Shown one piece after another: positions 1 to 64,000 of a stretch of DNA of 64,000 nucleotides; within the stretch, counting starts at the first letter, position 1, and each line of letters opens with the position of its first letter. Both the position numbers and the translations under genes were made by a program. Below the pieces are notes generated by a model. The model did no database searches and was not told the origin of the DNA. It saw only the letters and a program-made list of their open reading frames with translations. This DNA comes from Lytechinus pictus (lineage: Eukaryota): assembly GCF_037042905.1 (NCBI RefSeq), contig NC_087245.1, positions 11,720,001 to 11,784,000 on the forward strand. The letters are read 5' to 3'.

Positions 1-874
1 GTTAGTGATTAATCGTACGCTTGATTATCACAATTGAATTTGAATGTACATTTTAGTCAATGCAATCAAAAAAAAAAAAAAAAGTTCTACGATCACTGCT
101 AAGCTACTTGTGTTGCAGCCCCCTGCAGTCTGGAAAGAATTTGTTTGATTTAGTGTGACCTATGAAATTCTTTCATTCCCTGCCTAGATCGAGGGCAAGT
201 TTTATAGGGATCACTGATAAACTGTTGGGGTGGGCCGTACAGTATATTTTAAGCTTTTATTATAAAAACCAACCTGACATCAGCTAGACGAAGCCGATCG
301 ATTGCAGCCTAAAAGCAGGCTTGGGCGATTGGATGAGGAGTCTGCCCTCCACCTTCTCTATCACCATGGCTTGCAGGCCCTCGGTCCGATTCTGAGCAGC
401 GATAGCTTGCACGCAGCTGCATACGCGGCGCAGTGAATCAAATAGCCGAGCTATCCCAATTTGTTCAGTTCAATATCGCTGGTCCTAAATATGAAGATTA
501 TAATGCGTGCAGTCCAGAGAAAGCGAATTGCTCACAAATATGTGAATTACTCCTGGCTGGTCACTTTAGATATGGATTTTACATTTGCAGAAGTGTATTG
601 AAATATATGTACCTTGGGTTAACATTTCATACCCACGTTGTACCAGTAATCCAAGTTATCTCATTTCCAAGTAAGTTAGTAGGCCTATATTGTCTCTATC
701 GGGATATGGGTTTCCTGTTTGGTATGGATACAGTTGTAGAATTCATTAGAACATATAAGTGGTAGTCTCCGGGGTAGTCTGTAATGATGAAACATGCTGA
801 GAAAACGTGATGGTATGGTATTGAGTACAAATGTTATGTATGCACGTGTTAGCTTCATAATGTGGTGCAGCACC

Positions 875-1230
875 ATCCTGAGTTTGCTCAATCTCAAGAT
901 TTTAGCCCGATCGGCCCTCTTCGCGATTAATCTCGTGATTTAAGAAACCCTGTCTCCACCAGCAGAAGATGAGCAATTCGTGCTCGAGCAATGATGTATG
1001 ATGTAACGCTATGAATAAATAATCTTGAGTGCATCTGCACCTGCGAATTAGCGGGATAATTCGTAAATAGCACGCTATTTTCCAGATAATCCTAAGTTGA
1101 CTTGGGATTGCAATCTCGAGATTAATCCAGCGAACCCTCCCAATGATTGCGTTTCCATTACAAATAATGTCGAGATTGTTCAGATCTGGATAATTTGCCG
1201 GATCAGAAATAGTGCTCTAATTTGAAAACT
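875..1230. mobile_element. PIF/Harbinger-like MITE, copy 1 (ends decayed)
   Basis: Collinear, highly similar to 8477-8862 over about 350 bp. Confidence 0.6.
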
Positions 1231-2476
1231 ATAGTAGTCAGTACATTAATAATATGTATTTTGCTATCTACTATTTGTTAGTTTCAATTCAATTCATTGA
1301 AGCAAAGTACTAGTACTTAATACTAGAGCAGTGACTATTGAAACATATTTACCATAGCCCTTTATGTTTTACTTGGACATCAGCAATACACTGTCCTGCC
1401 AAGTTACCATAAACAAAAAACAGAATATTAGTAGGGCTGTCACATTTTTATGTCATATTTTTATGTCATATAGGGTGCGTTTATGCACCCCCCTTTGTTT
1501 AGATCCCAGAATCATGATGTGAATCATGAATAGAAACACATTTCTGCAGAATCACGGTTGTGTTTAGTCAAAAGTAAGCATATTTCAAATTGCAAATGAA
1601 TAACAGAAAAGGAGTGTTTAGAAAAACGTTTCTACTTTCTGCAGAATCATTTTCGAAAATGGTTGCATAAACATAAACAATGATTTGATTTATGATTCTA
1701 TGACGTCATTATGTCGGTCAACTTCTGTGTTCATGTCATACTTCGCGGTGCCAATGGTATTCTTCGCTTGCGCTTCACACAGTAGCCGTACACATTTATT
1801 GAAAATCAATGTTGTGTATCTTTTGCAATTACATGTACATGTAAACCCACATTGAAGTTGACCTATAATTTTTGCGTCAAACTGTGCACTACGATGAGCA
1901 CTGGGTAGGATTGAAATGAGGGAGAAACAACGTTGGAGAGGGCCTGGTTTGATTCTGCAGTAACCATGATTTAGGTTTGTGTTTTGAATCATGGTTCATG
2001 TTTGTGATTCCCGTAAAACCATTTTTTGTCAAATAAGTGTGTTACAGAATTTTTGTCGCAAATCGAAAGCTGCCTTAAGAATTGAAATCTTGATATGCCT
2101 CACATCTAGCCAGTATTGGCAGTATGAACTTCTCAAATAACTCACTCTGAATAGAATCTCAACAAGCTTTTCATGCTTGTTTCACCTGTTTTGATATTGC
2201 GTCATTCTTATACGCCCGTCCTACGGGACGTATTATGGTATCACGCTCGGTGTCAGTCCGTCCGTTATCTTTACCTTGTAAACGCGATAACTTCAGTTTA
2301 ACTTAATCTAACTTCTAAGCTCACATAATTTTGTGTGTATGATACTAGCATGGATCCCAGGAAGCCTGTTGAGTTTGAGGTCCAAAGGTCAAGATCACAG
2401 TGAAATGTTTTCATCTTACCCTTCTGAAGTCCTTGTTAACGCGATAACTTCAGTTCAACTTAACCTAGGCTCATAT

Positions 2477-3149
2477 CGTCGGCGCTCATCCGAACCGTCG
2501 TATCAGTCAATTTTGGTCCCAAAAAAAATTGATTTTGAGATTTATGCTTAAAATAAAAGTACAAGTCCTACTGTTTTCATAACTAAATTTCTAGGCAACA
2601 ATTTATTTAATTTTCTGAGATGTGAGAGGATTTTCATGGCGATGCCATACAAACTTTTAATAAAATGCGCAAATCCCATAGGAAGCGTGTACTGAAACAG
2701 AGCAATACGACATTTTGACTTACCGCGATTTCAATGTGCGTGGTCAGCAAAACAATCGTATCTGCACTGGGCACCGCATTGACTTGTACGTGAAAAGCGA
2801 TACGACGTTTTGACTGATCGCGCGCTTTGAAATCGCGGTCAGTCCAAACGTTGTATCACTTTTTCCCTATAGCGTTTTTGTACAGGGAAATCTAAACCAC
2901 TCAAACCGAAATTACAAGCATGGAGCTCTTTTGCGATATTTTCTCTGATTCTTGGTTTTGTGTAAAAGTAGGGATACCAATGTCAAGCAATTGTCTTTGT
3001 CTTTCCAACCATGTATTCTTCTAGCAATGAATATGTTGCAAGGCTGGGGAACTAAGTGTGAAAACTATAGTAAACTTTGAAGTCGATTTTCTCTGAAGTA
3101 GGTTTGCACCGTTGTATGGGTGATACGACGGTTCGGATGACCGCCGACG
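2477..3149. mobile_element. Non-autonomous TIR element (possibly Sola1-type)
   Basis: 29-bp TIR cgtcggcg(c/g)tcatccgaaccgtcgtatca with 1 mismatch; flanks atat/attt; interrupts the host repeat unit. Confidence 0.75.
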
Positions 3150-3196
3150 ATTTGGTGTGTATGATACTAGCATGGATCCCAGGAAGCCTATTGATT

Positions 3197-3484
3197 GTGG
3201 AGCGTTGTGGCCCAGTAGATTAGTCTTCTGACTTTGAAACAGAGGGTCGTGGGTTCGAATCCCAGCCATGGCGTAATTTCCTTCAGCAAGAAACTCATCC
3301 ACATTGCGCTGCACTTAACCCAGGTGAGGTGAATGGGTACCCGGTAGGAAGAAATTCCTTGAGTGCTTGAGCGCCTAGGCAGCTCAGCTAAAGCCGGGGT
3401 AATAATAATAGCTGGGCCCGCTGGTAGAACAGTTTTCAAAACTGAAGTGGCTACCCTGGGTAAATATACCTATATTATTATTAT
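3197..3484 (+). mobile_element. tRNA-derived SINE
   Basis: A box tggcccagtag, B box ggttcgaatccc, CORE-like body (acccaggtg...aatgggtacc), (tat)n tail; splits the host repeat at cctattgatt|ttggggtcc. Confidence 0.85.
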
Positions 3485-3735
3485 TTTGGGGTCCAAAGGT
3501 CAAGGTCACACTGACATGTTTTCATCTTACCCTTCTGAAGTCCTTGTAAAGGCAGTTTATAATCACTCGCGTCGCGTTCTGGTTCGTAATCACTCGCGTT
3601 TTGAATTTTTGGCGATTTTTTTTATTTCGGTGCGATTTTTTTTTAACGGTGTCTTCAATGGGACAGACATGCAGGGAAATTTGAGTTTCGTTTTAAGCCG
3701 GCAATTAAAGAATAGAAAACAAGCTTGATCCGCCC

Positions 3736-3881
3736 CAGACAGCTGGCAGCAGTCTGTTTCGAGGAGTTTTTTTCAAACATTTTTTTTAAATTTCTCTGTA
3801 TTTGGTGAGTGGAGCCAACGGAGTTCAGCGGAACAACCAACATAATAATTAATAGACACAAAGACCGAAGCTTTTGGTCAA
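3736..3881 (-). mobile_element. Internally deleted copy of the 53643-54098 element
   Basis: Both ends match 53643-54098 in inverted orientation; exact 9-bp TSD gatccgccc at 3727-3735 and 3882-3890. Confidence 0.8.
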
Positions 3882-4389
3882 GATCCGCCCCTGTGGCTGT
3901 GCGCGCTCTCACGGTAAAAATTCGCGCGACGATCAAAGCCAAGGTACCGTACCGTCCCGGTGCCTTCCTGAAAACAGAAGTTGTCGGCTACGTCATTTAT
4001 CCAGGCCCCTTAAACAACTCCAAGCACGAGGTAACTCAGATTGAGTCAGAAATAATGGATTGGAAAACAGAAGACATGGCTTCAGGGAGTCACAGTAGGC
4101 TGGATACATAAACATAAATAAAACATTGTGATCAACAACAAATATACACTTGTAAATACATTACAATACAAATTACAATACAGTGTAGATTTCTTGTCCT
4201 TGATAACCCCCAAATTTTTTCATATTTTTCACCCTGCAACGTCCTGCAAGATTAATGAAAATCCATTTTACCATTTTAAAATTTTGTTCAGTGCACCATC
4301 ATTATATTAAAAAAACTTATATCACACACACACACACAATTATTTGTATAAAGGAACAATTTTGTTGGTCCCTCGGACTTCTTTATAAC

Positions 4390-5005
4390 CAGAGTGCACT
4401 TTACTCCCCCTCCTACTTCTCTTTCTTCTCAGTCTTCTTTTTATTCCCATTATTATGTCATCTTATTCTTCTCCCTGTTCTTCTACTTCTCAATTTCTTC
4501 CCTTTCTCCTTATTGTTCATCTCCCTTCTCACTTCTTCCTTTTCTCTTCTCAGTCTTCCCCTTATTTTATCTTCTCTTTCTCTTCTTCTACATCCTCCCC
4601 TCAATTTTCTCTTTTTAGTTTCATTTTTACCCCCTTATGTCCTCCATCTTCTTTTTTCTTCTTCTACTTCTCCTCCTCCTTCCTTCTTGCTTTTCTTCTT
4701 CAGCACTTTTTTCCTCCCTGATTTTTACGTTAGTGTAGAATAATTCACAAAGAAAGGGAGAAGCAAATAAATAGTGATATTATGAAATTGTAGCACCTCG
4801 CTATGCTTTATAAAGAATACCACAGACTTCAGGAAAATCCTCCAAAGGCAAAGCTAAATCGAGAGTAGCCTTTCCTCCTTTTTCTTCTTTATTCCTTTTC
4901 TCCTTTCTTTCTCCTTTTTTCCTTGCTTCTTTCTTTCTGTCTGTCTTTTTTTTTCTTTCTCTTTTCTCCCTCTTTCCCTTCCTTTCTCCCCCCTCTCTCT
5001 TTTTT
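4390..5005. repeat. Pyrimidine-rich low-complexity tracts
   Basis: CT-rich runs that generate spurious S/F/L-rich ORFs. Confidence 0.8.
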
Positions 5006-5865
5006 TAGGGGGAGCCCCCCCCCCGCTTCCGCCGCCTATGGCTCTAAGATTTAAGATGTGGAATGTGATTATGTTAAAACAGTAGTCAAAATTTGCTTGT
5101 TATCTTAAAACAGTGGTCGAGAACGTTTTATTTAAGGCACTTACCAGCTTAAAATAAAACGAAACTCGAATTTCAATTTCATTTTATTTTTCCAGTACGT
5201 TTGTCCCATTGAAGACACCGTTAGAAAAAAAATCGCACCGAAAAAAAAAAAAATCGCCAAAAATAAAAAACGCGTGTGATTACCAACCCGACGCGAGTGA
5301 TTACGAACGCGAGTGAATATAATAAGCCCTTGTAAACGTGATAACTTTAGTTTAACTTAAACTAGGCTCATATAATTTGGTGTGTATGATACTAGCATGG
5401 ATCCCAGGAAGCCTATTGATTTGAGGCCAAAAAGTCAAAGGTCAAGATCACAGTGACATGTTTTCATCTTGCCCTTCTGAAGTCCTTGTTGTCCTTTGAA
5501 ATTCTCTGAGCGTGACTTTTAAGCGATTTTTTGCATTGCTTTTCTTTTTTATCCCAGTGTACTATTTTGAAGCATGAACAAATTCTTAAAAATATATAGA
5601 TATTTTGGTGACATTCCATGCTTGACAGTGATTTTTATTGCTGGTATTGTCATTATTAAAAATATTTTACTTGTGTCTTTTAATACCTTTTGCGATCAGA
5701 TTTTAGTTCAACATCTTTCACAAAACATGTGTATGTGATACATTCTATCATTTTACCTGACAAAAGGAATTTTAAACTTTGAAAATGTATATATTTTATA
5801 TTTACCATAACTTCATATGGTTCTGATATATTGTGAAAGTTCTGGATGATACCTTTGGAATAATT

Positions 5866-6311
5866 AGGTGGTTTCAAACCTTTTTTCAGGCAAGTAAATA
5901 CCTGTTCATTATTACCACATTCAACCGCCCTGAAACATACCCTTTGGGATAAGTTCCTGAAGTTAAGAGCATGCGCAGTATACGGTCTGATAAGCAAGCA
6001 AGGCGCGAGATTCAAAATCGCTAGCTCAGCAGCCACCAACAGCGCCCGCGCCCTACTACAACGCTGCTGTGCTAAAAGTTCCTGTAATTTACTTTCACAT
6101 TGCCAATATACCTGCGACCTTGGAAAAATCCCCGCAAAAGTTCTCGTAATTTTGACAAGTACCTTCTATTTAGCGGGTATTTTCTTTTGGGGAGATTATG
6201 CGTAATTTGCTTTCACATTACCAAAATTACCTGGTATTTTCTGATCGGGGTGAATTTCCCTATCAGAAAATACCTGGAACTGATGAACTTCGAGGCGGTC
6301 TGAAACCACCT
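5866..6311. mobile_element. PIF/Harbinger-like MITE
   Basis: TIR aggtggtttcaaacc/ggtctgaaaccacct; 3-bp TSD att; second copy at 11437-11904. Confidence 0.8.
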
Positions 6312-6835
6312 ATTTATTCCCCAAAGAAGTGACCCACAAATAAAATAAATCCTTGATTTGAATTGATTGATCCTGCACTACTAACCTACATTCAGATAAG
6401 CATATCTTATTTTTGAACTTTTTCATATTTCTGCTTTCATACAAATGAAATTTGAATAATACAAATGAGACATGGAAAATTGTGTATTGATTGTATCTCT
6501 ATTAAAAATCTATACTATGAAGACTGGATACCTAAAAGAAAACAAATGTTAGTACATGTCATTACATAATAAAAAAACAACTAAACAAGTATTCTCAATA
6601 TAGATCAATGCAAGACCATTTTTTAAACATTTATAACATTTCATTGATCTACTTGGTAATCATTGAATTTTGTAAACTTTATATTTTTCTAGTTTTTAGT
6701 ATATCCAAATCATGACTTACGATTTAAAATGTATTGTGAATTTATCTTATTTTCATACAACTGTAAAAACATACATTTCAGCTTTTTGATGTGGCACATG
6801 TGCATTGGTATTTGAAATAATCCTTGAAATAAATG

Positions 6836-6941
6836 AATGAATGGAAGGATGGATGGATGGATGGAAGGAAGGAAGGAAGGATGGATGGAAGGAAGGAAGG
6901 ATGGATGGATGGAAGGATGGATGGGAGGATGGATGGATGGA
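6836..6941. repeat. Compound (GGAT)n/(GGAA)n microsatellite
   Basis: Direct reading of the sequence. Confidence 0.95.
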
Positions 6942-8286
6942 ACAATATCAGGAAATATTATGTCGCTTTTTAATAAGCAATTCCAAGTTTTTGGTGAATT
7001 ATAATAGTTTTTACCTGGTACATGTACGTGCAGGTAGCAAAAATATTTACCCACAAGTCAGACACAAAGTCAAGGCTTGCACAGAATGATGTGACAGGGC
7101 TAGGGAATGAGAACTATTTGGGGGTTAGAGATAATTGAGACCCTATCCCTATTTGCTTTCTTTGTCAGAAAAATCTTGAAAATGTTCTTGCAAGTGAAAT
7201 TAAGTCATCATCAGGAAGCTTGATGTTGAAACTTACTTTTTCCTGAAAAGAAACCACAAATGGGACTCCCTGCCCATCAACAATAGGATAATAACGAACA
7301 TCTCAGGAAAAAGTAGATTTAGAAATGTAAACAGGATCTATGAAATTAGAGGTATGTGTAGAATTGATGGTTGTAAACGACTATTTGATAATACCTGCTA
7401 AAATAAAGTAGGTTAATGAGGCAAGGCTTCTTGATAAAGAGATGATGATTAAGATATAATGGAGCTGTACAAGGTCACTTTGAATATTACTTGTGAACAA
7501 TTTTTCCCCTTTAATTTCTCATGAAATCACCAAAAGAGAGAGAAGACCAAGTAGAGAGAGAGGAATATGCCAAACTTCTGCTCCTTTTAACTTTGTATTC
7601 TTTGTTCGTTCATCAGATTGAAATTTCAGAATGTATACTGTAAAAAGTAATGTGTAACTGTAAAATATCCCTATTTTGTAAAATAATCTGTATACTGTCC
7701 TGCACTGAAATTAAATGTTGACAGCAAAATATTGTACCCCTTCAATGGGAAGTTCACTCTGAAATTAAAGTTTGTTTTCATAAACACAGAAAATTTAAGA
7801 AACTTAATGGTATTATGTTGAAAATCAATGAAAGAATAGCACTAAATGGTTTTTGTTTCAAGTTTTGATTTTATGATTTATTGTATTATGTATTATGTAA
7901 TAGAAATTCAATGAACTGCCATTAGTGTTTCAAAAAACCAAAAAATGAATTTACCTGTGCATTTATTATATCATCAGACACAGTATTTCCCAATATAAGA
8001 TACATGTAAGTGCTTTCAGTGTCATTGAAACACTGAAAAAGGGGTAATTAAGGAAAATTATATTCATGACACATGGGACAATCGCTCGCATGCATGTGAC
8101 ATCCCAAACTAAAAACTCTAAAATAGTATATTATTTAATGGACACCAAACTTTGATCAGCGTTTCTCTCATGTACTCTGCTTTTATTCAAATGATCTTGA
8201 TATAGGGATGAACTTCCCCTTGTTCCATAATCATGTGTACGTTGAAATGATCACTTTTTAATGTTTCTCACCCCCCCCCCTTCTAG

Positions 8287-8424
8287 TTTACCAAGACAAG
8301 CCACCGATGCCTCCAAGCAAGGCAAAATATGATTCCCAGAAATCTACAGAAGGTAGACCTTACAAGGAATCCATCATATCTCTCTTCAAGAATGTGCCTT
8401 TTGTTCTTCTCCTCATCACTTATG
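8287..8424 (+). CDS. FLVCR: FLVCR-family MFS transporter, internal exon (first visible; earlier exons presumably upstream of the window)
   Basis: ttctag|...|gtaagt. Translates YQDKPPMPPSKAKYDSQKSTEGRPYKESIISLFKNVPFVLLLITY(G), matching the FLVCR1/2 segment KP..PPS...LFKN.PFVLLLITYG. Confidence 0.93.
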
Positions 8425-8476
8425 GTAAGTACTATGTGAATCTTCCCCCCCCCCCCTCCTGATTTGGATGAAATTT

Positions 8477-8862
8477 CCAGCCCGAGTTTGCTAAAGCTCG
8501 AGATTTTAGCCAGATCGGCCCTCTTCGCGATAAATCTTGAGATTCAAGAAACCCCTTCTCCACCATCGCAATAAGAGCGATTCCTGCTTGAGCGAGGCAT
8601 TGATGCATTATGGTCTGACGCCGTGAACAAATAATCTCAAGTGCGTCTGCACCTGCGAATTAGCAGGATAATTTGTAAAATAGTGTGCTATTTTGCAATA
8701 ATCCCAAGTTGACGTGGGATTGCAATCTCGAGATTAATCCAGCGAACTAGCACGATTCTTGCGTCTCCATTACAAATAATCTCGAGATTGTTCACATCGG
8801 GATAATTTGCTGGATCAGAAATAGTGCGCTAATTTGAAAACTCAGGCTGATGCAAACGGCCC
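8477..8862. mobile_element. PIF/Harbinger-like MITE, copy 2
   Basis: cagcccgagtt...aactcaggctgatgcaaacggccc; similar to 875-1230. Confidence 0.65.
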
Positions 8863-10651
8863 TAGTGATAATGCTTGTCTGATTTTTTTTTTTCTTCAAG
8901 TGAGCCTAAGATGTTTAAGTCAAGTTGTTGTTGTTGGGATGAACTTAATCTCTAACCTGGGATTTACAGACTGTCTTTAGTCGGTTGAGATCCAGACGTA
9001 ATTATGATGTTGTTGACATTTTAATGGATGTCTTTCACGTTATAAGATACATTGATTTCCACCCATATTAAATTCTATAATCCTCAAGTAAATCACTATT
9101 TTAAAATTAAGAAAAACTTTTGAACTATGGGGCAAGTTTTTCATCAAGATAAACAAACTCATCAGACAACTTTCTGTAAGTTTCATGAAATTGTCCCCTG
9201 ATGTTTATCTGAGTGTGTAAACTTCATTAAAAAGAATAACTCGAAACATTTAAATTGGCCAATATTTGAATGAATTTTGAAGCCTTTTATAGTGCTGCAA
9301 AAGTAAACAAAAAAGGTTGAGAAGCCATTGCAATAAGCCATTAATTCCAGAACTAACAATAGAGTTTGTATGAATATGATATGTGTTTGTCTGTCATAAA
9401 CTGTGCAGTAAATATGAAGGACTCTTCCAATGAGAAATGGAATCTGCTGAATGAGAATATTTTGCAAAACCAAATTATACAATTTTTAGTGTTTAAATTT
9501 TGTATAAGAGTGATTAGAATCAAGAGGCCTTGCTGTATTGGGGCCTGAGCTTTGTTGCAAATAACTAACCTTTGGTGGAAACTTTGCCATGACAATGGCT
9601 AGATAACGCCCAATGGCCAATCAATCAAAGCAGGAATGGTCAGTAACAATGTTTGTAAGTTTAATGAGACAGGGGCCAGGTATTAGGAGGGTGCATTCAT
9701 TATTGCACTCTGGACCTAGATTCACAACACTTGTTATCAGTGACAGATGAATGCTATAATTCTTTGGTAAATATGCCATCACCCAATCTAATTTAACAAA
9801 ATTCAGTAAGATTACCTAACAAATAACCAATAGCAGGTTCTACTAAAGATATCCTCGATCATACATCTTACTACTGTAAGTTGTGTTATGTTCAGATGAT
9901 TCAATGATATTTGTTGAGTAGCTAGTATTTTTCCTTGAATTAGATGATTTAAAAGATAAAGAGTGTTACTCTGCCTACCTTGCTCTCCTTTTCTCTCGGG
10001 TTAAATATGTAGGTCGCTCTATACCATTGTGTTGCAACATGGAATGAGGGTTACTTTTTATGTTTTGCAGCAATAAATATGTTTAATCAAATAATATACT
10101 ACTTTTGAAATATAACTATTTCTTTATGAATCAGAATTACCTTTAGTTTATCAATAGTTTGGGTGGGGAAAAATGTAAAATTGATTTTTATTTTAAACCC
10201 AGCACACAAAAATCTTGAAATTTCAATTTGATGAACAAGTGAAGAAGCCTCTGGTGTAGATAGATGAAAGGGGGAACAAGGATCACTTGCCTTAGGCAGT
10301 GTTCTTCCTCTACGTACATACACCACTGCGTAACCGGTCTTTCTCTTCTGAAGAATGAGAATATCAAGATTTGGTAGAGGAACTAAGAGCTCACTTGGAA
10401 TTAGAACAGAACGATATTACTGTGAGATAATTCATTTGAAGGTGAATTTCATGGTATTAACGGTGTAGGCATTCCAACAGGATGGAAACAATCGATTGTT
10501 ATCACCTCATTATCGCCAGAGAGAGACTTCAGCATGCAAACATTTTTGAAAACTGGTTATTACTAAAGGTCACTTTTGAAAAAAAGGAAACAAACATACA
10601 TTATGGTTTTGTGTTTATCATAAAATCTTTTTATTTTATTTTTTATCCTAG

Positions 10652-10719
10652 GTGTGAATGTAGGATCTTTCTATGCTATTTCAACACTTCTAAACCAGGT
10701 CATCTTGTCAGAATTTCCA
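10652..10719 (+). CDS. FLVCR: FLVCR-family exon (68 bp)
   Basis: cctag|...|gtaagt. (G)VNVGSFYAISTLLNQVILSEFP, in phase with the previous exon. Confidence 0.93.
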
Positions 10720-11436
10720 GTAAGTATCAATGGTTTGCTAAAAAAACAAATGGCAAATGGGGGGGGGGTAGCTCAAAGGAAAAGGAAATGCTTCCATACT
10801 TACCTGTGTGTGTTAATTAGTTGAGATTAAAGATGGTTTAATCAAAGCAGATTGTTCTGATCATGATAATTTGTAAGATCAGAAGTAGCATAATCATTGT
10901 CTTGCATTACCAGAATCAAACTATAACACCAATCGTCCAGCTGATGGGGAGTGACTGACATCCATGATAATCCAGCAACCTTTGAAAAATCATTCCAAAA
11001 TTCTCTTTAATTTTGCAAAGTACTTCCTAATTTGTGCATATTTTTATTACAAGTAATTTACTTTGACACCAAAATGATGTGGTATTTTCTGATTGGGTAG
11101 ATTCCCCTTCAGAAAATAACGCGTCTTTCAGTTATTAGTGGGCTGAAAAACCACCTTCTGATAGACAAAGTTCCTTAATTCTGAGACAAATTACTTTTAC
11201 AGATTTTTTTTTCATACTGTAGTCCCTCTCACTTTTCTTAAATTATATTTGAAGATTTGTTTTATTATAGTGATTTATTTATAGTTATTTTTCAATGCCT
11301 GTTACTTTACTCTCTCACTTCTGATTATGTCCATCATATTGTATATCCTTCCATGTTTCTTTCTTGACAGCTTCAAAAATTTTGTGCATAATCACCTTGA
11401 AAATATCTGTCACTACTCTTCATAACGTGCATCGAA

Positions 11437-11904
11437 AGGTGATTTCAAACCGCCTCGATCATAAGAATCCCCGTTAGATTACGAGAACTTTGTTAGGCCA
11501 ATAAATACCCATTAATTATTCCTGCATCCACACCGCCCCGAAACATATCCTTCGGGATAAGATCCTGCAGTTACGAGCATGCGCAGTATGGTCTGATAAG
11601 CAGGCAAGGCGCGAGATTCAAAATCACTCGCTCAGCAGCCACCCACGGCGCCCGCGCCTGACTACAACGCTGGGCTCAAAGTTCCCGTAAATTGCTTTCA
11701 CATTGCCAAAATACCTGTGACCTTGGAAAAATCCCCGCGAAAGTTCTCGTAAGTACCTACTATTTAGTGGGTATTTTCTTTCGGGGAGATTACGCGTAAT
11801 TTGCTTTCACATTGCCTATATTACCTGGTGTTTTCTGATCGGGTAAATTTCCCGATCAAAAAATACCTGGAACTGACGAACTTCGAGGCGGTCTGAAACC
11901 ACCT
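11437..11904. mobile_element. PIF/Harbinger-like MITE (same family as 5866-6311)
   Basis: TIR aggtgatttcaaaccgcctcga/tcgaggcggtctgaaaccacct; collinear interior. Confidence 0.8.
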
Positions 11905-11957
11905 CGAGTCTAATTTCATCTTTGAGATAGGCTGCAGAGCCCTTTGAAGATCATAGC

Positions 11958-12315
11958 AGATGATGATGATGATGATGATGATCTCCTCTCCCACTCTCTC
12001 TCCCCCTGACCCACTTTTCTACCCTCTGTATTTGCACCCCCTCTCTCCCAATTTCTCCTTGCAATTTACCCCACCCCCTTCTCTTCCTCTCCCCTGCCTC
12101 CTATGTCTCTCTCTCTTCTCACATCTACTCTCTCACCCCTTGTTTTTCCCTTTCCCATATCACTTTCTCCCCTCTTCCCCTCCCTCTCAATGCCTCCTTT
12201 CCTCATTCACTTCTCTCCATCTTCCTTTCTTCCCACTATCACCCCTGTCATTCAAATCCCTCTCCCTTCGCTTAAGTTTCTATCCCTCCTACCCCCCCCT
12301 CTCTCTCTCCTATCT
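11958..12315. repeat. (GAT)n followed by a CT-rich low-complexity tract
   Basis: Direct reading; lies just upstream of the 12369 acceptor. Confidence 0.8.
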
Positions 12316-12368
12316 GTAATAGTATATCTTTATTAATGACATATCTTCTTATCTAAATCAATTTTTAG

Positions 12369-12472
12369 GGATATGAAGTGATGGTAGGAGTGATCGGTCT
12401 CACCTTAGTACTTACAGGAATGGCTGGCTCTGTGGTAACTGGATTTTGGTTGGACAAGACTCGTTCTTACAG
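12369..12472 (+). CDS. FLVCR: FLVCR-family exon (104 bp)
   Basis: ttttag|...|gtttgt. GYEVMVGVIGLTLVLTGMAGSVVTGFWLDKTRSY(R), containing the MFS G.WLD.T loop motif. Confidence 0.93.
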
Positions 12473-13222
12473 GTTTGTTCAGGATATATTTAACTGACAG
12501 ATCTTTTTCCTAGAACTACATTTGAAAACTCATTCAAATACATTTGTTTTCATGGAAATATTCATATAAATCAGACCTGTGAAAAAGAGTTGTCTAATGA
12601 CAGACTGGTTGTGCTGTAAAATTACAGAACAATTACTAATTTTCTTTTAGAATCATTTGGCACATAATATTTATTTATACATATATATGAACACATATTG
12701 TAACTGTTGCCACAACTTCATGTGGCAAAAAACTTGCTGAAACATCAAGTTTTTATGGTCCTTTTCACTGCCAACAAAAGGTACATGATGTACAGAGAAG
12801 CTTATAGATTGAATCGTTCTCTGCAAATAAAACATTCAGAAGTTACAAATTTGATTCTTTGTCAAAGTACCCAACATTACACACATGATACAAGTGTAAT
12901 TCTCTTTTCCTGTTTATAAAAATAATTTCTCTGGTTGTGTGTTTGCGTATTGGAAGATCGGATTGGGAAAGTTTATAATTTGTGCAAGAATTGCTGGCTT
13001 AATTCTGCCAATTGACACATGCACATCACATATTAAATGCATGCATGGAAATACACACAAATAGTCAACCTGAATTTTCATTTAATTGTTTTTATCATGA
13101 TGAATGTGACTGCTTAGTCCTTGTGCAGTGAACCATCTTTTTATTTTACTCTTTTGAATAGGAAAACAATTATCAAGCTAACAATAGTTATCTTTCTCAC
13201 AACTTTTCTTTTCCTTTTACAG

Positions 13223-13333
13223 AGGAACAACAGTGGCTGTTTATGTTTTGTCGCTGGTTGGCATGATCTGTTTCACTTTCACACTCAAACTTGGTGAAAT
13301 CTGGGTGGTGTTTGGAATCACTGCTCTTTTAGG
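13223..13333 (+). CDS. FLVCR: FLVCR-family exon (111 bp)
   Basis: ttacag|...|gtgagt. GTTVAVYVLSLVGMICFTFTLKLGEIWVVFGITALL(G). Confidence 0.92.
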
Positions 13334-13463
13334 GTGAGTTTTTAATGATACAAAATGTGCATATTAAAGTGTTTTGTGGTGACACAACACACTCAAAGCC
13401 AGCTCCAACTGCTTTTGAACACCATTGTGCAAACCCAAGATGCCACAAACATATATCTGTTTA

Positions 13464-14680
13464 CCGTAAGTAACGGTGTATTAACCGCACCCGTGTATTA
13501 ACCGCACCCCACATTTTCGGATGGAAAAAAAAAAAAAAAAAAATTCATAAAAAAAAAAATTTAATCAAACTTACTTTCTATCTCTAATATGCGTATTTAA
13601 GAAAGAGTCAAGAACAAAAAAATATAGAAGAATTACTGGTAAAAAATGATGGGAAATCAGCGCTTCGTCACTTATCTGCAAGTTGCCGACATTATTGGCC
13701 ACTTCCACACTCACCTCACACACACACATATGGTACCGGTGTTCATTGCAAGTACCGATACCAGCATCAACATGGGGCTCACCCATACGAGAAGATCGTT
13801 CATATCATATTTCCTGCATCACAGCCCCACTTTTGCTTTCAGATTTCTGTCTAGCATTCAATGTCTTGACATGAATTTTAGACAAGGGAATACAGGAAGG
13901 TTCAAGATACGAGAAATTTGCAATTTTGTTCAGGTGTTTTTCTTGTCTGCTTTGAACCACTACCGGTAGTTCTCAGTACGTGTGTGGCGGTATCTTACAG
14001 ACAGCAAAATAGAAAAAAAAATGCTAGTACCGGTATACCGTATTTTCAATGGGAGCTCTGGGCGGGAATAAAGTGAATAATAATTAAAAATAAAAAGTCG
14101 GAAGGAGTGAAGATGGGGATTGAAGATTGATTTTGAGATGATGGATGATAGAGAGAAATGAAGGAAAGGCAAATGAAAGAAATTAATTGTCAAATAATAC
14201 CAATAATTTGTCAAACAAAATAACTTCCACGGAAAGGTAAAGCGCCAGCTTACGTTGACATTGCGATAAACATTACACATGCATGTCTTATTCGGCTAGC
14301 TGCACCGCGCTGTGCGATCGATTGGCGTCTGAACTTTGCCGCGATGACTAAAAAATGACAACAAAGACAGAGTCACACCATTAAAAAAAGTCAGTTTCAT
14401 GAAGGTAGGTGCGTTTGTTACCGTGATATAACTTTGAGGGACATTTACGGCAGATACCGGTAGTCATAGTTGCTTCCCTTTTAAACCCGCGGCTCATACC
14501 CCTCTAAACGGGATTGCCCCAAGCGGCTACGCTCGGCCACCCTACGCGAGTTGAAAACTGGTAGTGGTATCGGGCTGAGATTGGCTTGGCTCAGACCTGT
14601 CACCGTGTATAAACCGCACCCCCGACTTTTGATTCTGTCCCGCCGAGAAAAAGGTGCGGTTAATACACCGTTACTTACGG
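13464..14680. mobile_element. Tc2/pogo-type (Tc1-mariner superfamily) non-autonomous element
   Basis: Perfect 28-bp TIR ccgtaagtaacggtgtattaaccgcacc; TA on both flanks; internal repeats of ccgtgtat(t/a)aaccgcacc. Confidence 0.88.
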
Positions 14681-14929
14681 TATTTGTTTTATTAAACAGA
14701 TTAGGCGTATGAATTTCTATAGAAACTTGTTGAAAACCCTCAAAATTTCCACAGACCACACAGATATGGAGGCAATCATCTGCTTTGTATTATGACACCA
14801 CAGTCATGTATCCAAAATATGTCATTTGATTCAGCCTAGTGCAGTGAGTACACCTTTGTAAAATAATGTGTATTTCATGATGTCTCAATTTTGAAGGTAG
14901 GTTCATGTAACGAAAGGCGCAGCGCTGCC

Positions 14930-15370
14930 CCCTAAATGCACCGGGCTTTGCCCAAAATGCGCAATGCTGCACCCTAAGTGCTAAGGGATGCTCCCCGAAA
15001 TGCAACTGGGCTACACCCAATATACACAAAACTGCACCCGAAGTGCAAAGGGATGCACCCTAAAATGCAACTGGGCTACACCCAATATGCACAGTGCTGC
15101 ACCCTAAGCGCAAAGGGATGCTCCCCAAAATGCAACTGGGCTACACACAATGTGCACTATGCTGCACCCGAAGTGCAAAGGGATGCTCCCCAAAATGCAA
15201 CTGGGCTACACACAATGTGCACTATGCTGCACCCGAAGTGCAAAGGGATGCACCCTAAAATGCAACTGGGCTACACGCAATATGCTCCACCCTAAGTGCT
15301 GAGGGATGCACCCTGAAGAATGCAACTGGCTACATTAAAATTGCACAGTGCAGAAGGATGCACCCAAAAT
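14930..15370. repeat. 65-bp tandem minisatellite (~6 copies)
   Basis: Unit gctgcaccc(t/g)aagtgcaaagggatgc...aaaatgcaactgggctacac starts at 14966, 15031, 15096, 15161 and 15226. Confidence 0.9.
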
Positions 15371-16972
15371 GTACAGCTATACGGTTGCATATGATTAGAG
15401 CATCAACATCAGACTTGCATACACATTTACTATCGTCTACATGTTTGTACCTGTCTGTTTGCTACTGGAGATTATTCACTAAGGGCTGAAATCAATATCA
15501 TTTATATTGGCACTTTGCCTCAAGATCTGCCTGCATTTATACCGGGATTTGAGGCAGCTGTGGAGTTGATGGGAGATACTGGTCAGTATACAGTAGTGTA
15601 CCACCACCTTGCATCAATGTTTCATCAAAATAAACCACCGATTGCTAGTTATGAGTTCTGATGCTGCCTTGCAGACACTACGGATATCTAGCAGCAACAC
15701 AGCATTAAACCAAGACATGTGGGTTTGTTTACTAGCTTGTGAACCAGTTTAAGAAATACATGAGAGCAAACAACCGACTACGCCCCTCATCAAAGTCCAA
15801 ATCATTCCTAAAATTCCTCATATGGAATGCTTTGGGGGCGACTGTCTTTTCTAAAGTTGCCTCATGATCTGCTACAAACTTTATTCAAGAACATTCAGAA
15901 AATCGACATTCTACATGCTGCAAAGTGATGACATTTGCATTGTTGCATAATTGCTTATTGTGTTAAAAAGCAATAGCCCTTAGAAAATAAAGATTATATC
16001 CGACTCTATTGTGAAATGAGTTATTGATCTTTGAACTCATTATTCTATTGAATTTGATGCAGGTTTTATGAGGGATTGTGACTCTGCAACAGTCTCATAG
16101 CAAATTAGAAATCTAATATAATTGCAATATTAGGGTCAATATCATTTCTAAGACTGATATCACTAAGAACTGATTCACTACCATAATAATGTTTTCCTTT
16201 TAATTTAGCGAAAAAATCAAACGATAAGTACAAAACTGAACTAGTTGTAAAATCAATCAATAATGCACAGCTGAAATGACTCGAATATGCAATCCAACCT
16301 TTGGTTAGGTGTCTGAAATTTGAGAACATTGATTGGAGGGAGTGAGTATGTCTATAGATATTCATATACACGGATGAATCAGTGAGATGGATTTGATATT
16401 AGGCTTGGGAAAATATCCCAGATATTGCTCTTGGGAATTATGAAATTCTCAGTTAGTGAATCACCCCCAGATTGCAGCACCCCCATAATACACACAAATA
16501 AAAATATACCCCCTTGATTTATGTATATATGCGAATTATTAAGGTAATTATGTTTCACAGTTGTAGTAGCTCCAATGTACAAAACTGCATCTGTGTGAAT
16601 TAGGATAGAATTATAATAAAGTGGAGAAAGAAAGATATATAAAGGAAACGAGGGTGATAGACAAAGGATATACATATGTTGAAGGACATAATCAGAAGTG
16701 ACAGAGTGAAATAACTAGCTTTGAAAAATAGCCATAAATAATTATAAATTAATTATATTTGTAGGAACAGGCAGATGGCAATTTACCATTGTTGTATCTA
16801 TAATCAATATACTTTCTTATCATATGTTATACATTTTTCTTAATCAATATGATATTGATATTTTATCTTTATTTGTATTAAGTGCAAAGAAAACATTTTC
16901 AGCTTATTACTTCACAAAAAGGATATACCATTCACATGCAGGTGATTTTTTTTTCTTCACCATTATGAACAG

Positions 16973-17078
16973 GTTCTTCATGACTGGCTATCTCCCTCTT
17001 GGGTTTGAGTTTGCTGCTGAACTTACTTTCCCGGAACCTGAAGGTACCTCCTCTGGGTTGTTGAATGCATCTGCTCAG
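16973..17078 (+). CDS. FLVCR: FLVCR-family exon (106 bp)
   Basis: gaacag|...|gtaagt. [35 protein letters not shown], the highly conserved FLVCR signature. Confidence 0.96.
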
Positions 17079-17490
17079 GTAAGTAGATTCATGCAAGTTT
17101 CTCATTGAAGATTTCTCACTGCAGATTTTTAATCTAGTCCTCTACAATATCAGGTGCTCATTTTTATGAAAAGACATGTCATACAGGTGTCACAATACTA
17201 TACCATGGATGATTTGTTTGTTCTAGATCATTAGACTTATCAAATAGAGGTTTAGGGTATGTTTTCATTGGAGAGTTGTAAGAGTGATACCACTGATCTT
17301 ATTTGCAGTGCCAATGCGAGGATCTCCATAGCATAAGTGTTCTCGACATTCAATGCCTAAATTTTTTTAATGTTTGTCCAGTTTTACCAGCCAATCATAT
17401 GCTCTTCAGTTACATTGATAGATTTAGCCAAGTGGAAGATTAACTAGGCCATTCACTATTTCTTGTGATTTTTTTCTTATATCTATTTAG

Positions 17491-17602
17491 ACCTTTGGTA
17501 TCATCTTCACATTAGTGATGGGAGTACTGGTGAATGAAATCAATTCGTTGTCCGGCAATTTATTCCTGTGTGTATCCTTACTGGTTGGAACTATAGTGAC
17601 AG
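17491..17602 (+). CDS. FLVCR: FLVCR-family exon (112 bp)
   Basis: atttag|...|gtaggt. TFGIIFTLVMGVLVNEINSLSGNLFLCVSLLVGTIVT, the last two predicted TM helices. Confidence 0.92.
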
Positions 17603-17616
17603 GTAGGTCAAAATTA

Positions 17617-18032
17617 CCATCATTTGCAAAAGTTTAAGACCACCTGATAATTTGTGTGTATAGCACATATATATAATTGTATACTGTAATGGTTTCATTG
17701 AAACTGGCCTATATATTATTTATTAGAGTTGATTCCATGTTAAATTTGAATGGTTAAAGGTAAAGTAATTTAAAGAAATTGTCCAATAGCTTGACTAATA
17801 CTTACGTTTGAAAAAATATTTTGTAGTGAAAATGCTTTTGAAAAGGAAAAAAGATTAGTCAAGCTATTTGACAACTTTGAACTAATTCCTCTTTAACCAT
17901 TCACATCAAACTCAGAATCGACACAAATTATAATTGGCCAGTTTTTAATGAAACTGTTACAGTTGATTATAAGTATTACATGTACTATATATACACAACA
18001 CACAGGTGGTCTTAAACTTATGCAAATTATGG
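17617..18032. mobile_element. Tc1/mariner-type MITE, nearly palindromic
   Basis: TIR ccatcatttgcaaaagtttaagaccacctg/caggtggtcttaaacttatgcaaattatgg; TA flanks; inverted similarity extends inward. Confidence 0.82.
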
Positions 18033-19934
18033 TATATGGTGCTTTCTAATTACCCTTATTTGCCAAAGTTATGTGGTTACAGCAAATATTGATGTCATGA
18101 GTAGGTCTTTTTAATCAATGTTATTATTTACCATATCATCATTGGTCTAGATCTGGTACATATGAACCTAAATTTGTAAAATCATGAAAACTAAGCTGAA
18201 AAAAAAATCACCTACACAGGAAAGCACATGTGGGACAATGTATTTTTTATTTCTTGGAAAAAGACCAGACACCTGGTCAAAATGCCTTGGTATTTCACTG
18301 TATTTTAGCAATGGATTCATTTTCATGAATTTTGCACACAAAAATATTGACACATCTATGTCCCCAACAGCAATGATTAGCTTCTTAAAACATGCCGTGT
18401 AATCAAGTCCCTGGGTTACCGCGTAGATGTACAAAACATAAGGTTGGAAATAGTCTTAGGCATTCATAAAGTTAGCTAGAATTTTACCTTATTATTTTTT
18501 TTTAAAGTTCAGAGCTTAACTTCTAAATTTATATTAATTTCCTATCATGTTAATATCAATAGTCATTCACTTACTTTGACATTCCAATGTATTTTTCATG
18601 AAATTTGATTACCTATTTCATTTATTGTATTGACTCTAGTTATATGTAAAGGTATTTGAATACTCATTAAATTTACATGAGTCACCTGACCAGGGTTTAT
18701 AAAATGTAAAATCACTTCTCTAAATTTTACATTTTTTAACTTGAACCAAGTTTTTTAAAAAAGAATCAGGCAAAACACAACTTACCTGAGATCGCTTTTA
18801 CAGATCAAACTATGACGTGATTAATTTTTATAGCTAAAACTGCAAAAAGTGAAGATTTAAGCCAATGTTTTCACACTTATCAACCCATATTTTCATGGAC
18901 AATTTATGTACTAGATACATGTCAGCCAAGGAGCATTAATGAGCACATTCCTGCACAAATATTGGATGGCTCAGAATGGAATACCAGAGATATTCCAAGA
19001 TTTGGGCCAATTCCACAATATTCCACAATCGCAGATGAGTGGAATATTTCTGGTATTCCATGAAATAAAGCCATCCAATACAATTATTATTATTATGATA
19101 AGAATCAGTATTCTTGTGGATGCCCTGACTTTCGTCATCAATATTGTCATCAATGTTGTCTGTTTTCTTGAGCACGTACAAGGAATACACCTGTTAAATG
19201 CAAAAGATATAACATTTATGACAGGTTCTAGTAGTCATAACTTTGTCATTTCATTTAACACCATAATATTCAATACCATGCTTACTGTATGTCAAACACA
19301 CAATGATAGGATAAAAATAATACTGTATTAGTTTCCCTCGTCCATAACCATTTTCAAAAGGATTTTTTTTCATGTTACGAGAAGTGAGGCCCTACATGAT
19401 AATTCCTTTTTTTCTCTCTATCTTTCCTATTTTTTTCTATCTCTCTTAGAACTAAATTTCCTTCTCAGCTCTCTGTCTTTCTTGTAATCAAGCACATTAA
19501 TATGCGCAATGCCAGCTAGTGTATTGAGGATATACGCCCCCACATGTCCTTGGCCTTCATATTGGTTAGAAATGCATTCACTCAGAACTAATGGTGATTG
19601 TGATTGGTATGTCTGTAAAAAGATGGGCAGGTATGTAGAGAGATAAGACAGAGAACAGACAATGTTCAGAATGCCAAATTGTTACAATAATAGGAGTCTC
19701 TCATCTCTGAGAGAAATGACAAAATTTATATAAAAAGAAATGACAATTTTCCAGAATACCACCCAAGGACTTCTGTTTTTCTTCAATGTTCCTTTAGCAA
19801 TTGCTGGTTATGTTTTGATTGCTAAAAGAACATAAAGTCAGTGCTGGAGAGAGGGTTCATTCTAAGTCAGATTAAACAAAATTTGGGAAATATTCATATT
19901 CTTTTCCTTTTCATGTTTTGCTTTTGTTATTCAG

Positions 19935-19981
19935 CATTTATCAAGTCAGACCTGAGGAGACAGACGGCTGAAAAACAAGAG
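19935..19981 (+). CDS. FLVCR: FLVCR-family exon (47 bp)
   Basis: attcag|...|gtatga. (A)FIKSDLRRQTAEKQE, containing the conserved IKSDLRR motif. Confidence 0.9.
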
Positions 19982-20053
19982 GTATGAATGTTATGCATGT
20001 CAGTTCTTTACCAGGGCCTGGGCCTTTCTAAGAAGTTCAAATATATGCCAATT

Positions 20054-20455
20054 TGATGGATTCAAAATACAGTGCGCCACCTATCGGTTGCAGCGGATAG
20101 GCCAAAATTCACAATGTTTCATGGGAAAAAGTCAACATCTGTTGTGCGCACTAGTGCATGCATGCGATTATGCTGCCCTGGCCGACGCGGCTCGGCTGGC
20201 TTGCATAAAATTATGCTGTTTACCAGGGTCGCAGAGGTGGGAGAGAAATTTGCTGCATATTTCTTTGCGTAATTTATACCGTTTTCGGTGAATTCTTCCT
20301 CTGCTTTTGCCATATGGTTTTCAGTTTTGAAGCATCACAGTCACATTACAGTATACTATCACTGAGCGCTGCCTGCGCCTGTGTGCGATGCCTAGGTCAG
20401 AAATTGGCCTGTCCACTGCAACCGATAAGTGGTGCACTGTATCGTGAATCCACCA
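20054..20455. mobile_element. Sola1-like MITE
   Basis: ~55-bp imperfect TIR (tgatggattcaaaatacagtgcgccacctatcggttgcag); 4-bp TSD aatt at 20050-20053 and 20456-20459. Confidence 0.75.
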
Positions 20456-21067
20456 AATTCTTTGTCTAGATTGTAGATACTTTGCTACAAATTAATGGTG
20501 ATATTGAATTGATGTTCTGTGTATTTTATTACTTGAATTTCTTGTGTATTTCTGTGTTTTCCTGACTTGTGTTTTTCATTTTAATTTTTATGAATTTTAT
20601 GTTTACACTTTGCCAACACAAAGAGCAGGCATTTAATTAATTTTGATTAGTGATAGCAAACGCATATGAGAACCAGATTCAAAGAAAAATCACACATCTG
20701 TGAATTGAGGTTCACATTTTGTCTTGAAATTGACACAAAATTATGTTTTTGAGCCTTTTTTCTGTCTCACATACAGGAATAATTATTGCACAAAACCTCA
20801 GAATTGCATACAAGGGCATTACAAACTTTGTCTCAAGAGTTGTGCAAAATTTGAAGAAAAGTAATGAAAATTCACTACAAATTCACAATTCGAACTTCTC
20901 ACACAAAGCATCAAGGATGAAAGGGGGGTGGATTATGAATGCAGTGTCTTACATTTTACACTGATTTCCAGATCCCATTATTTATCAATGTATCCTTATC
21001 TTTGGGCACAGTATCTACAGAACTAAATGTTATCATAGTTTGTGTTGTCCATTTCAATCCCTTGCAG

Positions 21068-21202
21068 TTTGAAGAGGTGGAGGAGGAATCAGATAATAAA
21101 GAGAGTTCTGCTTTTCGACCCAATCGTATCAGCAGCGTGAGATTTGAAGGAATGGATGATGAGGATGATGCTGTAGTAACAAAAGACACAACTAGAGATT
21201 AA
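21068..21202 (+). CDS. FLVCR: FLVCR-family probable terminal coding exon (acidic tail)
   Basis: ttgcag| acceptor, phase 0 as required. FEEVEEESDNKESSAFRPNRISSVRFEGMDDEDDAVVTKDTTRD* ending TAA. Not recognisably conserved, so less certain. Confidence 0.75.
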   Translation, partial: FEEVEEESDNKESSAFRPNRISSVRFEGMDDEDDAVVTKDTTRD

Positions 21203-21334
21203 CCTAACATGGTTAGGTTTTATCCCAATTTTTGAATGATTTTATCATTTGAATATTTTTCAAATCATGCAGTTTAAGTTGTTGATAAAATAATAATTTT
21301 CCAAAGAGTGAGAAAGTGGAAATACCGGTATACA

Positions 21335-22585
21335 CAAGTGGAAAGTACCAATTTACTACAATGGTATGTTCCATTGTCCCCTGATGTAGAGTGCAAGTAT
21401 ACTCCAATGGAAAGTGCTTGCATACCCCAATGTAAAATGCTAGTATATGCTATTGGAAAGTGATAGTATGCTATAATTGAAAGTGATAGTATACTCCAAT
21501 GGAAAGTTCTAATGTACTTCAATGGAAAGTGATAGTATACTCCAATGGAAAGTTCTAATGTACTTCAGTGGAAAGTGATAGTAGACTTCAATGAAAAGAA
21601 CTTGTTTACTTGATGGAAAGTGATAGGATACCCCCATGGAAAGTGCTCACATACCCCAGTAGAAAGTGCTTGTATATCCCATTAGAAAATACTAGCTTAC
21701 ACCATTGGAAAGTGCGAGTATACTTCAATGGAAAGTGCTAGTGTACTCCAATGGACATTGCTGGTATTCCTCATTTGAATGGCTAGTATACCCTTAATGG
21801 AATGTGCTAGTTTAATTCAAAGGAAATTGCTGGTATACTCCAATGGAAAGTGCTAGTATATTCCAGTGGAAAGTGCTGGTACACTGCAATGGAAAGTGTT
21901 AGTATACTTCAATGGAAATGGCTGGTATACCCTTGATAGAGTGTGCTTGTATAATCCAATAGGAATTGCTAGTATACTCCAATTGAAAGTGCTAGCATAC
22001 TCTAAAGGAAAGCGATAATATACTCAAATGGAAGGTGCTAGTAAACCCCAATGGAAAGTGATAGTATACTCAAATAGAAGTGCTATTATACCTCAATGAA
22101 AAGTGGTAGTGTAATCCAATGGAAAGTCATAGTATACTCTGATGGAGAGTGATAGTATACTCCAATAGAAGTGCTAGTACACCCCAATGGAAAGTGATAG
22201 TTTACTCCGATGGAAAGTGATAGTATACTCCAATATAAAGTGTTTGTATACCCCAGTGGATAATACTTGCATACACCAATGGAAAGTTCTAGCATACTTT
22301 AATGGAAAGTGATATTTTCCAATGGAAAGTGGTAGTGTACTCCAATGGAAAGTGTTAGTGTTCTTCAATGGAAGGTGATAAATTCTAGTATACCCCAAAA
22401 CAAAGTGCTAGTATACAATTGAAAGTGCTGGTATACTCAGATGGCAACTACTAGTATACTTCAATGACACATACCACCATGGTTTGTGAAAGTATAGGTC
22501 GATGGAAAGTGATAGTATAATCCAGTGGAAAGTACAAGTGTACTCCAACGGAAAGTGCTAGTGTCCTCCAGCGGAGAGTGATAAT
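21335..22585. repeat. 23-bp degenerate minisatellite (~50 units) just after the FLVCR stop codon
   Basis: Consensus aatggaaagtg(a/c)tagtatactcc repeated head-to-tail without spacers. Confidence 0.92.
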
Positions 22586-22905
22586 TAACCTCCCTTTCAA
22601 AAAGATGATTGAAGTTGTAATAGATTTAATCTAAGCTAAAAACAAGATTAAATCTAAGCTAAAAACAAGATTAAAAATCATTAACACATATATGTAGGAT
22701 AGTTTCGGACACTTCATTATGATTTTTTTTTTAGGAGTGTTGAAAAAAACATTGATTTTTTATTATAAATAAGTTAGTTTTATGTTATTTCACTGCTTTT
22801 ATTTTGTATTCATATGAATGACTATATTCATAATTTTTGTTATATAATTTATCTTGTCATTCTAGGGTTGCCCCATGTAAACAAATTTTGAAACTAGTTG
22901 TTATA

Positions 22906-23480
22906 TTGTGTGAGTAAAAAAAAAAACTTGACACCTCACAAATCCCGAATTTTAGGAAAAAACTTGTCATGAACACATAATCATTAAATATGGGCAGAAA
23001 AAGTATCTTCTCCCAAATAATTTGATACCATATTTATATTGTGTTTTCACGCTTGGGAAATCTGTAGGTATTTGTTGCAATGATGTAAATTTTGATTTGC
23101 ATTAAAGTAAGGCATGACTTCAATGAATGAATCCAGATGTCAATGATTTCATAATCATACAAGGGTTGCATTAGAATCCATTACAAAACACCTATGAATA
23201 ATTAACATTAGAATTGTATAATTAACACTTTTTAGTATAAATTCTTAAGTTAATTTCATTGAAAAGGGATTTGCAAATATGTCTACTAACTCATGTAGGA
23301 TTATACCATCATTGGAATGGAGACGCATTCGATGCAGCCATGCCTTACTTTGGCACAACTCGAACTTTAAATCACAGTAAAAAATATCTCCTCATTATCC
23401 AAGCATTAACACATACCACATAAATATGGTATCAATTTGTTTGGGAGAAGATATTCTTTCAGGCCATATATAAAAATTAT
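22906..23480. mobile_element. Decayed palindromic MITE (Tc1/mariner-like)
   Basis: Inverted match tatcttctcccaaataatttgataccatattta (~23003) with taaatatggtatcaatttgtttgggagaagata (~23420); ends approximate. Confidence 0.5.
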
Positions 23481-23963
23481 ATGTTCATAACATATTTTTC
23501 CTTCAATTGGAGGTTTGTATCGCACAGTATATATATATTATGTTTTATTAATGAAAATATCACTGAAATACTATTAAATAGCTTATAGGCAGTTGGTAAC
23601 CTTGCCCAGGTTACAAAATAAAAATTATATATCCATCTAGTGTTTTTATCATAATGGAAAACCTTAAGCTGACCTGAGCATGAGCTTAACAAACCAAGAC
23701 CCATATTCTGACGTCTGGTTTAACTTCGGCCATGGTCTAACTCTTTTTTTTTTTTAATTATGGAAAGTCAAAAATTTCAAAATTGCTTTTAGATGACATG
23801 TTTCCTATCTTATCCTGGCTCTTTCTTTATATTTTAATGATGAAGAGAACTATCCCAGTAATTATTTTCAGTCAGGTATGAATAATTTGAGTGTCAAATG
23901 AGCTTGAAAATTGAACTTATAGACTTTTAGAGTTACCTGTCACATTTGGCTATTCATAGTTAA

Positions 23964-24699
23964 CCCTATCTAGGCCGAGGTATTTTGGGAGTTCATATGG
24001 CCGGGGGGGGGGGGGGGGGGGGCCTCCCAGGCCCCCCCTTGAGATCTCGGCCGTCGACCGCGCCGAAAATCGGCACGTGGGTTGTCTGGGACATAATCTA
24101 CAAAATTGTATAGTAATTTATTTAATGCGAATTGCTATTAAGTGATTATGCTAATTTATGTGTAATTAGTATGCGAAATCATACTTTTTCCTATAACTCC
24201 CTAAATAAAGCTCCAAATGTTCTAATTTTTGGTATAGAAACTCTTTGTGGTGTCCTTAGCAAGTGTAAATGAACAAAATTGCGATATCAAATCATTTTCT
24301 TATGTATTTCATAGTTTTTTTACCTTTTGTTTTTCATTGTTTTTTCAATGAAATTTGTTGGGGACTCTTCTGATATCATAAAAAGCATAAAATAAATACA
24401 TTTAGACTAGCAAAACTAAAAATAATCATACATTTATGATTTTGGGTTGAAAACACAATTTCCATTGACTTTGTACACAAAATCACGTTTTTGAGCAATT
24501 TTTGGTCTGACATGCACTTACATAATGTTGCGTAATTTCGAAACCACGTACCCGGGTGACGCAAAATTGGTCTCAAAAGTTGCGCAAGAATTTAAAGTAA
24601 AAAGTCAGCGAGCGGCGCAGTCAAAAAATTTCACGCGGCGAAAATATTGCACAAATCGTTGAGGAGGGGCCTTGGAGGCCCCCCCCGGCCTAGATAAGG
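23964..24699. mobile_element. piggyBac-type MITE
   Basis: ttaa|ccctatctaggccg...cggcctagataagg|tcaa, consistent with a TTAA target with one mutation; splits an older repeat. Confidence 0.75.
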
Positions 24700-26389
24700 T
24701 CAAACCACAATTTTAGATCAGAGTTTGAATTAAACCCCAGTAAAGGGCCATTCATAAATCAAGATAGTTTCATTAGCGAATTCATGTCTTAATTGCGTAA
24801 CACTAACATTATTTTTTTGTGTATACATAGCTCTCCGTGTGGTGTACACTGCTGAGCACTCTCATGCATTGTTTAGAATGAAGCTAGATGGTGTTTCATA
24901 ATACTGTTTTTAAAGTTACACATGACTTCTGATTGGAACAAATTTTCCATTACTATACCCACGCCTCACTGATATGTATCTATTTTTGAAAGAATTTATT
25001 TCATACATATAGCAGTCTTGCCATTCTCTCACTGTTTATTGTAATTGTTTGACACTATGCACTTAGCAAACAAAATAATCATTGAATTATATTTATTACA
25101 AAAATGCTTGGTCATGGAATGGCGCTATTCAAAGTTTGATATATGTGTATTTTCATATGTTTGTTGTTCGTTATTTGTAGTGATACACTTGCTTCTTTCG
25201 TTTTTTTACACAAAAAGTGTGTTGTCATTGATATATATTTTATTGAAAAATTATTTTAATCTAGTAATAAGTCTTTTAAATCCCCAAAACTATTTGTGTG
25301 AAAATGTATGTGTGTTCAGTGTTCACAAAATTGTATTAGTAATATGAATAATAGAAGCCCCCCCCAAAAAAAAAAAAAAAAAAAAGTTAGGAAACCATTG
25401 AACATGATCACCAAGATGCTTTGAAGTGTTTCTTTGTAGTGCTTTAGATTCTTTTATATGAGAGGGAAGGTAATCAGCGTGAATACAAAGTTGATCGTGA
25501 AACGATTGTAGGACTAAAAAAATTGATTGGCCAGTAAATTAATTTATATGCTGAATGAAACAAAAATTATAGAATATAACTGCTTTGGTTTATGCATGGG
25601 AGTGTAATAGAGAGAGAGAGAGAGAGAGAGTGGGTGTGGATACGTTATCTTGTAAATATATAGAAGTCTATTTGTGATAGTAAACAATGTATGTGGGTAG
25701 AAATAGTGTATCAATATAGAATATAAATACATACAAATATTTATATAAATATATATTTGAATATATATAAAACATTTTTAAATGCAGATGTGACTCGATA
25801 ATTGTATGTACTTGCAACAGTATTTAAGGGCCCCAAAAGGTTTTTAAAGAGTTCTGATCCATTCAAATTGATCACGACTGAAAGAATTTCTCTTCTGATC
25901 AGTCTGAGTTTGCAATTGATTTGAATCGGTCACAGCTCTTTGTAAGAGTGGGCCTGGGGCCTACCTTCAGGGATGTAAAGATTGATTTTAATAACATCTA
26001 TTCTTTGGAATTATGTAGCTCCAGTGGTTTCTAATGTGATGCTTCTAAAAAATGCAATGTAATTTGTTCATGTAACAAAATTTATCTTGTGGCTAGAGAG
26101 AATCTGCATGTGGCACCTTGGTTAAAAATTATGTTTCAATAACTAATGATTTTTGTGCCTTGAAGTAAACTTTACAGCTATTTGAAATGCCTTTGTCAAA
26201 TGACCTATATGTATTATTTACTTGTATGTTTTTCTGAAATCATTTAAATTATGTTACAAAGATAAGTTACTTGAGGCTGTAATACCACCATCAAATCAAG
26301 TTTGAAGGTGTATAGTTTAGCATCTGGTTCTGTCATCAGTCTGTCCAATGCTACTCTTTGAATATCATACACCTTGGGGCACATTTCCA

Positions 26390-26960
26390 AAGGTTCAAAC
26401 ATCATAAGCTAAATCAACTCTTTTATTTACTGGCCCTAAACAGGAGTTTCTTACCAAATGATATTAAAAACTCAGTATCACTCCATTCTTTCAAACAAAA
26501 TTTCAAAAAGTACCTAATAGATACCAATATAACAAATAATAGAGTTTAAAATCAAACTTATCTTCTCTTTCTTTTGTATTGTTTATGTCATTACTTATGT
26601 TATTATTCTGTATTTTTGATATGTAATGTTATATGATATCTTTATTGTCTTGATTTTCTTAACTGTAATTTTGACATTTCTGAATGACAGCCACATTTAT
26701 ATACTTTATATTGTTAAGAAATGTCTGTTTTGATTGCACTAACTGTCCATATTATGTTGGGTGCCTGATTTTTAAGACTTATTTTTGTCTTTTGGCTCCC
26801 CCACAATAATGTACATTTCTATATATAGTACATTGTATGTTTGCATTCCTTACTTGGTTCATTTTCCTTTTCATTTGTGTGGGTTTTCTATGTTGTACAT
26901 ATTTGTAATGTTTTTTTTATATACTTGTGGAAGTAAATGGTTTCATTTGATTTGATTTAA
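26390..26960 (+). mobile_element. 3' remnant of a CR1/L2-group LINE
   Basis: Encodes LPNDIKNSVSLHSFKQNFKKYL, typical of CR1/L2 ORF2 C-termini, then an AT-rich 3' UTR ending in (atttg)n. Confidence 0.6.
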
Positions 26961-27782
26961 TATCAAACTTTTACTTGTGTTTTTAGGCAAGGTATAGAAA
27001 TATGTACTGTAGCTAGGTTTAAGATAACATAATTGTATGAAATATCATACACCTTGGGGTGCATGGGTAAAAAACTACAATATAAGAACTGTAATAAGTA
27101 ATAATGATAATGATAGTCAATGTTAGTAAAAGTGGTTTGGTGTAGTGGTTCTTACTCTTGCTTTGTAATCCCGCCAAGACACTAGCGTTCTTTGGCTACG
27201 TGTCAATGTAGCCAAAGTAGCCTACATTTCTTAATATAACAATTTCATCAACAAAATGAAAACACTTGATCTGAAAAGGCTCAGTTATTAAGGCTTATGT
27301 ATTTTGACATTAAAATGGGTAATGTTGTAAATTGGAAGGAATTCTATTCTTGGAGCAATAGACAAAACAATGCCCAAACATTGAACTGATGTGCAGATGC
27401 GCAAGACTGTTAATTCATCCAATTATCAGATAGTGTATCATTATTGTAATAGTTTGGGAGAATACTTCAGATTGAAATACTTCATGTTTAAGTCTGGTGT
27501 TAGAAATATTGATTTTGGAGCATCAAAGCTTTATTTCATCTGAATATTCTTCAAGGAAATTATAATTCTGGGGGCTGCATATGCTCTTATGAATTTTGCT
27601 ATTTTTTCAGGGTAAAACTATTTCCTAAATGTTGAAATTGACCTTCATAGAAGATTTATTGCATTGTATCTTCAACTTGGAATTTTTATTGTACACTCGC
27701 TGTAAAGTGAAGAATTGTATGGCATTTGTATCGGTTGGATGAAAGGGCTAGATCTTAATAGATATATTTCCAGTTTATTGAA

Positions 27783-29328
<1,546 letters not shown>

Positions 29329-30458
29329 TAAATGGGAAACCCTGACTGAAATGTTCTGCTTTGAATTAAAAAAAAAATCAATTAAGAAAATCACAGAATA
29401 TTTCATCAAAATTGGATGAGAAATTATGATTTTTTTGGGCCCAATTGAAAAATAGTTGTGTTGTAGATACACAGCTCTGATCTCTCATATGTCTCAAAAT
29501 CAACTCAATTGTTGCATAGTCAAAACAACATGCAGATAATCCCTTCCTGAAATAATGAAATTTTTGTTGAAATTCAAGAACTAAATGGTTGTTTGATTGT
29601 ATTCTATTTTATCAACAAACAAATATCATTTTCAGTTCGTGATTATACCTACTGGAAAAAAAAGCCCAATAGGATATATCGTTGTATCAGAATGATGAGA
29701 AAATTGTGTCATTTGAATGCAAGCATTGAAGAAAAGAATGCATGTCTGTATTATAAAAAGATTTATAACAATCCATCTGGAATATATTTTGAATGAATTT
29801 TAAAAGTTTTGTTACTTATTTGTCTATCCTATTTTGTGAATATCTATTAAAACCCTGAGCCATTTCTGTACTTTATACTGGAGACCTGATTGTTAATATT
29901 ATTTCAGTGTTATTTCTGTTTATTCATGCAGCCATGTGTATTTTGCAATTCAAGCCTTAAAGGTCAATAAGCCCACCCAAACAAAAAGTAGATTGGCAAG
30001 AGAAAAAAAAATCGAAAATCAGACAAATGCTGAAAAATTCAACAAAAATTTTGAAGCAAAATAAGAAAGTTATGACATTTTAAATTTTGCTTAGTTTACA
30101 AAACATTTATATACCCAACACAAGAGTCATGTCACTTACTCACTTTGCCGATTATATTGATTGTTTGAATCATACAACGTTAGGTTCATTGTTTGCACAT
30201 TTGACAATAATGAGATTCTTCATTGAATCACAACAATGAAAATCCCACATGGTCAGAGAGGAATCAAACTTTGTTTCACATATTGAGAGAAAGTGATAAA
30301 ATCATTTAAGAAATAGTGAGTGGGAGACGTCATCAATTCACTAATTTGCATCTCGACCAGGATGTGCAAACAACTATTTTGAGAAATTATGCATAATTTT
30401 GATTGTCATAAATTTTTTATCAAACATCCAATTTTGATGAAATTTTCAGTGTTAGGTC

Positions 30459-31405
30459 TTTTTCTCGCCTGCATAGCAGAGCGAGACTATAGACGCGGCT
30501 TTTCTGGCGAAGGCTTCAACATCAAATTTTAACCGAGGGTAAAGTTTTTGAAATGACATCATAACTTAGAAAGTATATGGGCCTTGTTCATGAAACTTGG
30601 ACATAAGGGTAATCAAGCATTATATGACACCTAGATAGATCCTTGTGATGTGATTGGTTGTTTGATATCGTTCATTCACTCCAATTTGCAATGACGTCAC
30701 CAACCGTGCAATTTTGGATCTATACGATTTTGTCCATTGAACGTGCACACCGAAACTGCAGCTGCAGGTAGGCACTAGCAGTGCGCGTGTTGTAATGACG
30801 TAACAATCAACAGACCGAACTCGCACTGCATGAGCATGTTTCGCATCGAAATTCATAAATTTCATTATGAAAAAAAAAAATCAATTTTTAAGGTTTCATA
30901 TAAACCAAATGATGATTTTTTTTTCATTCGTGCAATGGACAGAATACATCATTCGGTGAAAGATGAAATAATGACCCATTCAACTCGGCTACGCCTTGTT
31001 GAATGGATCATTTCACCTCATGAAGTATTCTGTCCATTGCACTCATAAACATTCATTATTTGTATACTACTGAACATCCTGCAGGAGTTTTAGGTCACAT
31101 GACCAAGGTCAATGAACTTTTGCCGTTTAGGGGGTATTTGTTGAATTGCGGATCTAGTTACTGAAATGTGGACGGACATTAGGGTAATCAAGTATCACTG
31201 ATCGTCTTGCACAAGTCTTTGGTCACACAATCTAGGTAAAATGTCATTTAGGGTCAGTGAACATAGTATTTTATCGTCATATGAATGGTATTTTTGTGAA
31301 TGATTATTCTATAGTCGTTTTCAAAGTCAGCATTGCTGCTACATTGAATCGCGTAATGCAGGTGAGACTGCCAGAGGTGCTCCCCGGGGGTGCTCCACTT
31401 GTTTC
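30459..31405 (+). mobile_element. Helentron/HINE-like element interrupted by an insertion
   Basis: 5' tctcgcctgcatagcagagcgagac and 3' subterminal inverted tgcaggtgagac; T-rich flanks; same family as 62420-63190. Confidence 0.65.
30622..31066. mobile_element. Crypton-like non-autonomous insertion
   Basis: Splits the host at aatcaagcatt|actactgaacatcc. Nested inverted repeats tgcaatggacagaatac/gtattctgtccattgca surround attcaactcggctacgccttgttgaat. Family call is from my recollection of this motif. Confidence 0.5.
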
Positions 31406-31627
31406 AATTCTTTTTCTCTTTTTATTCAAATCAATGTTCTTGTTTGGGTAGACTTGCCCTTTGAATTTATATTTATTGCATGTGTGTGTGCATGTGATTG
31501 CAGTTGTACAATGTGTATCAATCATATATCAGTGGCGGATCTAGGTGTTTAGCGGGTTAAACCTCGGCTTAACCCATTTGGTTTACCACTAATTTTGTCT
31601 AATCTTGAGTTGGTCTGAGATCTGCAT

Positions 31628-32710
31628 GGTCTAATACCCACTACGTCCAATAACCATGTTGTCTAATGCTGTTAAGTCCATTATTATTTCGTTTTATAGC
31701 CATTTCGTCCAATAGCCAGTTATTCTAAGAGCCACTTCTATATCCAGCTCATCTAACCTCATTGCCAGTTGGTCCAATTCCCACTTGGTCCAATTGACAG
31801 TATTTCCAATTAATACCCACTTGGTCCATTCGACAGTTCAGCCAATTTTCACTTGGTCTAATGCCCGTTACTGGGGGCAGGTGCAGATCCAGGGGGTGAA
31901 TGGGTGGGTCCCCCTCCTAAGAGCCATTTCTTTCAATAGCCATTTCGTCTAATAGCAAGTTCTTCTACCTTCATTGCCAGTTGGTCAAATTGCCATTTTG
32001 CTCCAATACCCACTTGGTCCAATTGCCATTTTGCTCCAATACCCACTTGGTCCAATTGACAGTTTGTCCACTTTCCACGTGGTCGAATTACCATTTTGTC
32101 CACTCGTAATTTTGTCTAGTAACCAGTTGGCCCAATAGCCATTTAATCCATGTACTATTTGGTCTAATTTGACTAAGTGTTAATTGGGCGATATGAAAGG
32201 AAATAAAATGGATATTAGATCAACTGGTTATGAGACGAAATGGTCATAGACGAACTGACTATTGGACGAAATGGCTATTGTAAGCAAGTGCCTATTGGAC
32301 GAAATGGCTGTTAGATTGGGGACCCATTAACCCCCTGGATCAGTGCCTGCCCCCAGTAACAGGTATTGGACCAATTGGGCGAACTGACCAACTGTCAATT
32401 GGACCCAGTCGGTATTGGACAAAAATGGCAATTGAACAACTGTCAATGAAGTTAGACGAAATGGCTATTGGAAGAAATGTCTATTAAATGAAGTGGCATT
32501 TAGACGAAATGGTTCTTGGAGGAAGTGGATATTGGATGAAATGGGTCTAAGAGGAAGTGGCTATTGGACATAATTGCTCTTAGACGAAGTGACCCTTAGA
32601 GAAACTGGCTATCGGACGAAATGGCTATTGAACAAAATAGTGTTGGACCAAACGGCATTAGATGACATGGCCATTGGACGAAATGGCATTGGACGTAGTG
32701 GCAAATCACC
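31628..32710. mobile_element. Foldback element with inverted arrays of ~20-bp repeats
   Basis: Left arm repeats ccatttcgtccaatag/ccacttggtccaat, right arm repeats ctattggacgaaatgg; termini ccactacgtccaa/ttggacgtagtgg. Confidence 0.8.
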
Positions 32711-34054
32711 CCCGCCCACTCACAGACATGACAGACATATACTACCCCTGATTTTGTCTCTAACCCAATACCCTATTATCAATCTTTACTCCATTATAAT
32801 TGTCAAATTACCAAAATGTGCATTGTCCAAAATTTGCAGACATATCACGTTATATCTGCATATTTTGGTTACAAAAAATCCTGTCAGGCATCGGTGCACT
32901 ATCGGCACATTTTGGTAACATTTTTTTTTAAATAAAAATGTGCCGTAACTAAGTTACTGCACATTCTGGTAAATTGCACAAAGTTTTTGTGATTTACCAA
33001 AATGTGCCGTAACAGAGATAGCCCTGTGGAAGATAATGCCGTGATTTTTATTATTTGAACATTGATTTTCAATTGTACAAAATATTTTTTGTATTGAACT
33101 AAATAAACAAATCAATAAGACATTCGAAGTACTTTAACTATAAGCATGATAAGATATGTATCAGGATAGGTATGTGAACGCATATTTATTGGTTATTACT
33201 TAATTTAGCTGGTTATTAGCAAGTATCTGAAAACTGCGTTTCGATACTGCAACAAATAAACAAATTATCAAAATAATTTTAGTTAAAGTATCTTCTTTCT
33301 TCTTTATCTACATATCACATGTGACAAAATAATTTTTTAAAATACTGAGTTATCTTTCATATCTTGAAGATTCAGTTTTGAGTATTTCTAAATTATGTCC
33401 TTATTATATCCGTATAATGTCCAAATTGGCTGGCAATATTTCCTTAAAGTTCACAATGCTGGCGATGATGAAATTTATGTTGAAACGCGATGGATAATTA
33501 GAGACACTGTAACTAGTTGAATAGAAGGTGAAGTTGATGATATTAAACAGTCGATTTCTGCAATCAATGGGTTAACAAATCATCTGTAGAACAGGTTGAT
33601 GATCTCGATGAGAACTGAGAATTCCTCTCTCAAAATAACTGCAAACAGTTCATTGATGGTGTGCAAATAATTCCACAGAAGATAAATGTTGTATTCCAGA
33701 TGGAAATAAACTATGCTCTAACATGAAGTCTGGTGTGAAACTCAGATTTCTGATCTGATATGATGATGACCTTGAAGAAACTGCCAGCTTATATATATAA
33801 ATTAAAATTTTCAACTCGCGTTTCGCACTCGCATCAATTGTTTAGAAATACGTATACCCATCATGTTCACGGTTACAAAAAATGCTTAGAATATCCGATC
33901 GGGAAACATATAGAAGAAAATACTTTCCACCCCCCCCCCCCCCGGCCCTTATTAGCGAAAGTTGGATCCGCCCCTGGTACTGGTAAATACATGTCAGCTC
34001 CCGCTCACATAGTTTTAGTAGGGCATACTCTGATGAGAAGTTGAAACCCCAAAG

Positions 34055-35179
34055 CAGGGGCGGATCCAGCTCCCGCCAATAGGGGGGGGGGCGAAATTTT
34101 TTCACCCATATTTTCCCCGATCGGGGAAATATTGTTTCTTTGAAGGGGTTGTCTCAGTAGCGTAATGAGGCAAAAATTTTGAGGGGGCTTGATACGGCAT
34201 ATCGTGTAAAATTAATAATAATTTTTTTGACATTTTAATTACAAAAATAAAAGTTTGTGATAGATTTTGACATGACATTTGAAAAATCATAGGCCTATTT
34301 TTCACACTTATTTCCTTTTCTCCCCATTTTCTTGGTCGTGATTTTTTTTGGGGGGGAGGCAAAACGCCGATGTCCTAACAGTCATTTCTCAGCTTTATTA
34401 TAAAATTTTGACCCAGGACCTGGACATTTTGTCATATGAAAAGAATGACCATCTTCCTATTCCTCTTCCTAAGCGCGATATGAAACTTGTCGATATTCCT
34501 TTCTGTAAAGGGAACAATAATATTTAGTTATTAGGGATTCATGAAAATTTATCATATTTATAAATGTAATAAGCCTAATGAGTGAGTGAAATTTGTTGAC
34601 ATTTGAGGCCTGAAAACTGGATATTTTAAGCACTTTTGTAATCATGAATAGGATTTATGAGTTGATATATTTTTTAACTTAATGCGAGCGCAAATCGCGA
34701 AACGAAATTTTTGATAAACTGTCATAAAAAGTGGATTTTAAGTAGTTTGTCATAGAATTAATATATAAAGAATCTTACCTATACTTTGCAAATCAAATAA
34801 TGGGAGCGCACAGCGCAAAAAGCTGCAAATGATATTCACACCATAAACGAACATTTTACAGAGCACTTAAAAAAATAAATTTGTAAATCAAACAAAATAA
34901 TGAAAGCTCGATGTCCGAGCTGAAATATATTTTGTATATTGACTTCAAAACTTGATATTTTAAGCTACATATAATACCTATTGAGCAAGGTATGTATTTA
35001 ATAAAGTGACATGAAATATATATTTTTAAATCATGCTCTAAGTCTTCCCCTAACGTTATTTTATTCACTCGTCTCCCTCCTCTTATTTTGCTCTTTTTCT
35101 TTTTTTTTCTTTCTTTCCCCTTTTTTCTTGTTTTTTTGCACCGCCAATAGGGGGGCTGGCCCCCCTGGATCCGCCTATG
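34055..35179. mobile_element. hAT-like non-autonomous element
   Basis: caggggcggatccag...ctggatccgcctatg termini; interior similar to 49020-51719; no clean TSD. Confidence 0.7.
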
Positions 35180-35489
35180 CTAAAGTGCTTAAAATTCTAT
35201 GCTTTCAGGGGGCCGTTTCATAAAGTAGATCGTAAGTAATTATATACGAGCGACTTTAAGAACGACTGGTGATCCTTTTTAGAGCGTATGAAAGGTTCAC
35301 CAGTCGCTCTTAACTTAAGAACAGCTTTATGAAACACCCACCTGGTCGCACTTATTCTTTTTAAAAAGTGGTATGACAACATATTCATGGATATATGAAC
35401 ACATTAAAAAAAGTGGTTTTCGATTGCCGTTTTTTTTTACGTGATTATGGAATAAGATAATCCGACATGCATTTAAGGCACCTAATAGC

Positions 35490-37164
35490 AAAGGCGGATC
35501 CAGGGGGCCCCGGCCCCCCCCCCCCCCTATTGGCGGAGCAAAAAAAGGGGAAAGAAAGAAAAAAAATAAAAGAAGGGAAGAGAGAGGAGAAAAAAGGGGG
35601 AAACAAAAGAGGAAGAAGACGAGTGAATAAAATAAGATAAGGGGAAGACTTGGAAAATTATTGAGAAAATCTTTCATGTCACTAAATAAAATTTTCGCTC
35701 GCATTGCATTCTAGGTGATTTACATATCTTGTTCAATATGGAGTTTAAATATCAATATATAATATACAAAACATATTTCATCTAGGAAATCGAACTTTCA
35801 TTATTTTGTGTGATTTTCAAATTGATTTTTTAAAAGTGCCCTGTAAAAATGTCAGTTTTATGGTCTGAATATTAACATTTTCTGCTCGCGCTGCGCGCTC
35901 GCAAATTTAGATTTATCAGGTACCTATTATTTTCGTGTATTCCATAAAGTTTTCAAAATATCCCTTTTCAGGTCTGATTGTCAAAACATATCAGCTAGCG
36001 CTGCACGCTCGCATTTTGATTGGCGAGTTATGTATGTATCAATATTGATTATACAACAAACTACTTAAAATCCTTTTCATGACGGTGTATTTTGCAATTT
36101 TGCAATTTTGCAATTTGCACTCGCATTAATGATTAATAATATATTGACTGATGTATCCTAGTTATAATTACAAAAGTGATTGAAATGTCAAGTTTTCAGG
36201 CCATCATATCATCAGATTTCGCGCTCTCATTAGGCATTAATGAATAAGATATTAATTTAATAGTTGAATTGTCCCTTTTGTTTCATCTCGAGAATAGCAA
36301 GAGGAAACGGAAGACAGTCTTCATTTTCATATGATGACATGTCCTAAGGACATTATCATGATCCAGTTTCAGATAACAATATCAAAAATGTTCTGCTCGC
36401 GCTTTGTGCTCTCATTATCAATGTAGAAAGATCCTTACTCATTCTTTTCATGATTTACAAAACATGAATAGAGTGTTCCGTTTTTAGGTCTAAATCTCGA
36501 TTTTTTTTTCGCTCGCGCTTTGCGCTCGCATCAATTGTTTAGTTATATAGATCTTGTTCACGATTATAAAAATTGATTAAAATTTTCCATTCTTTATGTA
36601 GAAATGTCAATTTCTTTTAAGCTCGCGCTTCGCGCTCGCATGATTTGATTGTTGAAATAGGTAACATCTTCATGGCTAAGTGGCAGGTACCTTTTCGATC
36701 AGTTCAAATCGCATATGTGAATTTTCTGCTCGCGCTTTGCGCTCGCATTATTAATGTAAGGAAGATCCCCAATTACTCATCCTTTTCATGATTTACAAAA
36801 CATGAATAGAGTGTCTCGTTCAGTAGGTCGAAATTTTCCGCTCGCGCTTCGCGCTCGCATTAATTGTTTAGTTATATACCTGTTTAATTCTGTTTAAGTT
36901 ACAAAAAGTGCTTAGAATTTCTATTATTCGGGTAAAAATGTCAAAAAATTTCAGCTCGCGCTTCGCGCTCGCATTATTTGATTTTTAAAATATGTAACGT
37001 CTTCATGACTAACTGCATGCAATCTTTAACAGGTACCTTTTCCATCAGTTCATTTCTGGTCGCGCTTCGCGTTCGTAGTAATTATTGAGCTGCATATACA
37101 CATCTTTTTCAGGATAACAAACATTGCCCAGAATGTTCAAATTTTAGGGAAAATACATAAGATT
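35490..37164. mobile_element. hAT-like non-autonomous element, truncated by the Gypsy LTR
   Basis: Starts aggcggatccaggggg; inverted homolog of 49020-51719; repeated gctcgcgcttcgcgctcgc; similarity stops exactly at the LTR edge. Confidence 0.75.
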
Positions 37165-38583
37165 TGTTACCCCTCCCTGGATGGGATGGGCGTTAAAACT
37201 GTAAATAATAATGAAGAGAGAAACAATTGTCAGTCACATGTAGTTTGTATGGGCATCAACAAGGTAATGATCATACGTTTATTAAAAAGAATGTCACAAG
37301 AACCATGTCAAATAACAATCAATATCAAGGAAATACATTATCTATCAAACTAATTTCTCAACTTATGATTATATTTACTTGTTCCTTATCATACTTAGAT
37401 AATAAACGAATGTAACTACTAATCAATACAACTAAAACGTCTAACAATCAGTCTAAATTACATGTTAGAATATCTCCTAATTCTTATTAATAATATCTAA
37501 TTCTAATAACCAAACATTAAAGAAATAAAGTCTGAACTACTAGACTAAATGATAAGAGAACACATGGCCAATGGATACAGGGGAATACATCCTAAAGCCT
37601 CAGATCTAAACTGTTAAGATGGTCCCTGATTCTTATGGAACTTTTATGTACAAGTTGAGAACTTTCTTTGTTCTGACATCCAAAAAGAATCCCTTGCCAT
37701 TTCTGAGTTAACTCTCTCACTCTTGGAATCACTAACCAATATACACTAACATACTACCACTGTCTTCCAGCATGCTATATGGCTTAATAACTCCTAATCT
37801 ACCACTAACTCCTAACATATCTTAAAAGTAAACACAAGTTCCAGGAGTCAAGGTAACAAGCTGAAAGTTGAAGAGCCTATTTACATAACACGTTGATATC
37901 AGATACTTTCTTGAGAAGAACAAAGAACAAGAGTATGCAGTACAGGTATATATATGCCCATGCACCTCTTAGTACCGAATCTAATATCATATACAGTTCA
38001 AGTACACATTTAGAAAGAAATATCAAAATAATATACTGATCAATGCCTATTTCTATTTCTATACCAAAAGCCTCAGTAACAACTATAGCTAATAATATAT
38101 ATGTTCTAACTATTGGTGAATATCTCTGTATTGAGATGTCAGTGATATATAACAGTATACTCTCAATTATAATGTTCATCCTATCCAATCAGTCTATATA
38201 CTTTAAGGAAGACATATACAACAAAAGTACCATCACAATCATATCAACAGCATATATCTCTACAACAGTTTTGGGTAGTAATAACAATAAAAATGTATCT
38301 TTTCTTACCTGTAAATAATAATGAAGAGAGAAACAATTGTCAGTCACATGTAGTTTGTATGGGCATCAACAACAAGGTAATGATGACCAACCACATGCTT
38401 GACAACTGAGATGGAGGTTTTGGGTTGCTCCACTATAAAATAGGGGTGTGCAAGTGTTCTAATTGCGGGTTATATAATACACTGAAAATGAATGGATGGT
38501 ATATATGAATAAGTAAAGCTGAGTGAATTTTGTAGGGGTAGTGAATTTTTGTAGGGGTGCCCTATCTTTGGAGGGGCCTCACA
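37165..38583 (-). repeat. 3' LTR of the Gypsy element (~1.42 kb)
   Basis: Minus strand starts TGTGAGGCCCCTCC directly after the polypurine tract and ends GGAGGGGTAACA; TATA-like tatataa at ~38470-38476. Confidence 0.75.
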
Positions 38584-38596
38584 TCTTTCCCTCCTC
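38584..38596 (-). other. Polypurine tract
   Basis: gaggagggaaaga abutting the LTR TG on the minus strand. Confidence 0.8.
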
Positions 38597-39785
38597 AAAG
38601 AAATGTCGTCCTTGACATTTACAACAATATTTACAAGTAACGAATACATATATGCTAATCAACGAAAAGAAAATATCGATACAAAATGGCTGTCCAATTT
38701 ATCAAGGGGATTACTCCTGACACAAAATTCTGATCTACAATTTGTATGCAAAATGGTCGTGTATAAACACATGTCTATACTCAAATGAATTTTCGCAGAA
38801 GAATAATATCCTAAATATCGCAAGTTCAAGAACATTGCGTGAAAAGTGTAAACATACCAGGCGGCCTTTCCTGATAGTATACAACTCTCGATCAATTAGA
38901 TCTTTATACGAAAAAAAAAATAATTCATACAACACATTAGTGTGCTTGAGCAGCTAGTCCATTAAACAAAAAAAACTTGAGAGAGATGCCTGATAACTAA
39001 TGCATTCTACATTTCATAGCTATATGACTATAAAAAAATGAAATTTAGAAATGCCTATGTCAACTGCGCAGTGTCTAATTTAAGTCTCTGTGCATCTCAT
39101 CTCCCAAAACAAATCTCTATCTGATCATTAAAAAGTTCTTCCAAACTATTAATTTCGAAAATGATTTTCAATCAGAGTTCTTCAGCACACGAAATTCAGG
39201 TACACATGCTGATTCAGCGTGGAATACTGGGACGGTTGGTTTAGATATACTCCACCTTGGTTGGGGTAAGAGTAAATGCTATTACTGCTTGGCACATATT
39301 CTGGGGAATACACCGTCTGTTGTGGGGGCATGTGGACATACATTCCACCTATATTCGAGTTCACACTTTGCATGTCTGGTTCTCCAAGTCCACTGTAGGT
39401 GAATTGGTTAGGAGGTCGTCGATCCCTTGCAGGCCATCGAGGCAAGTTAACCTCATCCGGTGTAAGGACCTGGTCTGTTGGGTTGTCGACAGGCTGCATC
39501 TCATCCAGTCCGGTTCGCTGCATATCAAGATAAGCATCATCTCTGCGATATCCAGATGCTGGTTTCCATCTACAGTCGCTGTCGGGTTTGGTAGAGGTTG
39601 GCCTCCTTCAGAAGTAGTCCTTCATCAAGCCTGGTGCCCTCAAGGTCCGCAGGTTCAGGGATTCGCAGATGAATGTCCTCAACGGGATCAGAGCAGTCTA
39701 AAGGTGCCTGCTCTGCCACCGGCGAGTCTACCCTGGATGTCTCTTCTAGTGCATCAGAAGCTGCTCGACGATAATACTCAGTCAA

Positions 39786-42700
39786 TTATGCATCTTCGTC
39801 ATCTGAGCTGTCTATTTCTGCTTGATGGAATTGGTCATGTCGTTCTTCCTTCGTAACAGAGCGTCTGTTAACCTTATTAGTTGTAGTAGGAAGTTGTGTC
39901 GGCTGGCTGCTGTCCAAAGAGTCACAGGGGAAGAGAAGATGATGTTGGCAGTAGCCTTCCGGCCATGATGATGCTTTGCTTTCTCTGATGACTTCTGGGC
40001 GTTCTTCCTGGCAATAGTATAAGCCTCGTTTAGTCTGTCTTTCCATTTCCGCACATACTCTCCGAGGTCACGAGGCGGAATGGACTGAGTAGGGGTCAAA
40101 CCGAAGACCAAGTCAATCGGCAGTCGAGGAGAGTGCCTAAAGAGAAGGTAGTGTGGAGAAAACCCAGTAGTCTCATGCCTGGTGTTGTTATAGGCATGGA
40201 TTACTTTGTTCAGATGCTGTCTCCAATCTTGCTTCTGTTCTTCAGTGAGAGTTCTCAGCATAGACAGCAGGGTGCGATTGAAGCGTTCCACTTGTCCATT
40301 TCCCTGGGGATGGTACGGAGTAGTTCTCGAGTGCCCAACACATGTCAGTTCCCTCAGCCTGGCGAAGAGATTGTTTTCGAATTCCCGGCCTTGATCATGG
40401 TGGAGACGCCTCGATCGGATAGCCAAACTTCAGTACAAAATCATTGAAGATTTTGTCAGCAGCAGTTCGCCCAGACTTGTTTGAAGTTGGATATGCTTGA
40501 GCAAATCTCGTGAAATGATCCATGACGACGAGAATATATTCGAACCCTCCTTTACTTTTCTCAAGATGAAGGAAGTCAATGCTGACAAGTTCAAATGGTT
40601 CAGTGGTGACGATTGGAACGAGTGGAGCCTTGGGTTGTCTGGTTGGTACTTTCTGCTTGACACAGCTACACCTGCTAGCGATATGGTTGCTAATGTAGCT
40701 CTCCATGTGGGGCCAGTAGAAACGATCCCTAGCGAGATGGGAGTGTCCTGTCTGTGGCCAGATGTCCCATCTTCCCGTGGAGTTCACCACAAATTAGGGA
40801 CCACCACTTTTCAGGTACAACTAGTTGTGTCTTGGTTTTAGTGTGCCGTCGGAGAATCCCGTCGTCTCCCATCCTCAGATTTCTCCATTCATGCATCATT
40901 GTGGTGGTGTTCTTGGATTCACCATTTCTCTCCTGAGTCTTAGGCCATCTATCTTTCTTTTTGTAAGATAGAATTCTAGAGATAGCAGGATCTTCCGCTT
41001 GGGCTCTTCTGATTTCGGCTGGACTGAAGATAGCCGGTTGCATCTCTGCATCTATCCCTGTAATTCCGACATCAAGAGGTAGAGACTGGGCAAAGGAGAA
41101 ATATGGATGCTCTGTTAATTTGAACCCCCTGAATGGCTGCTCCCATGACATCCGGCGAGATCTCTTCCGAGAAGGTCTGGTTAGCATCTTCAGGGTCATT
41201 TGGCATCCTGGAGAGAGCGTCCGCATCTCCATTCTGCTTGCCAGGTCTATAGCGAATGGTGAAGTTAAAGTCTGCCAACTCACCTACCCATCTGTGCCCT
41301 ATCGCATTCAACTTGGCTGTTGAAAGGATGTACGTGAGTGGGTTGTTGTCGGTGTAGACCACAAAGTTCTTGGCATAGAGGAGGTAGCTCCTGAAATGAT
41401 CTGTTATGGCCCATTTCAGAGCAAGAAATTCCAACTTCCCAGAATGGAGATGATAGTTCCTCTCTGCTGGGGTCAAGGTACGGGATCCATATGCTATTAC
41501 CCGCAACATTCCTTCTCTCTTCTGATAAAGCACGGCACCAAGACCTTCCTGTGAAGCATCTGTGTGAATTATGAATTCCTGGTCGAAATCTGGGTAGGTC
41601 ATGACAGGTGGGTTGATAAGTTCCTCAATCATAGAGTCGATAACAGCTTGATGTTTCTGAGTCCATATAATTCTGGTACTGGATGGAGCTTGGCCATGTT
41701 GCTGCTTCTTTCCCGCCTTCTTAGACTTTGCTCTAGGGTTCGGGGTACTTGGTGGGTTATGTGATTTTAGAAGCTCGTATAGTGGCCTCGCCCGTTTGGC
41801 ATAGTCCTGGAGATACATTCGGTAGTAGCCTGTGAGACCGAGAAGTTTCCTCAGATCACCTACCGTCTCTGGCCTCTTATATCTGATGGTTGTGAGGGCC
41901 TGTGTCTCCTTGGGATCCGCTCGATATCCATCTGCTGAGATAATTCTTCCCAGGAACTTGACTTCGCTCTGGAAGAGGCTACATTTTGATGGTTTCAGCT
42001 TCACCCCATGCTCACTTAGGCGTCGCAGAACAGTTCTGAGATGGGTGAGATGTTCTTCAAAGCTCTGGCTATACACAATTATATCGTCAAGATATACCTC
42101 ACAGATGTTGTGATTCAAGCCATCAAGAATTCCATGCATCTCTGGTAGGTTGCTGGTGCATTCCGTAACCCAAATGGAATCCGTTTCCATTCATGAAGTC
42201 CCCATGGAGTTACGAATGCTGTCATTGGTTGACTCTCTTCTGCCATGTAGCCTTGGTGATATGCCTTACCCTGGTCCAGTGTAGTAAACCAGCGATTTCC
42301 TCCGAGACTGTCGAGGATATCCTGCATACGAGGATCGGTTGTCTATCAGGAATCGTCTTCCGGTTCAGCTCACGATAGTCAATGTAGAGACGTAATCCTC
42401 CATCTTTCTTTCTCACGCAGACTACCGGAGAGGCATATGGGGACTCTGACTTTGTGATCCACCCTCTATCCAGAAGATCCTGCAGGTACAGTTTTACTTC
42501 CTGATACAATGGGCGTGGTATCGACTGGTAAGTACGCTGCACTGGAGTATCGTCGCTTAGTCTCAGAGTCATCTGCAATTCAGGAATTGAACATATATCT
42601 TTGTCGCCCTTGGAGAAACTCGCCTCTTCCTGTCTGAGTAACTCCTGTACTGATGATCTCTGCTCCTCAGGCAAATGGGGGAGTTGAAATGTCTGGTCAT

Positions 42701-43330
42701 TTTTTGAAGAGTCGGCAGACTCTGCAGACAATGAACTAGAGTTGATGAACATCTCATCATGTGCAGGTGGAGGGTAGCCAGGCAAAACAGACCGGACATA
42801 TGGAGTACCTGGCCTAGTATAGTGCGGCTTGGAATGACAAGTGGTCGGTCGGAATGATTTGAAATAGGAATGTGGATCCGGCAGGAGTTCCCTCGAGAAA
42901 GTCGCAGTAGATACGGCTCGATCTCCAGTCCCTCGGGCCACTCGCCATCACAGTTGGGCTCAAATAAGACTTGGGTGTCTTCAGTGTTAGGCCTGGCTCG
43001 TACTCTGGTGGCTAGGTTGATTGTTGAGTTGGCTGGAACTTTCGCAACTGATCTTCCAGTACGCACACAGCAGATCTCTTCAGTCTCCCTTGCTTTGCCG
43101 ATGACGTTCAACAACTTTAGGGCCTTGTCTTGGGATAGATTTGGGATTGTTGCTTGTAGAGTACTGAGTGGGATTTGATCACCATTGAAGTTGTTAATTA
43201 CCTCTCCAATGACGTTGGAGCCGATGATGGGTTCCCGGAGGTCATCTGTCGCAACAAGGAATGGCACCGATAACGTTGGGCTCCGAGAGGACAACTGCAA
43301 ATCAATTGGAATCCATCCAATGCAAAGCCC
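39786..43330 (-). pseudogene. Gypsy pol pseudogene (partial protease, RT, RNase H, integrase)
   Basis: PIIGSN (protease C-half); SPYASPVVCVRKKDGGLRLYIDYRELN, PFGLRNAPATYQR, YLDD (RT); TDASQEGLGAVL, YTDNNPL, NGDADALSR (RNase H); HGKMGH...[26 protein letters not shown] (integrase). Broken by several frameshifts. Confidence 0.95.
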
Positions 43331-44060
43331 TTCATCATCTCGAACTCCGGGTGCTGGCTCTTATTTTTTTGTTTTGCAGGTTGTTCTGCGTTGTCCTCAG
43401 TGATGACATTCACCCGTGCTGCGGGTCGGATCCCAGCTTTCAGTTGCCGCTTTGATTCCAGGGCAACTGCAGTGTGCAATTTTTCCAGGAGTTCCTCATC
43501 ACTGGTTGTGACAGACAAAGATGATTTAAGATCTTGTCTGATCTGGTCATTGCACAGCCCAGTAATGATCGTGTGGATGAACATATTCTGCACAAGGCTG
43601 ACGTCATATTTCAGCCCAGTGGTTGTGTCCTCGGAGGCCCGGATTATCCGCTGACGCAGATCCAGAGCCCGCATCACGTAGCTCTGCGCTGATTCAGTCT
43701 TCCCCTGGGTTGCCTGCGAAAGCTCTTGATATAATTCAGTTGCATCCTGCTCCTGATAATGCGATTTCAAGAATACCTTGAGAGTCCCGAGATTGAGGTT
43801 GGAGCAGCTTTCCAAATACGATCGAAGCCTTAATTAGGCTGGGGTGAATGGCCTTTAAAACACTCTCCACCACCTCAGCTTCTGAATATCCTTTCAAAAG
43901 GGCTGCATCTATCTGGTGGTTGAGGCTAGATAGAGTTATAGCCTGTCCTTGTGACTTGAATCACCCACTTGGCCGCAGATTCGCAGCTCCTTTCTGATCA
44001 TCTGCATGGGTTGAACCGGAACTGGAATTGAAGGCTTCTCTTCCGGCCACCACATCTTTT
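43330..44060 (-). pseudogene. Gypsy gag remnant
   Basis: FLKSHYQEQDATELYQELSQATQGKTESAQSYVMR, a capsid-like segment upstream of pol; frameshifted. Confidence 0.75.
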
Positions 44061-47000
44061 ACAACAGGCATGTGCTGGTCTGGTACCTCTTCTTGCTTTT
44101 TGCCCAACTCAAAGTGTCATTAAATTCAGCACATTTTGTCGATGAATTTTGTCTGTATTTATTGATATGCACACCGATACTTTTGCTTTTCTCTGACTAT
44201 TGACAAAACACTTAGGGACCGTGCTTCTGCAGTGATATGCTCTCTAGAAATATGATTTTATATTATTATTATTATCATTATTATTACCATGACCATATGA
44301 TAATAATAATTATTATTTTTTTTTTTTAATTTTTATCATTATTTTTATTTGGCATGCAGATAAGATCTTCTCTCTACCTCTCTATTCTTTCTTTATTTTT
44401 TATAAAGGAAAGTCTACCCCAAAATAACTTTTTTTTTCAACAGGACAAGAACAATCAGATTGACAGAACTAAAAAGTTTGAGGGAAATCGGAAACCTAAT
44501 AAGAATGTTATGAATTTCTAATGAAATGAATATCACCAGGCAATTGCCACTGACTTGCTGACATCATAAAGGTGCACGACTTACCATTTATTTTATCTAC
44601 TATAGTTCATTACTACAAAATTTATTATTTTTGATTTCCTCAAAACCTTTTCCAGGATATCTAGATGATAGATTATATGTTTTTCATGTTTCCATTATTA
44701 CAGACTTTATAGTTCTATGTAACAACCTTGAAAATATGAATTTATTATTCAATATTTATAATAATTGAGTGATTAAAGGTATATAAATATAGTCAAATTG
44801 AAGTTCAATATTTAGAATTCATTGGATATTTTAAGGAGGCCTAACAATGAAATGTAAACTTGATTCGAGTTCTGAAAAAAAATCATGCGATTAGTCAAAT
44901 AATGATTTTGTGCAGTATAAATACATTTGTAAACAAAATAAATGGTTAGTGGTGCATCCATGACTTCATAAAATCGGCAATTTGTCGTGATTTCCCAAAT
45001 TTTTCATATGATAAAAATGTCATAACTTTCTTTTAGTTGTCCAATTTTCCTCAATCGTTTTTTGTTTTATTCATCTGATATTTTCTGCTTGGGTAGACTC
45101 TTTTTTTATTCTCCCCTCTTGCTTAAGGCCCATTTCTTTAAATTGTTTTCTTCACAATATGATTTTTTTCCAAATCAATCTCCTTGTATCTCATCTCACC
45201 CTTTCTCTCTATTCCTATTCGCACCAGCGGCGTAACAGGGGTCGGTGGGCAGGGGGGGCAAGAGCCAAAATTTTCCCGGTCATATCATGGAACAGGCAAT
45301 GGCGTCTTAAGGCAAAAATTTTGAGGGGGCGATATGGCGTATCGGGCAAATATATATATATATAAGCGAGCGAGCGAGCAAAATTTTTTTGACATTTTTA
45401 TTGCAAAAATCAAATTTTGTGATAGATTTTGACATAATGTTAAAAAGATGATATCTTATTCACCCTCCTCTCTTTCCTTTTTTCTCTGTTTTTGTACGCC
45501 ACGGTGAGCAGGATTTTTGTTATGATTGTGAGCATCAGGGCGAAGCTCTATATGCTCGAGGGGGCTGAGTATGGCGCTTCTGGCAAGAAGTAGCTTAATA
45601 TAGGTCCCGAGCGAGCGAAGCGAGCGAGATAAAAAAATCACCTTTTCATGAGAATCTAACATGAAGATAGATTTTAACGTGATATTCAGAAAAATATAAT
45701 ACACTTTCCTTTCTTTCCTCATTTTTTTTTTGTTGTTGTAGAACTTTTGGGGGCCATGGTCCAAACTCATCCATATAACAGTGCTTTATGGGTGGGGTCC
45801 AGGGCAGAGCCCCGGAACCTCTTGATATCAAAGCCATTTTAAACCTTACAGATGGCCACTTATTTTAATCAAATTGCGTGTATATTTATATAGATTTAAC
45901 ACAACACATAAATTCAATGCAGTTGTGTATCGTAATCATCCAAATATTGTGAGGGGCACACCATAGCAAATGTGGGAAAATTTGTAAAAAGTCACCAGCG
46001 AGCGAAGCGAGCCAGAAAAAAAAGCCCTGTTAAAATGAAATTCTAATTATGTGATAGATTTTTACATCATTTTAGCAAATATCATGTCATATATTTTTTT
46101 TTCATTCATCTCATTTCGCTGCCTCCTTTATTTTCTTTTATTTCCCCTTGGCTGTGGAACCACCCCCGGTACGCCAGTGCTTCAACGTAAAGCTTAATGC
46201 AGGAAGGGTCCATATAGGGGCCCGTTATAGAACCCATTAAAGGTTACAGATGAAGAGCCCCCACTGCACGGGGTCTTGACTCTTATTTGGAGATTTAGCA
46301 AGTTTATGATAGACTTTCATACGACATTATGCTATATACCATCCATTTTTCTTCCCGCTCGTTATCTCAATCCTCGGCAGCCCGGTAGTGTACGTTATCT
46401 TGTCCCTGTTCTTTATTTTCCAATTTAGATTTTGGCTAATTCCATTTTGCCTTTATTTCCCGCTTTTGTTTGCCTTTTTGTCATCTTTAATTTATTTCCC
46501 TGTCTTACTAATCATGCTAATGTATTTGTATATCGGGGCGAACTGTTCTTTCTCACTTTTCCCGTTATCTTTCCGTTTTCCTTTTTTTTTAATGTTTTGT
46601 CTTGGTTTTCTTTTCCCTTTTCCTTTCCCCTTTCCCTTTTTTTCTTTCCTTTCCCTTTCCCTTTCCCCCTTTTTTTCTTCTTTTACCCGTTTTTTTTTAT
46701 TTTCCCGGTGAGCTCCGTCAGGGGGGGCAGCTTGCCCCCCTGCCCCCCCCGCCTGTTACCCCACTGATTCGCACTCCCCACCCCCTTCCCCTCTCCTTTC
46801 GGGCTCTTTTCATCACAGCTACTACTGAACTTTGTCCAACAGGTGCACTACCATTGCTGCAAATGTATACTACTCTGTGATTTTGAAAAGTATTTCAGGT
46901 TGGGAAAACCTCAGAACAAGTCAATACTAGAAAGCCTATATACTGTAGGAAAAATACTATAAAATGCCATCACACTTTCTCTCAGCACTTATTGGCTAAA

Positions 47001-47384
47001 CATCAATTCGTCACTAGACAACATTTTTTACATATTCATTTTCAATACAAAATCACATATCAGCTCTGTTACAAACTCAAATGGTTTCAGTTTTAGAACT
47101 CTTTTCCGTAATATCAACAATAACCCTAAGAAAATAATGTGGTAACGGGATGACTTCAGGTGGTTTTGGATATATTCATTCAACTTCATCTCAAGCAGCT
47201 TTGCTTGAGCGCACAGATTAGACTTGCCCGCGAGCCGTTTCTTTCGTATTTCTGAGAATTTTGGCGGAGCAGTGGTGTAAATAAAAACTACGTTGGCGGC
47301 GTGGAGGGGGCGCCATTTTCCAAAAGTTCACAGTGGCGCCAAAATTAGGCGGACCCTCTAGGTCACACGGGCCTAACTACAACT

Positions 47385-47995
47385 GGCAGGCCATAGATAT
47401 TCATTCGAGCCAACTCATTGCTCAATTTTGAAATTTGATATAGTGCTGATTGACAAAAATGAATGAATATGATTGACAATCTAACACTGATTCTAGGGAG
47501 GGTACCTACTGAACTTCCTTTTTCCAAATTGGAAAGATATATCACTACTTTGGAACTATTTTTTTACTGGCGGAAGAATTAGGGCCATTTTACTCTCTCA
47601 AGTGATGAATTTGTATGTGTGTGTGTATTTGAGTTTTGTCAGACGTGTATCAATCAGATATGATTATTTACGTCTGGGACCGACCTTTAACGTCACCATC
47701 CGAAAGACGTGACCAGGGCTCGAACCTTTGCATCAATTTGTCACTTCCCCACATATATAGCTTGGATTACAGGCGCACTCCACAACGCCCAGTTTGATCC
47801 TGTCAGGTGTAGTCTTCATAAATGCCGATTTATTTTTAAAATGAGCCAGTCGAGGTACCCTTTTTCTGGTCAGATATGGAATGTCAGACATATATCCTAT
47901 CCACTGGTAGTAAACATTCAACCCTCGAATTTCCTCCTTATTTTTTATGATTTTTTATAAGTGCCACTTCAACACACGAGTCTATGGGAAATTAA
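47385..47995. repeat. Interspersed repeat, copy 1 (host of the 7SL-like SINE)
   Basis: Collinear with 52160-52575 apart from the 47614-47793 insertion. Confidence 0.8.
47614..47793 (-). mobile_element. Short SINE with a 7SL-like head, B box, Deu-like body and (CA)n tail
   Basis: Minus strand: actgggcgttgtggagtgcgcctgtaatccaagcta...ggttcgagccc...gtctttcggatggtgacgttaaaggtcggtccc...tacacacacacata. The empty site gatgaatttg|atc is present at 52370-52382. Confidence 0.75.
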
Positions 47996-47999
47996 TTAG

Positions 48000-48620
48000 G
48001 CCTGTGATACATCTAGGTTGTAGTAACTCAACAGTAGAGGGCGTTCTATCATAAGACATCCGAGGATTCCGAGGTCGACGCTTCCCTCTGTGGGTTCTTC
48101 GTCTTCGAAGTTCGAGCAATGCCAAGGTTATTGATGACTATCCATAATTGCCTTGTAGGTTGTGTCAATGATGAGCGAACATCAAGTTTCAATAAATCAT
48201 CTACACTGTATTTTAAGCACACTCCGTTATCAAGTATTACACTTTGGGATATATTGGAGTTTGGCGGGTGGCTAGGGAGACACTGTTTTCTGACACATTT
48301 TGGCCAGGATTCGGATCGATGTCACCTGCTTGTAGCAATGTAGATCTAAAACTTGAGACTGAATTAGGGTAGTATATAGTTAACTCTAACTCCAACATAC
48401 TTGGCTTTGACATCTTTGCTTTTGACATCATGCGGACTCCATGTTGAGTTAAGATATATTCACAGTAGTAGAACCAACCCACATACCAAAGATAAGAAAG
48501 ATTGGAGCACACCCCTCCATTGTCAGGTTTGATGCCTCAGCTCAGATAATCACTTTAAATCACTTTAATCCGGTGAATAAGCCTTTAGAAGCAGTATATA
48601 GAAGAAGTGCACCACATATA
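48000..48620 (-). mobile_element. 5' fragment of a CR1/L2-group LINE with a 2A-like motif
   Basis: LLQAGDIDPNPG, then in shifted frames KYSVDDLLKL...LGI and RRRRTHRGKR, resembling LINE ORF2 N-termini. No endonuclease or RT retained. Confidence 0.55.
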
Positions 48621-48874
48621 CTACAGTAGGGCTATATACTACATGCATGGCTGTCTACTTGTAGAACATATGACAGTTCAAGAGATATATACTGCAGAAA
48701 TCCCACTTGAAATGCACAAGAATAACTCCAAATTAGTCCTGATGAGTCAGTGGTTTATATTCCAGGACATGATAGACCATTATATCACCGGCAACAGTAA
48801 CAACAATAAAAAGAAGAAATTGGAGAGAGCTCTTTAGGGCCACCCAGTAGCGCACACACTCGAGAAAAAAAAGG

Positions 48875-49010
48875 ATTATGATAATAATAGTAATAATATT
48901 TTTTAATAATAATAACAATGATGATGATAATAATAATAATTATAATAATAATTATGATAATGATAATAATTATAATAAAAATAATAATAATTCCGTAAAT
49001 AAAAATTATT
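48875..49010. repeat. (TAA)n/(TGA)n microsatellite
   Basis: Direct reading of the sequence. Confidence 0.9.
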
Positions 49011-49019
49011 AGAAACCAT

Positions 49020-51719
49020 CAGGGGCGGATCCAGCCTTCGCCAATAGAGGGGGCGGAATTTTTTTTCAGCCTTATTTTCCCCGATCGGCCGCTCGAACAT
49101 GATTTTTGTTTGTTTCTTTGAGGGGTAGTCCTAATAGTTACTTCTTATCTTTATTCTTATATATCAACATAAATATGAAATATCATAATCCTTATTTATA
49201 TAATGCGAGCGCGAAGCGCGAGCCATTTTGTTGTTGTTGAAACTTTATGTATTTTTCCTAAAATTTGAACATTCTATAGGCAATGTTTGATACCCTGAAA
49301 AAGATGTGTATGCAACTAAATAACTACTACGAACGCGAAGCGCGAGCAGAAATTTTTGATACACGTTTTGAACTGATCGAAAAGGTAGGCCTGTTAAGGA
49401 CTGCTTGCACTTAGCCATGGAGACGTAAATATTTCAACAATCAAATAATACGAGCGCGAAGCGCGAGCCAGAAAATGTTGACATTTCTACATAAAGAATG
49501 AAAAATTGTAATCAATATTTGTAATCGTGCAGGATATCTATATAACTAAACAATTGATGCGAGCGCGAAGCGTGAGCGGAAAATTTCGAGATTTAAAATT
49601 AAAAACGGAACACTCTATTCATGAAAAGGATGAGTAAAAGGGGATCTTCCTACATTAATAATGCGAGCACGATTAAAGCGCGAGCAGATGCGCGCGCGTG
49701 TTTTAGATTTAATCCTATAGAATCTATAGGCATTCTAAATCAGTGGCGTACCGTGGGTCACGGCATTGGGGGGCACCAGCAAAAATTTTGAGCCACTTAG
49801 TGAGCGCGCGAATCGAACTCAGTTGCAAGGTATACTGACCTAATAGAGACATTTTAAAGACAGTATCATTAAACGGATATGTATCTCAGTGATCAAATAA
49901 TGCGAGCGCGAAGCGCGAGCTGAAAATTTTGGATATTCAGACCTAAAAAGAGACATTCTAATCAAATTTTTGTAATCATGATACGTACCTGTCTCACTAA
50001 GCAATGCGAGCGCGAAGCGCGAGCTGAAATTTTTGTATATTTTTACCTCAAAACAGGGAGATTTTAAGGACTAGGAATCCATTAAGAGTATACATATCTC
50101 ACCATAGCCATCTAATGCGAGTGCCAAGCTCTTGCTGATTTTGTTAGAATTGTTATCTAAACGCATTAAGCACTTAAGTTGTAGTAATTGTAATCATCAT
50201 TATATACGCATCTCATTAATGAAATATTGCGAGCGCGAGGTGAAAATTTAGGAAATTCAATCCTGAAGAGGGGCATTCTAAGGACTGATTCTAGGAATTC
50301 ATGGAGAGCAGACATATCTCACCAATCCACTAATGCGAACGTAGGCACGGACAGGAAATGTTTTATATTAAGACCTTAAAATGGGGCAATCACTTTAAGT
50401 CGTCATGAAAAAGAAGCATACTATTGTACTTAAAACAATAATAACTCGAAGTGCGAGGAAATATATTTGGTGTATATTGACTTGAAAACGGGAGATTTTA
50501 GTACAACAGAATTACATATCTCATTAAACAGACAATGCGAGCACCAGGAGCAATGAAGACATAGGCCCTGAGTGAATTATGTTTCATAAAGTTATGAAAA
50601 AAATATTTCTTATGTAATATAACATAACATAAATATAATTTAATATAACATCGTATTGAACAATAATTTTTTCTTTCCCATTACATTTCTCTTCCTTTCT
50701 CCTTTTTTCCTCCCCCCTTTATTTTGGTCAGCCGATTGGGGGGGGGGGACACGTGCCCCCCCCCCCCATGCCCCCCGTAGCTACGCCACTGTTCTAAATA
50801 CATCTTTTATCATGAAAATCAAAGCACGAGCTTAAAATATTTGATATTTCGATCTAAAAAAGGGTCACGTTCAGCTCTATATTTCAAGCATTTTGTAGGA
50901 AAATTGTGAGGGGGATATGGATCGCACTTAATAAAGAGCTGATATGTTTCATTAGTATTACTTTGAGTTTTGAAATATATGGACCGGGACATAGTTAGGA
51001 CATGCATCATGGCAATGATGACTATATTCCTCTTGCTAATTAAGCGCGAGATGAAATAAAAGGGACAATTCAATTATTAAATTAATATCTTATTTATCAA
51101 TGCATAATGAGGGCGCGGAATTAATGCGAGTGCAAATCGCAAGCCGAAATTTTTGATAAACTGTCATGAAAAGGGGATTTTAAGTAGTTTGTTGTGTAAT
51201 CAATATCGGCACATACATAACTCGCCAATCAAAATGCGAGCGTGCAGCGCTAGCTGATATGTTTTGACAATCAGGCCTGAAAAGGGATATTTTGACAACT
51301 TTATGAAATACACGAAAATAATAAGTACCTGATAAATCAAAATTTGCGAGCGCGCAGTGCAAGCAGAAAATGTTAATATTAAGACCATAAAACTGACAAT
51401 TTTACAGAGCACTTTATAAAAATCAATTTGTAAATCACACAAAATAATGAAAGTTCGATTTCCGAGCTGAAATATGTTTTAGTATATTGACTTCCAAACT
51501 TGATATTTAACATCCATAGTTGAACAAGTTATGTAAATCACCTAACAGGCAATGCGAGCGCGAAGCGCGAGCGAATAGTGACATGAAAGATTCATTTTAT
51601 TTTCCAAGTCTTCCCCTCATTTTAATATTTTTTAATTCAATCGTCTTCCTCCTCTTCTCTTTCCTCCTCTCTTTTCCTTTTTTTTTTGCTCCGCCTCGGC
51701 CCCCCTGGATTTGCCTATG
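49020..51719. mobile_element. hAT-like non-autonomous element containing a nested relative
   Basis: caggggcggatccag...ctggatttgcctatg termini; flanks gaaaccat/aaccat form an imperfect TSD. Confidence 0.75.
49741..50791. mobile_element. hAT-type non-autonomous element
   Basis: TIR cagtggcgta/tacgccactg; exact 8-bp TSD ttctaaat at 49733-49740 and 50792-50799. Confidence 0.88.
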
Positions 51720-52159
51720 AACCATGAGTGTGGGGGTGAACCGATATGAGACCCTACCCGAAGGAGCGTTTCATCAATATTTTTCTCCAACAAGTTGTCA
51801 GATTTGACATCTTTCCTTGATTCTGATTGGCTGAGAAACACTATTGATATGGTAACTGTCGGATAAAATGGGATTTGTCGAACTGCTGTGCAAACCCTTA
51901 AGGCCCGGGTCTGAATGTGCAGCCTACTCATACCTTGTGTACTGAAGGTCCTCTCGCTCCTGAATTGAAACAGCAAATTTTGTATGTGCTAGTCTTTGCG
52001 TGGAGACACACTTGCTGATCAACGTTTCAATCGGGGTCTGCATGTGCCTGCAGACCACTGAACTGGTATTTCCAGTTCAGTGCTGCAGACAAGTCCTTTC
52101 ATGTCACGCTTCAGCGTGCAAGAAGGGATAGGTTGCATGAGCCTAATTACAACAGGAAG

Positions 52160-52575
52160 GCATAAGATATTCATTCGACCCGACCCATTCAATTTTTTTA
52201 ATTTGATATAGCTGATTGACAAAAGTGCATGATTATGATTGAAAATCTAACACTGATTCTTGGGATGGTAACTACTGAACTTCCTTCGCCCAAATTGGGA
52301 AGATAGATAAGTGAATTGGAATTATTTTTTTACTGGCGGAAGAATTAGGGCTATTTTACTGTTTCATTTGATGAATTTGATCGATTCATAGTTATCTTCA
52401 TAAATGGCGATTTATTTTTAAAATGAGCTGGCTACGGCACCCTTTCCTGGTCAGATATGGAATTTCGGATATATATCCTATCCAATGGTAGTAATCATTC
52501 CACCTTCTAATTTCACATTCATTTTTTATGAATTTGTCAAAAGTGTCATTTTAACACACAAGTCTATGGGGAATG
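52160..52575. repeat. Interspersed repeat, copy 2 (uninterrupted)
   Basis: Direct repeat of 47385-47995 without the SINE. Confidence 0.8.
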
Positions 52576-53054
52576 TTTTACGCGCGTGACACCGATAGAC
52601 CAAGCAACACTGCCGTGTGTTGCTGACCTCTACGTTCGTTTGGATAGAATATATGCACGCATATCGCATGCGCGCGCACACGTACACGTACACGTGACGT
52701 GAATATGCGGAAGTGATAGAAGGTGTGAATCTACCGCTCGACATTTCTTAACTATATAATAATTGCAGTTAACTTCTTGGAGACCAAAGCCACATTTTTT
52801 TTTATCATATCCCATTTGAACTACTGGAAACATGTCTTGGGATTCTTACATCGATAACCTCGTTGCCCAGACCAAAGATGCGTCGGGTAATGCTCATTGT
52901 GATAAGGCTTGTATCATCGGTATGGATGGTGGAGCACCGTGGACAACGGACGGACATGCGTGTGCATTTAAGGTATGACTATGAGTATGAGGTAACACCC
53001 ATGAGCTTAATATGACTCCATGAGCTATGAGCCCGGGGGGGGGGGGGGGGGGGG

Positions 53055-53563
53055 TAGCCAGGCGGCTTCTAGAGAGTAAAAATCATTTACTAACGTAAGG
53101 TCACTCTCATGAAGCCAGGCCTTCTATCCCATAGGCCACACAATGGAAGCCAAAACCTGAAACTTTCACCCCCGAGATTTCTACTTTCTTTCTAAAAGAT
53201 CTAGCCCTAAATCCCCAACGTTACCCGACGCACGCGTCTGTAACGTTGGCGAAGAACAATAGGAAACAAGATGGCGGCGTAAACATCGGGCAAGTCTCTT
53301 CCGTCTTTACACAATATTTCTCTCATTTTTTTGATGAATTCTTGTTCAAAAATAACAACGAGAGCGTAGAAATGTCGGAAATGAAGTTTTATCCCATGTA
53401 CATGATTTAGGGCTAGATCTTTTAGAAAGAAAGTAGAAATTTCGGGGGCGAAAGTTTCAGGTTTTTTGGTGGTACACGCAAAAGTATATGACGGAAGCCC
53501 TGGCTTCATGAGAGTGACCTTACGTTAGTAAATGATTTTTACTCTCTAGAAGCCGCCTGGCTA
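53055..53563. mobile_element. Academ-like MITE with long TIRs
   Basis: TAGCCAGGCGGC...GCCGCCTGGCTA; ~65 bp perfect plus ~55 bp further inverted match; inserted in a poly-G run. Confidence 0.8.
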
Positions 53564-53642
53564 GGGGGGGGGGGGCACTTCCATTAACGAGTGGATACCA
53601 TGCGCGACCATGGCATGGGGTCTTGAAAAGCACCCTAAACAC

Positions 53643-54098
53643 TAGACCAAAAGCTTCGGTCTCTGTTATGTTGGTTGTTCAGCTGAACTCCGTTGGCTTC
53701 ACTCACCAAATACAGAGACCGAAGTTCTAGCGCGATCTGTACAGGGGTCTGAGGGGACTCGATGGCCATATGTTTATGTGTATAAGTTCGGATAAAACAG
53801 GGAGGTGAAGTTGCGCGACAGCCGAGGTAAGTCACTGTTTTTGTTCTTTTTAACTTGATTTTTCCCGTTTTTTGGCAATTAATGTCAAGAGGGAATATTA
53901 ATTTGCATTTCGGTCGCGTGAATTTTCAAAAGTTAGATTCATTAAAGACAAAAATTGAAGAGCCCCGACGGGGGGATTTTGCATTGTAAGTCCCCTAATG
54001 GTGGCTGCACGATAGCGAGCCGTCTGTGTATGAGGAGAAATTTAAAAAATAAAAAAATGTTAAAAAACTCCCCGAAACAGACGGCTGCCAGCTGTCTA
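53643..54098. mobile_element. TAGAC...GTCTA element with 9-bp TSD (AcademH-like)
   Basis: cctaaacac at 53634-53642 and 54099-54107; a second copy at 3736-3881 has its own 9-bp TSD. Confidence 0.8.
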
Positions 54099-54107
54099 CC
54101 TAAACAC

Positions 54108-57100
54108 TTACTGCGGCAGCCCGAACACGTACTGTGTACGGGCTGCGTTGTGATTCACCCCGGCTCACCAGATGAAATCAGATGAGCATCGGGAATCACA
54201 GGAAAAGGAATAAGATTGGACAAAATTGTAATTAAGGAAATCCATACATACTCACAACTTAAGCCGCAATATACACGATTATCAAAACTATGAAATAATG
54301 CCCCAAAACTAGGCAAAAAGGGAGGGAATTTTTTTCGGTGTGTATTAATAGAAGTCGTTTGTACAGGAAGCAATGGAGGATCGATATAGCCTTTTGACGA
54401 GGCAACGAGATAAATATTTTTTTCACAAAACGGCGAAAAAATAAAAAACAAACAATAAAAGAGAAAAAATACTTAAAAAATAAAATGATAATTGAATATG
54501 CGATTTTAGTATGTTCGTATTTTCATCAAATCCTGCCAATACCACTAAAGTCCATATAGAAAATACAACAAACGTTCCCGACAAAAGGCTACCAGTCGAT
54601 GCGTCGGAGAAAGATTGTTATGAATATTCATGAGTCTAGTTCCGTAAATTCTTGCTCCCTTTTGCCTGGTAACCAGTCAAGATACGGGTTTGTTTGTTTT
54701 TTTTTTTTTTTAAAGAAATAAACATATTTTCGTATGAATTATTATTTTTCTTTCTTTCTCCTTCATTTTTTTTCTTTTCTTCTGTTCTAGTTTATTTTCC
54801 CTTTCCTTTTTTTATTCTTATGCTTTTCCCTTACCTTTTCATTTTTTGGGGTCGGTTTTCTTTTTCTTTCTTCCCTTTTTTTATTCTTTTGCCTTTTGCT
54901 TTTTTCTCGTTTTTTTTTTTATTCTTCGTCATTTTTCTTCTTTTATTTTTTTGTCTCTAATTTTCTTCTTGTCTTTATCCTCTTTTTTTTCTTTGTTTCT
55001 TCTTTGTTTTCGATAGATTGTACTCATGGTGTCATACAATTTTTTTATTATTATTACTATTGGAAACTCTACAGATATAGGTAAATAAACAAGCGAAGAA
55101 ATAAATGAATACTCATATATTAAAGGAATATTTTCAGTGGTGTACCCAGGATTTTCGAGGGGGGCGGGCAAATTCGTCCGCCCAAAAAATTGACAAGCAA
55201 AAAAAAAAGAAATGGTCTTCAACCACAAATAAAGGATTTCGTACCAGAAAAAAATGACTAGCAAATAACAAAAAAAAAAAGGTCTACAAGTTCAAAAGAG
55301 GGGGCCATTTGTGGCTGGTTGGGATCAGTTGTGATTCGTCGGGGGGGGGGGGGGGCAGGGGTACGTCCCTTGCATGAGTTGTGACTCGTCAGGGGGGGCA
55401 GTCTGCCCCCCCCCATTAGGTACGCTAGTGAATATATTCGTTGATCAAAATTATTGAGTGATCAGCAAATCACCTCTTTAAGATATTGATGCCTATTTTC
55501 TGGAACCCTGCCTCTGATAGGCCTGTGCTGACTTAGCCTAGAATCTAGAGGACTCCGTGATGTGAATTTTTTTTAAAGACATCATACAATGCTGGCTCCC
55601 ATATATTTTGATTTTTTTCTTTCTCTCTTGTTATGTTTTACATTTTGTTTATTTTGTATACTGTGCATGCATCCTTCTTTCAATTTGAATTGTATGTTGT
55701 ACGTTTTAATGAGAATTTGAAATAAATAAATGAAATGAAAATATATGCAAATCTCATTATCATCCAACAACCATTTTCATTATTGATGCCTATATCAATA
55801 TTAATTTGTAATATTTTTGAACGGAGATTATGGAATCATGAAATATGATTAAAATTCATATGTTTGTTTATAGATTACTATGTTATCTTTCATCTTTTTT
55901 GCATTCTGTAAGATTCAATCATCGAGTATATAAATCTCTGCAGGATAAGTATAGGCCTACAATCACAAAGAATTGAATTGCTCATTATATATAGGACGCA
56001 TAAAGTCGCCGCGAATCTTGCTTGTCTGATTGTTTTCTTGGCATCCAAGAGGCGTTTTTTTTTCTTCTAAAGACGTCTCGTTCTTTATCTTAATTGTTTT
56101 TACTTAAGAATTAATTAATAATAATGGTGACACTAAATCAGCTTATCTATATACTTCTACTACTGTACCACTGAAGAATTGATGCAGAAATCCAATTTTG
56201 TGATAGATTTTGTCATAACATCCCAATAAAAGTTAGGGCTTTATCATGCACCTTTTCAATTTTTTCTATAACAAGTGCGTCGCAAGGAGGTGGTGGGGTG
56301 GCCTTCCCCATCCTAACGCCCCCCCCCCAGGACAGTATACACGGTGAGAGCAAAGGGGAAAGCAATGGCGAAAAAGATAGCTTTGCAGGATTTTCTTTCT
56401 CATTTTCTTTCTCTCTAAATATTTGCTTCCGCGCAAGTTTGCGAGGAAATTATGATAATATTGTTTTTCTCCTTTATTTACCTTTCTATACTACCCCGTT
56501 TTCCCATCTCGGCTTAATGCTAGTGTGTTTCGTGGCGGCATCAAGTTTAAAAAAATAATATTTGGGAACGGAACTAGTATTAAGATTCTATGTCAAAATA
56601 ATATTTTTCTTTAAATTGAATACCAACTTTCCCGATCCTTAGGTAAGGGCAGTAAACTTTATAAAAACAATGCTGTCAATTACATACCCACAAAGGCTAC
56701 TTCTTTCGCTTTTCAGCTCTTTACTTATTTATTTAGGGCCGCGGACGGCCTTATCCTGAGCATTTAAAAGGGGCAGTTATAAAAATTGTGCCGTACAATA
56801 TATATGTGAAAAAAAGAAAGTACAATATTACTAGATGGAAGTTCATATGTCATCAATCTCCTTTCGCCTATTTTGCGCCATTAATTTGATATTTTGCATG
56901 TCATTTAAGTTTCTAATCATTCAAGTACACTGTTAAAAATGATTGGAAAAAAAACGCTGTTTACGACATGAATCACACAATTGTTTAAACAGTTTAAACA
57001 AGTGTTTAAATTCTTAAACAACGCAGTTTAAATTCAAATATTTGATAATCAAAGCATGATTTTTAAGACTTTAAACACTTGTTTAAAATGTTTGAACTAT

Positions 57101-58697
57101 ATACTGCGCAATTCACACAATAAACAGCGTTGTTATGATTATTTTTGACAGTGTAAGCGCTTCGTATAAATGAGTTCAATTAGTAGCGGAACCATGATTT
57201 TCAAGGGGGGGCACATTTTTTTCCAATGAAAACTTTGACGAGCAAAAAAAAGAAGAAAAGTTTTTCAACCAAAAATTAAGAAAATTTCGTCCCTGAAAAA
57301 ATTGACTCGCCAAAAAAAAAAAGAAATAAATTTTTGTTAACAAAAAAAAAAAAGAATAATTCGGCCCCGAAAAAAAATGACAAGAAAAAAAAAAAGATCT
57401 TCACTTTCAAAGGGGAGGGGGCACAGTTCGGTTTTAACACCATTTTTTACATCACAAATTTTCATTTTGGTTCTCAAGGGGAGGGGGGAGCACGAGCCGG
57501 CTTTGGCCTCCCCCTGGATCCGGCAGTGAGTTCCATGTTTTTAATTTGAATTTGACAAGCAAAAAAAAAAAAAGGTCTTTAACATAAAATTGGAGGTCGT
57601 TTTGTATTAATTTTCTTTAGAGGGGGGGGGAGGCGGATGACTAAAAAAACCTATGCTACTGCCATGAGGTGAATTAAACAACAAATGGTAATTAGAGATT
57701 ATCAAAGCGGCAGTTTCTTTTTTGTAATTATAATTATTCTTTACAATATCTTGATATTTCTTTTTAAAGGAGGCAACGTTGTTTTTAAGTATTTCCTTTC
57801 GTTTTAAAATCATATTCAATCCTTCCTCGTTGTTATAACAAGTGAAAAAGATGTATAAAATTTATAAAATCAGAATTCGTATTTAAGAAAATCGTAAATT
57901 GATTTTTCTACATGTAAAATTAGAATCTGTAAATATTTCTTTAATATTTCGTAATCACAAAGGGAATAATCATAATACAGACTAAAAATTTCTACATGAT
58001 CTAGAAATCTCTTAATATAATTATAAAACACAATCATACTGTTGATAAATTTTATTTTGTTCAGGAAGTTATATAAAAAACACACACACACACACCAAGA
58101 GAACAAAGCATAAACAATATGAAAAGGAGAGAGATATAACAAATTACAAAATAAAAAAAAAATATAACAGAAACACAGAATGCAACAAAATAAAAATATC
58201 AATGAAATAAATTATTTTTTCATAAATACAGATTTTTTTAAAAATGAAAATGAAAATATGGTATTGAATTATATGCCTATAAATATGGTATAAATAATCG
58301 AGGCGACTTGCCGAAAGTTTTGACTTTACATGCATATTCATTAAACTGTGTTGTAAAGACAGTGATGTCATCTTATAAATATTCATATGCGCATGCGCAG
58401 AAACTTTTTTTTCACGTTCTTCAAACATGGCGATCTCGCGATTGGAACAAAAGTCCGAAAATTGATGCTCTTTTGAAGGATTTCATGGAATTATATTCAT
58501 TATTCTTATTTCAAAGGTAAGCTGATTTAGGAATAGTTTGTTTAGGTAAGATTGATATTACTCGTTAGATTTTCAATTCATTATGATCATCGGTTTTCTA
58601 ATGCCAAACATCGCAAAGTTTTGTACTCCGGTGATAATGAGTGGTAGCATTCAGGACCTCGACACTGTCTTAAGACGTGTCGAGGTCCCCGGGGCAA
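54108..58697. mobile_element. Unclassified 4.6 kb insertion with 9-bp TSD and subterminal palindromes
   Basis: cctaaacac at 54099-54107 and 58698-58706; the host element resumes after 58706; hairpins at 54116-54146 and 58654-58688. Confidence 0.7.
56928..57153. mobile_element. Short palindromic MITE
   Basis: ta|cactgttaaaaat...atttttgacagtg|ta, with internal inverted tttaaacaagtgtttaaa. Confidence 0.7.
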
Positions 58698-59414
58698 CCT
58701 AAACACGTATGTTCCATATACTAAAAATGCACCCCTTAACAAGTATTGGCGCGTAAAACCCTACCCTTAACAAGTAATATTGGAAACAAAACGATACTCT
58801 TGTCTTGGCAAGTATTCCCTGAGGCCTGAATTGAACCCCTAAACAAGTACAGCGATATTTCTATTGTTATGTCACATACGTCGGTCGTCGGTTATGGTTC
58901 AGCCACACCTCGCGCAAATCGTACTCTAAACACGTAGTGTTGACTCTTCGGGCAAAAAGTACATCCTTTATAAAACATTTTAGTCTTAAATTTTTATACC
59001 CTCCCAAATTTGACCCTAAACATGTAGCTTTCGTAGCGAAAATAAATACCCTTTTTTCATTATTTTAGTGTTTTTGACACCCTAATTACGTTACGTACGT
59101 ACATGTAACGTGCCCTATCTTGAAAAAGACATCATTTTTACATGTTTTTTTGGTCGCGCATGGTATCCACTCGTCAATGTAAGTGGCCCCCCCCCCCCCC
59201 CCCCCCCGGGTCCATGAGCCAGGCTAAAGTCTAAAGCCCCGTTTTAATAGACAGTGCCCGGCCCCTGGTAGAGGGCGGGTAGAAAAAGGGGGATGAAATT
59301 CCTCAATGAGGCGATAAAAAATCACAGGTGGTAGCCTCCTTGCTCCGTCTTAACAGACACTCACTTAAAATCCTACCCTGGCCTGGTAAAGTTTGAATCC
59401 ATGGTAATGAATGC

Positions 59415-60100
59415 CCCCTCCCCCCCCCAAAAAAAAAGAGAGAGACAGAAGGAGAACTAAAGGAAGGAAAAGGGGAAAAGTAAAAGAAAGAAGAGGAGAG
59501 GGGGAAAGGAAAAAAGAAAAAATGAAGGAAAGGGGGATATAGAAAAAGATCAGGAAAAGGAAGGAATGGAAGATGGAAAAGAAAAGGAAAGAAAAAGAAA
59601 AATGAGAATATAGACATGAAAGGGGGAGGGAAAAGAAAGGAAGATAAGAGAGTGAGAAAAGGAGAAGAGAAAGGGAGATATAGAAGAAATGGCAAACGAG
59701 AGGGAGAGAAAGGACGGGGGAGAGAGAGAGAAAGAAGAGAGGACAAAACAAAGGGAAAGAAAAGGAGAAGGGAATAGAAAGGGGAGTGAATAGGAATGGA
59801 AGAAAAGAGGAAAGAAAAGGTGGGGAAAGGAAAGAAAAATGATAAGGAAGGGAAGAGGAAATGAGAAAGAAAAAGGAATTAGGGGAAAGGGAGATATGAA
59901 AAAAAAGGAAAGATAAAATGGGGAGAGAAGGGAAAGGAGAGAAAAGAGGGGTAAAAAGATAAAGAGAAATGAAAGAGAGGAGAGAAAAGGAAGAAAATAG
60001 AGAGAAAAGAAGAATCAAGAGAGGAAAAGAAAGAGAAGGGAAATGAAGGAGAGAAAAAGAGGAATAGAGAGAAAAGGAGAAAGGAATAGGAGAGGGAGAG
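59415..60100. repeat. Purine-rich (GA) low-complexity tract within a Harbinger-like repeat (~59235-60341)
   Basis: Almost pure A/G on the + strand; flanked by ccccgttttaatagaca/tgtctgttaagacgggg inverted ends. Confidence 0.8.
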
Positions 60101-61388
60101 CTTTTCAGCCAGACTGCACCCTGATCGCGTCTTAACAGAACATGCGTCCGGGCGTTAGTGGGGTAGAGTTGTTTTTCTACCTCGCTTCCACCCAGGTCTG
60201 AGCAGGCCGAGATTTGGAAAAATCCTTCCCGACACAGTCCTGCTTTTCTCCCAGTGGGAGCGTCTTAACAGGAATGGGGGATTTCTTTCGCCCTGCTTTT
60301 ATCGGGTAGGGCAGTCAGAAAAGTGTCTGTTAAGACGGGGTATGAGTGCTGTGCACCCATCGGAACATAATTCATATGCCGTGCCGTGCACATGAAAATC
60401 TCACACACACAGGCATGACACATGCAACACTTTTGCGCGACATTCCTAACGTTAGATCTCATGTTAATTGTTATACTAGGCATAACTTGTAAAGTTGATT
60501 GAAATTATTCTATCATTTGTAAATTAATGAACAATATAAAGTCCCTTTTTACCCCTATTTACCTTGGCTGGGAATGTGAGAAAAAAAAATTGTTTTTTTA
60601 ATTTCTTGATGTTGATGTTGTTGCTAGGCCTAGGGACAGTGATTTTCCGTTTCCAAAAATTGCCTTTTCCGTTTCAGCATGTCAGAAAACGGAAATTCTG
60701 TTTCCCAATAGACTTTGTGTACATAAAAAATAGAATTCTGTTTACCCATTGACACTCGCGCTGGTCAAAATTTGTATCTGCCACTGTACCAGCAATGCAG
60801 TAGAATCCATTCTAATGGGATCTATGCGGATACACAAAATATTTTGTCAAACATATTTAACATAAATACATCCTCACCTTTCGAATTATTAGCATTATTT
60901 TGCGGTTAAATAAAAATTCATCGATAATTTGGGGGGTTTGGACATCGTTTCCAGCAGTCAACGAGTTTTGCCTACATGTATCCGCCATTTTGGATTTCAA
61001 GACCCCGATATCGTGCTGTTACATCTTTGAACATAGAGGGCAGCAACACACGACCGTGTTGTTGAAATCAAGCATGTGCATGTGAATGTTTCCGATAAGC
61101 CCAATCCAACCCCGCCCGGGGGTTGTTAGGAAAAATATAATTATGTATATGTTGGGTTTAAAGAAGAAGGCGTATACCCTAAAAGCTGAGGCTTGTGGCG
61201 GGATATGCCTATAGATAAAAATACAATACAATAAACAATTCAAAGGTAAGGGCAGAGAAAAGTAGAGAAGGAAAGGGAACAAGAGAGGGAGACGTAAGCG
61301 GGGAGTGCTCAACAAATGTATCAGTGGGGGCAAAATATAAATGCAGCAACAACAATTGTCCATGGTTCATGTTATCATGTTAACTTAA

Positions 61389-62365
61389 AGGAGAATGAAA
61401 CTCTTGGAGCAAGTTAGCTTTTGTGAAAGCAGAAAAATCAAAGAATAAGATCAACAAAAGTTTGAGTAAAATAGGACTAGCAATAGAAGAGTTATGAGCA
61501 TTTTAATGTCGAGATCACTAATGCTATGGAGATCCTCCCATTGGCAATGCGACCAAGATCTATGATGTCACAGATGAACAACTCTCCCCTTTTGGACACT
61601 GAAAATATACCCCAAAACATCTCTTTTTGCTCTTTCTAATCATATGACAAACGATTTATCAATGATATAATGTTGTGAAACCTCTGTACTTGTCCTCTCA
61701 TAAAGAGAACACCTCACCTTGTGATAGACTCTATAAAAGTGAGAATATTATACCCCTTTCATAAACCCAATAAAACATATCCTCCAATTAGCCGCCTAAG
61801 AGTAATGCGGATAATTCAATAAAAATTGTGTTCACAAACTCCATAAATTATTTTTACGAGCGCCCGTCCTGAAAAAGGCGGATAATCGTCATGACAACTG
61901 GACACGCCCCCTCCAATGCGGTTGTGTTGGAAAAGGGTGACCTTGTGACCGCACCATGGCAATTATCCGCATTATTTGGAAATACGTTCATAAACTCAAA
62001 ATCTTGTCCCGATGCCGCTATTATGCGGATAATAGCAGCATCAGAATAATGCGGATAACTCTTGTCCTCCTCTGATTTTACGACCAAATTATGCTGCTAT
62101 TAGCCGCATAATTGTGTTTTATTGGGTTTATGAAAGGGGTATAAGTGAAATAAGTACTAAAGTAATGAAGGAGTTGTACGTGTGTGACATCACAGATCTT
62201 GGTCGCATTGCCAATGGGAGGATCTACATGGCATTAATGATCTCAATATTCAAATGCTCATAACTTTCTTATTATTCATTCAATCTTCCTCAAACTTTCA
62301 ACAATATGTTTTTTGATTTTTCTCTTTGATATGGATTCAGCTGGTTTCAAGGGTTTCATTCTCCT
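61389..62365. mobile_element. Kolobok-type MITE
   Basis: ttaa|aggagaatgaaac...gtttcattctcct|ttaa; inverted similarity over ~180 bp. Confidence 0.85.
61751..62141. mobile_element. PIF/Harbinger-like MITE nested in the Kolobok MITE
   Basis: TIR tacccctttcataaacccaataaaaca/tgttttattgggtttatgaaaggggta; tta/taa flanks. Confidence 0.82.
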
Positions 62366-62419
62366 TTAAAGTCGAAAGGAAACGTAAGATGGAAAATATA
62401 TAAAACGACAGAAGCAATT

Positions 62420-63190
62420 TTTGTCTCACCTGCATAGCAGAGTGAGACTATAGGCGCCGCTTTTCCGACGGCGGCAGCGTCAACACCAAATCTTAACCGA
62501 AGGTTAAGTTATTGAAATGACAGCATAACTTAGAAAGTATATGGACCTAGTTCATGAAACTTGGCCATAAGGTTAATCAAGTATTATTGAACATCCTGCC
62601 CGAGTTTTAGGTCACATGACCAAGGTCAAAGGTCATTTATGGTCAACTTAGACCATGTTGGGGGAATCAACTTCAAAATCTTAACCTAAGGTTAAGTTTT
62701 TGAAATGTCATCATAACTTAAAAAATGTATGGACCTAGTTCATGAAACTTAAACATGAGGTTAATCTAGTATTACTGAACATTCTGCTTGAGTTTCACAT
62801 CACATGACCAAGGTCAAAGGTCATTTAGGGTCAATGAGCTTTGGCCAAATTGGGGGTATCTGTTGAATTACCTTCATAACTTTGAAAGTGTATTGGTCTA
62901 GTTCATAAAACTTGGACATAAGAGTAGTCAACTTAGTCAAGTATCACTGAACATCCCATACGAATTTCAGGTCACATGACCAATGTCAAAGGTCAATGAA
63001 CTTTGGCCATGTGGGGGAATCTGTTGAATTACCATCATAACTTTGAAATTTTATTGGTCTAGTTCATGAAACTTGGCCATAAGGGTAATCAAGTATTACT
63101 GAACATCCTACCCAAGTTTCAAGTCACATGACCAAGGTCAAAGGTCATTTAGAGTTTAAATGAACTTTGACCAAGTTGGGGTATTTGTTG
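62420..63190 (+). mobile_element. Helentron/HINE-like element with ~160-190 bp tandem units, 3' truncated
   Basis: 5' gtctcacctgcatagcagagtgagac; four copies of cataactt...tagttcat(g/a)aaactt...cacatgaccaa(g/t)gtcaaaggtca. Confidence 0.7.
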
Positions 63191-64000
63191 TAATGTTGTA
63201 ACCCGCAAGTGAAAACCCGAACCGTACCGTCCCGTATAATCCAATAATTTGCAAGCGGGACCCGCTGACCCGTCGGGTTTTAACCCGCAAGTAAATTTAT
63301 CTTTGAAAAATGAAAATTATTTCTGCAATCCCCACACTATACAGGCTCAAATCACGAAAATATATGCCAACTACTAACCTAGCCTAGAGTGAATTTACTT
63401 ACAATTTGCAAATTCGCCTTTTATTCCGGAGAGAAAATGTTTTTGGGGGTTACTTTGTACCCGAAATGGGTCGGCTCTGATCTCGTAATCGAAAGCATTG
63501 CGCAATTAACTCCTCGGATCGGAGCCGCAGCTCAGCGCGCGCTAGCTACATGTAGCCCAGGCTGCCCAGCAAAGATCGGCAATGTTGTTTTTCAGTCCAG
63601 GACAGTCGACACGGCGACTCACAACAATCATAATTACAATATTCAATTCTATGGGACCTCGTCTATAAAGTAATCAAAATTGAAATAAATACCTTGATAA
63701 TAATACAGTCAATTTTTTCTTCTCGTATATCTCGTTATTATTTCTTTCTGTTTTTGCATTTCATTCGATATGGCCGCTGAAATTCGATGTTCAGTTTCCC
63801 GTCGCCCGCCCGCGTTATGAAATTTGGACCGCGTTTAAAAATCAAATTCTGAAAATAATTCATTATTTTACTATTTTGACATAGATCTAGATTCAGAACT
63901 GATATAAAACATTAATATAAGCTTTTCAGTCACAATTACTTGTATATCATGTAAATACCTGTAATTCTTCTCTTGTTTTTTTCTTGTGAATGGAATGACA

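What the first reader, a model, noticed from the sequence alone, without database searches (positions are those of the whole stretch)
47614..47793. Candidate 7SL (SRP RNA)-derived SINE in an invertebrate genome
Seen: a discrete 180-bp minus-strand insertion, delimited by an empty paralogous site at 52370-52382 and a short ttg duplication. It begins ACTGGGCGTTGTGGAGTGCGCCTGTAATCCAAGCTA. By my manual alignment this matches 27/36 positions of the human 7SL 5' end as I recall it (GCCGGGCGCGGTGGCGCGTGCCTGTAGTCCCAGCTA), keeping the GGCG/CGCC helix and the UGUA turn of the SRP Alu domain. Then come a B box (GGTTCGAGCCC, 47726-47716), a segment resembling the Deu central domain (TCGGATGGTGACGTTAAA..GGTCCC) and a (CA)n tail. 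Known: 7SL-derived SINEs are rare; I know of them from Euarchontoglires (Alu, B1) and hagfish. Inference: an independently evolved, chimeric Alu-like retroposon that might bind SRP9/14.
Basis: partly seen in the sequence, partly recalled or inferred. Interest (0 to 1): 0.85.

Follow-up and report, generated by a model that had tools for sequence, protein, structure and literature searches.

The report
Sea urchin SINE with 7SL head
This is one copy of a short jumping element, present well over a thousand times in a sea urchin genome, whose first 47 bases come from the animal's own signal-recognition-particle (7SL) RNA, the same rare origin as human Alu but keeping only the smallest piece that Alu needs to jump.

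Summary
Confirmed. The 180-bp insertion belongs to a dispersed SINE family (985 exact head-motif hits, 1,673 tail-motif hits, controls 0). The host is Lytechinus pictus, by one 100% protein match. The head matches the host's own 7SL genes (34/36 nt; 40-41/47 columns). It stops at the closing helix of the Alu 5' domain, the 46-nt piece shown necessary and sufficient for Alu retrotransposition (PMC11760393). Unlike Alu, B1, Urop and hagfish SINE1-1_EBu, it has no 7SL 3' part. After the head come a B box, about 37 nt of Deu core, a hairpin and (CA)n. Host 7SL genes carry their B box downstream of the gene (6 of 7), and the SINE's B-box region may come from that flank (post hoc, undecided). The LINE partner was not found; expression and SRP9/14 binding are untested. 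Six paper searches found no invertebrate case; Repbase and Dfam could not be searched. This scan found the same family before on other DNA of this genome (e1-7810414, e1-7787790).

The parts
47743..47793 (-). 7SL-derived head: whole Alu 5' domain (helix 3, U-turn, helix 4, closing helix); 47 nt in the family, 51 nt here
   Evidence: Rfam RF00017; 40-41 of 47 columns identical to host 7SL genes
47780..47789 (-). Pol III A-box position of 7SL, inside the head
   Evidence: position equivalent to the 7SL A box named in PMC7245038; function inferred
47727..47742 (-). spacer; its 3' part resembles the 3' flank of host 7SL genes upstream of their extragenic B box
   Evidence: post hoc, undecided
47716..47726 (-). 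Pol III B box
   Evidence: sequence; matches the B-box consensus (recalled); function inferred
47675..47711 (-). 5' core of the Deu (Nin) domain, about 37 nt
   Evidence: 27-30 of 41 columns identical to a host tRNA-headed Deu SINE, shuffle p 2e-4; by eye like the printed Deu alignment
47640..47676 (-). 3' hairpin, candidate LINE recognition signal
   Evidence: -13 kcal/mol, z -3.45, 2 of 200 shuffles, folded on the near-consensus copy L060; no partner found
47614..47639 (-). A-rich linker and (CA)n tail
47794..47796 (+). 3-nt target duplication, right copy (left copy 47611-47613)
   Evidence: not significant alone
52370..52382 (+). empty paralogous site in an older host repeat

Best explanation
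A non-autonomous retroposon (SINE) whose head was taken from the host's 7SL gene. Shown: the family is dispersed, long-lived and still young in part (77-100% identity to consensus), with a fixed 5' end at the 7SL start. Its head ends at the closing helix of the Alu 5' domain, and insertions often have short target duplications. Inferred: RNA polymerase III transcribes it from the 7SL A box plus a B box about 50 nt downstream that is not from inside 7SL. The RNA has no internal run of four T. The 3' hairpin and (CA)n tail are read by an unidentified LINE reverse transcriptase, probably CR1/L2 type like the listed partners of sea urchin SINEs. Inferred, about 55%: the head folds into the SRP9/14-binding domain, which brings the RNA to ribosomes where LINE protein is made, as for Alu. 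The confidence given is for 'SINE with a head from host 7SL'.
For: 985 exact head 19-mer hits and 1,673 tail 25-mer hits (<=2 mismatches), reversed controls 0. 7 full 7SL genes at 272-283 bits. Consensus head against them: 34/36 in 5 of 7 genes, 38/41 and 31/31 in the other two; no match to the 7SL 3' end. Head present in 26 of 30 tail-picked loci and in 14 of 18 loci picked by likeness to an old fragment, down to 77% identity; no other head seen. In 72 copies (6 of 78 dropped as segmental duplicates) the closing-helix pairs hold in 68 and 70, helix-4 pairs in 69-71, loop-loop contacts in 70 and 64. The SINE's U3-A45 pair replaces a C-G pair and is shared with one 7SL paralogue, L037. Non-CpG head variants shared by 4 or more copies all lie in loop 4. 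Target duplications of 5 nt or more in 16 of 65 copies against 2.3% of 4,160 control pairings. SA46 result: PMC11760393. An SRP14-like match exists in the genome (30.6 bits, cut-off 27, one stop inside the match).
Against: No expression data. No partner LINE: 0 of 20 sampled LINE 3' regions match the tail, best E 0.055 (20 picked from 150 listed of 12,239 candidates). The head is not better conserved among copies than the rest (2.5% non-CpG substitutions against 1.0-2.2%). Unconstrained folding gives helix 3 but not the closing helix, which costs energy (-8.0 against -12.8 kcal/mol); unconstrained folding of host 7SL misses that helix too. A 2-nt deletion in loop 4 is in 20 of 72 copies, so that loop tolerates change. 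35 of 65 copies show no duplication of 3 nt or more. Relaxed ARAGORN called tRNA-Pro in 2 of 78 copies.
Confidence: 0.93

Rival explanations
1. Same origin, other mechanism: the 7SL piece serves only as A box and start site. The Alu fold is a passenger, and the LINE finds the RNA through the 3' hairpin alone.
For: The tail has a stable hairpin of the kind stringent LINEs read (role inferred). The head is no more conserved among copies than the body. Loop 4 is longer than in 7SL and varies between subfamilies.
Against: Homology runs on 33 nt past the A box and ends at the last base of the closing helix. Shared non-CpG variants avoid the stems and the loop-loop bases, though they are too few for a test.
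Confidence: 0.4
2. Birth route A: a deletion inside a 7SL gene locus removed the S domain, the 3' end and the terminator. It joined the Alu 5' domain to the gene's own downstream B box; a Deu SINE body and tail were added after.
For: A B-box motif lies 19-43 bp downstream of 6 of 7 host 7SL genes, and the same scan found none inside any of the 7. The flank motif occurs 4 times in the genome, always at a 7SL gene. The 17 nt before the B box in long-form copies align to that flank of 3 of 5 genes tested at 12-14 of 19 columns, shuffle p 2e-4 to 2.5e-3.
Against: Window lengths and copies were chosen after seeing the likeness. No signal for 2 of 5 flanks or for the short-form consensus anchored at the B box (lowest p 0.03), and little 3' of the B box (lowest p 0.03). 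The long form's extra 7 nt look like a tandem duplication. L037, the paralogue closest in the head, lacks the downstream B box. The host tRNA-Deu SINE also aligns weakly (7-12 identities, lowest p 0.01).
Confidence: 0.45
3. Birth route B: template switch or recombination replaced the 5' half of the tRNA head of a Deu SINE with 7SL nt 1-44, much as proposed for hagfish SINE1-1_EBu.
For: The B box sits in a T-arm-like context directly before a Deu core. A tRNA-like-headed Deu SINE exists in the genome (L096-L101). Precedent in PMC7245038.
Against: No tRNA-headed element with this spacer or tail in 30 + 18 loci. The known host Deu SINE shares only the 37-nt core and has about 95 nt between B box and core.
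Confidence: 0.45
4. The head is a decayed tRNA that resembles 7SL by chance, or the copies are separate 7SL retrocopies or chimeras and not one SINE family.
For: ARAGORN at a relaxed threshold called tRNA-Pro in 2 of 78 copies.
Against: No Rfam tRNA match at E<=10. The same relaxed setting also calls tRNA-Pro on the opposite strand of an unrelated SINE. 31/31 identity to a host 7SL gene. One fixed junction and shared subfamily variants across 72 copies.
Confidence: 0.03

Closest known systems
SINE1-1_EBu, hagfish Eptatretus burgeri (PMC7245038; main text parts 1-3 of 4 and supplement passages read)
   Same: 7SL-derived head from the host's own gene, chimeric with other SINE/LINE parts, microsatellite tail, similar copy number (2,363 full-length)
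   Different: Hagfish keeps 7SL 5' 96 nt with its own B box plus the 7SL 3' end, has an RTE-derived body and about 17-bp target duplications. This element keeps 47 nt only, with a B box from elsewhere, a Deu core and 0-13-nt duplications.
Alu/B1/Tu (Euarchontoglires) and Urop of the shrew mole (PMC13023118, passages read)
   Same: Alu 5' domain at the 5' end; Pol III A box from 7SL
   Different: All have 7SL 5' and 3' parts joined by a central deletion; the Euarchontoglires families have a poly(A) tail and use L1. None of that is seen here.
SA46, engineered minimal Alu domain (PMC11760393, passages and Discussion read)
   Same: Same 3' boundary: the closing helix of the Alu 5' domain
   Different: SA46 has no B box and so cannot go through further rounds; this natural family carries a B box from elsewhere. 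SA46 was tested with human L1 and poly(A).
DeuSINEs: AmnSINE1, EbuSINE1/2, SINE2-3_SP, BivaMD-SINE1 (PMC4824008 passages and supplement file 2 part 1; PMC7245038 supplement passages)
   Same: 5' core of the Deu domain directly after the promoter
   Different: Only about 37 nt kept (70-330 nt in the described ones); the described heads are tRNA or 5S, not 7SL. The SINE2-3_SP sequence was not seen.

Membership tests
SINE (SINEBase definition, PMC3531059) | Short interspersed repeat with at least 100 copies | tested here: met
   173-nt consensus; 985 and 1,673 motif hits, best copies on many contigs
SINE (SINEBase definition, PMC3531059) | At least 60% identity to tRNA, 5S or 7SL over at least 60 nt | tested here: inconclusive
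   44/61 to 47/63 in a forced 60-nt alignment, but true homology ends at nt 47
SINE (general) | Retrotransposition marks (target duplications, 5' truncation, simple-repeat tail) | tested here: met
   16 of 65 duplications of 5 nt or more against 2.3% control; 4 of 30 truncated
SINE (general) | Transcribed by Pol III | not testable with these tools
   A and B box motifs only; no read data obtained
SINE (general) | 3' tail shared with a partner LINE | tested here: inconclusive
   0 of 20 sampled LINE 3' regions; small sample
SINE1 (Repbase class: 7SL-derived head) | 5' head derived from 7SL RNA | tested here: met
Alu/B1/Urop/Ebu1-1 architecture | 7SL 5' part joined to 7SL 3' end by a central deletion | tested here: not met
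   no match to the 7SL 3' end at word size 5
Alu/B1/Urop/Ebu1-1 architecture | B box from inside 7SL | tested here: not met
   homology ends at nt 47; no B-box motif found inside the 7 host genes
Alu/B1/Urop/Ebu1-1 architecture | Binds SRP9/14 | not testable with these tools
   pairs and U-turn kept; binding inferred
DeuSINE superfamily | Deu/Nin central domain (70-330 nt in described members) | tested here: inconclusive
   about 37-nt core, 27-30/41 to the host Deu SINE; published Deu sequences compared by eye only
SINE2 (tRNA head) | tRNA-derived head | tested here: not met
   no Rfam tRNA match; relaxed ARAGORN 2 of 78

The most novel reading that the evidence does not exclude
The first invertebrate 7SL-derived SINE and a fourth independent origin. 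It is a natural 'SA46' element that kept exactly the SRP9/14-binding domain, and it solved the missing-promoter problem by fusing that domain to the 7SL gene's own downstream B box. It uses SRP9/14 to reach ribosomes although its partner LINE is not L1. That would make ribosome docking through the Alu 5' domain a general way to capture LINE proteins, and would explain when 7SL can seed a SINE in animals whose 7SL promoter lies partly outside the gene.
Probability: 0.28. Interest if true: 0.85.

Novelty: new variant of a known kind. Interest (0 to 1): 0.72.

Why it matters
Papers up to February 2026 list 7SL-derived SINEs only in Euarchontoglires, hagfish and one shrew mole (PMC13023118, PMC10886601, passages). 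All of these keep both ends of 7SL, which was read as a need for the whole Alu domain (PMC7245038). Cell assays then showed that the 5' 46 nt suffice and that the 3' part is needed only for its B box (PMC11760393). This family has that predicted build in nature, in an echinoderm, with more than a thousand copies and some identical to the consensus. It gives a direct test of whether SRP9/14 binding helps a SINE that is not carried by L1. The host is a laboratory species (recalled).

Tried and rejected
LINE partner: a tail pattern that excludes the SINE's own upstream bases gave 1 hit, a truncated copy with no LINE frame upstream; 0 of 20 LINE 3' regions matched. Donor tRNA SINE with the same body: none in 30 + 18 loci; 6 of 7 Deu-variant hits were another family and 1 was a diverged member of this one. 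A separate sister family around L095: not supported, best other hits 77-91%. Mitochondrial COX1 for the taxon: absent. Sequencing runs: no RNA holder listed; my query held by error only 49 nt of tail plus flank, so it says nothing on the head or its spread across species. Read mapping gave no result, so expression is open. Metagenome scan: 0 hits. tRNA reading rejected (see rivals). The mir-1268 match (E 1e-3) is taken as Alu likeness (its Alu origin is recalled). The SURF1 paper was not held. A paper search for extragenic B boxes of 7SL listed 4 papers, none on this by title or abstract start (listing only). Supplement file 1 of PMC4824008 could not be searched, and other papers' supplements were not opened; they could hold sea urchin SINE sequences.

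Full report
Observation. The element is at 47614-47793 on the minus strand, with the B box at 47726-47716. It interrupts a host repeat whose other copy at 52129-52592 (80-83% identical) is empty at 52370-52382. The 3-4-nt duplication is real but not above chance alone. Rfam's best match is Metazoa_SRP (E 6.3e-4, 22.9 bits, under the family cut-off), and no tRNA or 5S family matches at E<=10.

Family. The genome is 812 Mb in 368 contigs. The element gave 1,515 first-look candidates; the 40 scored gave, apart from the copy itself, matches at 94-96% and one at 90%. An exact 19-nt head motif occurs 985 times and a 25-nt tail motif (<=2 mismatches) 1,673 times; reversed controls give 0. Of the first 30 tail-picked loci (one is this copy), 26 carry the head and 4 are 5'-truncated. 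Of 18 loci picked by likeness to an old fragment, 14 carry the head, some by eye only, down to 77% identity. The 78 full-length copies held range from 77 to 100% identity to a consensus built from the 33 copies most like this one, so the sample leans young. Duplications of 5 nt or more flank 16 of 65 copies, against 2.3% of 4,160 control pairings; 35 of 65 show none. A first, looser test gave a weaker excess.

Host. A receptor frame in L064 is 100% identical over 246 aa to a record named Lytechinus pictus; a Diadema protein is at 70%. This is one gene.

Head. Seven full 7SL genes score 272-283 bits. The consensus matches 34/36 nt in five, 38/41 and 31/31 in the others, and nothing matches the 7SL 3' end. 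Over the whole Alu 5' domain 40-41 of 47 columns agree; Rfam aligns model positions 1-44 to 47 nt of a near-consensus copy (E 2.9e-6). Homology ends at the last base of the closing helix. The SINE has U3-A45 where six 7SL genes have C-G; the seventh, L037, has U-A too. In 72 copies (6 dropped as segmental duplicates) these pairs, helix 4 and two loop-loop contacts hold in 64-71 (contact positions recalled from the SRP literature). Non-CpG head variants shared by four or more copies lie in loop 4. Against: the head is not more conserved than the body among copies, and the closing helix is not in the minimum-energy fold. This copy has lost one loop-loop contact and gained 4 nt in loop 4.

Rest of the element. 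A B box follows about 50 nt after the A-box position. The host 7SL genes show no B-box motif inside, and 6 of 7 have one 19-43 bp downstream (the script failed after printing this). The SINE's spacer resembles that flank in 3 of 5 genes tested (12-14 of 19 columns, p 2e-4 to 2.5e-3), but only for long-form copies and with windows chosen after the fact; a host tRNA-like-headed Deu SINE aligns less well (7-12 identities). The B box's source is therefore undecided. Next come about 37 nt that match that Deu SINE at 27-30 of 41 columns and share, by eye, a 13-nt run with AmnSINE1 in the printed Deu alignment. The tail folds as a hairpin (z -3.45) and ends in (CA)n. No partner LINE was found.

Mechanism. 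Shown: origin of the head, chimeric build, dispersal with retrotransposition marks. Inferred: Pol III transcription from a hybrid A+B promoter; reverse transcription by a LINE that reads the hairpin, probably CR1/L2 as for the three sea urchin SINE entries tabled in PMC3747384 (passages). Inferred at about 55%: SRP9/14 binding and ribosome docking. PMC11760393 (passages and Discussion) shows that the 5' 46 nt bind SRP9/14 and support retrotransposition at about 86% of full Alu, and that such RNAs cannot continue for lack of a B box. This family has that boundary and a borrowed B box. An SRP14-like match is in the genome (not followed up).

Comparison. It meets the defining feature of SINE1 (7SL head). 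It fails two features shared by the described families: the 7SL 3' part and the internal 7SL B box. So it is not filed with the Alu/B1/Urop/Ebu1-1 architecture, though it may work like them. Read: PMC7245038 (main text parts 1-3 of 4, supplement passages), PMC13023118 (passages), PMC3531059 (passages), PMC4824008 (passages, supplement file 2 part 1), PMC10886601 and PMC5786205 (passages).

Novelty. Six searches (listings only, apart from the papers above) showed no invertebrate 7SL-derived SINE. The 2024 and 2026 papers name only primates, rodents, tree shrews, hagfish and shrew mole. Repbase and Dfam were not searchable, and most subscription journals are not held. This scan noted the family twice before on other DNA of this genome; my reading of a 47-nt head was recorded before that look-up. 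A look-up by sequence returned nothing.

Verdict. Real, a new variant of a rare known kind; interest 0.72.

Noticed in passing
L031-L036, 19-43 bp downstream of each 7SL gene: 6 of 7 host 7SL genes have a conserved B-box motif after the terminator, in otherwise diverged flanks, and none inside the gene: a candidate extragenic Pol III promoter element.
   Followed up: partly
L031:1290-1463, L035:1294-1467, L036:1315-1467: A variant SINE copy sits about 30-35 bp upstream of three tandem 7SL genes, in the upstream sequence that is uninterrupted in L033 and L034. With about one copy per 480 kb this is unlikely by chance (one event, then duplicated); perhaps a preference for Pol III genes.
   Followed up: partly
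L037 (G000:C12:4895279-4895577): 7SL paralogue with the same U3-A pair as the SINE, several private changes and no downstream B box within 400 bp.
   Followed up: partly
L096-L101: A SINE family with a tRNA-like head (A and B boxes by eye) and a Deu core; perhaps the relative of SINE2-3_SP (not tested).
   Followed up: partly
L039, L041-L044, L024: Head-to-tail pairs of full copies; those of L039 and L041-L044 share flanks and have spread as part of a larger repeat.
   Followed up: no
L038, minus strand 1078-1410: A copy lies just before what looks like the last exon of an amyloid-precursor-like gene (YENPTY motif, recognised by eye).
   Followed up: no
window 31476-31529: 54-nt remnant 76% like the SINE tail, next to a palindromic element.
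   Followed up: no
window 39185-43833, minus strand: Gypsy-like LTR retrotransposon coding region split over several frames (recognised by eye).
   Followed up: no
window 28031-28435, minus strand; L050:3-980: Tc1/mariner-like transposase fragments (by eye).
   Followed up: no
window 17615-18034, 22938-23518, 31700-32512; 21315-22585: Three palindromic MITE-like elements and a 1.3-kb degenerate tandem array.
   Followed up: no
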